Source: Candidatus Woesearchaeota archaeon (GTDB lineage Archaea > Nanobdellota > Nanobdellia > Woesearchaeales > JAHWHD01). Taken from it: a stretch of DNA of 64,000 nt. The stretch spans positions 18,316-82,315 of the forward strand of contig JAHWHG010000002.1 of NCBI GenBank assembly GCA_019323515.1, written 5' to 3'. How positions within the stretch are numbered: position 1 is the first letter of the stretch; each line of letters starts with the position of its first letter. Positions 1 through 64,000 of this stretch are shown in pieces. Position numbers and translations under genes: made by a program. The notes under the pieces are model-generated. The model did not search any database, was not told where the DNA came from, and saw nothing but the letters and a program-made list of their open reading frames with translations.

Positions 1-921
1 AACAGTGTGAATCCTTGGATGTTCTTTTTTCATCTCTTTGTATGCAGGGATCTCGTCTTCCCATGGATGCTTATACTCGATGCCTTCGAGTTCAGTTCCT
101 TTGAACTCTTCCTCAATCTTTAGCATTTCATCAGTGAAGTTCTGGATAACCGGGGCTGCAAGTCCTTTTGCAAGGATCCAGGTCTCGTCTTTTACCTTTG
201 CACGCACATAGTCAAGTTCTGGATGTACCATTATCCCAAGATTAAATGGGATTGTCCATGGAGTTGTTGTCCATATTACCAAGAACTCTTTATCTTTTCC
301 TTTGACTGGAAATTTTAAGAAGATTGATTTGTCAGTGACTTCCTGGTATTCCTGTTCATGTTTTGCAAGTGCTGTCTGGCAGGAAGCGCACCATGATAAT
401 GTTCTCAGACCTTCGTAAAGTCTTTTGTTCTCATGTGCTTTTTTGATAAGCCACCATTCACCTTCCATATAATTCGTGTTGATAGGATAATAAGCGTTCT
501 CAAAGTCCATCCAGATACCTAGGCGAAGAAGGTCTTCATCCATGACCTTTGCTTTTTCAACACTCCATTCCATGCATTCCTTTGCGAACTTGTCAAGGCC
601 AAAGTTTTCAATGTCATGCTTGTCCTTTAATCCGTTCTTTGCCATTACCTTGTGAGCTGTTGGAAGACCGTGCATATCGTATCCTGCACGATCCCAGACA
701 TCAAAACCTTTCATCCTTTTATAACGAAGTACAAAGTCTTTAGAAGAGTTGTTCCATGCATGGCCCATGTGAAGCCTTCCTGAAGTGTATGGAGGACCTT
801 GTAAAAAATAAAATTTTTGTTTTCCTTTATTGTTCTCTTTTGCAGTCTGCCAAATCTTGTTCTCAGCCCAGAATTTAAGTATCTCTGGTTCTTGTTCTAG
901 AGGATTATATTTAAGTACCAT
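1..921 (-). CDS. ileS: Isoleucyl-tRNA synthetase, N-terminal ~307 codons (gene runs off the left edge)
   Basis: My reverse-strand translation from ATG 921..919 reads MVLKYNPLEQEPEILKFWAEN...GPPYTSGRLHMGHAWN (class I HIGH-type motif)...LSWCASCQTALAKHE...VIWTTTPWTIPFN (IleRS-typical WTTTPWT block). The frame is open to position 1. It is absent from the ORF track because no stop lies inside the window. Confidence 0.85.
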   Translation of the reverse strand, partial: MVLKYNPLEQEPEILKFWAENKIWQTAKENNKGKQKFYFLQGPPYTSGRLHMGHAWNNSSKDFVLRYKRMKGFDVWDRAGYDMHGLPTAHKVMAKNGLKDKHDIENFGLDKFAKECMEWSVEKAKVMDEDLLRLGIWMDFENAYYPINTNYMEGEWWLIKKAHENKRLYEGLRTLSWCASCQTALAKHEQEYQEVTDKSIFLKFPVKGKDKEFLVIWTTTPWTIPFNLGIMVHPELDYVRAKVKDETWILAKGLAAPVIQNFTDEMLKIEEEFKGTELEGIEYKHPWEDEIPAYKEMKKEHPRIHTV

Positions 922-947
922 TTTACAAGAATGGAGTTAGTTTTTTA

Positions 948-957
948 TTTATAAAGG
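948..957 (-). promoter_or_regulatory. TATA-box-like element upstream of ileS
   Basis: tttataaagg on the plus strand (cctTTATAAA on the gene strand) ends ~27 nt upstream of the ileS ATG. The same TTTATAAA-type box recurs at similar spacing before many genes here. Confidence 0.45.
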
Positions 958-999
958 TTGTGGGTGTGTTTATAAATTAAATTCAAAAAAAAAGGATAA

Positions 1000-1317
1000 T
1001 CAAAGTTTAAACCTGTTATATCTCTTGTCTATTATAAACAGAACACCAGTTATCATAAGAGGTACTGCCAAGAACAGGATTGCATAGATATTGTCAAATA
1101 TGAATGCATATGCTATCCCTGTTATCAGGAAGAAGTAACCACCAAGTTCGCGTTTTCTCCATGCGATTATTGTAGCGATGAGCGGGATTATCCAGACAAC
1201 GCTTTCGATTATTGTTACTAATGAAAAGCCATGTGAAAGTACAACAAACATAAACCAAAAAAAGGTTGTGATACATGCCATGTATCTTGGTACATAGTGT
1301 ATATATTTATTTTTCAA
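1000..1317 (-). CDS. Small integral membrane protein
   Basis: ORF track 105 aa with four hydrophobic runs (ITTFFWFMFVVLSHGFSLV, VVWIIPLIATIIAW, YFFLITGIAYAFIF, ILFLAVPLMITGVLFII). No motif recognised. Confidence 0.5.
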   Translation of the reverse strand: MKNKYIHYVPRYMACITTFFWFMFVVLSHGFSLVTIIESVVWIIPLIATIIAWRKRELGGYFFLITGIAYAFIFDNIYAILFLAVPLMITGVLFIIDKRYNRFKL

Positions 1318-2035
1318 GTATGCTCACCTGTTTTAACATTTTTCTACATTCTTTATCATTGAGAAGCTGCCTTGAGACTTCACAGAACAGTTTTCCCACG
1401 TGATAAATAAGTTCTTTTTGCTTTACAACGCAGTCCCTTATCTTGTCGATGGTGTGCACTCCTTCATGTGTAAGAAGGACACGGTGTTCAAGGTTTTCAG
1501 ATACGCAATTGACAATATCTATAAACTTTAGATATGTTTTTTCAAGTTCGTCAAGTTTAACGTTTAAGTCATCAATCTCTTTCATAAGAAAGAGGATGTT
1601 CATGTCTTTTTGTTTAGTAAACTTGTAGAAGATTTTCTTGCTTACCTTAACATCTTTTGTAAGTATCGTGACCTTTAATCTTGCAAGGTATGAAGTAAGG
1701 CCTTCAATGTTGCTGTTTATAAGCTGTTTCATTGCAATCTCTTTTGTGAGATAGTTTAGGTTTGTAAGCGCCTTATTGATCATTGTCTTTTCAGAGAAAG
1801 GTGCCTGCTTTATCTTTGAGGAGTATTCAGCAAGCTTGAGCTTGTATGAGTTCTTGAATTCTGTGATAGCTTCCTCAATATCTATAAGATCATAAGCCTC
1901 ATCCTTGATCCTTTGGATAGAACGTCTTTTCTTGCAAATCTGGGGTTCAGGCTTCTGAATAATAGAACCTACAGTAGTATTAACAACATTGTTCAGATAT
2001 TTGTCTATTTCCATTGTGCTATTTATTAATACCAC
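1307..2035 (-). CDS. Hypothetical helical/coiled-coil protein
   Basis: ORF track 242 aa, Lys/Glu/Leu-rich and heptad-like, with no motif recognised. The track start is GTG at 2035; an ATG (MEIDKYLNN) lies at 2014. Confidence 0.5.
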   Translation of the reverse strand: MVLINSTMEIDKYLNNVVNTTVGSIIQKPEPQICKKRRSIQRIKDEAYDLIDIEEAITEFKNSYKLKLAEYSSKIKQAPFSEKTMINKALTNLNYLTKEIAMKQLINSNIEGLTSYLARLKVTILTKDVKVSKKIFYKFTKQKDMNILFLMKEIDDLNVKLDELEKTYLKFIDIVNCVSENLEHRVLLTHEGVHTIDKIRDCVVKQKELIYHVGKLFCEVSRQLLNDKECRKMLKQVSILEK

Positions 2036-2088
2036 CTCTTCTTAGAGAAGTAATAAGGTGAAATTTATTTATAAATCTTTAGGTTAAG

Positions 2089-2098
2089 CTTATAAATA
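2089..2098 (+). promoter_or_regulatory. TATA-box-like element for the tRNA-binding-domain gene
   Basis: cttataaata ends 21 nt upstream of ATG 2119, which implies a leaderless or near-leaderless transcript. Confidence 0.45.
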
Positions 2099-2118
2099 AT
2101 CAGTGCTAGTTTCTGTTT

Positions 2119-2448
2119 ATGATATCATGGAATGATTTTGAGAAAGTGGAGATAAGGGCTGGGACAGTGCTTAGGGCTGAGGAGTTTCCAGAGGCAAAGA
2201 AGCCAGCTTATAAGCTTGAGATTGATTTTGGTAGTCTTGGTATTAAGAAGACGAGTGCCCAGATAACTAAGCTTTACAAGCCTGAAGACCTGGCAGGAAA
2301 GCAGGTAGTTGCTGTTGTTAACTTTCCAGCTAAACAGATTGCTTCTTTTATGTCAGAATGTCTTGTTCTAGGAGTTGTTGGAGAGAATGGAGAGGTTGTG
2401 CTTTTGAGACCTGAGCGAGAGGTAGCTAATGGCCTGAGGGTCCTTTGA
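2119..2448 (+). CDS. tRNA-binding OB-fold domain protein (CsaA/Trbp111-like)
   Basis: ORF track 109 aa. MISWNDFEKVEIRAGTV...AKKPAYKLEIDFG...GKQVVAVVNFPAKQIA fits the CsaA/EMAP-II-type tRNA-binding domain pattern. Confidence 0.8.
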   Translation: MISWNDFEKVEIRAGTVLRAEEFPEAKKPAYKLEIDFGSLGIKKTSAQITKLYKPEDLAGKQVVAVVNFPAKQIASFMSECLVLGVVGENGEVVLLRPEREVANGLRVL

Positions 2449-2767
2449 GTTCATAGCGAATTATGTTTGCTAGTGCAATGCCATCGCTTACTTCTATATC
2501 GTGTTGTTTTCTGATGATATCTTCAACTAAGTCAGATATTGTAGGTTGTTTGTCTCTTGAGAATGTGCCTTGATAAATAGTGCGATGTTGTTCGTAATGG
2601 TCAATTGTTGTTAAATTAGAATAACGGTTCCTGTCTTGCTGTGACTCAAAGCGTAGTATTACGTGATCATAAGTCTGGAACTCTTTAAGGATAGCAGCTG
2701 CTATTGAGCCTGGTGTCTCCTGTTTAAGGTCATCAACCCAGATATTGCCGTTTATTCCGTGTCTCAT
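2426..2767 (-). CDS. Hypothetical protein
   Basis: ORF track 113 aa. Its 3' end overlaps the convergent gene by 23 nt. No motif recognised. Confidence 0.4.
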   Translation of the reverse strand: MRHGINGNIWVDDLKQETPGSIAAAILKEFQTYDHVILRFESQQDRNRYSNLTTIDHYEQHRTIYQGTFSRDKQPTISDLVEDIIRKQHDIEVSDGIALANIIRYELKGPSGH

Positions 2768-2814
2768 GTTATTCTTAAGAAATAAAAGAAGTATTTAAGT
2801 TTTTATTTGATGTA

Positions 2815-3411
2815 TTATAATCCTAAAACCGTGTTACACATCCTTCTTTCCTTTAACAGGCTTGTAAGGATGTACTTGTCCTGGATTTGTGGAGCTTTTG
2901 ATTGAATATAATCAGAAAGTTCATCTTTAGTTGTAGCGCTCATGTGCCAGATATCTCGAGCTTCATCACAGATCATGTAAGGGTAGATGTCAATCTCAGA
3001 CAAGTACCTGCGCTCCTTTGGAACATCTATAAGGAATGATGACAATGCTGAATTGGAGTCATAGACTCTAGCGAAAGGTCTTGTCCTGAAAGAATCTTCA
3101 GTGAAATAATCCTTGTGCATTGTCACTATAAATGAGCAAGGAAGGCCTTGTGCTATCATAAGGCAGCGGAATGCAATTGTCTTGTCATATTCGTCACCAA
3201 TCCCTTGTTCTAGGATCTTGTCGATTGACCTGAATTCTTTTGTCTCTTCTGTTGATGGAAGTGATTTGATGTAATCTAATGTCCTATGTGAAACTGCTCT
3301 AGCAGTTGTCATGTCTGAGAGTTCATAAGTTGTATGCTGCAGCTTTTCAACATGTGCAAGCACTAGCTTAGATACTTTTGTCTGGTCTCCTTCTTTTAGC
3401 CATGGATTCAT
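2815..3411 (-). CDS. Hypothetical protein
   Basis: ORF track 198 aa. No motif recognised. Confidence 0.5.
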   Translation of the reverse strand: MNPWLKEGDQTKVSKLVLAHVEKLQHTTYELSDMTTARAVSHRTLDYIKSLPSTEETKEFRSIDKILEQGIGDEYDKTIAFRCLMIAQGLPCSFIVTMHKDYFTEDSFRTRPFARVYDSNSALSSFLIDVPKERRYLSEIDIYPYMICDEARDIWHMSATTKDELSDYIQSKAPQIQDKYILTSLLKERRMCNTVLGL

Positions 3412-3528
3412 ACTTTTTGCAGGTTTTGATTTTGTTTAAATATTTATCGGTTTTAGTGAAGTTATAGCAATATTTTTATAGTTGTAATGACTTGAATTGT
3501 TATTAATATCAGTTAAGAGGTGATAATT

Positions 3529-4401
3529 ATGGGAATAAAAGACCAGTTGAATAAGTTGAAAGAGAATTGGCTGATCCTGTTGTTGGTTCTTGTTGTTGTT
3601 ATTGGCCCGATGTTTTTTGGGAGTTTTGGAAGTTATAGGAGCATTAGCACTGAATCTTTTGGCTTGACTTCATTGGAGTATGCTGAAGCTCCAAGAGCAG
3701 CTGCAAAGTATGACTCTGATGATGCAGGTTCAGGCGCTGTTGAGAGAATAATAACAAAGGATGCTTCCTTGTCAACTGAAGTTGAGAGAGGGACATTTCA
3801 TTTCTGGCAGGATGAACTTAAGAAAATAATCGCTGCTTCTGATTCAATACTACTTAACGAGAATGTGAACAAGTATGATTCTGGCTGGAAGGAGTATTAC
3901 AGAGGTTATTATCAAATCAAGGTTCCAACTGTGAAGTATGATGAAGTGATTGCAGAGTTAAAGACATTAGGAGAGGTGGAGTCATTTAGAGAGACTGCAA
4001 CTGATGTTACTGAGAGTTATCTTGACCTTAATACTGAGCTAGAGGTTGAAAAGGAACGTTTGAAGAGATATCAGGCGATGTATGATGAGGCAGTTGAGGT
4101 AGCTGATAAGATTGAGTTGAATGACAGGATCTTTAACCAGGAGAGAAGAATAAAGTATCTGGAGGAGAGGATTGAAAATATTGACCAAAGAGTGGATTAC
4201 AGTCAGGTTTACTTTACTTTAGATGAGAAAAGAAGTGAGTATGCATATGTTGCATTAGTGAAGTTCTCTGAACTTGTGAGAGGGATAGTTGACAGCTTAA
4301 ATGCACTGCTTAAGTTGTTTTTCTGGGCTGCGCCTTGGTTAATGGTCTATATTATCTATCGGATTATTAAGAAGAAGGTATCTCCTAGAAAAAGAAGGTA
4401 A
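3529..4401 (+). CDS. Membrane-anchored coiled-coil protein (DUF4349-like architecture, tentative)
   Basis: The ORF track gives 3520..4401. I prefer ATG 3529 because GAGGTGA (3516..3522) lies 6 nt upstream. The protein has an N-terminal TM (WLILLLVLVVVIGPMFF), a long coiled-coil middle and a C-terminal TM (FFWAAPWLMVYIIYRII). Confidence 0.55.
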   Translation: MGIKDQLNKLKENWLILLLVLVVVIGPMFFGSFGSYRSISTESFGLTSLEYAEAPRAAAKYDSDDAGSGAVERIITKDASLSTEVERGTFHFWQDELKKIIAASDSILLNENVNKYDSGWKEYYRGYYQIKVPTVKYDEVIAELKTLGEVESFRETATDVTESYLDLNTELEVEKERLKRYQAMYDEAVEVADKIELNDRIFNQERRIKYLEERIENIDQRVDYSQVYFTLDEKRSEYAYVALVKFSELVRGIVDSLNALLKLFFWAAPWLMVYIIYRIIKKKVSPRKRR

Positions 4402-4470
4402 TTATTTTTTTTCATTGTTATTTTTATTTTTTAATAACTTTTATAATATTCTCTTTATTTCTTGATTTAT

Positions 4471-5001
4471 ATGAAATTATTGTTACATGTATGCTGCGGT
4501 CCCTGTGCTACAGAGAGCATAAGAAGGTTAAAGGATGAGCATGAGGTTATTTGTTATTTCTATAACCCTTGTGTTGAGCCTAAGGAGGAATATGAGAGGA
4601 GGAAGGATGCTTTTGTTAAGGTTTGTGATGCTTTAGCAGTGGATTATGTGATTGGAGATTATGATAATAGGAAGTTCAGGGAGATTGTCAAGGGTCTTGA
4701 GGCAGAGCCAGAGAATGGCAGAAGATGCTTAAGATGTTATGAGATGAGGTTAAAGGAATCTGGTAGGTTTGCTAAGGAAAACGGTTTTGATGTCTTTGCT
4801 ACTACATTGACAATCAGCCCGCATAAGAATTCTAGAGTTATATTTGATATTGGGAATAAAGCAGGTTCTGAGCATGGTGTTAAGTTTCTGGGGATAGATT
4901 TCAAGAAAAATGAAGGGTTTGCTAACTCAGTAAAGATGAGTAAAGAGCTGGATTTATACAGACAGAATTATTGCGGCTGCAGACTTCTTTCAGTCAAATA
5001 G
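4471..5001 (+). CDS. queH: Epoxyqueuosine reductase QueH (DUF208 family)
   Basis: LLHVCCGPC near the N-terminus and YRQNYCGC at the C-terminus are the hallmark Cys motifs of QueH. ATG 4471 is preferred over the track's TTG 4462 because a TATA-like ttttataa at about 4439..4446 lies 25 nt upstream. Confidence 0.8.
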   Translation: MKLLLHVCCGPCATESIRRLKDEHEVICYFYNPCVEPKEEYERRKDAFVKVCDALAVDYVIGDYDNRKFREIVKGLEAEPENGRRCLRCYEMRLKESGRFAKENGFDVFATTLTISPHKNSRVIFDIGNKAGSEHGVKFLGIDFKKNEGFANSVKMSKELDLYRQNYCGCRLLSVK

Positions 5002-5321
5002 TCTTCAATACAATAATAACCCTGTTCCCTTGATTGCTCGACTTCTGCAGCTAGTAATGACAATGGGTCAAAGATATCCTCAAACAGATAATGACCTAAC
5101 CTAAGGTCTGTCTCGAATGCAGCGTTCTCTATTGAATATTCAATGCTTGTAAATGAATGCTGGTATTCTAGTTCTTCAGAAGTTTGTTCAAGGCAAGGTA
5201 TAGTTTCCTCTTTTTCTGTTTGCTCATCCATAGACTTTAACATGTCCAATGGTGATTCATCTTCGTCCTCTTCAACAGGGGGCGGTTCATCACCTTCGTC
5301 TTCTAAATACAGTATAATCAT
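4968..5321 (-). CDS. Hypothetical acidic protein
   Basis: ORF track 117 aa, very Glu/Asp-rich. Its 3' end overlaps queH by 34 nt. No motif recognised. Confidence 0.4.
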   Translation of the reverse strand: MIILYLEDEGDEPPPVEEDEDESPLDMLKSMDEQTEKEETIPCLEQTSEELEYQHSFTSIEYSIENAAFETDLRLGHYLFEDIFDPLSLLAAEVEQSREQGYYCIEDYLTERSLQPQ

Positions 5322-5373
5322 ATACCCTCAAACGTGAATTATTTAATTTTAGGGGTTAATAAAGCTTTTGTTA

Positions 5374-6372
5374 TTAACTGCCAGTAGCTTTTGATAACAG
5401 TGTTGCATCTCCTAAGGAGTAGAACCTGTAACTGTGTTTGATTGCTTCCTGGTATGCATTTAGAATTCTTTCTTTTCCTGCAAAAGCACAGACTAAAAGA
5501 AGCAGCGAGGATTTCGGAAGATGAAAGTTTGTTATCATTAAAGATACCTTTGATTTAAACCTGTAACCTGGATAGATGTAGATAGAGGTTGAGGTCTTTG
5601 CTGGTTTGATGTTTCCATTACTGTCAGATGCTGATTCAATTGCTCTTAATGATGTTGTTCCAACTGCGATCAAGCGGCCTTTGCAGCTGTTTATTGTATC
5701 TGCAGCTTCTTTTGTTATTTCGAAGTATTCCTTGTGCATCTTGTGGTCTTCAACATGCTCGGCTTTTATCTCAAAGAATGTGCCATAGTCGATGTGAAGG
5801 CAGACCTTTACAATCTTTATGCCTTTATTTTTTATCTTTTGAATAACTTCGGGTGTGAAATGTAATGAAGCAGTGGGAGCAGCCACACTTCCAGGTATCT
5901 TTGCAAAGATTGGCTGGTATTCTTTATCTGATAATGAGAGGCGTTTTATGTAAGTAGGGAACGGGTATTCTGCGTTTTCCAGGATGTTTTCATTGTTGAA
6001 CTTAAGATGGTAGATGTTGTCTTTTTTTTCAATAATCTCTGCCTTAAGGCTGTTGCTGAACTCTAAGATAGTGCCTGGCTTAGGTCTGTTGGATTTCACA
6101 TGAGCTGTTGCGTTTTTTCCTTTGATGTCAAGGATAAAGACTTCAGCTGGTGCGCCTGTTGATTTTTTTCCGATTAATCGCGTACGTCTAACCTTTGTTT
6201 CATTGATTACAAGCACATCGTCCTTGTTTAGATAATCTATGATGTCATAGAAATGTTTATGCTGTATAATTTTATCTTTTACAATCATCAACCTGCTGTG
6301 GTCTTTAGGAAAGATAGGTTCTTGTGCAATAAGCTCTTTTGGCAGATTGTATTTGAATTTTTCGAGCAGCAT
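5374..6372 (-). CDS. queA: S-adenosylmethionine:tRNA ribosyltransferase-isomerase
   Basis: ORF track 332 aa. Blocks MLLEKFKYNLPKELIAQEP, VAAPTASLHFT, HIDYGTFFEIK, VGTTSLRAIES and FHLPKSSLLLLV match the conserved QueA pattern. Confidence 0.85.
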   Translation of the reverse strand: MLLEKFKYNLPKELIAQEPIFPKDHSRLMIVKDKIIQHKHFYDIIDYLNKDDVLVINETKVRRTRLIGKKSTGAPAEVFILDIKGKNATAHVKSNRPKPGTILEFSNSLKAEIIEKKDNIYHLKFNNENILENAEYPFPTYIKRLSLSDKEYQPIFAKIPGSVAAPTASLHFTPEVIQKIKNKGIKIVKVCLHIDYGTFFEIKAEHVEDHKMHKEYFEITKEAADTINSCKGRLIAVGTTSLRAIESASDSNGNIKPAKTSTSIYIYPGYRFKSKVSLMITNFHLPKSSLLLLVCAFAGKERILNAYQEAIKHSYRFYSLGDATLLSKATGS

Positions 6373-6450
6373 TTTTTTGAAATATACAATTTTGTTTATA
6401 AAGATTTAGCATATAAACTTATAAAGGTTTTTTTGTTATTAAATAATAAA

Positions 6451-7047
6451 ATGAATCCTACAACAATGAGACCAAGCATGATTGGAAATGAAGTAACTAT
6501 AACTGATGAACCTGGTTTTAGTTTCACAAAAACTTTTTCAAAATATTTCAAAAGTATTGTATCTCTTGTTGCTGCAAGTTACCTTGTAGCATGCAGCACA
6601 CTGTCGCCTGTTGATAGAGTAAAGCCTACCTACAAGCAAAGCTGGTTTGGGTGTAAAGTTGCAAGAGTTGAGGGTAAGGTTGAAAATAAAGAGCAAGAGC
6701 CTATAATAGTTGCATCTGCAGTAACTTTAGAAAATTACACTGGACATGATCTTTTCTTGAGAAAGGATGTTCCTGTTGAGCATAAAATCCGTGATCTTTT
6801 CATGAGGTATCGCGAGGTTGAGCCTAGGAAACTTGAAAGGTTTGTTGATGAATATCTTAAAGCTCATAGGCAAAAGCTAGCTCCTCTTGATTATAATCCG
6901 CATGACCTTTTATACAGAGGATTGATTGGAGACAGGTTCTTTGAAGGTATGAGGTATGGAAGGCATCTTCCTGTAAAGGATACAACTGCTTATGATGAGT
7001 TTATTGTTAAGATAGCAGAGAAACCTATAATTATTACAAAAGTTTAA
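6451..7047 (+). CDS. Hypothetical protein with lipobox-like motif
   Basis: The track ORF 6253..7047 overlaps queA on the other strand, so I prefer the in-frame ATG 6451 (MNPTTMRPS...). A hydrophobic run ends in the lipobox-like L-V-A-C (IVSLVAASYLVACSTLSP). Confidence 0.5.
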   Translation: MNPTTMRPSMIGNEVTITDEPGFSFTKTFSKYFKSIVSLVAASYLVACSTLSPVDRVKPTYKQSWFGCKVARVEGKVENKEQEPIIVASAVTLENYTGHDLFLRKDVPVEHKIRDLFMRYREVEPRKLERFVDEYLKAHRQKLAPLDYNPHDLLYRGLIGDRFFEGMRYGRHLPVKDTTAYDEFIVKIAEKPIIITKV

Positions 7048-7158
7048 TACGGCTGCCGGGACTTTCGTTCTGCAGCCTTTCTACAGAGATTCGAACCCGG
7101 GTAGCAACCTTGCTCCGAAGCTTGGGAGGGTTGAATCATACCACTAGATCACAGCCGT
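7048..7158 (-). tRNA. tRNA-Gly (anticodon CCC) with two introns (12 nt at 37/38; 28 nt in the T-loop)
   Basis: Minus-strand read: ACGGCTG-T-G-ATCT-AGTGGTA-TGAT-T-CAACC-CTCCCA[AGCTTCGGAGCA]A-GGTTG-CTAC-CCGGG-TTCGAAT[CTCTGTAGAAAGGCTGCAGAACGAAAGT]CCCGG-CAGCCGT-A. The acceptor stem is 7/7 paired with the C2:G71, G3:C70 and A73 Gly identity set. U8, GG in the D-loop and a 4-nt variable loop are present. Exons sum to 71 nt. Both inserts can form bulge-helix-bulge geometry (see findings). Confidence 0.8.
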
Positions 7159-7235
7159 ATGGCTGTAGTGAATCTGAAGGGGTTTTTAAATTTTTAGAAA
7201 ATATAGAAAATTAAGGTAATAAAATAAAAAATTTT

Positions 7236-8027
7236 TTAATCTCGGTAATGGCCTTTGAAGTGTTTCCTGTACTTAGGGTCGTCTGAGGCGTTTCTCCATG
7301 AAAGGATTGTTTTGTCGCCTATCTTTAGGTCATGTTCACTTACTATACCCTCATAGCCTCCACGAAACCAGTGGTTAAAGACAGCTGCCTTGTATTCAAC
7401 GTCTTTTCCGATTTGAGATTTTAGGAAGTCTTCTTTCTTGAACCAGTATGGATACTCTTCTGTATTCCATTCTTCAAGGTCAAACTCAACTTTCCTGTCA
7501 CCTTTTTCAGTTGTAATTGTAAGGACTGCTCTTAAGTGTTCATCTGTCTTAAGTCTATCATCCTTGTCCCAAATATTGTTTGGGACTTTTACAGCTTTTA
7601 ACTTACCTTTAACCTCTTCTTCTAAAAGGTATTCAAGCATTTCAGTCTGGTCAAGACATTTCTCGCCAAAGTATTCCTTGCCTGTATTAAGGTCTGTTAC
7701 CTTTACACCACCGTATGTGTCATTGTGAAGGACATTCCCTTCTCTTTTCTCTCTCTGCTCAAAGTCAAGCTCAAAGCTTACCTTGTGACCTATAACTTCA
7801 AGAGGTAGATCTTCTCCATCAAATCTGACAGTCTCCCAGCACGAGTTATATCCTCGCCAATCAACAGGCATAGCACGAAAATGCTTATCCTTTAGTTTTG
7901 CTGGCGTATACTCTCTTGGCCATGTCTTTTTCCATTGTTCTTCATCAAAGTCGTTTAAAGCAAGTGCGCAGAAATCACAGTCATCATCAACATAGATCTT
8001 TTCAACATATTTTTCTAGATTATTCAT
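7236..8027 (-). CDS. Hypothetical protein
   Basis: ORF track 263 aa, Trp/Glu/Lys-rich and soluble-looking. No motif recognised. Confidence 0.55.
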   Translation of the reverse strand: MNNLEKYVEKIYVDDDCDFCALALNDFDEEQWKKTWPREYTPAKLKDKHFRAMPVDWRGYNSCWETVRFDGEDLPLEVIGHKVSFELDFEQREKREGNVLHNDTYGGVKVTDLNTGKEYFGEKCLDQTEMLEYLLEEEVKGKLKAVKVPNNIWDKDDRLKTDEHLRAVLTITTEKGDRKVEFDLEEWNTEEYPYWFKKEDFLKSQIGKDVEYKAAVFNHWFRGGYEGIVSEHDLKIGDKTILSWRNASDDPKYRKHFKGHYRD

Positions 8028-8137
8028 CTTATAAAGATAATGTATTAAGTAGTTTATAAAGCTTATGGTCCTTAACTACTAATAAGTAGTAATAAATAGA
8101 AGGATTTATAAAGGAAATATGCTTTCTAACCTATATA

Positions 8138-8620
8138 ATGAAACGGTTAGAACTGTTTTTGAGGGATATTGAAAGGACTGCGGAGTCTACAGTAGATGAT
8201 TATGCTTTTTGGGTTAATAATGAATCTAAGCATTTAAGTGATGCTACACTTCCTGAGGTCACTAAAGTTGTACAGTATTATTTTGGGCTGAATGATATTA
8301 ACAAAAAGATGCTTCTAGGTTCTGCTTTGCTTAATTCTGAGAAAAACTCAAAGACTAAGACATATCTGGATGCTGTGTTCAGGGATTTTAAGAGGACTGT
8401 ACTCTTCAGGCAGAGTGCACCGAGCCTTACTGAGAGATTTAAGAAGATGAGGGATCCTAATTATATGCCAAAGGAAAGGGATAATCAGATGAAGTATTAT
8501 TATAAGGTGCTTAGGGATTATGAAGCAAAGGATGCTGTTCCATTATCTGAACCAGAGGTTCCGATCATACAAAGGATTCTTGACATGAGAGAGAGGATTG
8601 AGTTACAGTATTCTCATTAG
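8138..8620 (+). CDS. Hypothetical protein
   Basis: ORF track 160 aa. No motif recognised. Confidence 0.5.
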   Translation: MKRLELFLRDIERTAESTVDDYAFWVNNESKHLSDATLPEVTKVVQYYFGLNDINKKMLLGSALLNSEKNSKTKTYLDAVFRDFKRTVLFRQSAPSLTERFKKMRDPNYMPKERDNQMKYYYKVLRDYEAKDAVPLSEPEVPIIQRILDMRERIELQYSH

Positions 8621-8641
8621 AGAAATTAGAAACAAGATAAT

Positions 8642-11119
8642 TTAGAAAAAAGAGTCAAGCTTGCTTTGTTCTTTATCCTCAAGAAGTTCTTTAATATCAT
8701 AGCCAAGCACAGCGAAGATCCTGTCAACAGCTGGAAGTATCTGGTTATTGATGTAGTACTCTGTGTCGTATTCATTATTTTCAATCTCTTCAGGAAGTTT
8801 AACCCTGTCACGGATCGGGCCAGGGCCTTCAGTCACTACAAAGTTGATCATAGAACCAGGGCCGACATCATAGCCAAGCTCTTTCATCCTTATAGCAGCA
8901 GCGACATGCGGGCCTATTGATTCATAATCGTCAATCTCGCGCTGGAGCTGTGTTGAAATCTGGACTTCACTTGTGTCGATTGCCCTATTCTTTAGTTCAT
9001 AGATTACGTTCTTCACATAGTTGAACGCTTTTTCAATGTTATCTTCCTTAAGTATTATCTCAAGGACGTGCTCCTGGACAGTTTTTGCAATCTGGCTCCA
9101 GTTTCTCCTGATAGCTTCAAAGCCTGTAATCTTCATCTTTCCAGTTTCGTCCATCAATGCATACTTTTTCTTTGCGCCTATATCAGAGAGTTTTGCTGAG
9201 ACAAAGATTCCAGAAGGGTAGTATCCTTCAAACTCAAGTTCCATAAGTCCTGGAAGGTTCTCGTTAATACTTTTTGCAAATGCCTTTGATTCATCTTTTG
9301 TCTTATTATCGAGGCTTAAAAACACTGAGTCAGTGTCGCTGTAGATTACCTTAAAGCCAGCTTCCTGCGCCTTGGCAATCACGTCCTTGATATAGTAGCG
9401 GGCGTATGCAGTTGTTGAACGTGCTGAGTCTTTTGAGTACCATCTTGCTCCATAAAAGCCAAGGTAGCCGTAGTATGAGTTTGAGAGAAGTTTTAATGTC
9501 TCTGAACGCGCCTTTAGAAGTATCTTTTTGTTTTCGTCTGTTGTCTCTTTTAAGATCTCCTTGATACGCATCCTTCTTGTGACAATGTTTTCAAGCACGC
9601 TTGACATAAATCCTTTCTTTTTCTTACAGAACCATAACTGATGTGTTTCAATAGGCACGTATTCTGGTGTGCAGCAGTCGCAGTTTAAAGTCTCTGGGCC
9701 AATGTTGTGCGAGATAATTATAGAAGGATAAAGGCTTCTGAAGTCATAGACTACAATGTCCTTGTAAAGCCCTGGCTTTGGTTCAAAAACAAAAGCTCCT
9801 TTTACCCTTACACCGCGACGTTCAAGCGTGGTCTTGTAGTCTGGGTTGTTAGGAGCTATTTCATCATAGTGTCTTGCTTCTTTAATCAGGTACCATTCCA
9901 CAAACTGCGAAAATGACATGCCGTTTATGTCATAAAGAGGCAGGCCGACTAGTTTAACAAACTCTTCAAGATTAGGAAGCAGTTTTTCGCAAAGCATGAA
10001 CGTGAGTCTGGAGTCCTGTAAGTTATAGGCTGCGAAGCATTCAAGTTCGTCTGATGATGAATCCCAGGCAGGAGCAAGCTTTTCCATGTCGATCTTGTGT
10101 TTCTTCTCTCCAAGAAGTTCATTTGAGACCTCGTCAAGTGAATACGTGTCAGTCTTTAGACTAGTTGCAAGGGCTCTCTGGATGAACTTGCATATGTCCA
10201 GGTGTATCATGCCATTGACCTGCGCATATGAAAATGTTCCTTTTTTTAGCTTTACCTCAGAGTAATCCCAGCCAAAGTCAAGAGGTATCTTATACTTGTC
10301 AGCTCTTGTTATTATGTAAGGAAAATCAAAACCGTTTGAGAAGTATCCTGTCAAGATGTCTGGTTTGAATGTTTCTATCATCTCTTTGAACTTTACAAGC
10401 ATGTCTGCCTCGCTTTTCAGGAACTCGATGTAGCTTAGCTTATTATTGAAACGTTTCCAGGTTAGCACCTTCTTGAATGATTCTTCATTACTCCCAAGTT
10501 CTTTTCCGTAAAGGCTGATCATTACAATAGGGTTTATGTCGGGAAGCACTGCTTTTCCATGAGGGTTATAAGTCTCTATATCAAATGCTAGGATCTTGAG
10601 GCTTTTAATTGAGTCGTTGCTGATGTGTTTGATAGATGATGCCCTGAAGACTGGAACCTTTGCTCTTTGGGTTATGAAGTCGCCTTCAGCTTCAGTCACT
10701 GTTATAGGTGTTAAGTCGTTATCAATCAGGTAGCGTCTTACAAAACGGATATCATATTCGTTCACTGAGACTACACCGCCAATGCTTTTGATTTCCCTTG
10801 CAAGGATTGGGACATCCTTTGGAATGCTTGTGTAGATTTTGATGACTGTGACTTCCTTGCCGATGTACTTTTTTTCGTGGATTTCTGTTCTTGTCACTCT
10901 TATAATGCGCCCTCGTGATTCTGAAGTCACTGCTTGTATAACTTTTTGAATTGCCTCAGAGTCTTCCTTTTTTACAATAGCATAGAAGTATGGCTGGAAG
11001 TTTTCGTCAATCACGCATATCTGCTGGTTGTCAGTGGTTTTTCCAAATAGATAAATGACTGGTTTGTCATTAAATATCTTGTACTGGACATCCATTGGAT
11101 AAAACTGTATTGTTGCCAT
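8642..11119 (-). CDS. polB: Family B DNA polymerase
   Basis: ORF track 825 aa. It carries the exonuclease motif ILAFDIETYN and the polymerase motifs DFRSLYPSII, KLLSNSYYGYLG and YSDTDSVFL. The reading frame is uninterrupted, so there is no intein. Confidence 0.95.
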   Translation of the reverse strand: MATIQFYPMDVQYKIFNDKPVIYLFGKTTDNQQICVIDENFQPYFYAIVKKEDSEAIQKVIQAVTSESRGRIIRVTRTEIHEKKYIGKEVTVIKIYTSIPKDVPILAREIKSIGGVVSVNEYDIRFVRRYLIDNDLTPITVTEAEGDFITQRAKVPVFRASSIKHISNDSIKSLKILAFDIETYNPHGKAVLPDINPIVMISLYGKELGSNEESFKKVLTWKRFNNKLSYIEFLKSEADMLVKFKEMIETFKPDILTGYFSNGFDFPYIITRADKYKIPLDFGWDYSEVKLKKGTFSYAQVNGMIHLDICKFIQRALATSLKTDTYSLDEVSNELLGEKKHKIDMEKLAPAWDSSSDELECFAAYNLQDSRLTFMLCEKLLPNLEEFVKLVGLPLYDINGMSFSQFVEWYLIKEARHYDEIAPNNPDYKTTLERRGVRVKGAFVFEPKPGLYKDIVVYDFRSLYPSIIISHNIGPETLNCDCCTPEYVPIETHQLWFCKKKKGFMSSVLENIVTRRMRIKEILKETTDENKKILLKARSETLKLLSNSYYGYLGFYGARWYSKDSARSTTAYARYYIKDVIAKAQEAGFKVIYSDTDSVFLSLDNKTKDESKAFAKSINENLPGLMELEFEGYYPSGIFVSAKLSDIGAKKKYALMDETGKMKITGFEAIRRNWSQIAKTVQEHVLEIILKEDNIEKAFNYVKNVIYELKNRAIDTSEVQISTQLQREIDDYESIGPHVAAAIRMKELGYDVGPGSMINFVVTEGPGPIRDRVKLPEEIENNEYDTEYYINNQILPAVDRIFAVLGYDIKELLEDKEQSKLDSFF

Positions 11120-11196
11120 TATTAATTTATGATTTAGAAATGGTATATAAAGGTTTAGAGGGTGGAGAGGTTGAAATTGTTTAAATTAAATGTATT

Positions 11197-11991
11197 TTAT
11201 CCGATATAATTAATATCTTTTCCAAGCCTGGATTTCATCTTCTGTAAAGCAGCATGTTTTGATACTTTAGAGAGGTCATCAGTTCTTCTAAGCATCTCTG
11301 ATTCAATTGAAACTATCTCTTTCTCAAGCTTTGCGATGTCAAGGTTAAGCGAGAGTTTCTTGTTAAGTATCTCTAAGATGGAACGAGCTCCTTTTATGCC
11401 AAGGTACATCGGGTGGCCAAAGGTTTCTGCAAGCATTGCAATCGCTTCTATTTCCCTTTTCTTTGCCAAACCTAGCAGAAGACCTGACACTCCTACAATA
11501 GGACCGACAACTCCATAAAGTTTATCATTAAGTTTGACACCTTTCTTATACTTCTGTATAATCTTTTTACTGTTGCCTGTGCAATATACACGCGGTGTCT
11601 TTGGGATTGCCTGAAGGCCGATTCCGCCAAGTGTTATTATCTCGCGGCATTTGTAATCTTCAAGAAGGTCAAGTATTTTTTCACAAAATTCATATGAACT
11701 TACCTCATCAATTGGCTGGACATCCCCTGCCAAGAAAAGTAAATCAATGCCCTTAAGCTGTGCATAGTAAAGTTCAATCTTTGGAAGTTCTACAAGGTTA
11801 TTCTCGTTCACAAAAACTGAATGCGGGAAAGTGTATGAGAAAACGTCATAAAGTTTTTTGGCTTTAAGTTCGTCTATAAGAAAGTCAACTGCTACCTTGC
11901 CTACATTTCCAATACCAGGAAGTCCTTCAATAAATACAGGCTGCTTTAGTTTTGGAAGGTTTTTGGTGCAGGGAGTTATTTTCCAGGCCAT
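11197..11991 (-). CDS. PAC2-family proteasome assembly chaperone-like protein (COG1938 type)
   Basis: ORF track 264 aa. The N-terminal IEGLPGIGNVGKVAVDFLI block is typical of the family, and it sits in the usual position downstream of nop10 in archaeal operons. Confidence 0.7.
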   Translation of the reverse strand: MAWKITPCTKNLPKLKQPVFIEGLPGIGNVGKVAVDFLIDELKAKKLYDVFSYTFPHSVFVNENNLVELPKIELYYAQLKGIDLLFLAGDVQPIDEVSSYEFCEKILDLLEDYKCREIITLGGIGLQAIPKTPRVYCTGNSKKIIQKYKKGVKLNDKLYGVVGPIVGVSGLLLGLAKKREIEAIAMLAETFGHPMYLGIKGARSILEILNKKLSLNLDIAKLEKEIVSIESEMLRRTDDLSKVSKHAALQKMKSRLGKDINYIG

Positions 11992-12051
11992 ATATCCTTA
12001 GAAGGAATCTTGCTTTAAAAATGTTTGTATTAATAAATGAAATACTTTCAG

Positions 12052-12231
12052 CTAGAGAAGCCCTTTATCCTCTAAATCTTTTTTTCTTGCCTTTCTCCTG
12101 TAATCACCGTACTTGTCCTCTGGAGAGAAGCGAGGCGGTTTTGGGACTGCAGTTGGAGAGTTGCATTTTGGGCAGAGTTCTTTCATAGTGTAAGTGCTGC
12201 ACTTTGTACATTTTAGAATGTGTTTAGCCAT
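12052..12231 (-). CDS. nop10: H/ACA RNP protein Nop10
   Basis: [49 protein letters not shown] has the zinc ribbon plus [10 protein letters not shown] block. The start is taken at the internal ATG 12231 rather than the track start 12297, which would overlap eif2a. Confidence 0.85.
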
Positions 12232-12238
12232 TTTTAAA

Positions 12239-13024
12239 TTATTTTTCCTGTTTCCTTTGGAAAGTGAACTCAGCCCTGTTCTTTGCAGAGGTTTCAATGC
12301 ACTTAAGGATGTTGCTAAGAATCTTTTCTGCTTGCTTGTATTCCTCTGCTTTGACCTTTAATGAATATTTTCCTGCTCCGATAAACTTTATCTCTGTCAT
12401 GTCCTTGCCTTTTGACAGTGCTTTTTTAAGAATCTCCTTGATAACATCAACTCCGTCAGGTTCATGGGAGACAAGCGAGATTGTTCCTCCTATTGAGACC
12501 TCAGGAGGTTTTATACGTTGCCTTATGACCTCTTCAAGCTTTTCAGTTGTTTTCTTGTCAAGGTTTAGTTTTTCCAGGTCGTAATTGCCTGCGACAACGT
12601 CTGCGAATGTTTCGAACAAGAAGTCGTATTTCTTGAATGCAGCTTCTTTAATCTGGTTGTAAAGTTTTCTTGTGTCAAGCTTAAGTTCTTTTGCGATGAA
12701 TTCAACAATCTTTTCAGCTTTCTGCTCCTGTTTAATCTCGTTGTTTTTCATACGTTTCTGCGCTTCGTTGACTCTTCTTAATGAGAGATCGATGTGACCT
12801 TTTTCCTGGTCAATCTTAAGGACCTTGCAGGTCACTTTCTTGCCTTCAACCACAAAGTCGCGGATGTTTCTTATACGGCCAGGGCTAATCTCTGAGATAT
12901 GTATCATACCAGATTTTCCGCCGAACTCGTCAAGTGTGACAAAAACTGAGTGATGATATATTTTTGTAACAGTACATAGAACTATTTCTCCTTCCTCTGG
13001 AAGACCTTCTCTTTGAAGTAACAT
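12239..13024 (-). CDS. eif2a: Translation initiation factor aIF2 alpha subunit
   Basis: ORF track 261 aa. The N-terminal S1 domain ([37 protein letters not shown]...) is followed by helical and alpha-beta domains. Confidence 0.9.
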
Positions 13025-13213
13025 TTATTCGAGTACCTCAAGTATTCTTGCCTTTACCTTAGTCTTGCCGCCTGTAGCTGAGCCTAGGACCTTACCGCAA
13101 ACTAAGCAGCGCACTTCTGTAGATGATTTACCGAACATTATCTGTTCATTCTTGCACTTTGGGCAGCGTATCTTAACGAATTTGCTTTCTGGTTCTCTTA
13201 GTGATGTTTTCAT
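13025..13213 (-). CDS. rps27e: Ribosomal protein S27e
   Basis: ORF track 62 aa with the C4 zinc ribbon CPKCKNEQIMFGKSSTEVRCLVCGKVL. An AGGAGGGA Shine-Dalgarno sequence and a TTTATAAA box lie upstream (about 13222..13260). Confidence 0.9.
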   Translation of the reverse strand: MKTSLREPESKFVKIRCPKCKNEQIMFGKSSTEVRCLVCGKVLGSATGGKTKVKARILEVLE

Positions 13214-13334
13214 TTAAGTATCCCTCCTTAGATTAATTGAAAAAGCGGTTTATTTATAAATCTTATGTAGGCTTTTTAAAGATTTGTAACAATTAAAATG
13301 CTTATAAGCGTAGAATGTATTAAAAAATGATTAT

Positions 13335-13643
13335 TTAAACAAACTCAACCTTCTTAGCCCTTATGCCTTGGGTCTGCATGTGCGTCTTTTTGCATGTAAC
13401 GCACTTATAACGAAGATCTGACTTCTTGGTCTGTTTCTTGCCTGTCTGTTTAAACTTGCTTATAGCTGGCTTAGAATAACGTCCAAGGCTACCATAACCG
13501 CGTGCACGCCCTCTTTTCTTAGCCCTGTACTTTGAACCGTATGTCAAAGAGGAAGCTTTCTTTGCTTTCTGCTGCGTTACCTTATGCTCAGTATGTGTCT
13601 TGCAATAAGGACAGTATCGTTTGATAGTCTTTGGCTTTTTCAT
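13335..13643 (-). CDS. rpl44e: Ribosomal protein L44e
   Basis: ORF track 102 aa with CPYCKTHTEHKV...RYKCVTCKK zinc-ribbon halves. The protein is very basic. Confidence 0.9.
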   Translation of the reverse strand: MKKPKTIKRYCPYCKTHTEHKVTQQKAKKASSLTYGSKYRAKKRGRARGYGSLGRYSKPAISKFKQTGKKQTKKSDLRYKCVTCKKTHMQTQGIRAKKVEFV

Positions 13644-13712
13644 TAATATGCAAAAAATTAGCGTCTATTTATAAAGTTTTCTAATGTAAAATGAAGTGGT
13701 AGTTTAAATGTA

Positions 13713-14342
13713 CTACTCCTGCTTTATCTCAGCAGCGCGTTCCTTTAGAATAAGTATGTCAGCTATCCTTTTAGGAAGGTTTGCTATGTCCTCTTTTTCA
13801 AAAGGGCCGTAGATTTCAAGGTCCTGGCCTACGAACTTTGGCACTGGTTGAAGGAATCTGATAAGTTTATTGTCGCAGGGTTGTTTTGGTAGATTCTCTT
13901 GTTCCCCTGTCTGTTCCTGCTGGATTTCAGGAGCCTTTGATTCAAGGATATTAAGAAGTATTCCTTTCCTGTAGAGGTCTAAGATTTTGAGGATACTTTC
14001 ATAGAACTGTTTTTCCTCTGCAAGAAGTGTTGATGTGTCGATTATGCTAGAGTTTGTCCTGCTCCTGTTAATTGCCATATTGATTATCTTTTTTTCTCTC
14101 CGTTCGTAGAATTCCTTAAGCATCTTATTTATGTTCTGGAGCTGTCTTTTTGTCTTTTCTTTTTCACCTGCACTGAATAAAGTGTCGTCTACCTTTAGCA
14201 TTATCTGTTGCTTGTCCTTTAGATATTCTACAAGGTTCTTGAAGAAGTTCTCGTCAAGTTTCTGAAGCTCTTCTCTCTGTTTCTCAGCCCTCAGAATATC
14301 AAAAAGAGTTTCATATGTAATGTTAACAGTATCATCCGCCAA
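13713..14342 (-). CDS. GINS subunit (Gins51-like), tentative
   Basis: ORF track 209 aa with a TTG start. It has an N-terminal helical domain (ITYETLFDILRAEKQREELQKLDENFF). The C-terminal block PKFVGQDLEIYGPFEKEDIANLPKRIADILI resembles the conserved C-terminus of archaeal Gins51 as I recall it. Confidence 0.6.
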   Translation of the reverse strand: MADDTVNITYETLFDILRAEKQREELQKLDENFFKNLVEYLKDKQQIMLKVDDTLFSAGEKEKTKRQLQNINKMLKEFYERREKKIINMAINRSRTNSSIIDTSTLLAEEKQFYESILKILDLYRKGILLNILESKAPEIQQEQTGEQENLPKQPCDNKLIRFLQPVPKFVGQDLEIYGPFEKEDIANLPKRIADILILKERAAEIKQE

Positions 14343-14393
14343 AGTAAACCCCCTAGAATTTTTGAATTAAGGTGGTATTTAAATTTTTATGTT

Positions 14394-15212
14394 CTAGATT
14401 ATCAACCTTAATAAGCCTCTTGTGACATATATCTCAAGGAACGCTGCGATTGTGATTATGAGAAGCGAGAGGAGGAATAGCATTGTAGCGTCCTTTATAA
14501 CGTTCTTGAAAGCATTGCTGCCTATTTTTTCAGTGACAAGTGCTTTTGATATCACGCCTCCAGAGATTGCTGCCAGCAGGAAGCCAGACAGTTCTGGGAC
14601 TGTGTGGACCATAAGTGATCCTGTCAGTGCTGCAGTATGTGTAATGCTTGTTGTGACGTATTGTGTTATCTTGACAATGAACGTGGCAAAGATGGATGCG
14701 TTGAAGATTATAAGAAATATAGCTCCGGCACCGTATGCGATTGAGAGAAGGAATGCGATGACGCACACGAGCAGGTTCTTGTCAAGTATGTACATGAATG
14801 CTCCGAAGCTTGACTCTGGGACAGATTCAACAAGCTCTGAGTTCACGCCGCGTTTCTCAAGAAAGCTTGTCTGGTACTCAAGAAGTGAACTGTTGTATGC
14901 ACCTGCTGCAAGTATGATGTATGCTATGAACACTCCAAGGAAAAGGAAGATGTATGTCTCTATTATGTCCTTATGATTCCTGAAGAAATGTTTTAAGCCA
15001 GCAAGGCTTTCTATCCTTTCCTCTTTCTTGATATAGCTTGTAAGAGTAGGTACTGTCAATAGTGTTGTGAAGAACAAAGTGGCTGTTGACATGAAGTCCT
15101 TGAAAAGAAGGTAAGATGTAAGTGCACCTATAAATGTATACATAAATCCAAGCACAAATGCAAAAAGATGGCGCTTGCTTATCTTATCAATCTTTAGCAC
15201 TGATTCCAGCAT
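14394..15212 (-). CDS. Polytopic membrane protein, SpoIIM/DUF95-like
   Basis: ORF track 272 aa with about 6 hydrophobic spans. The segment NLLVCVIAFLLSIAYGAGAIFLIIFNASIFATFI resembles the SpoIIM-family core. Confidence 0.55.
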   Translation of the reverse strand: MLESVLKIDKISKRHLFAFVLGFMYTFIGALTSYLLFKDFMSTATLFFTTLLTVPTLTSYIKKEERIESLAGLKHFFRNHKDIIETYIFLFLGVFIAYIILAAGAYNSSLLEYQTSFLEKRGVNSELVESVPESSFGAFMYILDKNLLVCVIAFLLSIAYGAGAIFLIIFNASIFATFIVKITQYVTTSITHTAALTGSLMVHTVPELSGFLLAAISGGVISKALVTEKIGSNAFKNVIKDATMLFLLSLLIITIAAFLEIYVTRGLLRLII

Positions 15213-17699
15213 CTAATCACCAAATTCAGATAAAAACTTCTTAGTTTTTTTCTTTTTCCAACCACTCAATAATAGTATCGTGATTATTGCTATGATTGCA
15301 ATAAAGGTTGCAAGAGTGATCGGGCTTTTCAGGTATTCGGTGAAGACCTCAAACGCGCTTCCTACTGCTGGAGCAGGTTGTTCTGCTTCTTCTGGTTGTT
15401 CAGGAAGTGTATCCTCTTTTCCTATGAATGTCTTGTTCTTGAAAGAGCTGTCGTCTGTTCCTGAATTAGCATCTGATTCGTTGTAGCGAAGGTCCATGTC
15501 GCTCATCCAGGAGCCAGTGATTGGACACTCACCGCAGTCTTTAGGGCATGATAAACATGTTTCACCGCCTCTTAATTCACAAACCAAGTCACCGCATATA
15601 GCTCTTACAGAACCTCCGCCTCCTCCGCCAGAGCCTCCACCACCTGAGTAAATCGTGATTGAGGTTGAGTTTGTGAATGTCTCGTTCCATGCAGTTGTTG
15701 ACACTGAGACAGTTCCAGCAGTGCTTGCAGTGAAGTTTGTCTCATAATAACCTGATGAGCTAGTTAAAATGTTCTTTGTGCCGCCTGGGTAAGTCAATGT
15801 TATGTTCCAGTCGCCGACTTTTACACCTGTGTCGTTGTCTAAGTATCCTGTGACTGTGACAAGTTCACCTGATGAAGGGTTTGTGTTTGAAAGGTTTAGG
15901 GTTAGGCCGAGTTTGTATTTTAAAATGAAAGTATCTATTGTTGAGTTTGTGTTTCCAGCCCTGTCAGTTGCATTTGCTGTCACAGTGCAGGTTCCAGGCA
16001 TATTGCTTGTGCTTGGTGACCATGTGCCTTGGTATTCGTTTGCTGAGATGTTTGTTAATGTGAAGTTTGTGCTTGTATCTGGACATTCTATTAATACATT
16101 TATGTAGTCTAGGTTTGTGTCAGTTGAATTAGCTCTTATTGTCACATTGTCGTCCCTGAAGTATCTTGGGTATATTATTAATATTAATTCTGGGTTTGTG
16201 TTGTCTATTGTGAAGAATGTGTCTGAGGTGTCATTAGCTTCATTTATTGAATCATTGATTATGACTAAAGCTGTATACTGTCCGTCTTCTAATAGTGTTG
16301 TATCTAAGTCTTGAGCAGTAATATTTATTGAACTGTTGATAAAGTTCCATTCTAAACTTGAATTAGCGTAATAAACTGATACAAATATTTGATCATTATC
16401 GTTATCTGAGTAAGTCCAATTAATCTCTTGTATGCCTGATAAAAATTCATTACCGTTAGGATAAGTTACTGTAACTGAAGGTTTGTGGTTGTATGTGATG
16501 TTCATTGCTGTGATTTCTATTACGCCTGATGTGTCAGAATGAAATCTTAAAGGAATACTATGGGTTGTTAAGTCATCAGGTACACTTTCAAGATAATCAT
16601 TTAGTTCTGAAGTGAAGTTTGAATAATTGAAAGTTTCAGATTTGTTTAATTCGTCATCAAAGCTCCATTCGATGTCTCCGTCTCCTGTAACGTCTATTGT
16701 TGGATTTGTAGGGTAGAATTTTTTAACTTCTTGTACTCTTTTAACTCCATCTTTATCGGTTATTAACCAGTCATTTAAATCAATATACTCTGCATCATAA
16801 GCTGCATTTGTTGAGGTATAACTACTTATCACGTTTGAAGGAAACACAGCACTCCCACTAGTCATATTCACTAAGAACACTCCTGCACTTGAATCAGAAA
16901 TCAGCCAGTATTCATCACTTCCTGAAAATGCTATATCTATACTTCTAATGCTACTACTAAGACCTGAATATTGTTTAATTACACTGCCAGATGTTGAGTT
17001 AATATGTACTACTTTTCCAGATAACCAGAAGGGGCTTCCATCTTTTGAAGTTAGTAACCATTCTTCATCACTTAGATAATACACATCATTAGGTTGTTTA
17101 ATGTTTGTAGAAAAATTTTTAGTTTCTATGCCTCCGTCTATTAATCTTACTATATCTGCACCTGTATCAGCAATTAACCATTTGTTATCAGAAACATAGA
17201 AGGCACCTTCAGGGTTGTTTAATCCTGCATAGCTAGAAATCTCTGTATCAGAAGAACTGTTAAACAATACTATCTTTTTATTAGTGTAGTCTACATATAA
17301 CCATTTTGAATCAGTGATGTATGTTGCATCATAAATGTCATTTGCAGTATTGAATGAATCATAGGTTGAACCATCTTGTGGATTTATTAGGTGAATCCCT
17401 GTATCTGTATCAGAAATTAACCATTTATTGTTTGCTATATAATTTGCATCAACAGGTGATGTTATTGATGTATTGTAGAAGTATAGTACCTCCCACTCAC
17501 TCAAATCGCCATAAAACTCAATCATTGCATCCAATACAAAAGCATTTCCTGGTAAATTTATATTTGTATCAAGAGTCCTGCTAATCGAGAAGTCTAAAGT
17601 TTTGTTAGAAATTTCAGTATTAACATCATCAAGATATTGAACAGCTCCAGCTAAACCTAAGAATAACAACATTACTAATATACTCACACCTTTTTTCAT
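15213..17699 (-). CDS. Secreted, C-terminally anchored surface protein with six-bladed beta-propeller-like repeats and Ig-like region
   Basis: ORF track 828 aa with signal peptide MKKGVSILVMLLFLGLAGA. There are six ~45-aa repeats marked by (K/E/Y/D)WL(I/L)xD (KWLISDT, KWLYVDY, KWLIADT, EWLLTSK, YWLISDS, DWLITDK). N-x-S/T sequons are very abundant. It also has a GGGGSGGGGGGS linker, a Cys-rich CGDLVCELRGGETCLSCPKDCGEC module and a C-terminal TM plus KKKKTKK. Confidence 0.7.
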   Translation of the reverse strand: MKKGVSILVMLLFLGLAGAVQYLDDVNTEISNKTLDFSISRTLDTNINLPGNAFVLDAMIEFYGDLSEWEVLYFYNTSITSPVDANYIANNKWLISDTDTGIHLINPQDGSTYDSFNTANDIYDATYITDSKWLYVDYTNKKIVLFNSSSDTEISSYAGLNNPEGAFYVSDNKWLIADTGADIVRLIDGGIETKNFSTNIKQPNDVYYLSDEEWLLTSKDGSPFWLSGKVVHINSTSGSVIKQYSGLSSSIRSIDIAFSGSDEYWLISDSSAGVFLVNMTSGSAVFPSNVISSYTSTNAAYDAEYIDLNDWLITDKDGVKRVQEVKKFYPTNPTIDVTGDGDIEWSFDDELNKSETFNYSNFTSELNDYLESVPDDLTTHSIPLRFHSDTSGVIEITAMNITYNHKPSVTVTYPNGNEFLSGIQEINWTYSDNDNDQIFVSVYYANSSLEWNFINSSINITAQDLDTTLLEDGQYTALVIINDSINEANDTSDTFFTIDNTNPELILIIYPRYFRDDNVTIRANSTDTNLDYINVLIECPDTSTNFTLTNISANEYQGTWSPSTSNMPGTCTVTANATDRAGNTNSTIDTFILKYKLGLTLNLSNTNPSSGELVTVTGYLDNDTGVKVGDWNITLTYPGGTKNILTSSSGYYETNFTASTAGTVSVSTTAWNETFTNSTSITIYSGGGGSGGGGGGSVRAICGDLVCELRGGETCLSCPKDCGECPITGSWMSDMDLRYNESDANSGTDDSSFKNKTFIGKEDTLPEQPEEAEQPAPAVGSAFEVFTEYLKSPITLATFIAIIAIITILLLSGWKKKKTKKFLSEFGD

Positions 17700-17749
17700 T
17701 GTACCAACCCTCTTTTAATTTATAAAGAAAAATTATATGACGCTCATAT

Positions 17750-18325
17750 TTAAACATTTCTATACTTTTTAGATACTGCATTTTTGATATACATGATAAT
17801 GGTAGCGAATACTGAGCCAGCAGTATTATTTATAAGGTCCCAGGATGAGTTTGCCCATTCTCCGAAGTCGCCTGCTCCAAAGCCAAGGACTCCCAGGCCT
17901 TCACCGACTGTTGAGTAGCCGATGTATTCAATCATCTCAATCACTGCGCCAGCTCCTATAGTAATCAGTATTGTATAAAGGTAAAGGTTAAAGCCTTTGA
18001 AGCTGCTCTTAAGTACGTGGTGTATGAGCAGGGAGAAAGCAAATGCTCCGTAGAAGTGCATTATATGATCAAATGGAATACCTAAGTAGAAGTTTCCGTA
18101 CAGTTTAAGATGATGAAGCATTATAGCAGTGACTGCTATTATTATAGTTGTTTTAGGAAATTTCCATCTTTTATATTGTATAAGAAGTGTTCCGAACATC
18201 AGAGCAGTCATTAATTTGTCAAAGATAAGTTCTTTATTGCTTCCAGTTGCTTCCTGCACTGTTGCAAACAGGAAATAGATGATAAATGCTATCAAGATAA
18301 GCTTAATCAATGATATTTTTGCCAT
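17750..18325 (-). CDS. Polytopic membrane protein
   Basis: ORF track 191 aa with 5-6 hydrophobic spans. No motif recognised. Confidence 0.5.
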   Translation of the reverse strand: MAKISLIKLILIAFIIYFLFATVQEATGSNKELIFDKLMTALMFGTLLIQYKRWKFPKTTIIIAVTAIMLHHLKLYGNFYLGIPFDHIMHFYGAFAFSLLIHHVLKSSFKGFNLYLYTILITIGAGAVIEMIEYIGYSTVGEGLGVLGFGAGDFGEWANSSWDLINNTAGSVFATIIMYIKNAVSKKYRNV

Positions 18326-18401
18326 AATTTGATTATTATCTGATTTTAATTATAATGATTAATATCCTTTAAAATAGAGGTTGTACTTGATAATAGACAG
18401 T

Positions 18402-19394
18402 TTATTCAGCAAGAAATATATTGTTCTTGTCCTCAAGAATCTTTACCTTCTGCATCTGGCCAGGCTTTTTAGTGCAGTTGTTTATTGAGATGCACCTGTT
18501 TCCAGCGACACCTATCATCTGGCCATTGATCCAGCCAGGGCATTTTACAAGAGCATTCACCTTGTCACCTTTCTTAAACTGAGATGGAAGGCGTTGGCAT
18601 TTCTTTATGTTCATGTTCTGCCGTGTAAGAATCAAGTCAACCTTAAACTCCTTTTCCCATTTCTTTAGCTGGTCATAGAATTTCCAATAAGTAAGCTCTT
18701 TAGCACCTTTTATCTTTCTGCTATATTTGTATGTCTCGTACTTCTGTATGCCGAGTCTTACATTCAGCTCTTTAGCAAGCTTGATTATGTCAATAATGTC
18801 TTTATCGTTGATCTTTGGCATCCAGACTGGTGTTAAAAAGAGTTCAATCTTTTGCTTTGAAATGTACTTGCAAAGCTCTATTATCTTACTGACATCATAT
18901 GAAGGTACTCCTGCAAGTTTTTTTCCGAGTTCCTTGTCTAGAGTGTGAATAGAAAGGTTGATCCTTCCAAGTCCTGCTTTGATAAGCTTGTCAATCATTT
19001 CTTTTGTCAGGAAAGAGGCGTTTGTCTGCATTGAGATAAAGTGGATGCCTTTAATCTTGTTAAGTTTCTTTACAAGTTCAATCAAATCAGGGTATAATGT
19101 AGTTTCTCCAACTGAGTCAATGTTTGCCTCAACAGAGCAGCCTTGTTCATTCTTATAGTCAACAACTTCCTTTACCCATTCAATAAGATAGGAAAGGTCT
19201 ATATTATAGTCAGCCTGGTGCCTTTTTGAGCATTTACCTGAGTCAGTTGAGCAGAAAGGACAGCAGAGGTTGCAGATTGATGTTGGCCGGATCTGGATTA
19301 GATTAGTGCCTCTGTCTATAATCCCGAATGCAATACAGCCTATCAATGGAATACCAGATTCTTTTGTTATGTTGATAAGGGTTTTATTTTTCAA
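18402..19394 (-). CDS. Radical SAM protein
   Basis: ORF track 330 aa. CNLCCPFC gives the CxxxCxxC cluster motif near the N-terminus, with a TIM-barrel-like middle. The C-terminal extension has no motif I recognise. Confidence 0.8.
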   Translation of the reverse strand: MKNKTLINITKESGIPLIGCIAFGIIDRGTNLIQIRPTSICNLCCPFCSTDSGKCSKRHQADYNIDLSYLIEWVKEVVDYKNEQGCSVEANIDSVGETTLYPDLIELVKKLNKIKGIHFISMQTNASFLTKEMIDKLIKAGLGRINLSIHTLDKELGKKLAGVPSYDVSKIIELCKYISKQKIELFLTPVWMPKINDKDIIDIIKLAKELNVRLGIQKYETYKYSRKIKGAKELTYWKFYDQLKKWEKEFKVDLILTRQNMNIKKCQRLPSQFKKGDKVNALVKCPGWINGQMIGVAGNRCISINNCTKKPGQMQKVKILEDKNNIFLAE

Positions 19395-20088
19395 TTTTCT
19401 TCCAGTCCATTCCTTTTACAAGGTGTTTGCATTTAAGGGAGCAGTCTGCGTATATATTGAAGCCTTTTTGGTAGCAATCTTTACAGAAGAACATGTCGTC
19501 AAAGACCACTTTATCAGGTTCATAACGAAACTCAATCTCTTTTAGTATATCCCTGTGGATGAGAATACAGCCAACTCCGCAAGCTCCTACTTGAATTAAT
19601 TTATCATTCTCAACCTCTTCTTCATCATACTGCCTTACTGAACTTCCCTTTACTATTGCGTATAAAAGCGGTTTAATAAGGGTTATGCCTGGTGCGTTTG
19701 TTACATTATATTCTTTGTAATATACTCCGGAAATAATCTTTTTATTATGTCTAAGCATACTTTCAATAATATCTTCAGGAGGTATGATGTCCTGTTCAAG
19801 TGAGAAGAAGTAGTCATAGTTGTCTTCTAAAGCCTTTTTCCTAATCATGTTCCTTGCCTTTACAATCCTGTCTCTGGCTTTTCCTGTGTAAGGAATCTTT
19901 CTTAGGATAATGTGTCTATTTATGATCTTTAACTTTTCCTTTAGAATGTTGAAATAGTCTTCAGTCTCTGAGTTGTCTACTATCATTATGTCAAAGTCTG
20001 AATAAGTCAGCTTTTTAAGGCCTTCAATGTACTCGTCAATGCAGTATGCCTTGTGGTTTGAGGTAGGACAACCTAGTAAGATTCTCAT
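19384..20088 (-). CDS. Glycosyltransferase-like protein (paralog A)
   Basis: ORF track 234 aa. LLGCPTSNHKAYCIDEYIEGLKKLTYSDFDIMIVDNSE...FFSLEQDIIPPED has a GT-A-like N-terminal Rossmann half with acidic motifs. It is a clear paralog of 23800..24522. Confidence 0.55.
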   Translation of the reverse strand: MRILLGCPTSNHKAYCIDEYIEGLKKLTYSDFDIMIVDNSETEDYFNILKEKLKIINRHIILRKIPYTGKARDRIVKARNMIRKKALEDNYDYFFSLEQDIIPPEDIIESMLRHNKKIISGVYYKEYNVTNAPGITLIKPLLYAIVKGSSVRQYDEEEVENDKLIQVGACGVGCILIHRDILKEIEFRYEPDKVVFDDMFFCKDCYQKGFNIYADCSLKCKHLVKGMDWKKIEK

Positions 20089-20133
20089 AGTCCTAGAAAT
20101 AGCTTAAGTGTATAAAAAGTTTGTGTTATATAA

Positions 20134-20163
20134 GAGAAGAAAAAAGAAAAAAAAAGAAAAAAA
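20134..20163 (-). terminator. Oligo-T (gene-strand) terminator after the S-layer-like gene
   Basis: The plus-strand purine run gagaagaaaaaagaaaaaaaaagaaaaaaa reads as a T/C-rich run on the minus strand. It starts ~12 nt after the stop at 20175. Archaeal terminators are typically oligo-T tracts. Confidence 0.5.
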
Positions 20164-20174
20164 GCTTTTTAGGC

Positions 20175-22613
20175 TTATTCTGTAGGTATACTTGCAGACA
20201 CTTTGTCTAGGCTTGTTACAGACAAGCTGATCTCGTCAGAAGCTTTGCTGAACACTGACTCATGCTTAGCATAGTTAGCTAAGTACTGTGCAGCAGCTCT
20301 TGTGTCAAGACCGCTATAACCTGCTACTAGTAGAGCAACTTTTCCGTTGTTATCGAACAACTTAATCATTGCTTTACCTTCTTCAAAGCCTTCTGTACAA
20401 TCTGCAGGGTTACCCATTACTTCAGCAGCTTTGCTGTTTACGCAAGGTCCACCAACTAAGATCAAGTTCTGAGCTGTAGCTGGTAGTTCGCTAGCAAAGA
20501 TAACTGCTCCTGTATCGATTCTTACTGGAACAGCTGTTTCTCCTGCAGCTCCAACAGATACTTCTGCGCTTGTAGGTGCAAGGAACACATTACCGTACCT
20601 TTGTTCAGATACAGTTTCCAATACGATGGATTGTCTTGGATCATCGTCATCGAATGAGACTAATGTTCCCCATTCAGTAGCCTGGTACTTTGTGTCATCG
20701 TCGTCATCATTTTCAGCTAAAGCTGTTGATGTATACCATGTAGCGTAGGTACCTTGTGCAGTGAACCAGTGTGTTGATGAGAACTGAAGTTCGTCATCTG
20801 CTGTGTCTCTTTCAAGTCTCATCATGATGTCGTAGTGGTTGTCTTCGTCGTCTGGTTCTCTGAATGTCACGTTAACTTCAGTCTGTGCAACTCCGTTCAG
20901 TGTTGCTCCTGAGCCGGTAACAGCTTGAAGTATATAAACATTCTCTGTTTCTGCTGCGTTTTCCAATTGGAGGTTGTATGGAACAATGTTTCCAGATGTA
21001 TCCAATCCAATTGTTATTGTACCTATTGTTCCTAAGTCAACATTAATGTAGCTCCCTGTGTCTGACATGTTTGAGCTGAACATGGAATCGAAGCTGTCTT
21101 CGTAATCCTTGCCAGTGTTAACATCCCTTAACTTTGTCTTGTTGTTTGTTGAGTCAATGTCTGTAATTTCCATGACATGAGGTACTTCTCCGCTGTCAAC
21201 TACAAACAAGAATGTTCCTTCACAGTCGTCATATGTTGTTTTTCCAGTGTTACAGTCTACTGATGTGCTGTCTTCCATTAAGAAGAACTTCTCATCAGTA
21301 TCTTTTCCCATGTAGATGTTATCAGAGTCGTCTAACTTAAATGGAATCTCGATTTCAACACCATCAGCGTTAGTGAACTTAAGTTCTGCTGCATCTCCAC
21401 TTGCAGTGAATGAAATCTCTCCCTTGTCTACAGCAACTTCACTGGCAAAGTCAAACTTGAATCCACCGAAAACAGGGTCTACCCAATTTTCACCAGGCTT
21501 TAGCCAGACTTCGTCATCAAGTTCAAATGTGATGTTGAATCCTTCCCATAATTCAGGTGTACCAGTTGTGTCAACAATAAAGTTAACTTCTGATCCATCA
21601 ACATCTGCTCCGCCTTGCTCAACTTCTTGTCCTTCCTGAAGAACAAGCTCTGTAGCTCCAACGTTTACTTCACAGACGTCTGTGTCTTGTGTAGCTGTGT
21701 GGATAGCTTTAGCATCTGTAACTCCTATTTCAACACCGTTAACTGTTTCAGTGGAGTCTACATCTACCCAAACTGTTGTTCCATCAACATTTACACCACA
21801 TGCATCTTCGTTCTCAGAAACGTCTACAACATAGATCTCGTGTTCAACACCAGCAAGTGTTCTTGTGATCTTAACATCCTGTGTCAGCCACATAACAGTT
21901 TCACCAGCTAGCAATGTCAACTTGTTTAATGTTGCACCGCTGAATGATGCGTCTGTTATTGTATACACCTGCCCCATTATCTCTATCTTTGTTGATTCAA
22001 GGTCATCAGCATAAGAATATGTTGATGATGAGCTATACTCAACAGCAGTGTCGAAGTCTAATCTATACCTGTACAATTCAGCATCTTCATTTAGCCAAAG
22101 ATAGCTTCCTTGTTGGTCGTTGTTATTTTCATCAGCATCTAACAAATACATTGATGATGCGTTGAAAATTCGAATCTCTTGTGTGTATGTTGTGTCTTGT
22201 TTGTTGTCTCCTTCATTGTCCTCATAGGTTCCTTCTTTTAGTAAAGAAGGGAGTTGTCCATCGTCCAATGGAGTTTCCTGTACACTATACAAATAGTCTC
22301 CCCAGTTTAAACTATCGCCAGCTTTCTCTAGCTTGACACCTTCATCAATGGTAACTTCAGCACCACCAGTTCCAACTACTTTTTTAGTAGCGTACTGTAG
22401 GCTGCCAAAGATATCTGCTATTCCGATTGTATCCTCAGACTTTGCAGTATCTCCCAGTACCAATAGGCCGTCAAACTTGTCGTCCATTACATATGGCTTA
22501 GGGTAGTCGCTCAGCTTGTAATCTAAAGCTGCAGCTCCAAAGATTGTAGCTCCCAGCATTGTTGCTCCAACGCCTAATGCAACAATCTTCTTAAAAGCCT
22601 TTTTTACTTCCAT
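20175..22613 (-). CDS. S-layer-like major surface protein
   Basis: ORF track 812 aa with signal peptide (KKIVALGVGATMLGATIFGAAA). The protein is acidic and Thr/Asp/Val-rich. The C-terminal block LILVGGPCVNSKAAEVMG...ALLVAGYSGLDTRAAAQYLANY resembles the conserved C-terminal domain of methanococcal-type S-layer proteins as I recall it. A strong GGAGGTG Shine-Dalgarno lies at 22622..22628, and the upstream region is long. Confidence 0.6.
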   Translation of the reverse strand: MEVKKAFKKIVALGVGATMLGATIFGAAALDYKLSDYPKPYVMDDKFDGLLVLGDTAKSEDTIGIADIFGSLQYATKKVVGTGGAEVTIDEGVKLEKAGDSLNWGDYLYSVQETPLDDGQLPSLLKEGTYEDNEGDNKQDTTYTQEIRIFNASSMYLLDADENNNDQQGSYLWLNEDAELYRYRLDFDTAVEYSSSSTYSYADDLESTKIEIMGQVYTITDASFSGATLNKLTLLAGETVMWLTQDVKITRTLAGVEHEIYVVDVSENEDACGVNVDGTTVWVDVDSTETVNGVEIGVTDAKAIHTATQDTDVCEVNVGATELVLQEGQEVEQGGADVDGSEVNFIVDTTGTPELWEGFNITFELDDEVWLKPGENWVDPVFGGFKFDFASEVAVDKGEISFTASGDAAELKFTNADGVEIEIPFKLDDSDNIYMGKDTDEKFFLMEDSTSVDCNTGKTTYDDCEGTFLFVVDSGEVPHVMEITDIDSTNNKTKLRDVNTGKDYEDSFDSMFSSNMSDTGSYINVDLGTIGTITIGLDTSGNIVPYNLQLENAAETENVYILQAVTGSGATLNGVAQTEVNVTFREPDDEDNHYDIMMRLERDTADDELQFSSTHWFTAQGTYATWYTSTALAENDDDDDTKYQATEWGTLVSFDDDDPRQSIVLETVSEQRYGNVFLAPTSAEVSVGAAGETAVPVRIDTGAVIFASELPATAQNLILVGGPCVNSKAAEVMGNPADCTEGFEEGKAMIKLFDNNGKVALLVAGYSGLDTRAAAQYLANYAKHESVFSKASDEISLSVTSLDKVSASIPTE

Positions 22614-22818
22614 TATCTAAACACCTCCGTGTTTTCTTTTTTGGGCTATTATGCTTTTTGCATTTATGTTGTCTTATGACAACATAGTGTTTTCCAGCAA
22701 ATCTTGTATCCTGTATTTAAGTTTTTGTAACCACTAACCAAACATTATTTTGTTGGTTCGTTGTCGTCGGTATTACTAGGATAATATCTGCTAGATTATG
22801 TAAACTATTTCAATTTTT

Positions 22819-22828
22819 GTTTATAAAC
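22819..22828 (-). promoter_or_regulatory. Candidate distal TATA box for the S-layer-like gene (long 5' UTR)
   Basis: gtttataaac lies ~200 nt upstream of ATG 22613. It is preceded on the gene strand by GCGAAAAG, the same arrangement (GCGAAAC-ATTTATATAC) seen upstream of the 38395..38571 gene. Confidence 0.35.
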
Positions 22829-23065
22829 TTTTCGCAAGAATATCGGGGGTGTTTCCGTCGGTATATGGCAAATGGCCTGTAGTGGCAGAATTTTGGGGTT
22901 TGAGTGCGTTGTTACTTGAGAATAGATAATGATGAAAAGGGGTGAAAAATAGGGTTTGTTTATAAATAAAAATGGCTTAATTTTTGTCGTATGTATATGA
23001 AAATAAATTGTTGTTTTGATGGAGTTTTTGGGTGTTTTCCAGGCTTGTTTTATTTGGAATAAATT

Positions 23066-23079
23066 GGTTTTATCGTCGG
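23066..23079 (+). promoter_or_regulatory. GGTTTTATCGWCGG motif copy
   Basis: ggttttatcgtcgg. Near-identical 14/15-mers occur at 31120..31134 (+) and 31226..31239 (-). Confidence 0.35.
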
Positions 23080-23091
23080 TAAGAATCAGTT

Positions 23092-23478
23092 TTATCCTTT
23101 TGGCTTTGGGGTAGGTCTTCCATAGTTGTTGACCCCTTCAATAAACTTCTTTGCGATTTCTATGAACTTATCATAGTCCTTTTTGACTAACTTTTTCAGT
23201 AAACATCTGCCTGCTTCAGGTGTTGATAGCTTAAAAGTAAGGTCTGTGAGCGGAGGATCAAGCATATAGCCAAGGTCGTTCCTTACAAGTTCGTCAATAA
23301 AGTACATGTTATAATCGCGACAGAGGTGTTCATGTTCAATGCCTTGGGCTTTTGCTTCTTTTATTGCGGATTCAATGCCTGAGTCCAGTGTGAAAGGTTC
23401 TAATGTGACTGCTCTAACTCCTTCTGAACGAACTGCAGATGCAAGCGCACAGTAGAATTGTGTTTCGTTGTATTTCAT
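23092..23478 (-). CDS. Hypothetical protein
   Basis: The track ORF 23092..23646 runs into the tRNA gene, so I prefer the in-frame ATG 23478 (MKYNETQFYCALASAV..., 128 aa). No motif recognised. Confidence 0.45.
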   Translation of the reverse strand: MKYNETQFYCALASAVRSEGVRAVTLEPFTLDSGIESAIKEAKAQGIEHEHLCRDYNMYFIDELVRNDLGYMLDPPLTDLTFKLSTPEAGRCLLKKLVKKDYDKFIEIAKKFIEGVNNYGRPTPKPKG

Positions 23479-23560
23479 GTTACGAGTAATTATGATTCGG
23501 TTTAAATTTATTATTGAAATGGATAATATAGAAATAATAGGAAAAGTGTAAAATAAAGAA

Positions 23561-23743
23561 TGCGGAGGTGAGGATTTGAACCCCAGTAGGCATTGCTCCA
23601 AGAAAGCAAAAAAGCGTTCTTGTCTAAGCCAACAGGTGTCTTCCAATCATCAGCAAGAAGCTTCTTCACACCTTTTGCCGAATTGGCCTAAGCTTGGACT
23701 TCTGTTAAGAATCTGTCCCGTTTGACCGCTCCGGCACCTCCGC
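23561..23743 (-). tRNA. Class II tRNA with ~100 nt of intervening sequence, probably tRNA-Leu (anticodon UAG, tentative)
   Basis: The minus-strand read (183 nt) is GCGGAGG-TG-CCGG-AGCGGTCAA-ACGG-G ... TGGGG-TTCAAAT-CCTCA-CCTCCGC-A. It has a 7/7 acceptor stem, U8, a long GG-containing D-loop, a T-arm and A73, with no encoded CCA. The best anticodon arm is CCAAG-CTTAGG[~83 nt]T-CTTGG. The intron segment TTGGCTTA can pair with TAGGCCAA across the anticodon loop. About 19 extra nt (ACAGATTCTTAACAGAAGT) lie between the D-arm and the anticodon stem. The boundaries are tentative. Confidence 0.7.
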
Positions 23744-23799
23744 ATAGAAGGTTAGTCTCTTAAATTTACATATAGTATAAAAAACTTACTGTTAATCTG

Positions 23800-24522
23800 C
23801 TATTGTTCAATATTATGCCAGCTGTTCTCTGCGCTTCTCCCTTTTAGCATATGCCTGCACTTTATAGATGTGTCACAGAATATCTTTTGTTTCAGCTCTT
23901 TCATGTCCAGAGAGAACCAGATATCGTCAAATGCCTTGTTCTCTGGGTTAAAGCGGAACTCAAACCTGTCAAGAAGATCCCTATGAATAAGCACGCACCC
24001 AAGACCGCATGCTCCAACCTCTATAACGCGTTCTTCCTCAACCTCATCTGCATGCATCAATCTTATGTCTCCTGTCTCAGGATGCATCTCAAAAAGTACA
24101 GGATGGAGTGTGTTCTTCATATAGCCATGGGCAGGTTTTAGTATATAATATACTCCAGATATTACCTTTTTATCATGCTTAAGAAGTCTTTGTATCGTGT
24201 CAGGGACAGGTATGACATCCTGTTCAAGCGAGAAGAAGTAATCGTAATTGCCTGATATGGCTTTCTCTTTTATTTTGTTCCTTGCCTTTACAATCCTGTC
24301 ACGTGCCTTTGGAGTGAAATCAATCTTCTCTATTATCACTTTTTTTGGAAAATCCTTAAACTTTTCCTTTAACAGGTTGAAGTAGCTGTCATCCTCAGAA
24401 TTGTCAACTAATATTATATCAAAGTTAGAGTAATCCAGTTGCTTAAGACCCTCAATATACTCATCAATACAATACAGTTTGTGCCTGGATGTTGGACATC
24501 CGACAAGAACTTTTGGTTGCAT
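23800..24522 (-). CDS. Glycosyltransferase-like protein (paralog B)
   Basis: ORF track 240 aa. VLVGCPTSRHKLYCIDEYIEGLKQLDYSNFDIILVDNSE...FFSLEQDVIPVPD is collinear with 19384..20088. Confidence 0.55.
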   Translation of the reverse strand: MQPKVLVGCPTSRHKLYCIDEYIEGLKQLDYSNFDIILVDNSEDDSYFNLLKEKFKDFPKKVIIEKIDFTPKARDRIVKARNKIKEKAISGNYDYFFSLEQDVIPVPDTIQRLLKHDKKVISGVYYILKPAHGYMKNTLHPVLFEMHPETGDIRLMHADEVEEERVIEVGACGLGCVLIHRDLLDRFEFRFNPENKAFDDIWFSLDMKELKQKIFCDTSIKCRHMLKGRSAENSWHNIEQ

Positions 24523-24720
24523 TTACTTAACCAGTTTTTTCTTAAGAGCCTTGGACTTATTTTTTTTGTTCCAATTGTACTTTCTCATCTTGGAAGAGTC
24601 GCCATAGCCGCAGCTGCTGCACACCTTTTTCCTTACATGATATGTGTGCTTTCCGCATCTTCTGCAGCGGATATGCGTCTTACCTTTACTGTGTCTTCCT
24701 TTTGAGTATGTTCCTTTCAT
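24523..24720 (-). CDS. rpl37e: Ribosomal protein L37e
   Basis: ORF track 65 aa. [38 protein letters not shown] is the L37e zinc-ribbon pattern. Confidence 0.9.
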
Positions 24721-24721
24721 T

Positions 24722-24946
24722 TTATGCTGGTGAAATTATTGTGATTGTGTCTCCTCTTATGAACACAACTCCAAGTTTCCTCTTAATCTCCCCATTAATG
24801 ATTTCGTCAGCTTGCTCAAGCACTACATTGATATGTATGTCAAATGCCTTAAGGTTTCCAATGTATTGCTTTTGGTTCTTAAGCTCTACTATTACTCTTT
24901 TATCTCTTGCTTTGTTTAAAGCGTCTAATGGTCTTGCAGTTTCCAT
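24722..24946 (-). CDS. Sm-like (LSm) archaeal protein
   Basis: ORF track 74 aa with Sm1/Sm2 blocks ([39 protein letters not shown] ... [15 protein letters not shown]). It sits in the classic LSm-L37e pairing. Confidence 0.9.
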
Positions 24947-25051
24947 TTATTTTGCACCCCACAAAAAAAACAATATTGCTACCAAAATTAGGAGGTATAT
25001 ATAAATGTTTCTGGTTTTGACCGACAATTTTATAAATAACTCCAAAATCCT

Positions 25052-25441
25052 ATGCTTAGAATGGCTAAGAGCACAAGAAGAAGCAAGAGAAAAGTAACAG
25101 GTACAAAGTACAGGAAAGAGCGTAAGAAGCGTAAATATGAGAGAGCTGGCACTCCAATGCTAACAAAGCTAGGTGAGAGGGCTTTCAAAAGAGTGAGGAC
25201 AATAGGCGATAACAGGAAGTCTAAGCTTATGGCTGCTGATTATGTGAATCTTGCTGATCCTAAGACAAAGAAGATTATGAAGGTCAAAATCAAGACAGTA
25301 GTTGAGAATAAGGCGAACAGGCATTATGTAAGAAGGAACATCATTACTAAAGGCGCTATTGTAGATACTGAGAAAGGCAAGGCAAGGATAACGTCAAGGC
25401 CTGGACAGGACGGACTGATGAATGCTGTTCTTGTAAAATGA
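25052..25441 (+). CDS. rps8e: Ribosomal protein S8e
   Basis: ORF track 129 aa, basic, with [25 protein letters not shown]...[16 protein letters not shown]. The start may instead be the ATG at 25061 (MAKST). Confidence 0.85.
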
Positions 25442-25635
25442 GTTCTGTAGATTTTAAGGTTGAGATTAAGTTTAAAGAGCTTGCACACATTGCTATGAGC
25501 CAGGGGTATAGCCATGCTGATAAGACGTTCCTTATGTATGAGATAGGTGAGGTTGAGAGGGACTTTTCAGATGGTTCTGTTGATCATGATGATGTTAACT
25601 CATTCTATAACATGATTATTGACAATTACACGTAA
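25438..25635 (+). CDS. Hypothetical small acidic protein
   Basis: ORF track 65 aa. Its start overlaps the rps8e stop (ATGA), which suggests translational coupling. Confidence 0.4.
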
Positions 25636-25668
25636 AATATTTAAACACTGAATTTTTTTGAATCAATC

Positions 25669-25884
25669 ATGAGGGACTTTCATAGTTATATCGGAGAATA
25701 TAGGTCTATCTTGATGGGACTTTTTACTGAAAAGCATAATAGGAGATTTTCTTACCTGAAAAGATACTCTAGCTTGGCAATTCGTCTAACCCAAGCTGCA
25801 GGATATGAAGCAGCTAAGGTAGTCGGTCCTTTTGGAAGTGCTTTTGATGTGCCTTTAGGCGAACTTGAGGCAAAGCTTGAGTAA
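25669..25884 (+). CDS. Hypothetical small protein
   Basis: ORF track 71 aa. No motif recognised. Confidence 0.4.
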   Translation: MRDFHSYIGEYRSILMGLFTEKHNRRFSYLKRYSSLAIRLTQAAGYEAAKVVGPFGSAFDVPLGELEAKLE

Positions 25885-25917
25885 ACTTTAAATGTCTTTT
25901 ATGTTATTTCTGTTTTT

Positions 25918-26565
25918 ATGATTGATATCTATGAAAATTTGTTAAAGAAGTATGGTAACAGAGGATGGTGGCCTGTAACAAAGAAGGGGTTAGTGCCTTG
26001 TTATTGCGGCGGTCCGGGTTCTGATAAAGAAAGGTTTGAGGTCATAGTTGGCGCAATACTGACACAGAACACTTCATGGAAGAATGTCGAGAAGGCAATC
26101 GTGAACCTGAATAAACAAAAGTTGGTCGATGTTGATAAAATACTTAAGATTGATGTCAGGAAGTTGGCTGAACTGATTAAGCCAAGCGGGTATTTTAACC
26201 AGAAAGCTGAGAGGTTGAAGATTGTTGCAAGGTTCTTCAAGAATAACAAGGTTCCATCCAGGGAGGAGTTATTGGAGTTGAAGGGTGTTGGTCCAGAGAC
26301 TGCTGACTCTATCCTGCTTTATGCTTTTGATAAACCTGTTTTTGTTGTTGATGCTTATACTAGAAGGATATTTTCTCGTCTTGGGTTTTTAGAGGAAGGA
26401 GCTTCTTATGATGAATGGCAGGAGTTGTTTCATTCTAAGCTGAAGAGGGATGTTAGAGTTTTTCAGGAGTATCATGCATTGATAGTTGAGCATGCTAAAC
26501 AATTCTGTAAGAAGAAGGCTGAGTGTGAGGGTTGTTTTTTGAAAAGTAATTGTGAGAGATATTAG
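25918..26565 (+). CDS. Endonuclease III-related HhH-GPD DNA glycosylase family protein
   Basis: ORF track 215 aa with a helix-hairpin-helix (LLELKGVGPETADSILLYAF), a following Asp (VVDAYTRR) and a C-terminal Cys cluster CKKKAECEGCFLKSNC (4Fe-4S loop). Confidence 0.8.
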   Translation: MIDIYENLLKKYGNRGWWPVTKKGLVPCYCGGPGSDKERFEVIVGAILTQNTSWKNVEKAIVNLNKQKLVDVDKILKIDVRKLAELIKPSGYFNQKAERLKIVARFFKNNKVPSREELLELKGVGPETADSILLYAFDKPVFVVDAYTRRIFSRLGFLEEGASYDEWQELFHSKLKRDVRVFQEYHALIVEHAKQFCKKKAECEGCFLKSNCERY

Positions 26566-26580
26566 CTTTCTAATCTTTAT

Positions 26581-27654
26581 TCAGAAATCACTCAACTTCT
26601 TTACCTTATCACCAATATAACTCACGATAGAAGTATTCCCGCCTTCGCCTTTGCTCTTTACAACAGAAATATACTTGCCCTGCTCAAGCTTTGCAATCCT
26701 TCTCTGGAAGAATTTGTAGTTTCGGGAGCCGCCTTGTGCCTGATAGATTTGATAGAGATCTCCAATCTTCTTGCCTGAGTTCTGTTTGATTATGTTGAGA
26801 ACTATCTGTTCTTCTGCTTCAAGGTCTTCTGAGTCCTTTATGGAGAATGCGTCAAGCTTTTCAATAGCAGTCTTTACATGCAGCTCTGTGATCTTTCTTG
26901 AGCTCTTGTCCTCGGCTGCGCTTCCGGATTCCCTTAACAGGTAGAGTCCAGAGCGGATGTCCTGAATCTTGAATGTCTTGTCAGCAACCAGTTGCAGAGC
27001 TGAAGGTTCCCATACACCTGGGACAAATGCGTATCTGGTACGCTCGTTAAGTATGCCGAGTGTCTCTCTTGAATTGTATGGCTGGAACTCACAGATTTCT
27101 GGTGTAAGCCTTGAGAGGATTCTCTCATCAAGCTTGTTAAGCCATTCCTTGTAGTTTGTGATAAGTATGATGGTCTTCCTATAAATCTCTTCAAGAAGAG
27201 GGTACAGGAAATCAAAGTCTTCAATCTTATCAGCTTCGTCAAAAACAAACACGACAGGTTTTTTGTTAAGAATCTGTTTAAGCAGCCTGAAAAGTTCATC
27301 TGTCTTCTTGTTCTGGACAAATCTCTGGCCAAGCTGTTCACAGATATAAAGAAATATCTTGTAAGTTGAGTTAAGGTTCCAGCAGTTGATGTAGATTATT
27401 AATACATCGTCTGTCTCAAGCTCAAGTTCCTCAAGCAGGTTTTTTGTGGCAGCTGTCTTACCTATTCCAGGCCTGCCATGGACAAGGATGTTCCTGCCGT
27501 TCCTGTTATCGCATAATGGTCTTATGCAGGCAGCAATCTGTCTCTGCTGAAGTTCACGATATGGAATGACCTTTGGTTGGTAATCATACTCAAGGGCAAC
27601 AGAATTCTTGAAAAGAGATTCATCGCTTCTTAATATGTCCTTAAATAATGAGAT
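26581..27654 (-). CDS. cdc6: Orc1/Cdc6 replication initiator (start codon unresolved)
   Basis: The track reports only 26581..27252 (from an internal GTG). The same frame is open up to 27654 and encodes ISLFKDILRSDE...YQPKVIPYRELQ...LVHGRPGIGKTAA (Walker A)...VVFVFDEADK (Walker B), then a winged-helix C-terminus. There is no ATG/GTG/TTG in frame upstream of Walker A. An ATG at 27658..27656 lies in the +1 frame (ATGAATC). Confidence 0.85.
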   Translation of the reverse strand: MSLFKDILRSDESLFKNSVALEYDYQPKVIPYRELQQRQIAACIRPLCDNRNGRNILVHGRPGIGKTAATKNLLEELELETDDVLIIYINCWNLNSTYKIFLYICEQLGQRFVQNKKTDELFRLLKQILNKKPVVFVFDEADKIEDFDFLYPLLEEIYRKTIILITNYKEWLNKLDERILSRLTPEICEFQPYNSRETLGILNERTRYAFVPGVWEPSALQLVADKTFKIQDIRSGLYLLRESGSAAEDKSSRKITELHVKTAIEKLDAFSIKDSEDLEAEEQIVLNIIKQNSGKKIGDLYQIYQAQGGSRNYKFFQRRIAKLEQGKYISVVKSKGEGGNTSIVSYIGDKVKKLSDF

Positions 27655-27749
27655 TCATACCACCCGTTTGAAATTGAATAATGGAATAAATAAAATGTTT
27701 TTAAGGTTTGTGGTTCTGGAGTTGATTTAATGTTTATAATCCGTTATTA

Positions 27750-29057
27750 TTACTTTTTTTGCTTTTTTGTTGCTTCTTTTTTCTTTTTCCCTATAACCTT
27801 GATTCCGTTCATGTAAGGATGAAGTGCTTTTGGGATATTGACAGAGCCGTCCTTGTTCTGGAAGTTCTCAAGAATAGCTACAAGCGCTCTTGAGGTAGCG
27901 ATGACTGTGTTGTTAAGGGTGTGTACCAGGTATTTCTGTTTTCCGTCGGTTGCCTTGATATTAAGGCGGCGTGCCTGTGCATCTTCCATGTTTGTTAATG
28001 AAGCGACTTCAAAGTATTCCTTTTTCCTGGGTGACCATGCCTCAAGGTCGCATGACTTTGCTTTCAGGTCTGCTAAATCGCCTGAGCAGCATTCAAACAC
28101 CCTGCAAGGTAAACCGAGTTTTTTGAACACAGCTTTAGTCAGTTCAAGCATTTCATCATAAAACTTGTATGAATCCTCTGGCTTGCAGATAACTATCATC
28201 TCCTGCTTGTTGAACTGGTGTGTCCTGTACAGGCCTTTCTCGTCAATGCCGTGGCTGCCTATCTCTTTCCTGAAGCACATTGAGTATCCTGTTATCTTTA
28301 TCGGAAGTTCCTCCTCTTTGAGTGTCCTGTCAATAAATGCTCCTATAAGCGGGTGTTCAGATGTTCCTATCATGTAGAGGTCTTCACTGTCAATCTTGTA
28401 CATCATGTTCTCCATCTCTTCAAATGACATAACCCCTTCAACAACCCTTTTCCTTATCATCAAAGGAGGTTCATAGTATCTGTAGCCTTTCTTTACCATG
28501 AAGTCGCGTGCAAAGTTGATAAGCGCCATCTGCAATAGAGCGAGCTCTCCCTTAAGATAATAGAAACCGTTGCCAGAGGTTTCTGCTGAAGTCTCAAAGT
28601 CCGCAATGTCTAGTTCCTCAGCAAGCTCAACATGGCTCTTGACAGGAAAGTTAAATGCCTTTACTTTTCCTATCTTTTCAATCTCTACATTGTCCTTGTC
28701 ATTCCTGCCGATTGGAACAGACTTATGTATCATCTGTGGTATGATCTTCATGATCTCGTAGATTCTGTTGCCAAGCTGTTCCTGTTTTTCCTCAAGATCC
28801 TTCAGTTTTTTCGGGAGCTCTTTTGCTTCCTTTACTTTCTTCTTTATGTCCTTACCAGCTTTCTGGAGCTTGTTGATCTCCTGGTTGATTATGTTACGCT
28901 GGTGGCGCAGCTTTTGGGTCTTTTGCATGATCTCGCGATATTTCTTGTCCTTGTCAAGGAGTTCGTCAACTAGCTTAAGTTTATGGTCCTGGAACTTTTT
29001 CTTTATGTTCGCCTTGACCTTGTCAGGATTTTCTCTTATGAATTTGATATCGAGCAT
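27750..29057 (-). CDS. serS: Seryl-tRNA synthetase
   Basis: ORF track 435 aa. It has the N-terminal coiled-coil arm (MLDIKFIRENPDKVKANIKKK...) and a class II core (YRTHQFNKQEM, GSGDLA-like CCSGDLADLKA, TLNNTVIATSRALVAILEN). Confidence 0.95.
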   Translation of the reverse strand: MLDIKFIRENPDKVKANIKKKFQDHKLKLVDELLDKDKKYREIMQKTQKLRHQRNIINQEINKLQKAGKDIKKKVKEAKELPKKLKDLEEKQEQLGNRIYEIMKIIPQMIHKSVPIGRNDKDNVEIEKIGKVKAFNFPVKSHVELAEELDIADFETSAETSGNGFYYLKGELALLQMALINFARDFMVKKGYRYYEPPLMIRKRVVEGVMSFEEMENMMYKIDSEDLYMIGTSEHPLIGAFIDRTLKEEELPIKITGYSMCFRKEIGSHGIDEKGLYRTHQFNKQEMIVICKPEDSYKFYDEMLELTKAVFKKLGLPCRVFECCSGDLADLKAKSCDLEAWSPRKKEYFEVASLTNMEDAQARRLNIKATDGKQKYLVHTLNNTVIATSRALVAILENFQNKDGSVNIPKALHPYMNGIKVIGKKKKEATKKQKK

Positions 29058-29224
29058 AGTATCACCTTATCAAGTATTTTGAAAATATGTATATAAATCT
29101 TTCTAGAACAAACTCGAGGGTTTGAATGTTAGATTGATTAAACATTTCATAGTTTGTAATAGGTCTTAGATGTATATAAACTTAATCGCTATTAATTCAA
29201 TAAAAAATAATTTAACAAAAATAA

Positions 29225-31054
29225 TCAGTCCAGAAATAATTCAATCTTATCATGGCGTTTGAGTGCGTTCATGACCACATTGCCAATCTTGCTTCTCTTT
29301 ATCTTTATCACAGCTTTCTTGCTTGACTTTGTTGTCATAAGGAACTCGTCATTGACATAGATGTTTACGTCCTTGTTGCGGTGCTTTGTGTCAATGAAGA
29401 TAGAGACTGACTTGCCAGAGAATGCGAAGTCAAAAGGAAGTGGTTTTTTGTTTGGCTTTACAATGTCGCCACTGTCGCGTTCAAGCGGCTGGACGTCAAT
29501 GTGCATCCCAATGCTTTTCTCAATCTGTTCAATGTTCTTTCCTTGTTTTCCTATGATGCCTGCTATATTCTCATCAGGCGCATAGACAATGCAGTTGTTG
29601 TTTGAGACTACCTTAACCTCAACGTCTGCGTATTTCTCAAGCTTTCTCTTTATGTTCTCTTCAGCTAACCTGAAAGCTCCTGTCTTCTCTGTCTCAGTGA
29701 CAGGCATGACTACAGTCTGCTCACCGTAGGAATAAATCTCGAATGCTGGTTTCGCTGTTTCAAAGTCTGAGACGACAACAACAGGTCTAGCAAGGTCTGC
29801 CTCGGTCATGCCTGAAGGGACCTTGACTGTCATCTCAAGGCTTAGCACCTTTGCAATTGTTCCGTTCTTTATGAATACAACAGTGTCAATTATCTGCGGT
29901 ATGATGCCCATCTCGATCCTGCCGATGAAACGCTGGATTGAGTCAACAGGGTTTGTTCCGTGGACAACTCCTATCATGCCGACACCTGCAAGACGCATGT
30001 CAGCGAACAGCTTGAAGTCTGAGGTGTTACGCATCTCGTCAAAGAATGTGTAATCAGGTCTTGACAAGAGAAGGATATCGTGTATCTCCGCCGGTGTTCC
30101 GCGGGCGATTGCGTACTGGGTTATTGCCTCTGAAACCTGGAGGTCGCGAGGAGCTTCAACTGTCTTGACAATCTTATTTTGAGATGCGTAGAACTCTGCA
30201 AGTGCAGAAGCGAACGTGCTCTTGCCCATTCCAGGAGAGCCTGCGATAAGAATGCCCTCTGCCTGTTCCTTTATCCTTGTAAGAAGTTTTTCGCTAAGCT
30301 TATAGTCATCTAGGGTTAAAGTTTTGACAGGTCTGACTGCTGTGATCTCCCATCCGTCAGCAAGAGGCGGTTTTGCAATCACGATACGATAGTTCCCAAG
30401 CTGGACAATTGTTGAACCTTTTCTTTCAATCTCGACAAACCCCTGAGGGTTTATCCCTGTTTCCTCAACAATCTCATTGGCAATGTCCTTGACTTCGTCC
30501 TGGGTGAGAGCTTTCTTTGTTATCTCTTCAAAGTTCCATGCACCTGGCCTGCCTTTTTTTGCAGCTACTTTTTGGTTCTCTTTGATATGGACACTCATAG
30601 TGGCAGGGTCGAAGAATTTCTCAAGCATGATTGTCCTTGCCTTCTTTGGCTCGAATTCAATGAGAAGGACAGAGATGCCTTTTGACTCTGCTACCAGAGC
30701 CTGGACCCTGTCAGCAGTCATCAAGGTAGCTTTCTCTTCGTATGCAAGAGCCCTTATCATAGCGTCGATTGCTCCGGCTTTTGCGTGCGTTATCTCAAAT
30801 TCCTTTGGCCGGGAGCCTGTGTAAGTTATTGAGAACTTGTGCTTTTTAGAGAGTTCTCTCAGTTTCTTTATCTCGTCAAGGCCGATGTAGCCAATCTCTT
30901 TATTGAGGTTGCTCTGGTTCTCAAGTTCAGATAGAACTGCTTCATGTATCAGGATTGATTTTACTTGAATCTCCTTTGCTTCAATTCTTTTTGATACCAG
31001 ACGTTCAATCAGGACTGAAGTGTCTGGAACAAGTTTTGTTATTATCTTTGCCAT
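29225..31054 (-). CDS. PIN domain - P-loop ATPase - KH domain protein (COG1855-type)
   Basis: The track ORF extends to 31252. I prefer ATG 31054 (MAKIITKLVPDTSVLIE = PIN start) because gtatataaac (31076..31085) lies 22 nt upstream, consistent with a leaderless mRNA. It carries Walker A GSPGMGKST and a C-terminal KH block (IAGIIGKQGKNIEQIE). Confidence 0.8.
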   Translation of the reverse strand: MAKIITKLVPDTSVLIERLVSKRIEAKEIQVKSILIHEAVLSELENQSNLNKEIGYIGLDEIKKLRELSKKHKFSITYTGSRPKEFEITHAKAGAIDAMIRALAYEEKATLMTADRVQALVAESKGISVLLIEFEPKKARTIMLEKFFDPATMSVHIKENQKVAAKKGRPGAWNFEEITKKALTQDEVKDIANEIVEETGINPQGFVEIERKGSTIVQLGNYRIVIAKPPLADGWEITAVRPVKTLTLDDYKLSEKLLTRIKEQAEGILIAGSPGMGKSTFASALAEFYASQNKIVKTVEAPRDLQVSEAITQYAIARGTPAEIHDILLLSRPDYTFFDEMRNTSDFKLFADMRLAGVGMIGVVHGTNPVDSIQRFIGRIEMGIIPQIIDTVVFIKNGTIAKVLSLEMTVKVPSGMTEADLARPVVVVSDFETAKPAFEIYSYGEQTVVMPVTETEKTGAFRLAEENIKRKLEKYADVEVKVVSNNNCIVYAPDENIAGIIGKQGKNIEQIEKSIGMHIDVQPLERDSGDIVKPNKKPLPFDFAFSGKSVSIFIDTKHRNKDVNIYVNDEFLMTTKSSKKAVIKIKRSKIGNVVMNALKRHDKIELFLD

Positions 31055-31075
31055 GCAATTATCCATTGTATACTG

Positions 31076-31085
31076 GTTTATATAC
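31076..31085 (-). promoter_or_regulatory. TATA box for the PIN-ATPase gene
   Basis: Gene-strand GTATATAAAC lies 22 nt upstream of ATG 31054. Confidence 0.45.
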
Positions 31086-31119
31086 TTTTTGATGGCCAGG
31101 TAATCTTTCGGTTGCGTTT

Positions 31120-31134
31120 GGTTTTTATCGACGG
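31120..31134 (+). promoter_or_regulatory. GGTTTTATCGWCGG motif copy
   Basis: ggtttttatcgacgg forms an inverted pair with 31226..31239 about 90 bp away, in the divergent intergenic region. Confidence 0.35.
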
Positions 31135-31225
31135 TAAATCCTTTTGAGACTTCTGTTTCGGTATTTTGCGAATTTTTAGATGTTGTTTGGAAGCTGTTAC
31201 TTCTGTTTTGTATGCTTAATTTTTC

Positions 31226-31239
31226 CCGTCGATAAAACC
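31226..31239 (-). promoter_or_regulatory. GGTTTTATCGWCGG motif copy (inverted)
   Basis: Plus-strand ccgtcgataaaacc is the reverse complement of ggttttatcgacgg. Confidence 0.35.
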
Positions 31240-31332
31240 ATAATCTCATCAAAAATAGAAAAGTATTTAAATAAAAAGCTCTAAAATAGTATATAAGCTA
31301 TTAAAATAAATTGAAAATGAGGTGAACTTATA

Positions 31333-31431
31333 ATGGCTGCAAAAAAGAAAAAAGCTGCTAAGAAAAAAGTAGCAAAGAAAAAAACAACAAAAAAGAAAGC
31401 TACAAAGAAAAAAGCTAAAAAGAAAAGATAA
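31333..31431 (+). CDS. Lysine-rich 32-aa mini-protein
   Basis: My translation is MAAKKKKAAKKKVAKKKTTKKKATKKKAKKKR. GAGGTGA (31319..31325) lies 7 nt upstream of the ATG, and a T-run follows the stop. It is below the ORF-track size cutoff. Its tail is near-identical to the C-terminus of the 38395..38571 product. Confidence 0.5.
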   Translation: MAAKKKKAAKKKVAKKKTTKKKATKKKAKKKR

Positions 31432-31444
31432 GCTTTCTATGTGA

Positions 31445-31460
31445 TTTTTTTATTTTTTTT
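31445..31460 (+). terminator. Oligo-T terminator
   Basis: tttttttatttttttt begins 14 nt after the stop of the mini-ORF. Confidence 0.45.
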
Positions 31461-31498
31461 ATTTCCTTATTTCTACTCACTTGATTTTAATGTTATCT

Positions 31499-33496
31499 TT
31501 ACGAGAATAAGTTGTCAAAGAACCTTGAGATGTTCCTGAAGAAGTTCTTGAATTTCTGACTGAATGTGAGTTCCTCTAATGTCACTGTGATGTTAGTGTC
31601 TTTTGTGTAGTCGTTGCCTGCCTGGTTATGATATGTTATCACAAGCTTGATGTTGTTTTCGCCCTGGTCAAGGTCTGAGCCCTGCATCATAAAGTTAAAA
31701 CGTTTACTCTCTTCAAGGCTTTCGATTGTCCATTCCTTTTTTGTGTTTTCAAGCTGGATTGTCAATGTTATATCTTCAGGGGTTGAATAACTTTCTTTCT
31801 CGATAAGGGTTTCAATGCTGAACTCGTCCTCGTACTTTACATTATCTGGGTAATTCAGCTCTGAAATCTTTATTGAAGGGATGTCGTAGATTTCCACTTC
31901 AAGGGTGTCAGTTTTTGAAACTGTGTCAGAGTCGATTGAAGCTATGACCTGCTTTATCCCAGGACTGTCGAAAGTAAGCTGGAATACTGAAGAAACGCTT
32001 TCTCCTATGCTAAGGTCGATCTTCTTGCAGTCAGTCTCAACGCAGACATCTACTGATGAAAGTTTTGTGTTGCCAGTGTTTTTTGATGTGCACTCAACAA
32101 CTGCTTTATCCTGGAGCAGGACTGTCTCAGAGAGCATGTTGCAGTCAAACTCAAGGCCTGGTGTGAGTGATTTCTCGTCCTTTGTAAGCTGTTCCTGGAT
32201 CTTTTTCACAAGCAGCTGCGAGTAGGTTGCAGCGTCATCTGTTGACTTGACAGTTACCTCAGAGGTTGCATTGCCAACTGAATGTACAAGGAACGGCAGG
32301 GTATAGATATATCCCTCATCAAGGTTTTCATCTACCTGGATTACCCATGAATATGTTCTTGATTCTTTTGGTCTTAGAAGTATTACCTGCGATTCTGGTC
32401 CGAGTATCTCAACATCTTTCGATGTTACAAGTGTGAGTTCGTCAGCTATGTAATAGTCCTGCAGGTTGGACACACTAACTTCAATCAGGTCGTATGAGCC
32501 AAAACCTACCTTTTCATAGAGCGGGCTTGCCTGAAGTGTTATCTTTGCAGGTTCTTTCCCTGTTGCTTCTATTAGTCTTGAGTTGACTTCAAGCTTGTTT
32601 GTGTCAATGTCAATGTTGTAACCTTTCCATTCATAGTGAGTTGCTGAATCTTCTGAGTCATGAAGTTCTGAAAGGATGATGTGTGTTGGGTCGATGTAAC
32701 CGAATTCTCCGTATGTGGCGTCAAACGGTATCCAGCCATAGTTAGGGAAATACACTTCAGCCCAGCCATGCGCTCCCCATTCTTCTGGGAAAAGCGGTGA
32801 GTTTGTATAAGCAATGCCTGAGATAAAGCGTACAGGTATGCCGAGTGCGCGGTTTATGCTGATGAACAGGTTTGTGATTTCGTCACAGACGCCTTGCCTT
32901 GTTGTAATGACCCAGCTACTTTTCTGTGAGACGTCTGCTGTCAAGGTTGAGAGGTCGTAGTTGATGTTGTTCTTAACCCACTCGGCAATCTTTACCTCTA
33001 CTACAAAGAGGTCGTCTTCACCCTGGGCAAGACTGTTGCCAAGGTCTCTTATCTCTGGGTTGATGTCAATGTGTTCAGTTGGAAGTGTGTAGCTTTGGAT
33101 GTCAGCAGGAAGGTTTGTGACAGGAAAGCGTACCTTGTCTGTGATCTTATGTATTGTGTTCCTTGAAGCTATCTCAGAGTTTATGCTGAACTGAAGATTG
33201 TTCTGTGATGGGTTTTCCCAGGTAAATATAAGATGGTTGTCAGATTCTTCTGGTTCAGGGGTTGTGATGAATCTAATCAGGTCCTGGTTCTCGCGGTCCT
33301 TTGGATAGAATGAGATGTTTGCAAGAACATAGTCCAGCTGTGAGTCATGGGAGCGCTGGATTGTGAGGCTTGATGAGATGTCAATGCCTACTTTTATGTC
33401 TTTAGCTGTGTAGTACCATGTCTCTGCAAGTACTGGTGTTGTTAAGATACTTGATAATAATAGAATAATAATATAGCTGGGAGATTTTGATTTCAT
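31499..33496 (-). CDS. Secreted transglutaminase-like domain protein
   Basis: ORF track 665 aa with a signal peptide (IIILLLSSILTTPVLA). The transglutaminase core has the Cys-His-Asp arrangement (TRQGVCDEITNLF...GAHGWAEVYFPNYGWIPFDATYGE), followed by Ig-like C-terminal repeats. Confidence 0.8.
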   Translation of the reverse strand: MKSKSPSYIIILLLSSILTTPVLAETWYYTAKDIKVGIDISSSLTIQRSHDSQLDYVLANISFYPKDRENQDLIRFITTPEPEESDNHLIFTWENPSQNNLQFSINSEIASRNTIHKITDKVRFPVTNLPADIQSYTLPTEHIDINPEIRDLGNSLAQGEDDLFVVEVKIAEWVKNNINYDLSTLTADVSQKSSWVITTRQGVCDEITNLFISINRALGIPVRFISGIAYTNSPLFPEEWGAHGWAEVYFPNYGWIPFDATYGEFGYIDPTHIILSELHDSEDSATHYEWKGYNIDIDTNKLEVNSRLIEATGKEPAKITLQASPLYEKVGFGSYDLIEVSVSNLQDYYIADELTLVTSKDVEILGPESQVILLRPKESRTYSWVIQVDENLDEGYIYTLPFLVHSVGNATSEVTVKSTDDAATYSQLLVKKIQEQLTKDEKSLTPGLEFDCNMLSETVLLQDKAVVECTSKNTGNTKLSSVDVCVETDCKKIDLSIGESVSSVFQLTFDSPGIKQVIASIDSDTVSKTDTLEVEIYDIPSIKISELNYPDNVKYEDEFSIETLIEKESYSTPEDITLTIQLENTKKEWTIESLEESKRFNFMMQGSDLDQGENNIKLVITYHNQAGNDYTKDTNITVTLEELTFSQKFKNFFRNISRFFDNLFS

Positions 33497-33611
33497 GTTA
33501 ATCCTTTATACTTGTGCAATGTATATAAATGTTTTTAAAAGAATGAGATAAGATTTTCCGATAGATTTATTAATAATAGAATAGCTATTTCGTTTAAAAG
33601 AGGTCTGGCTG

Positions 33612-34295
33612 ATGGATATTGGGTTATTTGCTATAATTGTTGCGATTGTTCTTTTAGTTATTGCGATAGTGCTAAAGCTTATGAAGAAGGCAGTGAAGCT
33701 TGCTTTGTTTGTAGGGATGTTTGTCACAGCACTGCTCCTGATGGGAGGGTATCAGCTTTACACAGATTCAATGAATTTTAAAGATGCAGTTGGCGGTTCT
33801 GAGAACACTTTCTTGTTTGTGGATGATGTTGTTGTTGCAGGTTTTAATTCTAAATTCGAGAGCGGTGAGGATATCGAGGTTATTAGTGCTGCTCAGATAT
33901 CTGAGTTTAACCAGTATTATCAGGATGAGGAGTATGAAGAGATGGTTGATGATGCGTATAAGATTTTTTTTGTGCATAAGAACACCTTCCAAGGTCTTGA
34001 CGAGGTTGAGTTCGGTGGGCAGATGTATGACAGGGATTATCTTATGCGGGTGCTTGATTCAGATGAGCCAAGTTCATTTTTTCCAGGGCTTGATGTTCCT
34101 GATGCAAATGAATTAAAAGCAGTTGTGTTTGCGTCAATGCTTAGCAGGATGATGGAGGATGAAGGTTCTTTCTTTATATTTTCACAGATAAAGGAAGGAA
34201 ACATAGAGGTGTACCCTGAGACTCCGGTTTTTAAGTTTGTCAAGTATGTTCCAGAGAAGTTTTTGAAAAAATTTATTGAGGTTGAAGAAGAATGA
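33612..34295 (+). CDS. Membrane-anchored acidic protein
   Basis: ORF track 227 aa with two N-terminal TM spans and an acidic soluble domain. No motif recognised. Confidence 0.5.
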   Translation: MDIGLFAIIVAIVLLVIAIVLKLMKKAVKLALFVGMFVTALLLMGGYQLYTDSMNFKDAVGGSENTFLFVDDVVVAGFNSKFESGEDIEVISAAQISEFNQYYQDEEYEEMVDDAYKIFFVHKNTFQGLDEVEFGGQMYDRDYLMRVLDSDEPSSFFPGLDVPDANELKAVVFASMLSRMMEDEGSFFIFSQIKEGNIEVYPETPVFKFVKYVPEKFLKKFIEVEEE

Positions 34296-34642
34296 GCTTT
34301 TTAGATAAGTTGAAGTTTTGGAAAAAGGAGCCAGAGCTTGAGTTCGAAAAGGATTTTCCTGACCTGGAGGTTCCTAAAGAGGACCAGCCTATTGAGAGGA
34401 CATTTCCGAGTGCGATGCCTGAGGACAGGATGAGGACTCAAGGATTTTCGTTACAGCAGCCCGGGATGCAGCCTGGTATGGGAGAGCGTGATCTTAGCGG
34501 GGAGAGGATGATAAGCAAGGATTTTGAGATCATATCTGCGAAGCTTGACGCTATAAAGGCACAGCTTGATGCGATGAATGTCAGACTGCACAGCCTTGAA
34601 AGGATTGCTGCTGGTGAGAAGCGTGGCCCAGGATTCTACTGA
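34292..34642 (+). CDS. Hypothetical protein with C-terminal coiled coil
   Basis: ORF track 116 aa. ATGA overlap with the upstream gene. Confidence 0.45.
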   Translation: MSFLDKLKFWKKEPELEFEKDFPDLEVPKEDQPIERTFPSAMPEDRMRTQGFSLQQPGMQPGMGERDLSGERMISKDFEIISAKLDAIKAQLDAMNVRLHSLERIAAGEKRGPGFY

Positions 34643-35027
34643 TTTCTTTATCATCGCGCTGTTTGTGGTTGCGATTGACCAGGTATCAAAGTACTTTGTA
34701 AGGAATCTGAGGTATGATTTTGTAAAGAACACTGGAGCTATATTTGGGGTGCTGAAAGGTGCAACCGGATTCCTGATAGTTGTTTCACTTGTTGTTATCT
34801 TCCTTTTGTTCTGGTACAGGAAGGATATACTGAAGCAGAAGAAGATTCATCAGGTGTGTTATGCTTTAGTGCTTGGCGGTGTTATTGGAAATCTTATTGA
34901 CAGGGTTGTATACGGTTATGTGATCGATTTCATTGATTTTAAGGTATGGCCAGTATTTAATTTAGCTGATGTTGCATTGAGTGTTGGTGTGTTGTTGTTG
35001 GTGTATTTGATAATTAGAGAGAAGTGA
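34623..35027 (+). CDS. lspA: Lipoprotein signal peptidase (signal peptidase II)
   Basis: VKNTGAIFGVL, LVLGGVIGNLIDRVVYGYVIDFIDF and VFNLADVALSVG are the conserved LspA blocks, including both catalytic Asp regions. The track start 34578 overlaps the upstream gene heavily, so the in-frame GTG 34623 is preferred. Confidence 0.75.
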   Translation: MAQDSTDFFIIALFVVAIDQVSKYFVRNLRYDFVKNTGAIFGVLKGATGFLIVVSLVVIFLLFWYRKDILKQKKIHQVCYALVLGGVIGNLIDRVVYGYVIDFIDFKVWPVFNLADVALSVGVLLLVYLIIREK

Positions 35028-35099
35028 TAGGATTCTTTGATTGAAATAGAATAAAAGACCTTGAACCATAAATAATAAAGATAAATAATAAAAAAAATT

Positions 35100-35714
35100 T
35101 CAAACACAATCATGTGGCTTGTAACCTTGCTTCTTTGCCTCAACCTTGTCATTCAACCAGACGCGGTTAGCTTTCTTGATCCTCTTTGCCCAGTCGCACT
35201 TAGGTGAATGATAGGAAGAGCCTGTCTTTGAAGCTATGTACTTGCCAGGTTTGTGCTCGCTCTTGTAGACGATTGAGTGCTCAGGCGTGATCTCTTCAAC
35301 CTTCATATCGTCTTCAGGTTCTTCGTCCTTTGCATAGTTCTCAACATGTTCAAGCTCTGGCTCAAATTCCTCGTCTTCTTCACCAGATGATGCAAGCTTG
35401 AGTATGTTTAGGCTGAAACCAAAGAGCTCAATCAATACCAGCGGAAAGAACACAAGCAACCTAAGGCTGTTGTTAAAGTAAAGGAAGATTGTGTCTCCTA
35501 ACAGTATAAGGAATATGACAAACAATACATTCCAGCCGCCAACATGGTTCATTGCAACAAGCAGTGAGAAGAACGCAAACAGCAGAAGCACGAACAGTAA
35601 AGCGAGTTGCTTGACCTGTGCAAAGCCTGTCATCTTAAGCGCTGCATCGATTAGCAGAACAAAGACCAGGACAAGGACAACATCAATAAATAGTAGTATG
35701 CCATTCTGTTTCAT
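35100..35714 (-). CDS. Membrane protein with C-terminal Ada-like metal-binding motif
   Basis: ORF track 204 aa with 4 N-terminal TM spans and an acidic linker. The C-terminal YHSPKCDWAKRIKKANRVWLNDKVEAKKQGYKPHDC resembles the short Cys-containing module (YH.P.C..A..I...N...F.S..EA...GY.PC..C) attached to many secreted or membrane proteins. Confidence 0.5.
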   Translation of the reverse strand: MKQNGILLFIDVVLVLVFVLLIDAALKMTGFAQVKQLALLFVLLLFAFFSLLVAMNHVGGWNVLFVIFLILLGDTIFLYFNNSLRLLVFFPLVLIELFGFSLNILKLASSGEEDEEFEPELEHVENYAKDEEPEDDMKVEEITPEHSIVYKSEHKPGKYIASKTGSSYHSPKCDWAKRIKKANRVWLNDKVEAKKQGYKPHDCV

Positions 35715-35789
35715 TATTACATCCCCCCAATTAAGTATAAATCCCTTAAACTCCTATTTAAGAATTTCTATCCTAAAGTAGTTACAATT

Positions 35790-36134
35790 CTAGAACTCTT
35801 CAATATCTTCAAGTGCCTTGAGCATGCCCTGGCTCTTCAGGTATGCAACCTGTGCAGGCCTGTACTTATAGACAATGTCGCCTTTTTCGTCACCGCCAAG
35901 TTCCCATGGCTCTACAATAACTATGTTTGTCTCGCGTACCCAGAGCTTTCTCTTAAGCCTTCCAGGGATTCTGCAGACTCTTGTTTTTCCGTCAAGGCAG
36001 CGCACGTACATCCTTGAACCGCCCAAGCGTTTCTCCACAATACCAAGAACCTGATTATCTCGAGGAAGCCTTGTCCTTCTAACCTGCTCCTCAATTTCTT
36101 CCTGTCTTGCCTGTTCTTCTTTCTTTCTACTCAT
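35790..36134 (-). CDS. eif1a: Translation initiation factor aIF1A
   Basis: ORF track 114 aa with the S1-like OB core GIVEKRLGGSRMYVRCLDGKTRVCRIPGRLKRKLWVRETNIVIVEPW. Confidence 0.9.
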   Translation of the reverse strand: MSRKKEEQARQEEIEEQVRRTRLPRDNQVLGIVEKRLGGSRMYVRCLDGKTRVCRIPGRLKRKLWVRETNIVIVEPWELGGDEKGDIVYKYRPAQVAYLKSQGMLKALEDIEEF

Positions 36135-36192
36135 TGATGGTTAAAGAAGTGGGTGTGTTTATAAAGTTTTCCATAAGTTTTTATTCATTGTT

Positions 36193-36861
36193 ATGTGCCA
36201 AGGTTTTATGGAGGGTTATATAATCGCTGACTGTGATGGTACTATCCTAGATAGCATCATGCCTCCAAAGTATTTTGCTCTTGAGACTGCGAGGGCATTT
36301 GGCTTTGATGTTGAATTTAAAGATATTGAGATTGTTGATTTTAAGACTTTCATAAAAGGGCTGGGTATTGAGTTTGATAGGTTTTTCTCTAAGTTTAAGG
36401 AGTTTGACACAAGGCATACTGAGAACGGCTTGAATGAGTTGTGTTCAAAAGGACTTATCAAGCCATGGAAGGATACTGGATACTTTTTTGATGAACTTGA
36501 GAGTCGTTATAAGATAGGGGTGTTAAGTGATAACCTGCATGCGTATAGGCAGTTAGAGTTGTTTGGTCTTGAGAAAAGGATACATGGATACAAGGCCTGG
36601 GACAGTTCAATGCCAAGGGAGTGGATCAAGCCAGGTATAGAGCTTGGGTGTGAGCTTCTCTATGAATTAGGTTTTTGCGATAAGCCTGCAAAAGTGTTGG
36701 TATTAGGTGATGCGCCTAATGATGTTTATCTTGGGAATAATCTTAAAGATGTATTAGATGTTGAGGTGGTTTCGTGTTATATTGACAGGTATAATCTTAA
36801 GATTGATGCTGATCATATCTTCAGAAGTCTGAGGGAGTTTGTTGAATTTCTTAAGGGATAG
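36193..36861 (+). CDS. HAD-superfamily hydrolase
   Basis: ORF track 222 aa with motif I IADCDGTILDS (DxDGT) and the late motif LGDAPNDV. Confidence 0.7.
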   Translation: MCQGFMEGYIIADCDGTILDSIMPPKYFALETARAFGFDVEFKDIEIVDFKTFIKGLGIEFDRFFSKFKEFDTRHTENGLNELCSKGLIKPWKDTGYFFDELESRYKIGVLSDNLHAYRQLELFGLEKRIHGYKAWDSSMPREWIKPGIELGCELLYELGFCDKPAKVLVLGDAPNDVYLGNNLKDVLDVEVVSCYIDRYNLKIDADHIFRSLREFVEFLKG

Positions 36862-36883
36862 ATTTATATATAATAAAGTCTGC

Positions 36884-37396
36884 ATGTTCTGTATGAAAAA
36901 AGGGGTAAAGAAGTTAAAGCTAGCAAAGGATGCAGTGATCGCTCCAAACTGGAAGCGTATTCTTGCTTTTATAATTGATTACTTGATAATTGATTTAGTA
37001 GTGCTTGCACCTTTCAAACTGCACATTGAGAGGCTTGTTCCGACAGGGAGTCCATGGACAGCTACTCCGAGTCCTGTTGTTGCTTCAGAGATGATATTCA
37101 TTGCAGGGATTGTACTGGTGCTGATAATGGCTTATTTTACATTTTTGGAATTTTTCCTTAAACAGACTCCGGGAAAGATGCTGTTTAACCTGTATGTAGT
37201 TTCAGAGGTTAAGAAGGAGCTTGGATTTTGGAGGATTCTTTTGAGTAATTTTACGTTTTTTCCTCTGATTCCGATTGTTGCTGTGTTATGGATAGTTGAT
37301 CCCCTGACAATGTTATTTTCAGCAAAGCATCAGAGGATGCTTGAGAAACTTACCAAGATAATGGTTGTAGAGATGAGAGGGTTTAAGGTCAAATGA
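36884..37396 (+). CDS. RDD-family membrane protein
   Basis: WKRILAFIIDYLIIDLVV is followed by 2-3 further TM spans. The start is uncertain: ATG 36884 or 36893, both downstream of atttatatataat at about 36862..36874. The track start 36839 overlaps the previous gene. Confidence 0.55.
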   Translation: MFCMKKGVKKLKLAKDAVIAPNWKRILAFIIDYLIIDLVVLAPFKLHIERLVPTGSPWTATPSPVVASEMIFIAGIVLVLIMAYFTFLEFFLKQTPGKMLFNLYVVSEVKKELGFWRILLSNFTFFPLIPIVAVLWIVDPLTMLFSAKHQRMLEKLTKIMVVEMRGFKVK

Positions 37397-38319
37397 AGCT
37401 GTTGAAGAATAAATGGGTTGCTGCACTTGTTATTATCCTAATACTTTATGGGGTCAGTTACCTGCTTGCGGTTGCTGTTGGAGGTGACTCCAAAGTCTTC
37501 CTTGGAGGGAATGTTGCGCTTATTAGAGTAGCGGGAATGATAACTGTAGATGGCCAGTCTGGAACTTTTTCAGATTCTGGAACCTCGTCTAAAGAGGTTG
37601 TTGCGTATATTGAAGAAGCGAGTGAGAATCCTATGCTGAAGGCGATTGTGATTGACATAAACTCACCAGGCGGAACCCCTGTAGCTTCAAAGGAGATTGC
37701 TGATGCTTTGAAAGAGTCTACAAAGTTTACAGTATGCTATATAAGAGAGGTAGGTGCTTCAGGCGCTTACTGGGTTGCATCTGCATGTGATAAGATTGTT
37801 GCTAATGATCTCTCAATCACCGGGTCGATCGGTGTGATAGGAAGTTATCTTGAGTTTTCAGGTTTTCTTGATAAGTATCAGGTGAAGTATGAGAGAGTGG
37901 TAAGCGGTGAGTATAAGGATATGGGAAGTCCGTACAAGGAGTTGACTGACAGCGAGAGGATATTGTTGCAGAGCACAGTTGATAAGATGCATGATTATTT
38001 TGTTAAAGAGGTTGCTGCTAACCGCGGCATGCAGGTTGAGGATGTCAAGAAGCTTGCAACTGGAGAGGTGTTCCTTGGCCTTGATGCTAAGGAGAACGGG
38101 TTAGTGGACGAGCTAGGTGATATGAAGGTTGTGGAGAGATTGTTAAGGGAGAAACTTAATATCACTAGCATCGAGTATGTTGAGTTCTATAAAGAGAGGA
38201 GTTTCTGGGACCTTGTAAGTGTTTCAATGAGAGAGCCTAGTTATTATGTAGGCAAGGGGATTGGTGATGAGTTTTTCTCTAAAAGCCAGGACAGTCCTTT
38301 ATTGAGTATACGTACCTGA
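37393..38319 (+). CDS. sppA: Signal peptide peptidase SppA (36K type)
   Basis: ORF track 308 aa with an N-terminal TM and ClpP-fold blocks AIVIDINSPGGTPVAS, GASGAYWVASACDKIVAN and SITGSIGV (catalytic Ser). Confidence 0.85.
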   Translation: MKLLKNKWVAALVIILILYGVSYLLAVAVGGDSKVFLGGNVALIRVAGMITVDGQSGTFSDSGTSSKEVVAYIEEASENPMLKAIVIDINSPGGTPVASKEIADALKESTKFTVCYIREVGASGAYWVASACDKIVANDLSITGSIGVIGSYLEFSGFLDKYQVKYERVVSGEYKDMGSPYKELTDSERILLQSTVDKMHDYFVKEVAANRGMQVEDVKKLATGEVFLGLDAKENGLVDELGDMKVVERLLREKLNITSIEYVEFYKERSFWDLVSVSMREPSYYVGKGIGDEFFSKSQDSPLLSIRT

Positions 38320-38359
38320 ACATCTGGTTGTTTTCTTGTAGTAATCTTACAGAAAGAGT

Positions 38360-38378
38360 AAAAAAAATAAAAAAAAAG
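38360..38378 (-). terminator. Oligo-T (gene-strand) terminator after the lysine-rich protein gene
   Basis: Plus-strand aaaaaaaataaaaaaaaag reads as T-runs on the minus strand, 17 nt after the stop at 38395. Confidence 0.45.
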
Positions 38379-38394
38379 AAATCAAGAAGTGAGC

Positions 38395-38571
38395 TTATCT
38401 CTTCTTCTTTTTAGCTTTTTTCTTTGCCTTTTTCTTTGTAGCTTTCTTTTTAGCTTTCTTCTTTTTTCCACCTCGAGCCATTTTAGCTCTTGAGATGTCG
38501 CCTTTCTTGTCTACAAAGTAAAGGTAACCAGCTTCTTTCTTAACTCCAACTTTAGCAACTTTTTCAGCCAT
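38395..38571 (-). CDS. 58-aa protein: short beta-rich head plus lysine-rich tail (candidate nucleic-acid-binding protein)
   Basis: My translation is MAEKVAKVGVKKEAGYLYFVDKKGDISRAKMARGGKKKKAKKKATKKKAKKKAKKKKR. A strong GGAGGT Shine-Dalgarno lies 7 nt upstream of the ATG (38571), with a TATA-like tttatata further upstream and a T-run terminator. It is below the ORF-track cutoff. Confidence 0.65.
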   Translation of the reverse strand: MAEKVAKVGVKKEAGYLYFVDKKGDISRAKMARGGKKKKAKKKATKKKAKKKAKKKKR

Positions 38572-38655
38572 TTTGGTTAACCTCCCCTAATTTTTACAGA
38601 ATTACTCTGTTTATCGTCTATAATACACGAGCAGGTATATAAATGTTTCGCTTTT

Positions 38656-38679
38656 TTCCCGTCGGTGCGTCGTCGGGAA
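38656..38679. promoter_or_regulatory. Palindromic CGTCGG-family element upstream of the lysine-rich protein gene
   Basis: ttcccgtcggtgcgtcgtcgggaa has TTCCCG/CGGGAA arms and contains two CGTCGG cores. It lies just upstream (gene strand) of the GCGAAACATTTATATAC promoter-like sequence. Confidence 0.35.
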
Positions 38680-38733
38680 ATCCTTAACTTTCAAGCAGTG
38701 ATAAATTAAGGTGTTGTGTCGGTGAAGGTTGTT

Positions 38734-38869
38734 GAGCTCTGTCTTAAGACTCGTTCGGCTGCTCAATCTTTTTGCAATGATGTTGTTGAGCACCTAGGGA
38801 CACGTCGAACGAGGTTCGAGTACAGCCCGTATTGCCTCTCTGGCCCTTTGGCGTCTTAAGACAGAGCTC
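38734..38869 (+). repeat. Structured ~135-nt repeat, copy 1
   Basis: It has perfect 17-bp terminal inverted repeats GAGCTCTGTCTTAAGAC...GTCTTAAGACAGAGCTC. These enclose nested helices CTCGTTCG/CGAACGAG and GCTGCTCAA/TTGAGCA. It is ~90 percent identical by eye to 42074..42207. Confidence 0.85.
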
Positions 38870-38895
38870 TTAAGACTCGTTCGGCTGCTCAATCT
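38868..38895 (+). repeat. 28-nt partial third copy of the repeat 5' arm
   Basis: tcttaagactcgttcggctgctcaatct is identical to 38742..38769 and abuts or overlaps the 3' end of copy 1. Confidence 0.85.
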
Positions 38896-38911
38896 GCTGC
38901 TCTTAGAAATG

Positions 38912-38919
38912 TTTTTATA
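38912..38919 (+). promoter_or_regulatory. TATA box inside the conserved AGAAATGTTTTTAT block
   Basis: tttttata lies 22 nt upstream of ATG 38941. The same block follows repeat copy 2 (42223..42230, upstream of ATG 42253). Confidence 0.5.
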
Positions 38920-38940
38920 GAATCAGGGTTTCTAGGGTTT

Positions 38941-39798
38941 ATGCAAGGAAAGATTGAGGTAGGAGGACAGGCTGTTATTGAGGGAGTGATGATGAGGAGT
39001 CCGAATTATGTAGCGGTCTCTGCCCGGACTGATCGGGGTATAGTAACAAAGAGAGAGCGGCTGAGAAAGAAGAAAGCTTTCTTCAAATGGCCTTTTGTCA
39101 GGGGTGTTGTTGGGTTGTTTGAGATGCTTGTCATAGGGATGAAAGCATTGACATGGTCAGCAAACCAGGCTGGTGATGAGGATGAGCAGATGTCGACAAT
39201 GGATATTGTGCTTGTGTTTGTGTTTTCATTTCTCTTTGTTGTGGTCGGGTTTATTGTGGCTCCGTTCTATGTGACTAAGTTAATAGTAGGAAGTTCAGGT
39301 GTTTTGTTCAATCTTGTAGATGGTCTTATCAGGGTTGGGGTGTTTGTTGTGTATCTTCTTGTGATATCAATGATGAAGGATGTGAAGACTGTGTTCCAGT
39401 ATCACGGGGCTGAGCATAAAGCTGTCAATTGCTATGAGGCAGGTCTGAAGCTGAATGTGAAGAACTGCCAGAAGTATAAAACACTGCACCCGAGGTGCGG
39501 TACATCGTTTATTGTGATTGTCCTGGTGGTGAGCATACTTGTTTTTTCCTTGATAACCGGGTCTGTGGTTGTCAGGTTAATGTCAAGGATTTTGTTGTTG
39601 CCAGTTATTGCTGGTTTAAGTTTTGAGTTCCTTAAGTTTGCTGGAAAGCATCATAAGAATATAATTGTAAGGTTGCTGAACTATCCTGGGATGCTTATAC
39701 AGAAAGTGACCACTAAAGAGCCTGATGATAAGCAGGTTGAGGTTGCGATAAAGTCGCTTAAAGAAGTGTTAAGGCTTGAAAAAGGAAAAAGTATATAA
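38941..39798 (+). CDS. DUF1385-family membrane protein
   Basis: ORF track 285 aa. GGQAVIEGVMMRSP...YHGAEHKAVNCYEAG...LHPRCGTSF are the characteristic DUF1385 blocks. Confidence 0.8.
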   Translation: MQGKIEVGGQAVIEGVMMRSPNYVAVSARTDRGIVTKRERLRKKKAFFKWPFVRGVVGLFEMLVIGMKALTWSANQAGDEDEQMSTMDIVLVFVFSFLFVVVGFIVAPFYVTKLIVGSSGVLFNLVDGLIRVGVFVVYLLVISMMKDVKTVFQYHGAEHKAVNCYEAGLKLNVKNCQKYKTLHPRCGTSFIVIVLVVSILVFSLITGSVVVRLMSRILLLPVIAGLSFEFLKFAGKHHKNIIVRLLNYPGMLIQKVTTKEPDDKQVEVAIKSLKEVLRLEKGKSI

Positions 39799-39838
39799 AT
39801 TTAGGATTATTGAATTGGTGTAAAAGAGGTGAAATCAT

Positions 39839-40030
39839 ATGATGAAAGATCTTGCAAAGAATAATATTGGAAAACTTACAGGAGGGCTGTTAATTCTTTA
39901 TGTTGGAATTGTTTATCTGCTGTGGAACATTGGGACAATTCCGTATCATCTGAATGTCTTATGGCCAGGGTTAGTGATAATCCTAGGACTTGGAATACTT
40001 CTGAAGTACTTCCTTGGGCCAAAGAAATAA
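39839..40030 (+). CDS. Small two-TM membrane protein
   Basis: ORF track 63 aa. A GAGGTGA Shine-Dalgarno lies 6-7 nt upstream. Confidence 0.5.
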   Translation: MMKDLAKNNIGKLTGGLLILYVGIVYLLWNIGTIPYHLNVLWPGLVIILGLGILLKYFLGPKK

Positions 40031-40048
40031 ACATTGATATTATTTTTT

Positions 40049-40189
40049 TTATATCTCTTCTAATATATGTCGCTTTACTTTCATAGTCCCTTCTGTGCCG
40101 CAGTAAGGACATCTATGAAATGGTTCTTTCCTGTCTTTCTTTAACGGCTCAATCACAAAGTTGCATTTAGTGCATCTGAACTTTACCAT
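40049..40189 (-). CDS. 46-aa zinc-ribbon protein
   Basis: My translation is MVKFRCTKCNFVIEPLKKDRKEPFHRCPYCGTEGTMKVKRHILEEI, with two CxxC pairs. It is below the ORF-track cutoff. Confidence 0.45.
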   Translation of the reverse strand: MVKFRCTKCNFVIEPLKKDRKEPFHRCPYCGTEGTMKVKRHILEEI

Positions 40190-40234
40190 TTTAAAAAATT
40201 AAAGATGAATTGGTATATAAATGTTGTTAATAAA

Positions 40235-40882
40235 TCAGATGTCAGTTGGTTCCTGGATGTTGAGGATCCTGTAGTTCAGTCCTTGTTCTTTGAAGTTCTT
40301 TTCTACAGTGTCTAGATTGATTGGGTATCTTGGGTTGTCATAGTGCATTGGGATGACAAGGGATGCTTGTGTCTCTTTAGCGAACAGAGCTGCTTCAAAT
40401 GGTCCCATGACAAGGCCATGGTTGCAGACTGGGACAAAGAGGATGTCGCAGGTGTAGTCGTTAGGGAAGCAGATAGTGTCGCCGGTATGGTACAAGGTTT
40501 TTTCTGCCTTGATCATGAACCCAATAGGTTCATTGATCTCTTTTCCGCCTTTAAGTATTGGAAGAAAGCCGTGGACTGCTTTTGTGACCTCTATCCTTAT
40601 GTTGTCGATATTGATTATGTCACCCTGCTTTACAATGTTAGGAGAGAGTTCAGGGTATGCTTTTGCGACCTCATTAGTTGTATAAATTGGTGCTTCGAGT
40701 TTCATAAGAGCGTCAATATTGCAGTGGTCGCTGTGTTTGTGAGTGATAAGGATTATGTTAGCTTGTTTCCAGTCTTCCAGGAAAAGTTCGTTGAAATTGA
40801 TAGTGCCTGGATCTATAAGGATTGTCTTGTTTTGTGTTTCAATAAGGAAACATGATTGAGGGTATCTTGTGATTTTCATCAT
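40235..40882 (-). CDS. MBL-fold metallo-hydrolase
   Basis: ORF track 215 aa with ILITHKHSDHC (the HxHxDH motif) and later His/Asp ligand positions. Confidence 0.8.
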   Translation of the reverse strand: MMKITRYPQSCFLIETQNKTILIDPGTINFNELFLEDWKQANIILITHKHSDHCNIDALMKLEAPIYTTNEVAKAYPELSPNIVKQGDIINIDNIRIEVTKAVHGFLPILKGGKEINEPIGFMIKAEKTLYHTGDTICFPNDYTCDILFVPVCNHGLVMGPFEAALFAKETQASLVIPMHYDNPRYPINLDTVEKNFKEQGLNYRILNIQEPTDI

Positions 40883-40965
40883 ATTGTTGTCTGTTTATTA
40901 TTGTTTATATTGTTTTTGGTTTGTGTTTCAAAAGCTTTTTATATCCCTGTTGATGGGTGTGGGTT

Positions 40966-41418
40966 ATGATAATCATAATAAGAGGAGCAATGGGAGTTGG
41001 AAAGACATCTGTAGCTAAGAAAGTTGCAGAGAAGCTAGGGTTTGAGTATGTCTCAATTGATAAGCTGCTTGAAGAGAATGGACTTGATAAGGTTGAAGGA
41101 AAGTCTATCCCTCTTGAGAATTTCCTGAAAGTTAATAGCATGATACCGCGTGATAAAGATGTTGTGGTTGACGGAAACTTTTATTTTAAGGAAGTTATTG
41201 AAGACCTGGGTGCTGATCTTGTCTTTACTCTGCATGCAAGTTTTGAGGAATGCGTAAGAAGGGATAAAGGAAGGGAGGTCACACTTTATGATGAAGGTGC
41301 AAAGGCATATTATGATTTCTGTAACAGGTTTGAGTTTGGGATAAAGATTGATACTGATGATAAGGCAGAGAGTAAAGTGGTTGAAGAGATAGTTGCAATT
41401 ATAGTTTCCAAACGATAG
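40966..41418 (+). CDS. P-loop kinase-like ATPase
   Basis: MIIIIRGAMGVGKTSVAKKVAEKLG carries Walker A. ATG 40966 is preferred over track GTG 40957 because tttttatatcc lies ~25 nt upstream. Confidence 0.6.
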   Translation: MIIIIRGAMGVGKTSVAKKVAEKLGFEYVSIDKLLEENGLDKVEGKSIPLENFLKVNSMIPRDKDVVVDGNFYFKEVIEDLGADLVFTLHASFEECVRRDKGREVTLYDEGAKAYYDFCNRFEFGIKIDTDDKAESKVVEEIVAIIVSKR

Positions 41419-41452
41419 ATTTTTAAATGAAAGTTTTTTTTGTTTTTCTTCT

Positions 41453-41677
41453 ATGGGACTACGAATGAATATTAAGAGGAGTTATCTGAAAAAAGAGGAT
41501 GGACTTGTAAAGAAGGTTGATGATGTAGTCAAGGACATGGGTGAAGATGATAGAAAAAGGGTAGTTGAGCTGCTGAAGGATTTTTATCATTACGGCCAGG
41601 ATGTTCCTAAAGACATACATGGAGAGCCTTATGACAGGAAACGTATTCTTAATGAGATTGCGAAGTATGCAAACTAA
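41453..41677 (+). CDS. Hypothetical small protein
   Basis: ORF track 74 aa. No motif recognised. Confidence 0.4.
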   Translation: MGLRMNIKRSYLKKEDGLVKKVDDVVKDMGEDDRKRVVELLKDFYHYGQDVPKDIHGEPYDRKRILNEIAKYAN

Positions 41678-41711
41678 GTTTCTTAACATATAAATCCATA
41701 TAAATCTCGTA

Positions 41712-42074
41712 ATGGTACTTAATAGTATGAGCTGGAAGCCAAGCGACTATTATGGAAAAAGGTTTGTGACTGATAAAAGGGAGTATATTATTGATTCTGG
41801 GGGTGTTGTTGAAGGGATTGATGCAAAGGTTGTTGAGATAGCTGGTCTTGAGGAAAATGTGTGGGGCCTGCTGAAGCTTGAGAATTATACTGGAGTTGAG
41901 CTTCCACCTGCATATAAGTTATGCGCTGAGAGGATGATTTCTTTGTATGGTAAACAGCCTGCTGTTGGCTTGCAGTTGATAGTAAGGATGGAGCAGGACC
42001 GGGACCTTGGGCCAAAGCAGCGTGTTCTTGTCACAGATATTGTAAGAGAGATTGTTGATTATTCTAAAGAATAG
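41712..42074 (+). CDS. Hypothetical protein
   Basis: ORF track 120 aa. Its stop codon abuts repeat copy 2. Confidence 0.45.
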   Translation: MVLNSMSWKPSDYYGKRFVTDKREYIIDSGGVVEGIDAKVVEIAGLEENVWGLLKLENYTGVELPPAYKLCAERMISLYGKQPAVGLQLIVRMEQDRDLGPKQRVLVTDIVREIVDYSKE

Positions 42075-42207
42075 GCTCACTTTTAAGACTCGTTCGGCTG
42101 CTCAATCTTTTTCTAAACATGTTGTTGAGCACCTAGGGACACGTCGAACGAGGTTCGAATACAGCCCGTATTGCCTCACTGGCCAATTGGCGTCTTAAAA
42201 CCGAGCC
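42074..42207 (+). repeat. Structured ~135-nt repeat, copy 2
   Basis: GGCTCACTTTTAAGAC...GTCTTAAAACCGAGCC are the terminal arms. The internal helices match copy 1, and it is followed by the same AGAAATGTTTTTAT promoter block. Confidence 0.85.
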
Positions 42208-42252
42208 TAAAGAATAGAAATGTTTTTATTCTTACCATTTGTCAAGTTTTGT

Positions 42253-42891
42253 ATGGAGAAGAATACGTTTAAGGAACTGCAAAAGTATTTCAGGGGTGAG
42301 AAGGTTAAGCCAAAGGCAATGAAAGATATATCTGAGTTCAAGGACCTTTGCATAATGGGGTCAATGTCGTATGCTTATGCTGGTGGCGGTTGTTTTGCTG
42401 ACCTGACTAAACTTTACATTGGCCAACACGGTGATTATTTTGGTGATGTTCTGAGAGGTAGAAGGGTGATTGAGATCGGCGCTTTTGACAAGCCGCTTGC
42501 TGATATTGTGCTTGAGCTGGGTGCGAAGGAGTATGTTGCTGTTGACAGTTCAAGAGGGATGATAGAGAGGACAAAAAGTATGCTTAAGGGGAAGAAGAGG
42601 TGCAGGGTTGTGTTCAGCGACGCGCTTAAGTATCTTTGCAAGCAGAGGGATGGTTCTGCTATTGTTGTTAGTTCCGGTGTGATTACACTAGAGACAATAC
42701 GAAACCCTGATTATATCAGGTTTCTTGTCCAGGAGATAAGGAGGGTGACACCTGAAGGCGGGTGCACGTTCCATACAATAGGTAAAGGTGATATCCTGTA
42801 TAAAGATTATTTCTATAACGGAGGGTTTAGACAGCCTTGCTACAGTTTTAATAAATGGGTAGCTGAGCAGGCTGTTATACTTGAAAAATGA
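42253..42891 (+). CDS. Class I SAM-dependent methyltransferase
   Basis: VIEIGAFDKPLADIVLELGAKEYVAVDSS is a motif I-like Gly/acidic pattern. ATG 42253 is preferred (TATA 42223..42230), since the track start 42220 lies inside the promoter block. Confidence 0.65.
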   Translation: MEKNTFKELQKYFRGEKVKPKAMKDISEFKDLCIMGSMSYAYAGGGCFADLTKLYIGQHGDYFGDVLRGRRVIEIGAFDKPLADIVLELGAKEYVAVDSSRGMIERTKSMLKGKKRCRVVFSDALKYLCKQRDGSAIVVSSGVITLETIRNPDYIRFLVQEIRRVTPEGGCTFHTIGKGDILYKDYFYNGGFRQPCYSFNKWVAEQAVILEK

Positions 42892-43406
42892 AGGTAAGGA
42901 TTGTTAAAGGTGACATAACAGAGCAGCCTGTTGATGTTATTGTGAATGCTGCGAACAGGACTCTTCTGGGAGGAGGGGGTGTTGATGGTGCAGTGCATAG
43001 CAAGGCTGGACCAAAACTGCTTGAGGAGTGCAAGAACATACGAAGGGAGAAGTATCCTGACGGGCTTCCAGTCGGACAGGTTGTTATAACTGAGGGTTAT
43101 AACCTTGCTGCCAGGCATGTGATACATACAGTAGGGCCAGTATATTACCCTGCTAAGGACCAAAGCATGTTGTTAGCCTATTGTTTCAAGAATTCACTTG
43201 ATCTAGCTGAGAAGAATAAGTTAAGGAGCATAGCATTTCCTGCTATATCGACAGGGGCTTACAAGTATCCTATAGAAGAGTGTGCAAAGATTTCTAAAAG
43301 GGTTTTTGAGAACTATGATTTTGTTAATATAAAGGAAGTTGTGATGTGTCTTTTCACTGATTCTGCTTATCAGATCTTTAAGAAAGTTTATGGCGGAGAG
43401 CTTTAA
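42888..43406 (+). CDS. Macro domain protein (ADP-ribose / O-acetyl-ADP-ribose hydrolase type)
   Basis: ORF track 172 aa with KGDITEQPVDVIVNAANRTLLGGGGVDGAVHSKAG...IAFPAISTGAYKYP. ATGA overlap with the methyltransferase gene. Confidence 0.9.
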   Translation: MKVRIVKGDITEQPVDVIVNAANRTLLGGGGVDGAVHSKAGPKLLEECKNIRREKYPDGLPVGQVVITEGYNLAARHVIHTVGPVYYPAKDQSMLLAYCFKNSLDLAEKNKLRSIAFPAISTGAYKYPIEECAKISKRVFENYDFVNIKEVVMCLFTDSAYQIFKKVYGGEL

Positions 43407-43411
43407 GAGAA

Positions 43412-43903
43412 ATGTTTATTAAGTCTGGGAAAATTACCTTGCTCATGAAAAGTTTATCTATGTTATCTATGCTGTTTATCTTGATAGGTGTAGTGCTTAC
43501 ACTTGAGAGTTTTAATATTGTTGAGGGTGTGAGTGTGCACTGGCCAGGTTTATTGCTGTTGATAGGAACAGGTTTTCTTGTGCTGTTTATGGAGAGGAAG
43601 AATGATGCTGCCTTGGTATGGATAGGTTCATTTTTGGTTTTCCTGAGTGCTTTTTTTTATTACCTTAACTACACTTCATGGAAGTCCCTGGCAAGGTTGT
43701 GGCCAGTGTTCCTTGGAATTGTAGGGTTGAGCTTTTTTTGTGTTAATGTGTTTATCAAGAAAAAGGTGTATGCGTATCTATCAGTAATATTTGTGTTTTT
43801 GTTTGTTGCGCTTTTCATTGTGTTTACTGTATCATTGAGGTTGTGGCCTCTATCCTTGGTTTTTTTTGGTATAAGTTTATTAATAATTGATTATTTTAAG
43901 TGA
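43412..43903 (+). CDS. Polytopic membrane protein
   Basis: ORF track 163 aa with 5 hydrophobic spans. Confidence 0.5.
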   Translation: MFIKSGKITLLMKSLSMLSMLFILIGVVLTLESFNIVEGVSVHWPGLLLLIGTGFLVLFMERKNDAALVWIGSFLVFLSAFFYYLNYTSWKSLARLWPVFLGIVGLSFFCVNVFIKKKVYAYLSVIFVFLFVALFIVFTVSLRLWPLSLVFFGISLLIIDYFK

Positions 43904-43907
43904 TATC

Positions 43908-45290
43908 ATGGTGAAAGTTGCTTTTGTTGAACCTACCGGAGCTGTATCCAATGTTTTTGCTAAGTATATGACTATTCCGTTACTCGGTCCGGTGTACCTT
44001 GGAACAATTGCTAAACAAACTGGGTATGATGTTGTGTTATTGAATGAAAACATACTTGGAAGAAAGGTTTTGGATGAGGAGTTAAGGGATATTGATGTAC
44101 TTTGTCTTAGCTGCCTGACAACTACTGTCAACAGAGGGAAGGAGATTGCAAGGCAGTATAAACTTCTGAGAGAGGATCTTGGGCTTAAGTCAAAGGCTGT
44201 TATAGGCGGGATACATGCAAGCATGCTGCCAGGTGATGTGGTTAATTATTTTGACCAGGTAATAGTTGGAGAGGGTGAGAAGGTAATTCTTGACATCTTA
44301 TCCGGTGCAAGGAGTGAGAAGGTTATATTTGGTGAGAGGCTTGAGAACCTTGATGAGTTGCCTGCAGCTGACTTTACATTATTGAAAGGTTATGAAAGGT
44401 TGAGAAGGTGGCCAGTGATGACGTCAAGAGGGTGTCCTTTTGACTGTAATTTCTGTTCTGTGACTGAGATGTTTGGTCGCGGGTACAGGGCGATGAGTCC
44501 TGAGAAAGTAATGGATGATGTGCAAAAGTACAGGAAAGGTACATTGTTCTTTGCTGATGATAACTTTGCTGTTGACATTGCAAGGTCTAACAAGATACTT
44601 GACCTGATGGTTAAGAATAATTTTAACAGGGAATGGTTTACTCAAGTGAGGACTGACATAACAAAAAAGCCGGAGTTTGTGGCTAAGATGCGAAAGGCTG
44701 GGTGCAAGATTGTATATGTCGGGCTTGAGTCAATAAATCCTGACAGCCTTAAAGAGATGAAGAAAAGTCAGACTGTTGATGATATCAAGAGATGTATCAG
44801 GGTGTTTCATGACAATGGGATAAGGGTGCATGGGATGTTCATGCTTGGGAATGATTCAGATACAAAGAAGACGTTCAGCGAGACTTCTGAGTTCTGTAAT
44901 TCTTCAGAGCTTGATTATGTGCAGTACATGGTGCTTACTCCATTGCCAGGCACGCAGTTGTACAATAAACTTGAAACAGAGGGAAGGCTGCTGCACAAGA
45001 ACTGGAACTTTTATGACGGCTTGCACGCTGTGTTCAAGCCAAGGAATATGAGCGCAGCAGAGCTGCAGCAGGGAGTGATTGAGTGTTTCAGTGATTTCTA
45101 TAGCTATACGAAAGCTATCAATAATGGGTTGAATGCTTTGGCTGGAAAGGTAGGTGCTTTTTTTGTTAACATGCATGTGCCTTCACTGCATCCTTCAATT
45201 ATGAGATTAGCTGGAAACAAGATTGTGAAAACATGGATTGAGCAGAATAAGTATTACCTTGGTTATCTCAAGACAATAAGTGGTATGTAA
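43908..45290 (+). CDS. B12-binding-domain radical SAM protein
   Basis: It has an N-terminal cobalamin-binding-like Rossmann segment and SRGCPFDCNFCS (CxxxCxxC). ATG 43908 (MVKVAFVEP) is preferred over track start 43887. Confidence 0.85.
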   Translation: MVKVAFVEPTGAVSNVFAKYMTIPLLGPVYLGTIAKQTGYDVVLLNENILGRKVLDEELRDIDVLCLSCLTTTVNRGKEIARQYKLLREDLGLKSKAVIGGIHASMLPGDVVNYFDQVIVGEGEKVILDILSGARSEKVIFGERLENLDELPAADFTLLKGYERLRRWPVMTSRGCPFDCNFCSVTEMFGRGYRAMSPEKVMDDVQKYRKGTLFFADDNFAVDIARSNKILDLMVKNNFNREWFTQVRTDITKKPEFVAKMRKAGCKIVYVGLESINPDSLKEMKKSQTVDDIKRCIRVFHDNGIRVHGMFMLGNDSDTKKTFSETSEFCNSSELDYVQYMVLTPLPGTQLYNKLETEGRLLHKNWNFYDGLHAVFKPRNMSAAELQQGVIECFSDFYSYTKAINNGLNALAGKVGAFFVNMHVPSLHPSIMRLAGNKIVKTWIEQNKYYLGYLKTISGM

Positions 45291-45769
45291 TGAAGAAGTT
45301 AGTTGTTTATTATTCCTTTGAAGGAAACACTAAGTTTGTTGCAGAGGAGATCTCTAAAGCAGTTGGTGCTGATTTGCTTGAGCTTAAGCCTGTGAAAGAT
45401 ATAAAGTCGCATGGGTTTATGAAGTTTGTTTGGGGAGGAAGGCAGGTCATGATGAAGAAAGAGCCTGAGTTGCAGGAATTTAATGTTAAAGTTGAGGATT
45501 ATGATATAATTTTTATTGGTACTCCTGTATGGGCGTTTACATTTGCTCCTGCTCTGCGTACTTTTTTTTCTAAGTTTAGTTTAGAAGGTAAGAAGATTGG
45601 GTTATTTTGCACATTTGACGGTAACTATAGGAATGTGTTTGAAGATATGCAGAAGTCTGTTAAGGGAGATGTGATAGGTAAGAAAGCGTTCATGAAGCCT
45701 TTGAAGAATAAAGAGAAGTGTAGTGGAGAGGCTGTCAAGTGGGCAGAGTTATTATTAACTAGTGGTTGA
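45290..45769 (+). CDS. Flavodoxin-like protein
   Basis: ORF track 159 aa. KKLVVYYSFEGNTKFVAEEI is the FMN phosphate-binding loop pattern. The start overlaps the radical SAM stop (TAATG). Confidence 0.8.
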   Translation: MKKLVVYYSFEGNTKFVAEEISKAVGADLLELKPVKDIKSHGFMKFVWGGRQVMMKKEPELQEFNVKVEDYDIIFIGTPVWAFTFAPALRTFFSKFSLEGKKIGLFCTFDGNYRNVFEDMQKSVKGDVIGKKAFMKPLKNKEKCSGEAVKWAELLLTSG

Positions 45770-45819
45770 ATAAGTTTATAAATGAGGGTATATGTTCTAT
45801 ATTTTTCCGGGGTGTCGTA

Positions 45820-45984
45820 ATGATTAATGCTAAAGCGATTTCATTGGTAAGGAACACTGTTGTGCTTCCAGGGTATGAGTTAACGTGTCCGCACTGTAAC
45901 CATAAAATACATTTTGAGAAAGAACTAATGAGCTGTTGTTCTAATGTTTATTGTGATTTCTGTCAGCAGAAGGTAGAGTTGTAG
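45820..45984 (+). CDS. Small Cys-rich (zinc-ribbon-like) protein
   Basis: The track ORF runs 45766..45984 from a TTG. I prefer ATG 45820 (MINAKAISL...CPHCNHKIHF...CCSNVYCDFCQQK), which has gtttataaat (45774..45783) and GGGGTG upstream. The 3' end overlaps the convergent gene by 44 nt. Confidence 0.4.
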   Translation: MINAKAISLVRNTVVLPGYELTCPHCNHKIHFEKELMSCCSNVYCDFCQQKVEL

Positions 45985-47065
45985 CTCTTGCTGAAAGTTT
46001 TTCCCTGAAACCTGGTGCTTTCATTGCTGGAAGATAATCTTCTGTGTCCATTGTGTTGAACAGGTAGACATTAGGGGTTAATCTGTAGATGCCTTTTTTC
46101 TGCGGAAGGTTTAGTTCTGGTTTTGGGCAGTTGCTGTCAAAAAGTACAGTCACCATATCTGTCTTGTGGTTAAGCTCTGTGTAAATCACATCTGCATGTC
46201 CAGATCCTACTGTTGCAAGAACCTGTCCATGCTTTAAAGCTGAACAGATCTGGTATAACATTGTCCAGTTCCTGATTGCCAGGCTTGAAACACTGTCAGT
46301 CTCTGACCTGCCAGCTTTACAGTAATCTTCTGTATCCAGACCTCCAAAGTCTATTGGAAGGATCTTGTGGCTGTTGTCACGAAGGAAGTTTAGTTTTGGT
46401 CCTATGATCGGCATGAAAGAAGGATGCGGGGTTGGTAAATCTCTTGAGTTAACTATCCCTGGTCTTGAGAAATAATCCTCAAGTTTGTGTTCATGGTTAG
46501 CATAAAAGCCTTCAATACCTGCAATGAAACTGGTGTTCATCTTTTTCAGAAGACTTAGACGTTCGTCTAATCCTAGAAGGTGATGTTCTCCAAACACTAT
46601 TAAAGGTTTTTTTCTTAATACTCTTAGAAGTTCTTCCTCAGTAATCTTTTCTGAATGTTGGAACTGTTTAACCCATGCATGAAACTTTTTTGAAGCTTCA
46701 CCCCATTCATCAGGACCGCCTAGTCTTTTTTCCAGGTCTTGACGGTCTGAGTATTGCAGCATGTTGTAAAGTGCTTCCTGGTAGCCTTCTGTCTTTAGGA
46801 CATATCTGTATTGTTTTTTTGAGGGTACTATCCCAATACTGAAGTTTCTCTGTTGTCTTGCCTTGAAGTAGTTGTCAGTCACCCAGTAACCCTCAGGTGT
46901 TCTTGCAATCTCGTTGGGTTCAACAGTCTGGTTATTGTTGATGTCCCTGTAAAGAACGTATGCGGTTGTTGGGAACGCGTTTTGGAGTTCTGCGTATGGA
47001 ACAGATTTAGCAAAAGCAGAAGTAAGTGTAAAGTACAGTGCTGGTACGATTAAGGACTTTCTCAT
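45941..47065 (-). CDS. Secreted ChaN/Tiki-superfamily-like protein
   Basis: ORF track 374 aa with a signal peptide (LIVPALYFTLTSAFA). LIVFGEHHLLG...IAGIEGF...RNWTMLYQI...VLATVGSGHADV fits the GxxH...E...R..M...GxxH layout of the ChaN/TraB/Tiki/erythromycin-esterase superfamily. This is a tentative call from memory. Confidence 0.5.
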   Translation of the reverse strand: MRKSLIVPALYFTLTSAFAKSVPYAELQNAFPTTAYVLYRDINNNQTVEPNEIARTPEGYWVTDNYFKARQQRNFSIGIVPSKKQYRYVLKTEGYQEALYNMLQYSDRQDLEKRLGGPDEWGEASKKFHAWVKQFQHSEKITEEELLRVLRKKPLIVFGEHHLLGLDERLSLLKKMNTSFIAGIEGFYANHEHKLEDYFSRPGIVNSRDLPTPHPSFMPIIGPKLNFLRDNSHKILPIDFGGLDTEDYCKAGRSETDSVSSLAIRNWTMLYQICSALKHGQVLATVGSGHADVIYTELNHKTDMVTVLFDSNCPKPELNLPQKKGIYRLTPNVYLFNTMDTEDYLPAMKAPGFREKLSARATTLPSADRNHNKH

Positions 47066-47105
47066 TGAAGATTATGTTTGAAAGTAGCTTATAAAGATTA
47101 TTGGC

Positions 47106-48110
47106 CTAGAACAGTGCTCTTCCTAACCTGTAGTCCGGGTTAGGGTTGAGGTAATTAACAAGCCTTTTAATTAATTCAAGAGAGTTAACGTATCTGTCCT
47201 CTAAATCTGCGTAACCTTCGCTGTTGCCAAGCTGTACCTTGTCATAGTCAGCATAATGATGAATCTCTTTAAATATATTTTTGCAGTACTCAAAGAAATA
47301 TCTTGGGTTCTCTCTGATGTGTTTTTTTAGTCTGTTATTTGGTTCAAAATAGTATGTGAATCCTCCATGATTCTTTATGTATTGATTCATATCTGCAGTC
47401 TCTTTGCTTAGTGTGTTTGAATGATGTCCAATGTCCCAGGCAAGCCTCTGTACGAGTTTCTCCATTGCATACAATCCGAATGAGTAAAGGTCTGAATATT
47501 TATGAATCATTTCATCTTTATACTCTGGTGGCGCGTATGCACGGTTCCAGAACAGGCCATTGTCTTCCTCTAAAGGACAGGCAATACCAAAATCAATAAG
47601 GTGGTAATCAAGGATGTTTGCTGGTCTGATGTCTTTATGCTGAAGGCCTTGGTAGGTTAATGATAGAACAGCTTCCTCAAGTTTTTGCATGTTATGGAAC
47701 TCTTTTGCTAATCCTATAAGGCCGTAGTTGTTATAATAATAAGGTTTGATGTAAGGCATTAAGATACCTGGTATGTCGCCAAAAGTTACCATGCCTAAGC
47801 AGTTTACTATGTTTGGGTGTGACATGTCGAATGAATTGAAGATCCTAATCTCGTTAAGGTGCCTTTCAAAATGAGTCATCTTAAGTACATGGTCTATCAT
47901 TCCAGTGCTTTTAATGAATTCAAGGTCTATCAGCTCGTTAGGGATATTTACCTTGCAGACAGCCTGGTAATCTGACCATCTTTGTTCTTCTTTTACATTA
48001 ATGTAGTACAATTGGCTAAGACAGTCAAGGTCTTTGCCCCTAAACCCTTGAAAAATCTTTATCTTTCCGCAGTCACTCACTTGTCCTGGTTCAAGAAGAT
48101 ATGCCATCAT
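47106..48110 (-). CDS. Hanks-type (eukaryotic-like) protein kinase paralog K1
   Basis: ORF track 334 aa with AVCKVNIPN (Lys), NEIRIF (Glu), HKDIRPANI, DFG, APPEY and SDLYSFG. The N-terminus MAYLLEPGQVSDCG is shared with K2. The C-terminus is diverged (YLNPNPDYRLGRALF). Confidence 0.8.
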   Translation of the reverse strand: MMAYLLEPGQVSDCGKIKIFQGFRGKDLDCLSQLYYINVKEEQRWSDYQAVCKVNIPNELIDLEFIKSTGMIDHVLKMTHFERHLNEIRIFNSFDMSHPNIVNCLGMVTFGDIPGILMPYIKPYYYNNYGLIGLAKEFHNMQKLEEAVLSLTYQGLQHKDIRPANILDYHLIDFGIACPLEEDNGLFWNRAYAPPEYKDEMIHKYSDLYSFGLYAMEKLVQRLAWDIGHHSNTLSKETADMNQYIKNHGGFTYYFEPNNRLKKHIRENPRYFFEYCKNIFKEIHHYADYDKVQLGNSEGYADLEDRYVNSLELIKRLVNYLNPNPDYRLGRALF

Positions 48111-49087
48111 ACATACTCCATTAGTTCTTCAGTTAAAAGATGTTTAGGAGGGATTCTTTTGTCAGGGTCAGGGTTTAGGTAGTAGCGGCAGATTTGAATT
48201 AGTCCTGAACAATCAACTGCCGAGATATAGGAATCATATGACATTGAGTTGTCTTCAACATGAAAATCATTATCTTTAAAATAATTGATATTTTTCTGGA
48301 GAATCCTAATGAATTCTTCTGAATCCTGCCTGACATTCTTTGAAAATTCGTAAGGTTCCTCACTAAAGTTAAGAACCTTTCTACAAAAATCAGGTTTAAG
48401 TTCTTTAGAATCAAAATACCCATAAGAAATCCCTCTTAGATAAGTCGTTTGAAGAGACATCCCAACTGAATAAGATATTAATAACCCAACTGAGTAAAGG
48501 TCAGAATTTTTATGAGGCTTGCAGTTGAAATATTCAGGGGCACAAAATGAACGATTAAAAAATATTCCATTGTCGCTGTCGACTCTACAGGCAATCCCAA
48601 AATCAATCAGTTTGCCACCAATAACATTGTCAGGCTTAATGTCCTTGTGTGAGATACCATTATGCCTTAGATAATATACAGCACCTTCAATGCCTCTGAA
48701 CGTTTCAGGATAAAGAAACAAGATTCCTCCATACATGTCACGATTACAAAGATTAAGAACTGCCACTGGAAGATCTTTAAATGTTATATCACCTAATAAA
48801 GAAATTATGTTTGGGTGAGAAATTTGTTTAAGGATCGAAACTTCATTATTATGCCTTTTGTTATGTGATTGAAGATTTAACATAACCTGTAAGCCTGTAC
48901 TTATTAATCCTTCTCTATCAATTCTGTTATTTGGAATATTTAATTTTCCTATATTTGCAGTATCTGAGCCGAACTTCTGCAATACAAATAGCTGGCTTAG
49001 ACAATCCAGGTTTTCTCCCCTTATCCCATGAATAACCTTATACCTAGCGCAGTCGCTCACTTGTCCTGGTTCTAGAAGATATGCCAT
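48107..49087 (-). CDS. Hanks-type protein kinase paralog K2
   Basis: ORF track 326 aa with IGKLNIPN, NEVSILKQISHPNI, HKDIKPDNV, DFG, APEY, SDLYSVG and C-terminal YYLNPDPDKRIPPKHLLTEELMEYV. The stop overlaps the K1 start (ATGA). Confidence 0.8.
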   Translation of the reverse strand: MAYLLEPGQVSDCARYKVIHGIRGENLDCLSQLFVLQKFGSDTANIGKLNIPNNRIDREGLISTGLQVMLNLQSHNKRHNNEVSILKQISHPNIISLLGDITFKDLPVAVLNLCNRDMYGGILFLYPETFRGIEGAVYYLRHNGISHKDIKPDNVIGGKLIDFGIACRVDSDNGIFFNRSFCAPEYFNCKPHKNSDLYSVGLLISYSVGMSLQTTYLRGISYGYFDSKELKPDFCRKVLNFSEEPYEFSKNVRQDSEEFIRILQKNINYFKDNDFHVEDNSMSYDSYISAVDCSGLIQICRYYLNPDPDKRIPPKHLLTEELMEYV

Positions 49088-50181
49088 TATAGATACCCCA
49101 TTAGTTCCTCAGTTAAAAGGTCTTTAGGAGGGATTCTTTTTTCAGGGTCACGGTTTAGGTAGTAGCAGAATCTTTCAAGGAATTTTTCATCGAGTGACAG
49201 GTTAAATACTCCCTGAAGGTTACTTGCCTTAAGATTCATAGCATCGTGCAATGTCTTATACTCTGCTGAACCGCTTAGCTCCCAAGCACCTGAGAAATGT
49301 TGCTCAAAAACTGAGAGGCAACCTACAGGACCTCCTGCATCTTGGAAGAACTTTGTAAAGTTTTTGGGGTATTCTCTTATGCTCTTTACCACGTTTATAT
49401 CGTTAAATTGAGGTATGTACTCACTGACAAATTCCTTAATAATTGTGTATAATTTAATCTTCATATCTTGCCTTAGTCTATTAAGATTGTAGTCTATTGA
49501 ATCTTTCTTGTATCCTTCTTTAAAGTCCTCATCTGGATCTTCGTCAAGACAAAAAACAATTTGCCTGAACATTGCCTCAAAGTATACTAAAGCTGCACTG
49601 TATAAATCAGAATTAATATGTGCTCTTTTTTCATAAAACTCAGGAGGGCAATATGCCCTATTAAAGAAAAATCCGTTGTCTGCGTCAATGTGTGAAGCAA
49701 GGCCAAAGTCAATCAGTTTGCCAGCAAGTATGTTTCTTGGGGATATGTCTTTGTGTAATATTCTTTTTGATCTTAAGTAGTAAACAGCGGATTCCAGGCC
49801 TGATAATTCTGAGACACATCCTTTTGAATGCCTATCAAGAACTTTACCTATTTTCATCAGCATTCCGCGCTTTCCGTTGAACTCACAGATGTCATAAATC
49901 TCCTGAATATTTGGATGTCTAAGGCTTTTAAGTATTGAAACCTCATTATCAAACCTTTCCTCGTGCGTCTGCATCGATAATATCTGTGACATCCCAGTAC
50001 TTCTTACATGTTCTTTGTCAATCAAATCGTTTGGGATGTTTACTTTAAGTATTAGAATATGTTTATCATCCTTTGTAACATATAACTGGCTTAAGGAGTC
50101 ACAATTTTCTCCAATTAAACCAAGAGCAGCCATGTACTTTCCGCAGTCGCTTTTCTGGCCTGGATTAAGTAAGAATACCAT
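49087..50181 (-). CDS. Hanks-type protein kinase paralog K3
   Basis: The track ORF starts at TTG 50193. I prefer ATG 50181 (MVFLLNPGQKSDCGKY aligns with the K1/K2 N-termini; atttataaag 50201..50210 lies upstream). It has LILKVNIPN, NEVSILKSLRHPNI, HKDISPRNI, DFG, PPEF, SDLYSAA and YYLNRDPEKRIPPKDLLTEELMGYL. The stop overlaps the K2 start (TAATG). Confidence 0.8.
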   Translation of the reverse strand: MVFLLNPGQKSDCGKYMAALGLIGENCDSLSQLYVTKDDKHILILKVNIPNDLIDKEHVRSTGMSQILSMQTHEERFDNEVSILKSLRHPNIQEIYDICEFNGKRGMLMKIGKVLDRHSKGCVSELSGLESAVYYLRSKRILHKDISPRNILAGKLIDFGLASHIDADNGFFFNRAYCPPEFYEKRAHINSDLYSAALVYFEAMFRQIVFCLDEDPDEDFKEGYKKDSIDYNLNRLRQDMKIKLYTIIKEFVSEYIPQFNDINVVKSIREYPKNFTKFFQDAGGPVGCLSVFEQHFSGAWELSGSAEYKTLHDAMNLKASNLQGVFNLSLDEKFLERFCYYLNRDPEKRIPPKDLLTEELMGYL

Positions 50182-50200
50182 ATAGAAGTCCAATCAGGGT

Positions 50201-50210
50201 GATTTATAAA
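50201..50210 (-). promoter_or_regulatory. TATA box upstream of kinase K3
   Basis: atttataaag lies 20 nt upstream of ATG 50181. Confidence 0.4.
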
Positions 50211-50225
50211 GGTTTAGTAGTAGAA

Positions 50226-51158
50226 TTATTTCTTTGACTCTTTTCTTTTCTTTACAAATTCCCTTATAGCAAGGATATCTCCAGCGTGTCTTGCAGCCTG
50301 TATGCATTTGTCATAATCGTTAGGGTACTTTTCATAGATAAGTTTAGCCAGTCTTTTTGCTTCTCCACTTTTCTTTGCTTCAAATGCAATGGTTGATGCT
50401 TGCATAAGCTGGCCAAGCTGTTCTCTTATAGATATAGCTGTCTGGTAATCTTTCATTGTAACTGCGATATCTGCAAGATCCTCAAGAAATGCTTTTGAGG
50501 CTTTATTCTTTCTATCTAAAGCGTCCAAGTAAATAAGGTATGCATCATTTTCCCTTCCAACTGATTTTGCTATCTCAATCTTTCTCTTGACTGTCATGGT
50601 ACGTTCTATGGCTTTGTCTGATAACTCAATTGCCTCTTCAAACATGTTAGCTTCAAATGCTGTCTCTGCTGCAACTGCTATGTAATCAGTCTTGATGAAA
50701 AGTTCAATAGCTTCCTGGAACTTGCCTTGTCTCCTGAGAGACCATGCCTGGTGATACTTTTGATTCCTTAGCTCTTCCTTGCTAGGACCTTTATAGTTCT
50801 CCTGGCTCCAGCTGTTAATTGCGTAAAGTACTTTAGATGTCATAAGGTTTGCAGGTATCTTTGAGCACCTGTCAAGGCTTTGCACGAAAGTAGCAAGGTC
50901 ACCGTCGTAATCGAACTCTCTTTCCCATTTCTTGAAGCTTGCCCCAAGTATAAAGGCAGGCAGCATGTTTTCGATATTGTCCCAGCTAGGATGTCGCCAT
51001 TCATTTACCCTTGTTCCGCTCCATTGGACATCTTCTAAACCTATAATCCCAATATAAGAAATCTCTTCATCATCTATCTTTATTATCTCTTTATTCTTTA
51101 CAAGAAGTTTTCCTTCAAGTGAGTATTCGCTGCCTGATTCAGTCTTGTAGATCTTCAT
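50226..51158 (-). CDS. Helical-repeat (TPR-like) protein with distinct N-terminal domain
   Basis: ORF track 310 aa. The C-terminal two thirds consist of repeated ~34-aa helical pairs (FQEAIELFIKTDYIAVAAETAFEANMFEEAIELSDKAIE...). It lies immediately upstream of the kinase array on the same strand. Confidence 0.55.
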   Translation of the reverse strand: MKIYKTESGSEYSLEGKLLVKNKEIIKIDDEEISYIGIIGLEDVQWSGTRVNEWRHPSWDNIENMLPAFILGASFKKWEREFDYDGDLATFVQSLDRCSKIPANLMTSKVLYAINSWSQENYKGPSKEELRNQKYHQAWSLRRQGKFQEAIELFIKTDYIAVAAETAFEANMFEEAIELSDKAIERTMTVKRKIEIAKSVGRENDAYLIYLDALDRKNKASKAFLEDLADIAVTMKDYQTAISIREQLGQLMQASTIAFEAKKSGEAKRLAKLIYEKYPNDYDKCIQAARHAGDILAIREFVKKRKESKK

Positions 51159-51239
51159 ATTTTTCTTGTAGGGGTTTAGTTTTTATAAAGGTTTAGGATG
51201 TGGGTAAAGTATATAAATAGTTAATTCTTAAGTTCCTAT

Positions 51240-52394
51240 ATGCTCAAAGACATGAAATCAAAGAACATACACATAATGTTTGCGCTTTATGTGATAGGTG
51301 GATTGATGTTCTTTTTGCCAGTGCTGGCTTTGTATTATGAGGAGAGTCTTTTTACTGCGACTAATGTTGCTATAATATTTGCAGTCTCTTCTGTTTCCTT
51401 TGCGTTGTTTGAGATACCTACTGGTGCAATCTCTGACCTGTTTGGAAGGAAGAGAACAATTGTGCTTGGCAATCTGTTTGCGTTGTCTGGTCTTGTGTTT
51501 CTTTATTATGGGGGCTCTATGTTCATGTTTGTAATGTATGCATTGTTCAACAGTTTTGGCAGGGCTTTGATGTCAGGGACTGATTCAGCATTGATGTATG
51601 ATACTCTTATGGATGAGAAAAAGGAACATATGTTTAAGAAAGTTATCGGAACGTGTCATGCGTTGTGGCCAGTGGGTGCAACAATAGGTTCTGTACTAGG
51701 AGGGTACATGGCAGCTGTGTCATTGAAGACTCCTATAGCGTATACGTTTATTCCGTTTGGGGTTGCTACATTGTTAACACTTTTCTTGAAAGAGCCATTG
51801 TATGAGAAAGAGCAGCATTCTGTTGTGACGCACATGAAAGAGTCGTTCAAGGTTATATTTCATAACAAGCAGGTATTGTTATTGATGGTGGGTATGTTTA
51901 TATTGATGGCTTTTGGTGAGTCAATACATATGCTGAAACCGCTTTTCTTAGAGTTCAAGGATATTCCTATAAGATATTTTGGGATTATCTATGGATTTGT
52001 GTTTGGGGTTAGTGCTGTTGGGCATTATCTTTCGCATGATGTATCTGAAAAGATAGGGGATAAGAATACTTTGTTAGTGGCTACATTTACTATGCCGTTG
52101 TTTATTATTTTGGCAGCGTTGTTTGATAAGTATGTTGCTATTGTGTTTTTGGTTCTGTCGTCAGTACCTTTTGGGTTGCGTAGGCCAGTGATTGAGCTTA
52201 TGCTGAATAAAGAGGTTAGTTCTCAGAGAAGGGCTACTATAATCTCAACTGGGTCTTTCATGGAGCAGCTTGGCCTGACAGTGTTTGTTCCGATTGTAGG
52301 GTACATGGCTGATATTTGGTCAATTAACTTTGCTTATGGGTTATCAGGAGCTTTGATGGGTAGTGTGTTCGTGTTGTGGTTGTGGCTGGAGTAG
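51240..52394 (+). CDS. MFS transporter
   Basis: ORF track 384 aa with about 12 hydrophobic spans and the loop motif GAISDLFGRKRTIVLGN between TM2 and TM3. Confidence 0.8.
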   Translation: MLKDMKSKNIHIMFALYVIGGLMFFLPVLALYYEESLFTATNVAIIFAVSSVSFALFEIPTGAISDLFGRKRTIVLGNLFALSGLVFLYYGGSMFMFVMYALFNSFGRALMSGTDSALMYDTLMDEKKEHMFKKVIGTCHALWPVGATIGSVLGGYMAAVSLKTPIAYTFIPFGVATLLTLFLKEPLYEKEQHSVVTHMKESFKVIFHNKQVLLLMVGMFILMAFGESIHMLKPLFLEFKDIPIRYFGIIYGFVFGVSAVGHYLSHDVSEKIGDKNTLLVATFTMPLFIILAALFDKYVAIVFLVLSSVPFGLRRPVIELMLNKEVSSQRRATIISTGSFMEQLGLTVFVPIVGYMADIWSINFAYGLSGALMGSVFVLWLWLE

Positions 52395-52453
52395 CACTGG
52401 ACATTGGACACCTGGGCATAATGCTTATAAAGAATATATACTTCTAAGGAATT

Positions 52454-53026
52454 ATGGTGAGGTTTAAGGTTATTAATGATGAATTAAGAATAAATAAGGT
52501 CCTAACTAAACTAGATGCCTTTGCTTTTGATGTTATTAATATAATTGAGAAATATACTAAGTATATAATTGTGAGTGGTTATGTTTCAATCTTTTTTGGT
52601 AGGTCAAGGGCAACTGAGGATATTGATATGCTGATAACTGGAATGGGATATGATGATTTTCTTAAGATGTATAATGATTTCCTTGGCAAGGGATTTGAGT
52701 TCACTATTGATGATCCTGAAGATTTATATAATCGGTACTTAATGCAGGGGACTGCTATAAATGTTTGGAGGAAAAACCTTCCTTTATTAAGGATGGAAAT
52801 TAAAATAGCGAGAAAGCTTGGACAAAAGCTTGTAATACAAAATCCTTTGAAGGTTTATGTCAATGATAAAATTATATTCTTTTCACAGATAGAGGCTCAG
52901 ATCGCTTATAAAAGGTATTCGGCATCTGAAAAGGATCTTGAGGATGCAAGGCATCTTGAGATTGTGTTTGATGGTTTAGATTCCGAAAAGATTAAATATT
53001 TTGAGGACTTATTTAATAAAGAATGA
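52454..53026 (+). CDS. Nucleotidyltransferase-fold protein (AbiEii-like?, tentative)
   Basis: ORF track 190 aa. SGYVSIFFGRSRATEDIDMLI fits the G-[SR]-x(n)-D-x-D minimal nucleotidyltransferase signature. Confidence 0.4.
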   Translation: MVRFKVINDELRINKVLTKLDAFAFDVINIIEKYTKYIIVSGYVSIFFGRSRATEDIDMLITGMGYDDFLKMYNDFLGKGFEFTIDDPEDLYNRYLMQGTAINVWRKNLPLLRMEIKIARKLGQKLVIQNPLKVYVNDKIIFFSQIEAQIAYKRYSASEKDLEDARHLEIVFDGLDSEKIKYFEDLFNKE

Positions 53027-53184
53027 CAAGGATGCAGTTTGTTGAGAAATGGGCAAGGTTTGTTGTTGAACATCCAGATGAAGAATGGAGCAGGCTGCAG
53101 GCTGAACTGATTGATTCTCAAGTACAGAATGCTGAGCAAGTCAAACTGACAAAAGAACAGGTCAGGTTTATCAAAGGGTTTTAG
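53023..53184 (+). CDS. 53-aa protein translationally coupled to the nucleotidyltransferase-fold gene
   Basis: My translation is MTRMQFVEKWARFVVEHPDEEWSRLQAELIDSQVQNAEQVKLTKEQVRFIKGF. The ATG overlaps the upstream stop (ATGA). It is below the track cutoff. The track's antisense ORF 52906..53223 is the alternative reading. Confidence 0.4.
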   Translation: MTRMQFVEKWARFVVEHPDEEWSRLQAELIDSQVQNAEQVKLTKEQVRFIKGF

Positions 53185-53241
53185 GTTTTTCAGAAGTTTC
53201 TGGAGATTAGTTTTAAATATCATGTTTGGTTACTTGGTTTT

Positions 53242-53748
53242 ATGGTACTGAATCCGTTTGGTAAAGGGAAGAAGCCTGAGAAGGTTGAAAAGGTAGAGCT
53301 TGAGCCTGCCACTTTGGATGAGATCTTTCCAGCTAAAAAGCCGAGCTTTTATTCAAGATTGAAGCAGGATGTTAATTATTATTTGAAGGATCTTGCACTG
53401 GCTGGTATTGGCTGTTATTTCTTCTTTAGTCTGTTCTCGCATAACGGGTGCTTTGATTCGTTAAGGACAAAGGATGCTATGCAGTATCGTTCTAAGGATA
53501 ATCTTGTTAAAGTGGTTGAGTCTGTTGAGGAAGAGTGGAAGGATAATGAGCAGTATATGGTCTTAGATGGGTATAATCCTAAGGTCATAAGGAAGGTTAA
53601 GTTTAAGGACGGTTCTGATACATGGCTTAGCTACAGGACAATGGCGCATCAGCCTTACATGAAATGGTTGCACGGTGATGAGTTTGATCCTAAAGTAGGA
53701 GAAAGGTATGAAGTCAGGGGTAGGGTCATTGTGAGGAAGGTTGAATAG
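53242..53748 (+). CDS. Hypothetical single-TM protein
   Basis: ORF track 168 aa with one hydrophobic span (LALAGIGCYFFFSLF). Confidence 0.45.
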   Translation: MVLNPFGKGKKPEKVEKVELEPATLDEIFPAKKPSFYSRLKQDVNYYLKDLALAGIGCYFFFSLFSHNGCFDSLRTKDAMQYRSKDNLVKVVESVEEEWKDNEQYMVLDGYNPKVIRKVKFKDGSDTWLSYRTMAHQPYMKWLHGDEFDPKVGERYEVRGRVIVRKVE

Positions 53749-53773
53749 AATTCTTTAAAAAAAATAAAAAAAA

Positions 53774-54061
53774 TTAAAAGTAGAAAAATCCTCCTAAAAC
53801 CAGCATCAGAATTCCAACAGCTGTTCCGACTATGCTGACTATCAATCCTGCTTTTCCGAGACTTGTCTGGCCTGATTTTCTCTGCATGAACGAGAACACA
53901 ATACCGATTATCCCCAAAATTATTCCAGGAATCTCGTAATAGTCCAATGACACAAAACTCATCATTCCCATGACAAAACCTACAATTCCGTATGCTTCTG
54001 AGGCTGGTTTTATTATTGGTTTTGATGCAGTTGTCTTTGATATTACTGGCATAAGTATCAC
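53774..54061 (-). CDS. Small membrane protein
   Basis: ORF track 95 aa with Gly/Ile-rich TM spans. Confidence 0.45.
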   Translation of the reverse strand: MILMPVISKTTASKPIIKPASEAYGIVGFVMGMMSFVSLDYYEIPGIILGIIGIVFSFMQRKSGQTSLGKAGLIVSIVGTAVGILMLVLGGFFYF

Positions 54062-54326
54062 CTCTTTGGTGATGAGATGTTTTAATGGTTTATAAGGTTT
54101 ACTGAAAAGTTATCACTTTGCTCCTGAACCATCAGATGAAGGATGATGACGAGTTCTTTAAGCTGCAGGTTGAGTATGCAAAGAAAAAGGAGTATCTTAA
54201 CTATTCACAGGATTTCTTTTTTGTCGGAGTGAAAAGTTAATCCTCCTTTGGAAGTTTTTATGTCCGCTAAAGTGATTTAGTCAACCAAAAACTTTAAATA
54301 TCAATACACACTTATACACACTTAAA

Positions 54327-54674
54327 ATGAAGTTTCCGCTCACCAAGAAGGATATAATTGCAATGAACCAGGTGTTTGACCAGGGGATTTTGATCAATGA
54401 GGAGAGTCTTGACTTTGCTATAAGCTATGCTAGAATGACAGAGAACTGGGTAAAGGCTCTTGCTTTTTTGGTCAGAGCGATAAACGTTGACCATGTCTTT
54501 GAGGAAGGAAATAAGCGGACAGCTGCATTACTGATAGAGACCTATGTTGAGTTTGAAGGCCATAAGGTGTACAAGGATAAACTTGCTTTATTGATTGCTC
54601 GAATGGCAGCTAAAAGGGTAACAAGCATAAGAAGATTGGAGGAGATGATCAAAGATGTCATCAAGAATAGTTAA
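54327..54674 (+). CDS. doc: Doc (death-on-curing) family toxin
   Basis: ORF track 115 aa. HVFEEGNKRTAALL matches the Doc variant of the Fic motif (HxFx[D/N/E][A/G]NKR). Confidence 0.75.
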   Translation: MKFPLTKKDIIAMNQVFDQGILINEESLDFAISYARMTENWVKALAFLVRAINVDHVFEEGNKRTAALLIETYVEFEGHKVYKDKLALLIARMAAKRVTSIRRLEEMIKDVIKNS

Positions 54675-54879
54675 ACTTGCACAGCGGATAGCTGTAAGGG
54701 ATAAGAAGCTGTTTGATAGTCTTATTGAGTTTGAGAAGACTGGTAAAGTACGAACAAAGACAAGGTTAAACTTTACAATAGATAAGGATCTGGCTCTTCG
54801 TTTTAGAAAATTCTGTAGAGATAAAGGTTATAATATGAGTTCTAGGATTGAAAAGTGCATAGAGGAGATTATTGGTTAA
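54655..54879 (+). CDS. Ribbon-helix-helix (CopG-like) protein, putative Doc antitoxin
   Basis: ORF track 74 aa. LNFTIDKDLALRFRKFCRDKGYNMSSRIEKCIEEII has the beta-strand plus two helices RHH pattern. It overlaps the doc 3' end by 20 nt. Confidence 0.6.
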   Translation: MSSRIVKLAQRIAVRDKKLFDSLIEFEKTGKVRTKTRLNFTIDKDLALRFRKFCRDKGYNMSSRIEKCIEEIIG

Positions 54880-55165
54880 GTTTTTCGTACTCTTCATGCA
54901 TTCTCTTGTAATGTGCTTGTGCTTCCTGCATCATCTTTGTCCTTCTTTGATATTCCTCTGATCTCATCTTTTCCTGTTGTTCTGCGATGACTAATCTAGG
55001 GTCAGCGCAGCCATGGAATCTTTTAACTGGTCTGGACATTGCTGTGTAATATCTTACCAAAGGTCTAGACCTGCACGCAGGTGCATGGTAAGTTATAGGT
55101 TCTCTATTGACGCATCCAGATAAAATCAATGTTAAAGCACAAAGCGTTTTTTTTAGTTTGTTCAT
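54869..55165 (-). CDS. Small lipoprotein
   Basis: ORF track 98 aa. MNKLKKTLCALTLILSGCVN has a classical lipobox, L-S-G-C. Confidence 0.6.
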   Translation of the reverse strand: MNKLKKTLCALTLILSGCVNREPITYHAPACRSRPLVRYYTAMSRPVKRFHGCADPRLVIAEQQEKMRSEEYQRRTKMMQEAQAHYKRMHEEYEKLNQ

Positions 55166-55232
55166 GTCTTTGTTGTGAGAAAGTGTGGAATTTAAAGCTA
55201 ATTAATATTCTTGCTATGCTTAATATTAAGAA

Positions 55233-56126
55233 CTAATGTTTCTTTATGTAAGTTTCATGGAAGTCTCTTAGTGCTCCCATTAGACCGCGTTCAAGCGCAG
55301 GGTCAAAGTCATTGTAGTAGTATATTTTTCCAAAGCCCAGTGCAATGTGCTTTAAAGCTGATGCAACTGGCTGCAGTTTCTCGTGCTCTCCTACAAACTG
55401 GCTTTGCATCTCCCTTATCCTCTGGGCAAGAAGCCCTGCGATGTCGCGCCTTTTTGCTGCCTCTGCCCTGTCGTTCACAACCTTGCCCTTCATCCATCCA
55501 GGCTGAAGATTAAGCAGTTTATTGTAAGCTTCCTCAAGTTCCCAGTCCTGGGAGATGAAGCTCCATAAACTTCCGGCTGATTCCTTTTTTGCAAGGTCAA
55601 GGTATGCAACAGATGTCGCGTGTTCAAGAAGAACCTCAGCTGTGGTAGCGTCATGTTCATTGCAATGCTCAACAAGGCTTTTGTATGCTACAATCCTCCT
55701 TACATAATCCTGCTTGTATTTTCTTGGGATACCTGCTTCAACAGCGTCAATTATGTTGTAGACATACTCCTTTTGTTTCTGCGGTGAGACATCGTCTTTG
55801 ATATGTGAAGCCATCATAAGCACTTTTTTCTGTGCAAACACTGGCTGAAGACTTTCAAGGAATGAGATCATCCTGGTAGGTTTGGTTGAACGTTCCTTAA
55901 GCTCTTTCTTTTGTTCAAGTAGATATTCTAACTCAGAGTCAGGTGCGTCCTTCTGGATCTGGTCAATAACTGCCCTAAGCTTGTCAATGTTGCCCTTGTA
56001 AGGGTCAAAGCATGCAACAACCCTTGCAAGACAGTCAGAGCTAGAATGTTTCCTAAACTTCTTATAATCAATATCCCACTCGTTCAGGTTCAGTGATTCC
56101 TTTAACATTTCCCCTTCCATAGTCAC
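55233..56126 (-). CDS. Hypothetical all-helical protein
   Basis: ORF track 297 aa. No motif recognised. Confidence 0.5.
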   Translation of the reverse strand: MTMEGEMLKESLNLNEWDIDYKKFRKHSSSDCLARVVACFDPYKGNIDKLRAVIDQIQKDAPDSELEYLLEQKKELKERSTKPTRMISFLESLQPVFAQKKVLMMASHIKDDVSPQKQKEYVYNIIDAVEAGIPRKYKQDYVRRIVAYKSLVEHCNEHDATTAEVLLEHATSVAYLDLAKKESAGSLWSFISQDWELEEAYNKLLNLQPGWMKGKVVNDRAEAAKRRDIAGLLAQRIREMQSQFVGEHEKLQPVASALKHIALGFGKIYYYNDFDPALERGLMGALRDFHETYIKKH

Positions 56127-56194
56127 ATTATAGATAGTGGTTGGTTATAAAGGTTGGGGATTAGTTTTATAAGATACTCACTTCTATCGCCTCT

Positions 56195-56566
56195 ATGAAA
56201 CAAATAAATATGTTAAATTCTTTGGCTGAACTGATAAGGTTCAGGAATGGTGAGAGAAATTATGTGTTTGACCTTGAGACTGTGGCTTGTTATTGTGAGG
56301 GTTCTGGTAATCTTGAAGTTTATTTAGTTAAGCCAAGATTGGGAGAGTATAAGAGAGTCACCCAGAGAGGTGCCAGGAACGTGCTTGCAGCTTATAATAA
56401 GGAATTAGAGGAAGAAGCTGAGGAGTATGATGAAAAGATGAAAGACATAGATTTTCAGGCTACACTTGAAAGGGTTGGACAGGCTTACTGGATGACCAAT
56501 GAAGAAGCTGACTACTGCGGATTATCACGCGGTGATGATAGGAATATTGAGTTTCTTGAGATTTAA
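56195..56566 (+). CDS. Hypothetical protein
   Basis: ORF track 123 aa. No motif recognised. Confidence 0.45.
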   Translation: MKQINMLNSLAELIRFRNGERNYVFDLETVACYCEGSGNLEVYLVKPRLGEYKRVTQRGARNVLAAYNKELEEEAEEYDEKMKDIDFQATLERVGQAYWMTNEEADYCGLSRGDDRNIEFLEI

Positions 56567-56602
56567 TTCTTTTTTTTAATTATCTTTAAATAATTCTTGC
56601 TT

Positions 56603-57664
56603 CTAGCCCATGTACTTCAACAGTTCTTCTGTCAATAGCTCTTTAGGAGGGATTCTTTTGTCAGGGTCAGGGTTTAGGTAGTAGCGGCATCTTTCTAAAA
56701 GTTTTCTGGACCATACTCCCTCAGGTGACCATTCAAATGCTCCATAATATCCCATTATCTCTCCCTCAGATACAACTTCTTCCAGCTTTTTATAAAAATG
56801 TGAAAATAAGTCTACATATTCATTATAATGATCTTTTATCTTTCCTGGGTAGTTTTTGTCTTTGGACCAATCAATAAAATCTTCATAGTAGGTAATCGGT
56901 CTCCAATCTATATCTTTGGTCTCTGGAAACAGACCTTTATCCACAAAGTCCTGAAGCTGCTCTAAAAAACCTTTTGCCTTGACACGAATATATGTGCATT
57001 TTGGGGAACTTTTATACCAGTCCCTTATGATCAGCTGCTCTAACAAGGCATTGATTATAACCAGGCCATACGAGTATATGTCAGAATTCTTATGTAGCCT
57101 GCAATCATCAAACTCAGGTGGTCTGAACATCCTGTTAAAATATAAACCGTTGTCATCTTCAAATCTGCAAGCAATACCAAAATCAATTAATTTTGATTTT
57201 GTCATGTTCATTGGTCTTATGTCCTTGTGCGCTATCCCTTTATGTCTTAGATAGTAAATTGCAGGCTCGATCTTGTCTAAGTGCTGGATAGGATAGTTTA
57301 TCCAAAAATTTTTATGGTAATCAGTTTCCAGAGCAAACACTATTGCAGGAAGTCCATCAAAATAAGTTGTGTCGTGTAAAGATATTATGTTAGGATGGTG
57401 AAGCTGTTTAAGGATGGCGACTTCGTTTTCAAACCTCTCTATATGTGTCAAATGATTTAGCATATGGGACATGCCTGTACTCTGGATATGTTCCTTATCA
57501 ATAAGGTCATTAGGGATGTTTAACTTTGCAGCGAGTGACTGTGGAGAAGCCAGCCAATATACCTGGCTCAAGCAGTCCCTTATACATCCAGATAAAGGTA
57601 AAAACACTGTGTACTTGCCGTCATCTGAAACCTGGTCACGACTTAGCAATAATCCATCTCCCAT
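56603..57664 (-). CDS. Hanks-type protein kinase paralog K4
   Basis: ORF track 353 aa with AAKLNIPN, NEVAILKQLHHPNI, HKDIRPMNM, DFG, PPEF, SDIYSYG and YYLNPDPDKRIPPKELLTEELLKYMG. Confidence 0.8.
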   Translation of the reverse strand: MGDGLLLSRDQVSDDGKYTVFLPLSGCIRDCLSQVYWLASPQSLAAKLNIPNDLIDKEHIQSTGMSHMLNHLTHIERFENEVAILKQLHHPNIISLHDTTYFDGLPAIVFALETDYHKNFWINYPIQHLDKIEPAIYYLRHKGIAHKDIRPMNMTKSKLIDFGIACRFEDDNGLYFNRMFRPPEFDDCRLHKNSDIYSYGLVIINALLEQLIIRDWYKSSPKCTYIRVKAKGFLEQLQDFVDKGLFPETKDIDWRPITYYEDFIDWSKDKNYPGKIKDHYNEYVDLFSHFYKKLEEVVSEGEIMGYYGAFEWSPEGVWSRKLLERCRYYLNPDPDKRIPPKELLTEELLKYMG

Positions 57665-57753
57665 AGGGTTAGCTAGTGATAGAAGGATTTAAAGGTTATT
57701 GTGAGGGGTTAAGTGAATAAATATTTATAAATCCTTTACTGGTTCTTTGGATT

Positions 57754-58605
57754 ATGATAACATTATATGACTTTCTTAAGTCTGAGAGTCTTAGGGAGTT
57801 GGAGCAGAGGTACCTTTCTCAAGGTTATGAGTTCTCTATCGAGGAGGCTATTGAGGACTGGCAGAAGCTTAAGCAGGATAGATGTGAAAAGAAGGTCCTG
57901 TGCAGGACTGAGAATCTTAAAGTTGATGGTTGTGATTATCATGTACATGGGATATGTCATTCTAAATATATAAGTGAGAAGCACAGGGATATGTTTAAGA
58001 GTAAGGAAACTTTATGGTTCTATGAAGAGAACCTTGGAAGGCATATTGATGTGCATGGTATAGAGGTGTATGACCATGCATTGTTTGACAGGGATGATGT
58101 GTGGCAGATGTCAATGGAGGATGATTTCAGTGCACTTGAGCTGTTCTTTAAATCGTTAAGGAAGAAGAAGGCAGACAAAGCTGAGAGGTCTTTAGGTATG
58201 CCAGCTGAAGTTGCGTATTCCCTGCCTTTCTACCTTGTGATGGACTTAGCAGGAGGGAAGGTTGCTAATCTGACAGGAGATAGGTCGAGGTTAGCTGCAA
58301 GGTCTGCTTTCCAGGCTGCTTTTATGAAAAAGTTTGAGTTCAAGGATAAGTCAATAGTTGTAGGTGATGCGCATCGTGGGCCTGTTAAGTATTTCCTTAA
58401 GAACGGTGTGAAGGATGGGTATATTAATGCATTGGCTGATTATTATTATGAACTGTTCATGATGGACCAGAAGAAGTATTACATGTCTAAACCTTCAAGA
58501 GAGTTAGGTTATAGGATGATGAACCTTTATGCTGTGCTGTGGAAGAACCGATATGGGTTATTGTTTGATGCTGTGCTGTTGAATGTTGCTTTTGGGTTGT
58601 TGTGA
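57754..58605 (+). CDS. TraB/Tiki-superfamily-like protein
   Basis: ORF track 283 aa. YHVHGICHS...WFYEENL...RSRLAARSAFQAAFM...IVVGDAHRGPVKYFL fits the GxxH...E...R...GxxH layout of TraB/PrgY/Tiki proteins (tentative). It is divergent from K4. Confidence 0.45.
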   Translation: MITLYDFLKSESLRELEQRYLSQGYEFSIEEAIEDWQKLKQDRCEKKVLCRTENLKVDGCDYHVHGICHSKYISEKHRDMFKSKETLWFYEENLGRHIDVHGIEVYDHALFDRDDVWQMSMEDDFSALELFFKSLRKKKADKAERSLGMPAEVAYSLPFYLVMDLAGGKVANLTGDRSRLAARSAFQAAFMKKFEFKDKSIVVGDAHRGPVKYFLKNGVKDGYINALADYYYELFMMDQKKYYMSKPSRELGYRMMNLYAVLWKNRYGLLFDAVLLNVAFGLL

Positions 58606-58615
58606 ACGAGATTGG

Positions 58616-59032
58616 TCAGGAAAGAAGTTCCTTAATCTGGCTGATAAACTTAAGCATGCTATCAATTAAATCAGATGCTTCTTCCTTTGAGACATCTTTG
58701 CCATAATAATTTATCTGGTTTCTTAATCTCCTGAACCTGTCAAAGGTTTCTGCAAGGTTTGGCTTATCAAGTATCTCTTTAAGAAAAGCGACATAGCATT
58801 GGTGGTTATAGATCTTGTATCCTTCACTGATCGCCAAAGCTTCTAAAAGTTCCCTTAAAGATTCATATAGAAGACTTAACTTTGAAGATGCTGTAGTATC
58901 ATTGAGCTCAAGCATCGACTGTGTTTCCAGTTTCTTTGCAGAAGAATCTTTCAGAGATTTAATCAGGCTTTTATCAATAGTGATACTTTTTACCATATCA
59001 TTCATATTACAAGCTTTCCAGTCCATCACCAT
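58616..59032 (-). CDS. HEPN domain protein (toxin partner of MNT)
   Basis: ORF track 138 aa, four-helix-like. FDRFRRLRNQINYYG matches the R-x-x-R-N-x-x-x-Y HEPN (PF05168-type) signature. It overlaps the upstream MNT gene by 7 nt. Confidence 0.7.
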   Translation of the reverse strand: MVMDWKACNMNDMVKSITIDKSLIKSLKDSSAKKLETQSMLELNDTTASSKLSLLYESLRELLEALAISEGYKIYNHQCYVAFLKEILDKPNLAETFDRFRRLRNQINYYGKDVSKEEASDLIDSMLKFISQIKELLS

Positions 59033-59517
59033 GCACCTGAAAGTATGTGGCCGTTAAGAATGTTGTTCAACAACTGTTTTGGTACAGATTTCTTATCCTT
59101 GAATATGAACAGTTGTATCTCCCTTTTTTTATGCTTTAATAGTGGTTTTTTTGTAGAAGAAGTGAATACAGCAATATCAATATCTGAACCAGGCTTGACC
59201 TCAGCTTTTGAAAGTGAACCGAAAAGGATTATCAAAGGATCTATCAGCTCTTTTTCCATCTGTTTTACTAGAGGTTCCAGCTCCAGGCTCCAGTAAACTC
59301 TTGAAAGGTCCCTAAAAAGTTTGCTCTCCTTGTCTGCAGAATAAAAGATATAGTTCCTGTCAAGCTCCTTTGTTAGTAGCCCTTGATCCTTGTAATAAGT
59401 CAAAAGCTTTGAAGCAGTAGGGGCTGTTATGCCAATCAACCTGGCGTATTCCCTTACATTTATCCTTCTATAACAGTCTTCAAAAAAGGGTTTTAAATCG
59501 TTTAATATATTTAACAT
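59026..59517 (-). CDS. wHTH + minimal nucleotidyltransferase (MNT) protein
   Basis: ORF track 163 aa with an N-terminal HTH (YARLIGITAPTASKLLTYYKDQGLL) followed by GSLSKAEVKPGSDIDIAVF (GS...DxD). Confidence 0.75.
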   Translation of the reverse strand: MLNILNDLKPFFEDCYRRINVREYARLIGITAPTASKLLTYYKDQGLLTKELDRNYIFYSADKESKLFRDLSRVYWSLELEPLVKQMEKELIDPLIILFGSLSKAEVKPGSDIDIAVFTSSTKKPLLKHKKREIQLFIFKDKKSVPKQLLNNILNGHILSGAW

Positions 59518-59526
59518 ATGTTAAAT
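59509..59526. promoter_or_regulatory. Perfect 18-bp palindrome over the MNT start codon (candidate operator)
   Basis: ATTTAACATATGTTAAAT is centred on CATATG and includes the MNT ATG (59517). An imperfect second copy, TTTTAACATATGTAAAT, lies at about 59564..59580. Confidence 0.45.
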
Positions 59527-59640
59527 ATTATTTACAGTGATATTTAAATGTTTCGTTAAATTATTTTAACATATGTAAATAATTCTTTACAAGCGTTTGG
59601 TGAATGTTGCTTTTGGATTGATGTAGCGAAAAGTGTTTGA

Positions 59641-59679
59641 GGTGTCTACAAAAACGTAATATTTAAATATGTAGACACC
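59641..59679. repeat. Inverted repeat GGTGTCTACA-(19 nt)-TGTAGACACC upstream of fic
   Basis: ggtgtctacaaaaacgtaatatttaaatatgtagacacc. The loop contains a TATA-like atatttaaata. The repeat ends 13 nt before ATG 59692. Confidence 0.8.
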
Positions 59680-59691
59680 TTTTAATCCTAT

Positions 59692-60579
59692 ATGTTCATA
59701 GAAATAAGAGAAGTAGGTAAAAGCAAGAAGTATTATCTTATACATACCTATAGGTCAAAGGGTAAAGTAAAACGTCTATCTAAATATCTTGGTTCTAATC
59801 TAAGTAAAATTAAACTGCAAAAATTACGGAAAAAGGCAGAGCAGCAGATATCAGAGGAGATAAAAGAGAAGGATATTCTTGGATTTGAACTGTCAAAAGA
59901 TGAGATCGAAAAATACAAAAGATATGAAAGGGATATAGAGATCAAACATCTGCAAAACTGGCAGAAGTTTACTGAGAATTTTACCTATAATACAAACGCG
60001 ATCGAGGGCTCAACAGTTGCGTTATCTGAGGTAAGGGAACTGCTTAGAGGAGAGGACAAGCCTCATGATAATGATGAAATTGAAACATTAAATGTTGCAG
60101 AGGCGATTGAGTTCATCAAAAATTCTAAACTGAAGGTTACAGTTGCGTTTATCAAGAAGTTACATAAGATCTGCTTTAACAGGACAAAACGGTTTGCAGG
60201 CAAGTTAAGGGATGTTAATGTGGTGATCCGTGATTCAAAAGGGATGGTTGTTCATGAAGGTGCTCCAGTTGACCAGCTAAAACTACTGCTTGAAGAACTT
60301 TGCACTTGGTATGAAAAACATAAAAGGAAATATCCTGCATTGCTGCTTGCTGCAGTGATGCATAACCAGTTTGAAAAGATCCATCCATTTCAGGATGGTA
60401 ATGGAAGGGTTGGCAGGTTACTGCTTAATTATGTACTAATAAGGCATGATTATCCGCCAATCAATATCAGGCTTAAGGATAGGGCAAGATATTATCGTTG
60501 CTTGCATGAGTATGATAATAAGAACGATATCAAATCAACCCTGAAATTTCTGATAAACCAGTACAAAAAACAATATTAG
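59692..60579 (+). CDS. fic: Fic family protein
   Basis: ORF track 295 aa. HPFQDGNGRVGRLL is the canonical Fic motif HxFx(D/E)GNGRxxR. Confidence 0.9.
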   Translation: MFIEIREVGKSKKYYLIHTYRSKGKVKRLSKYLGSNLSKIKLQKLRKKAEQQISEEIKEKDILGFELSKDEIEKYKRYERDIEIKHLQNWQKFTENFTYNTNAIEGSTVALSEVRELLRGEDKPHDNDEIETLNVAEAIEFIKNSKLKVTVAFIKKLHKICFNRTKRFAGKLRDVNVVIRDSKGMVVHEGAPVDQLKLLLEELCTWYEKHKRKYPALLLAAVMHNQFEKIHPFQDGNGRVGRLLLNYVLIRHDYPPINIRLKDRARYYRCLHEYDNKNDIKSTLKFLINQYKKQY

Positions 60580-60607
60580 GTGTCTACATTTTGTTTGTGT
60601 AGACACC
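60579..60607. repeat. Inverted repeat GGTGTCTACA-(9 nt)-TGTAGACACC immediately after fic
   Basis: ggtgtctacattttgtttgtgtagacacc has the same 10-nt arms as 59641..59679. It starts at the last base of the fic stop codon. Confidence 0.8.
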
Positions 60608-60652
60608 TGGAGTAAATAAATATTTATAAATTATTATTGAGTTCTTAGTGTT

Positions 60653-61291
60653 ATGGATATTATACTTGCTATTCGGGATATGAACTTTACTTTAAGTGAT
60701 GCAATCAACGGTGTTAGTGAATCGGACTATGAATTCTATACATGCAAGCAAAGGGATGATATTGAGCTGTTGAAAGGAGGGTTAGGCGAGTTAGTGGGAG
60801 CTTATGTTATAGAGCAGCTGCTGCAGGAGTTTCCGATAAAGGTTTATAATGAATATTATAGGTCAGGAGTGGTTGAGCTGAAGCCAAGGCATGGGCTTGA
60901 TGCGTTAAGGATAAAGGATAAGAGAAGTGATGAAAAGTGCGAGGTTGATAATCTTTTTAGTTATAAAGGAAGGGCGTACATACTTGAGTCAAAGGTTGGA
61001 TTATCATTGCTTTTGCAGAGTTATGAAAGGCAGATAGAGCTTGTCAAAAGGTTACTCGGAATGAAACCTTATATGATTGAATTAAGGTTGTGTAGACGGA
61101 ATGCTGTGCATCAACAGATGGATGATTGGTACACAGTGTTCTTTCCTCTTAAGGAGCAGATTGAAGAAGAGGCTAGGGAGTTGTTAAAGACATTTAGGGA
61201 GAAGTATGTTGTTAGGAAGAAGGTTAAAAGGAAGAAAGGGAGGAGGAGGAAGAATGAGAGGTTTAGGGGGAACAATACTTTCTTCAATTAA
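60653..61291 (+). CDS. Hypothetical protein with Lys/Arg-rich C-terminal tail
   Basis: ORF track 212 aa. A possible D...ExK arrangement (EVDNLFSYKGRAYILESK) hints at a PD-(D/E)xK fold, but this is weak. The tail is KKVKRKKGRRRKNERFRG. Confidence 0.45.
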   Translation: MDIILAIRDMNFTLSDAINGVSESDYEFYTCKQRDDIELLKGGLGELVGAYVIEQLLQEFPIKVYNEYYRSGVVELKPRHGLDALRIKDKRSDEKCEVDNLFSYKGRAYILESKVGLSLLLQSYERQIELVKRLLGMKPYMIELRLCRRNAVHQQMDDWYTVFFPLKEQIEEEARELLKTFREKYVVRKKVKRKKGRRRKNERFRGNNTFFN

Positions 61292-61349
61292 AGTTTTTTT
61301 AACCCTTCTGCGATAAATTAATATATAAGCTTGCTTTATTACTTTTATT

Positions 61350-62039
61350 ATGACAAGACGTGATCATAATCTCTTTTCCTTAAAAGTTTTTTTAAGCTAT
61401 GCTATTGCATTTTCAATAGGATTTTGGATTTCGACTCTTGTTACACCTTTTATTAATACTAATAATCAATTAGTAATATATATTATTACAGGGTTATTTC
61501 TTGAGCTATCTGCTAAAACTTGTCAAATGTTTTTGTATAATAAACCTAGAATTATTATAGATAAGGGGTTTTTACTTTGGGTATTTATTCATTCTAATCT
61601 CGCTTATGCTATTGTATACTTAGTTCAAAAGATTAACATTTCAACCAAATACTTATTTATTATTTCTGTTGGTTTAGGTATTACAGTAATCACTAATCTA
61701 ATTTGGAGAGTTATGTATAGTAGGAAGGGTTTTCATTCTCCCAACTTTAATTTGAGTTTATTTGAGTTGGTTAAAATACCTTTTGCTCTTTTTACAATCT
61801 TTATGACTTTAACCTCAATATACTTAACATTCACTAGTTTCTTATTTGGAGTGTTTATTCCTCCAATATTTTGTATAGCCATAGCAGGAAGCCTAATAAA
61901 GTATTTTGATAGAGATGCCAATGGAAAAAAGTTTTTATGGGACACTCTTGCTTTAGCAGGTGTGTTGTTGCTTTTAGTTGTTTTGTTTTTTTATCAAATG
62001 TTTGCACCTATATTTCGAACTCTTAGTGTTATAAAATGA
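61350..62039 (+). CDS. Polytopic membrane protein
   Basis: ORF track 229 aa with 6-7 hydrophobic spans. The DNA is visibly AT-rich. Confidence 0.5.
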   Translation: MTRRDHNLFSLKVFLSYAIAFSIGFWISTLVTPFINTNNQLVIYIITGLFLELSAKTCQMFLYNKPRIIIDKGFLLWVFIHSNLAYAIVYLVQKINISTKYLFIISVGLGITVITNLIWRVMYSRKGFHSPNFNLSLFELVKIPFALFTIFMTLTSIYLTFTSFLFGVFIPPIFCIAIAGSLIKYFDRDANGKKFLWDTLALAGVLLLLVVLFFYQMFAPIFRTLSVIK

Positions 62040-62269
62040 AGTTGAATGAATTTTTTGGAGATTTTTTAAATTACTATAAAATATTATTAATTGGTTTCCT
62101 TGGGGGAATTATAGCTTTTATCTTTTCATTTACTTTTCAAGATTTATTGAAACAGATGGTTATGTTTCAAGCATTCTTTTCTTCATTATTCTTGGCCTTG
62201 GTTTGGTCATTTTTTTTGGCATTTTTCTCATTTATAATAGTTAAGATATTGGGCATGAACTTTAAATAA
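62036..62269 (+). CDS. Small two-TM membrane protein
   Basis: ORF track 77 aa. ATGA overlap with the upstream gene. Confidence 0.45.
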   Translation: MKLNEFFGDFLNYYKILLIGFLGGIIAFIFSFTFQDLLKQMVMFQAFFSSLFLALVWSFFLAFFSFIIVKILGMNFK

Positions 62270-62337
62270 CCTAACTCTTCTCAATTTTCATATCTCTTTA
62301 ATAAAATATATAAATCTGTTCTACGTATATCTAAACT

Positions 62338-62598
62338 ATGGTTGAATCTAAAGAAGTTAGAAACAAATTACTCACAAGTCTTGCTTTAGATATATTAGGA
62401 TTTGCTTCATTTGTTTTTCCTATTATTGGGGGTTTTTCTGATATAGTATATGCGCCTATACAAGCTTGGTGGATTAAACATGCCTATGATAATACTGGCT
62501 TAGCAATATTAGGCTTTTTTGAAGAAGTTTTGCCGTTTACAGATATTATTCCTTCTTGTACTATTGCGCATTTTGTTGCTTATAGGTCTAAGAAATAA
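62338..62598 (+). CDS. Small membrane protein
   Basis: ORF track 86 aa with two hydrophobic spans. Confidence 0.45.
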   Translation: MVESKEVRNKLLTSLALDILGFASFVFPIIGGFSDIVYAPIQAWWIKHAYDNTGLAILGFFEEVLPFTDIIPSCTIAHFVAYRSKK

Positions 62599-62608
62599 TA
62601 ATTAATAT

Positions 62609-63154
62609 CTAACAATTTCCAAAGAACTTCTCACAAAACTTGCAATATTGAATAATAGTTTCTTTATCAGTCTCAAAGTCTTTACATCTATTAAGATACA
62701 TGAATTTTTTTCCTTTTTCAAGTTCTGAGGCTTTTTGAATTTTAATATGTTTTGGAGTTACAAGGATAAAATAAGCATTAGAATAAGGATAACGTCCTTT
62801 TCGTTTGTAATGTTTATTGAAATCAAATTCTCCACTTGTTCGATATTTAACTTCAACATATGCAATCTTTGAACCTTTAACAACAATAAAATCAGGCATT
62901 TTCCTTACTTCATTAGCAACAGGACCTTCTTTAGGTAAGATTCTACTTCCAAAACCTGGCACTGTATTTTCCATACCAAACCTGAAAACCCTATAATCCA
63001 AAGAAATAAACATTTCTTCTATTATAGCTTCAGCAATTCTGCCTTTAATGTAATTATCAGTGATTTCGTTTTTATCCTTTTTTTTAGATAATTTGTAGCA
63101 ATCTAAGCAAAGTTCGTACTTGCCAGAATCCTTGCCGCAGTTTTTGCAGTTCAA
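62609..63154 (-). CDS. Zinc-ribbon-flanked PD-(D/E)xK nuclease-like protein (putative restriction endonuclease)
   Basis: ORF track 181 aa with N-terminal CKNCGK...CLDCY, a core MPDFIVVKGSKIAYVEVKYR (PD...EVK) and C-terminal CKFCEKFFGNC. It is divergent from the methyltransferase gene. Confidence 0.5.
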   Translation of the reverse strand: MNCKNCGKDSGKYELCLDCYKLSKKKDKNEITDNYIKGRIAEAIIEEMFISLDYRVFRFGMENTVPGFGSRILPKEGPVANEVRKMPDFIVVKGSKIAYVEVKYRTSGEFDFNKHYKRKGRYPYSNAYFILVTPKHIKIQKASELEKGKKFMYLNRCKDFETDKETIIQYCKFCEKFFGNC

Positions 63155-63264
63155 TTTAATATTATTAAGGTGAGTATACTATAAAAATGTTTTTAAATAT
63201 GTTATCTATTTTAGTATATAAAAGATCGAAATCTATTTAAATTCCGGCTTGCTAATTTTTGTAT

Positions 63265-64000
63265 ATGCAAAAGAGTATACGTAATCTTATAAAAGGTGGC
63301 GGAAAAAGAGATATAAGAGAGATAGCTGGGCATAAAGTGCCTTATGAATGGAACCAGTTCTGGATCCAAAAGCAAAGGCAAGGACACAGCTTACATTACA
63401 TAGTGCCTTATCAGGCTTGTTTTGCGCCTCAGATACCTAAGTTCTTTATCAAGCGCTTTTCTAAGCCTGGAGATGTTGTATTAGATCCTTTTTGTGGTAG
63501 AGGGACTACAGTTTTTGAAGCTAATCAGATGAATAGGATAGGTATAGGTGTTGATATTTCTCCTTTAGCTTTAGCTATTGCAGAGTCAAAGATGAATAAT
63601 GTTACTTTGGAACAGGTTAAAGACAGGCTTAAAGAGATTGATTTTTCAAAAGAAGAACTTGAAGGGTATGAAGATTTTAAAGAGATTTATCATAAAAAGA
63701 CTTATTCTCAAATCATGAACTTACAGAAGCAGCTTACTGATTCTCCTGTTGATAAGCTGATTAGAGCAATAATCTTAGGTAGGTTGCATGGGCATTCTCA
63801 GGCTTTCTTTTCTGTCTGGACTTTTAATGTAATTTCATTATCAAAGAAGGCTATAATTGCTCAGTCTAAGAAAAGAGGCACTAAGCCTGAAAGTAGGGAT
63901 GTTGTTCCTAGAATACTGAAGAAGGCTGCTACAGTGCTTAGAGATCCTGTTAAAGAGAAAAGAGGTTCTAAGCTATATAGATTAGATATAGCTAAAGGTT
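63265..64000 (+). CDS. DNA (N6-adenine/N4-cytosine) methyltransferase, 5' part (continues beyond the window)
   Basis: My translation from ATG 63265 is MQKSIRNLIK...YQACFAPQIPKFFIKRFSKPGDVVLDPFCGRGTTVFEANQMNRIGIGVDISPLA. The SAM-binding FxGxG-type motif DPFCGRGTT lies near the N-terminus. The frame is open to the window end. Confidence 0.75.
   Translation, partial: MQKSIRNLIKGGGKRDIREIAGHKVPYEWNQFWIQKQRQGHSLHYIVPYQACFAPQIPKFFIKRFSKPGDVVLDPFCGRGTTVFEANQMNRIGIGVDISPLALAIAESKMNNVTLEQVKDRLKEIDFSKEELEGYEDFKEIYHKKTYSQIMNLQKQLTDSPVDKLIRAIILGRLHGHSQAFFSVWTFNVISLSKKAIIAQSKKRGTKPESRDVVPRILKKAATVLRDPVKEKRGSKLYRLDIAKG

Follow-up and report, generated by a model that had tools for sequence, protein, structure and literature searches.

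Prokaryotic members of the TraB/Tiki superfamily are barely understood, and include PrgY and TraB, involved in pheromone shutdown, ChaN, in heme uptake, and Ere, in macrolide hydrolysis. In proteins of the TraB/PrgY/GumN family (PF01963; E. coli YbaP, Enterococcus pCF10 PrgY, and pAD1 TraB), a beta-hairpin leads into a first GxxH motif, a Glu ends the next strand ~22 residues on, and an Arg stands 21 residues ahead of the strand bearing the second GxxH. The protein described here as P2 matches this order and spacing, and PrgY-type members also possess C-terminal membrane segments. The protein described here as P1 resembles the ChaN family (Cofac_haem_bdg, PF04187; Campylobacter ChaN, PDB 2G5G) and the erythromycin-esterase-type Tiki enzymes: its first motif has the GE-x-H form (GEHH), the hydrophobic stretch that comes next is followed by a Glu (IEGF), and RN and GSGH complete the set. 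The superfamily layout consists of two His and two Glu plus a basic residue, and the Tiki fold of a parallel beta-sheet core with flanking helices, as in ChaN, Bcr135, RRSP, PMT, and HopBA1 (PMC6254334).

We analyzed a stretch of archaeal DNA (the window, 64,000 nucleotides in all) in which P1 and P2 each lie next to genes for protein kinases. The original prediction held that P1 and P2 both belong to the TraB/PrgY/Tiki proteins, and that two independent kinase loci, each adjacent to such a gene, argue for a functional link.

Kinase paralogs and their gene layout

Three kinase genes, K1 (47106..48110), K2 (48107..49087), and K3 (49087..50193), form a tandem array on the minus strand, each with a match to Pfam Pkinase. 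The K2 and K1 reading frames overlap by 4 bp, and base 49087 is common to the K3 stop and the K2 start; these overlapping and abutting frames suggest that the array is a single transcription unit. The first gene of the unit encodes a 310-aa TPR-like helical-repeat protein (50226..51158, minus), which lies 32 bp upstream of K3 on the array's strand, with short gaps, and whose TPR assignment comes from sub-threshold Pfam matches only (E 4e-4 to 4e-2). The last is P1 (45941..47065, minus; 374 aa), 40 bp downstream of K1 and on the same strand.

A fourth kinase copy, K4 (56603..57664, minus; 353 aa), lies 6.4 kb beyond the array, whose K3 gene ends at 50193, and is divergent from P2 (57754..58605, plus; 283 aa) across an 89-bp intergenic spacer (57665..57753). 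Both open reading frames begin with ATG, and the fourth copy, the coordinates and strands of the pair, and its divergent spacing were confirmed exactly as first described. The pair was also found, at 100% identity, on six short contigs from public sequencing runs (DRR851344, DRR851375-8, and SRR11241199), and is therefore a real assembly; some of these contigs were present in more than one sample, and identical copies carry no evolutionary depth. Within the spacer, the sequence tttataaa at 57724-57731 lies ~27 nt before the P2 start codon (ATG at 57754), and tttaaa at 57688-57693 lies ~27 nt before the K4 start (57664, minus strand). These two TATA-like boxes would constitute back-to-back archaeal promoters producing leaderless mRNAs.

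Other genes in the vicinity of K4 and P2 include a Doc-like open reading frame (54327..54674), a HEPN/nucleotidyltransferase pair (58616..59517), and a Fic protein (59692..60579). The window also encodes a family-B DNA polymerase, an S-layer protein, and a PIN-KH ATPase, which is archaeal gene content, and Rfam and tRNA scans of the whole window gave no matches.

The proposal that K4 is a paralog of the array kinases held up well. BLASTP identities of K4 to K1, K2, and K3 were 40, 38, and 40%, respectively (E 2e-73 to 7e-47), and identities to the array kinases in a multiple alignment were 42, 45, and 37%. All four proteins scored above the Pfam Pkinase gathering cut-off of 31.7 (50-69 bits), with E 2.6e-15 and 57 bits for K4 and E 4e-13 to 6e-19 for K1-K3. 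Residues Lys47, Glu81, His146-Lys-Asp148, Asn153, Asp161-Phe-Gly163, Pro183-Glu184, Asp195, and Arg337 were invariant in 4 of 4 paralogs. In terms of the Hanks-type Ser/Thr kinases (PF00069), the family thus retains the beta3 Lys, the alphaC Glu, the HxD…N catalytic loop, DFG, APE, the alphaF Asp, and the alphaH-I Arg; with their Pkinase scores, these features identify K1-K4 as eukaryotic-type kinases. They differ from the Hanks type in lacking the canonical GxGxxG glycine-rich loop, in having HKD rather than HRD in the catalytic loop, in their conserved, family-specific N terminus (LLEPGQVSDCGKY…), and in long variable inserts in the C-lobe. Judging from the catalytic residues, K4 is apparently an active Ser/Thr kinase.

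Among solved structures, K4 came closest to generic kinases of the CAMK type, DAPK for example (E about 5e-16). A word-indexed homolog search found no close relatives of K4 outside the contig, returning only the paralogs and three generic kinases; the next-best matches after the paralogs were one eukaryotic and one bacterial generic kinase (E about 1e-4). As judged from these searches, the K family is lineage specific and confined to the contig. We also considered whether K4 could be a Bud32 that has diverged in its usual position, and rejected this: the hhalign match (78% over 35 columns) covers the catalytic loop, a likeness generic to that loop only, and the activation segment of K4 is complete and includes an APE motif.

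P2 and P1 in relation to the TraB/Tiki superfamily

The motif strings on which the assignment of P2 was based are all present, namely YHVHGICHS (residues 62-70), EENL (91-94), AAFM (188-191), and VVGDAHRG (202-209). At least two GxxH motifs were found in 4 of the 58 window open reading frames of at least 150 aa, which makes them uncommon but not rare, and the motif count by itself is therefore weak evidence. A word-indexed search for P2 homologs gave no match beyond P2 itself, and an exhaustive HMMER search recovered 33 remote homologs, about 300 aa in length and for the most part from DPANN archaea (Nanoarchaeia and Woesearchaeota MAGs), with a few bacterial members. No Pfam model covers the family, which on these matches is an undescribed one conserved mainly in Woesearchaeota/Nanoarchaeia-type archaea. 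Across an alignment of 32 members (A2), G66, E91, D107, P158, and H207 are invariant, and H69, R183, S184, and G204 nearly so. The P2 of the window departs from its family at two further nearly invariant residues (Y186 to F and E189 to A) and lacks an internal hydrophobic segment found in many homologs, and because of these differences it may be degenerate or neofunctionalized.

The AlphaFold2 model of P2 (pLDDT 86.8, pTM 0.83) places G66-x-x-H69 after strand 60-67 and G204-x-x-H207 after strand 198-204, with E91 at the end of strand 87-91 and R183 21 residues before G204. These are the elements of the Tiki/TraB layout, two post-strand GxxH motifs with a strand-end Glu and an Arg ahead of the second GxxH, and the Arg-to-G spacing of 21 residues is the same in P2, YbaP, and PrgY. 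A hydrophobic segment occupies the C-terminal residues 267-283. P2 differs from YbaP and PrgY in its family-specific N-terminal helical domain (residues 1-42), the invariant Asp107 (within an ExPDH motif), and a conserved LPxYV motif, and from the TraB/PrgY/GumN family in general in a much shorter Glu-to-Arg insert, the absence of HMM significance, and the absence of pheromone or conjugation genes among its neighbors. A plasmid search for an archaeal (Haloprofundus) TraB sequence found none among the matches listed.

In hhalign comparisons, A2 aligned to a YbaP-type TraB/GumN profile over the hairpin-GxxH…E segment (score 22.8, P 0.034) and the R…GxxH segment (score 22.5, P 0.037). The two matches are co-linear, and none of 100 block-shuffled profiles scored as high as the top match or as the co-linear sum of the two. 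With an independent profile, of Enterococcus PrgY/TraB, the scores were 20.3 and 19.4 in the same register. For calibration, the N-terminal motif gives a score of only 25.8 for two bona fide PF01963 subfamilies.

P1, the terminal gene of the array, had been assigned to the same superfamily. It carries the motifs FGEHH, IEGF, IRNW, and VGSGH, and a probable N-terminal signal peptide would make it an exported protein, as ChaN is. Its sole Pfam match among 24,736 models was Cofac_haem_bdg/ChaN, covering RN…GSGH; E was 0.22 when the whole protein was scanned and 0.035 when the domain was scanned by itself (14.5 bits versus a cut-off of 27.7). Against the TraB/GumN profile, hhalign aligned the Arg…GxxH segment in register (score 30.4, P 0.0016, probability 16%); this was the best score of 36 window proteins, was reached by 0 of 100 shuffles, and was about 5 SD above them. 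P1 differs from ChaN in several respects: its score is half the gathering threshold and the C-terminal 36 residues alone align, its first 130 or so residues are unrelated, a lipobox Cys is missing, and no heme or iron-uptake genes lie nearby. A word-indexed search of 5.8 billion proteins found no P1 homologs, a sequence search against the PDB gave no relevant match, and the single-sequence AlphaFold model was unusable (pLDDT 34). P1 is, by its predicted features, a secreted orphan with a ChaN/TraB-like motif set. No similarity between P1 and P2 was detected by BLASTP, by hhalign, or by the A2 HMM against window open reading frames, and kinase and partner were therefore not duplicated together. 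For both proteins, a place in the superfamily is plausible on sub-threshold, in-register matches, and no standard test bears it out.

Alternatively, P2, P1, or both may lie outside the Tiki/TraB superfamily, with a GxxH/E/R layout that is convergent or due to chance and, for P2, a fold new to the PDB. This would account for the lack of a significant Pfam match for P2 or the A2 consensus (TraB_PrgY_gumN matched 1 of the 32 A2 sequences, at E 0.085, and DUF5682 matched 3, at E 0.077 or weaker), of any NCBIfam match for the P2 family, of any relevant match in PDB sequence searches with P2 and the A2 profile, and of a significant profile match between P2 and PF01963, PF04187, PF05139, or a similar member family. 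The hhalign probabilities for P2 against the TraB profiles were only 1-2%, single-sequence P2 ranked sixth among the 36 window proteins against the TraB profile, and GxxH is a short motif whose duplication, as noted above, is not rare.

The structural comparison is also in keeping with a placement outside the superfamily. With a confident P2 model and solved Tiki structures in the library, Foldseek found no PDB match below E 0.9 (best E 0.95); ChaN, Bcr135, RRSP, PMT, and HopBA1 were absent among the PDB matches listed, so the Foldseek check suggested for this partner came out negative. The second-ranked BFVD match, "TraB family protein [Catovirus]," was not significant (E 0.38, TM 0.32). Foldseek has little power for very remote folds that carry large inserts, and its negative result lowers but does not exclude the Tiki claim. 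To our knowledge, no PF01963 (TraB/GumN) member has a solved structure, which would weaken a negative PDB result. On the other side stand the two best local alignments, which are co-linear, fall in the register of the catalytic motifs against two independent profiles, and beat 100 of 100 shuffles, together with the identical Arg-to-GxxH spacing in P2 and the TraB references and the ChaN and TraB-profile matches of P1. We regard a placement outside the superfamily as unlikely. P2 is probably a hydrolase remotely like those of the TraB/GumN type (Tiki superfamily), ending in a hydrophobic tail, an assignment for which the co-linear, in-register profile matches speak and to which Pfam, NCBIfam, PDB, and Foldseek lend no significant match.

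Gene context of the P2 family

The two kinase loci are not independent, as they hold paralogs lying 6.4 kb apart in a single genome. Because no relatives of the K family or of P1 were found elsewhere, co-occurrence of kinase and partner was compared in one direction, from the P2-family loci. We scanned genomes for the P2 family with a 10-sequence subset of A2 and read the gene context at about 20 other distinct loci; a metagenome scan added few new ones. The commonest neighbor was a 353-aa HIT-domain protein, and no K-type kinase was found at any of these about 20 loci. The functional link between kinase and partner is not supported by this comparison and, as far as these loci go, fails the refuting check set out with the original prediction.

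Genes with a kinase fold directly adjoined a P2-family gene at 4 of about 21 loci, the window and three others, and were K4 (window), Bud32 (twice), and an APH-like protein (once). Bud32 was co-directional with a 68-bp gap in one case (L011-13) and divergent at about 95 bp in the other (L018), and the APH-type phosphotransferase was separated by a 42-bp gap (L020); at four more loci, an APH-type gene lay 3-4 genes away (L017, L019, L035, and L043). This frequency exceeds the roughly 1-2% expected, although the expectation is our own rough estimate and the adjacencies were counted post hoc. Since the Bud32 cases have Gins51 nearby in common and the APH cases all fall in a single synteny block (GatD-APH-NUDIX-DHH-HIT-P2-TFB), they amount to about 3 independent events. 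Two other neighbors were considered as hidden kinases and rejected, a 372-aa protein (L014; no kinase match by Pfam or hhalign) and a 265-aa protein (L007; no kinase match by Pfam).

It is conceivable that kinase and Tiki/TraB-like protein form a real functional module, in which the membrane-anchored hydrolase would be phospho-regulated, or in which it would process either the kinase itself or a peptide that both use as substrate, and likewise for P1 with K1-K3. Both motif-bearing, putatively Tiki-like genes in the window flank kinase loci, which runs counter to mere coincidence; the 89-bp divergent, putative promoter region is common to K4 and P2, P1 follows K1 closely on the same strand, and in other lineages a P2-family gene is the neighbor of a kinase-fold gene from another family (Bud32 or APH-type). 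Weighing against a module are the absence of K-type kinases beside any other P2 homolog, the fact that the kinase-fold neighbors belong to three unrelated families, two of them housekeeping or small-molecule enzymes, and the small number of adjacency events and their post hoc count. In addition, P1 and P2 are non-homologous at the family level, and P1 has a probable signal peptide and the kinases have none, which would put them in different compartments. We find a functional module improbable, and kinase and partner are probably not a conserved two-component module. Still less probable, in our view, is a reading of the P2 family as a novel branch of TraB/Tiki-type hydrolases, found mostly in DPANN archaea, that works with kinase-fold proteins, captured next to three kinase families (Bud32, APH-type, and K-type) and here elaborated to a multi-kinase system with P1 as a second, secreted Tiki-like component.

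The least probable of the readings is that the kinases belong to an accessory or defense island as PD-T4-6/Stk2-type single-gene antiviral systems, with P2 as a bystander core gene, for although they match the PADLOC models PD-T4-6, mad6, and MkoA (E 1e-9 to 4e-18), form a genome-confined family as expected of fast-evolving conflict genes, and lie close to a SoFic-like Fic protein (PADLOC, E 3.9e-33), the HEPN/nucleotidyltransferase pair, and the Doc-like gene, their PADLOC scores are no better than those for generic Pfam Pkinase, which indicates kinase-domain similarity only, and PADLOC models matched none of P1, P2, and the TPR protein.

A lineage-specific kinase expansion beside a putative hydrolase

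With moderate confidence, we favor a reading in which a kinase expansion, a remote TraB/Tiki-like hydrolase, and a secreted orphan lie together, probably without forming a conserved module. A DPANN-type archaeon would have undergone a recent, lineage-specific expansion of kinases, giving the K1-K3 tandem and K4. P2 would be the window's own, rather diverged member of a small undescribed family whose conserved residues and predicted alpha/beta fold suggest a very remote TraB/GumN (Tiki-superfamily) His/Glu hydrolase, presumably anchored at the membrane through its hydrophobic C-terminal helix and with a cytoplasmic catalytic domain. P1, with its ChaN-like version of the motif set, would be an unrelated secreted orphan at the end of the array. 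Both kinase-partner adjacencies would then most likely be incidental to where the kinase copies came to lie, in a variable stretch rich in accessory genes (HEPN/nucleotidyltransferase, Doc, and Fic).

The kinase-partner pairing is at present without comparative support and unsuitable for functional annotation. The four-copy, genome-restricted family of eukaryotic-type kinases is a clear lineage-specific expansion of signaling or conflict genes in a reduced archaeon. If the placement of P2 is true, P2 would represent an archaeal branch of the TraB/Tiki hydrolases that has gone unannotated. The genomes of DPANN archaea are tiny, and a conserved, membrane-anchored hydrolase in them would therefore be of interest.

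Layout of the kinase loci and their surroundings

The K4 kinase gene (56603..57664, minus strand, ORF of 353 aa) and its divergent neighbor P2 (57754..58605, plus strand, ORF of 283 aa) are separated by an 89-bp spacer (57665..57753). These coordinates and the divergent arrangement are exactly those of the original prediction, and all of the motif strings it quoted for P2 were found in the P2 sequence. TATA-like boxes lie ~27 nt upstream of each start codon, tttataaa (57724-57731) for P2 and tttaaa (57688-57693) for K4, and may represent two back-to-back archaeal promoters producing leaderless mRNAs. The K4-P2 pair also occurs, at 100% identity, on six short contigs in public sequencing data; some of these contigs recur across samples. 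Four of these six independent Logan contigs stop at the same base within K4 (56660), where similarity to the paralogous kinases probably broke the assembly.

The array unit is tightly packed on the minus strand and comprises a TPR-like protein (50226..51158), the kinases K3 (49087..50193), K2 (48107..49087), and K1 (47106..48110), and the last gene, P1 (45941..47065). The TPR-K3 and K1-P1 gaps are 32 and 40 bp, the K2 and K1 reading frames overlap by 4 bp, and a single base is common to the K3 stop and the K2 start.

All four kinases score above the Pfam Pkinase gathering threshold (50 to 69 bits), and each keeps the canonical catalytic and structural residues: β3 Lys47, αC Glu81, His146-Lys-Asp148, Asn153, Asp161-Phe-Gly, Pro183-Glu184, Asp195, and Arg337. 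They lack the GxGxxG loop and have a family-specific N terminus common to all four. There, a conserved motif, LLEPGQVSDCGKY…D.LSQLY…K.NIPN, replaces the canonical glycine-rich ATP loop at the N termini of the array kinases (47106..50193) and of K4 (56603..57664). Among solved structures, the closest are generic CAMK-type kinases (E ~5e-16). A search of 5.8 billion proteins with K4 matched only K4 itself, K2, and three generic kinases (E ~1e-4), one of which lies on a eukaryotic contig and another in a bacterial PP2C operon, and the family is therefore confined to this genome.

Among the proteins encoded in the window are a family-B DNA polymerase, an S-layer protein, a PIN-KH ATPase, and SerRS; its GC content is ~38%, and scans found no rRNA or tRNA genes. 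The source is most likely an archaeon of the DPANN type. Accessory genes are abundant around K4-P2. P2 is closely followed by a HEPN/nucleotidyltransferase (minimal NTase) pair (58616..59517), and a similar pair occurs near a P2 homolog in a Hainich groundwater contig (L007:7208-8327). Also nearby are a SoFic-like Fic protein (59692..60579; PADLOC SoFic model, E 3.9e-33) and a short Doc-like ORF with an HVFEEGNKRTA motif (54327..54674), which places the K4-P2 region in an accessory or toxin-rich stretch. A role for the kinases in defense is possible but unsupported, and the PADLOC kinase models PD-T4-6, mad6, and MkoA match them no better than generic Pkinase does.

P2, P1, and their possible place in the Tiki/TraB superfamily

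A word-indexed search with P2 found nothing beyond P2 itself. Exhaustive HMMER searching recovered 33 remote homologs of ~290 to 390 aa (E 9e-13 to 3e-4), from Nanoarchaeia and Woesearchaeota MAGs and groundwater metagenomes. Judged by its conserved residues, the resulting alignment, A2, is a genuine family. An N-terminal helical region accompanies the motifs YxIYGIxH (G66 invariant, H69 nearly so), NWLxEQNL (E91 invariant), ExPDH (D107 invariant), LPxYV (P158 invariant), RSAYQAEF (R183 and S184 nearly invariant), and ILVGAxHxxEIKYFLxxGVKD (G204 nearly invariant, H207 invariant), and many members have a hydrophobic C-terminal tail. The most divergent member is the window's own P2, which may be functionally diverged because two near-invariant residues are replaced (Tyr186 by Phe and Glu189 by Ala) and the proline-rich internal hydrophobic segment of many homologs (~125-150) is absent. 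The family is not strictly archaeal, since a few members (L022, L034, and L047) occur in bacterial contexts, comprising a Planctomycetaceae MAG as well as contigs that encode a sigma-70 factor, a GT9 glycosyltransferase, and an acyl-CoA dehydrogenase. Two genomes carry tandem duplicates (L017:6602-9026 and L019:7057-8921); the second L017 copy, divided between two ORFs, is a possible pseudogene.

The proposal that P2 belongs to the Tiki/TraB superfamily is plausible, although P2 fails the standard tests of membership. Pfam gave no match for P2 or the family consensus and only faint ones over 32 A2 sequences (TraB_PrgY_gumN, E 0.085, in one; DUF5682, E 0.077 or weaker, in three), and NCBIfam and PDB-sequence searches were empty for P2. 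The AlphaFold2 model built with A2 is confident (pLDDT 86.8, pTM 0.83) and has a β-strand directly before each GxxH, with Glu91 at the end of the intervening strand. Foldseek found no match to it in the PDB better than E 0.95; the PDB includes the fold-defining structures ChaN (2G5G), Bcr135 (3B55), HopBA1 (5T09), PMT (2EBF), and RRSP (PMC6254334). Against BFVD, the second-ranked match was "TraB family protein [Catovirus]", albeit not a significant one (E 0.38, TM 0.32).

Profile alignments, by contrast, were sub-threshold but in register. From annotated TraB/GumN proteins, we assembled two mutually independent reference profiles, one YbaP-type (seven sequences, taken from E. coli K-12 and from plasmids) and one PrgY-type (five Enterococcus PrgY/TraB sequences). 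The top two local hhalign alignments of A2 with the YbaP-type profile were co-linear and coincided precisely with the catalytic blocks, hairpin-GxxH…Glu (score 22.8, P 0.034) and Arg…GxxH (score 22.5, P 0.037). None of 100 block-shuffled profiles attained the top score (shuffle maximum, 21.7) or the co-linear sum, and the reversed-profile control scored 15.2. Both blocks were again in register with the PrgY-type profile (20.3 and 19.4); for calibration, the two bona fide PF01963 subfamilies scored only 25.8 (N-terminal block) and 57.3 (C-terminal block) against each other. P2, YbaP, and PrgY share the same 21-residue distance between the Arg and the second Gly. On this sub-threshold evidence, we consider P2 quite probably a very remote TraB/GumN-like protein. 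The His/Glu chemistry of the superfamily (PMC6254334) would, by analogy, make it a peptidase or esterase, and since it has a C-terminal hydrophobic helix and no signal peptide, its predicted topology suggests a tail-anchored enzyme facing the cytoplasm.

Superfamily membership had been proposed for P1 as well. It found no homolog in a word-indexed search, and its single-sequence AlphaFold model was unusable (pLDDT 34). Its N terminus is probably a signal peptide (MRKSLIVPALYFTLTSAFA followed by KS), and its motifs are GEHH, IEGF, IRNW, and VGSGH. Its only Pfam match, to ChaN/Cofac_haem_bdg over RN…GSGH, is below threshold (14.5 bits, where the cut-off is 27.7; E 0.22 over the full protein and 0.035 for the domain by itself), but the same segment aligned in register with the TraB/GumN profile (hhalign score 30.4, P 0.0016, probability 16%). 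None of 100 shuffles reached that score (maximum, 23.1), and P1 ranked top among 36 similar-sized window proteins (next, 23.2). Membership is plausible for P1 too, as a ChaN-like exported protein. Sequence comparison detected no direct similarity between P1 and P2, which, if both are members, belong to different families.

Gene neighborhoods of the P2 family

The pairing of kinase and partner at two loci had been taken to indicate a functional link. These loci are not independent, being paralogs 6.4 kb apart in one genome, and a literature search found nothing on a kinase-TraB/Tiki module. We read the gene surroundings at ~20 other distinct P2-family loci, and a K-type kinase was absent from all of them; so far as a comparison from the P2 side can show, this absence speaks against the link, which is unsupported. 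The commonest immediate neighbor was instead a divergent 353-aa HIT-domain protein within a Woesearchaeota synteny block (GatD, APH-type phosphotransferase, NUDIX, DHH-like protein, HIT, P2 homolog, and TFB). Others included PNP/PRTase, pterin dehydratase, and PIN/RHH toxin-antitoxin pairs, with a sigma-70 factor and an acyl-CoA dehydrogenase at bacterial loci. In three MAGs, the P2 homolog is followed by a TFIIB/TFB gene (L017:9029-9955, L019:8960-9940, and L020:9076-9999) whose protein is ~91% identical between them, whereas GatD at the same loci is only 47 to 66% identical. Either an unusual degree of conservation or a recent exchange would account for this.

A broader kinase-fold association is a lead rather than a finding. 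At four loci, a kinase-fold gene from one of three different families lies immediately beside a P2-family gene: K4 in the window (divergent, 89 bp), Bud32 at L011-13 (co-directional and downstream, 68-bp gap) and L018 (~95 bp, divergent in the manner of K4-P2), and an APH-type enzyme directly upstream at L020 (42-bp gap). In the stretches that hold these Bud32/RIO-type genes next to the P2-family gene (L011:1820-3432 and L018:7289-8951), the kinases are small, ~205 aa with HGDLTTSN…IDFG. The APH-family phosphotransferases (335 to 359 aa, HGDFHSGN…FD), found in the stretch L020:6861-9059 and also in L017, L019, L035, and L043, belong to the conserved Woesearchaeota block, and in the latter four loci lie three to four genes from the P2-family gene. 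Because Gins51 is near both Bud32 loci, their adjacency may be one ancestral linkage. With synteny collapsed accordingly and the APH loci counted as one block, ~3 independent events remain in ~9 neighborhoods, which is nominally unusual (about 0.02, a rough estimate) but post hoc and fragile.

Taken together, the novelty is modest: the kinases represent a genome-restricted, four-copy ePK expansion, and P2 represents a previously unannotated, mainly DPANN family that probably forms a remote branch of the TraB/Tiki superfamily.
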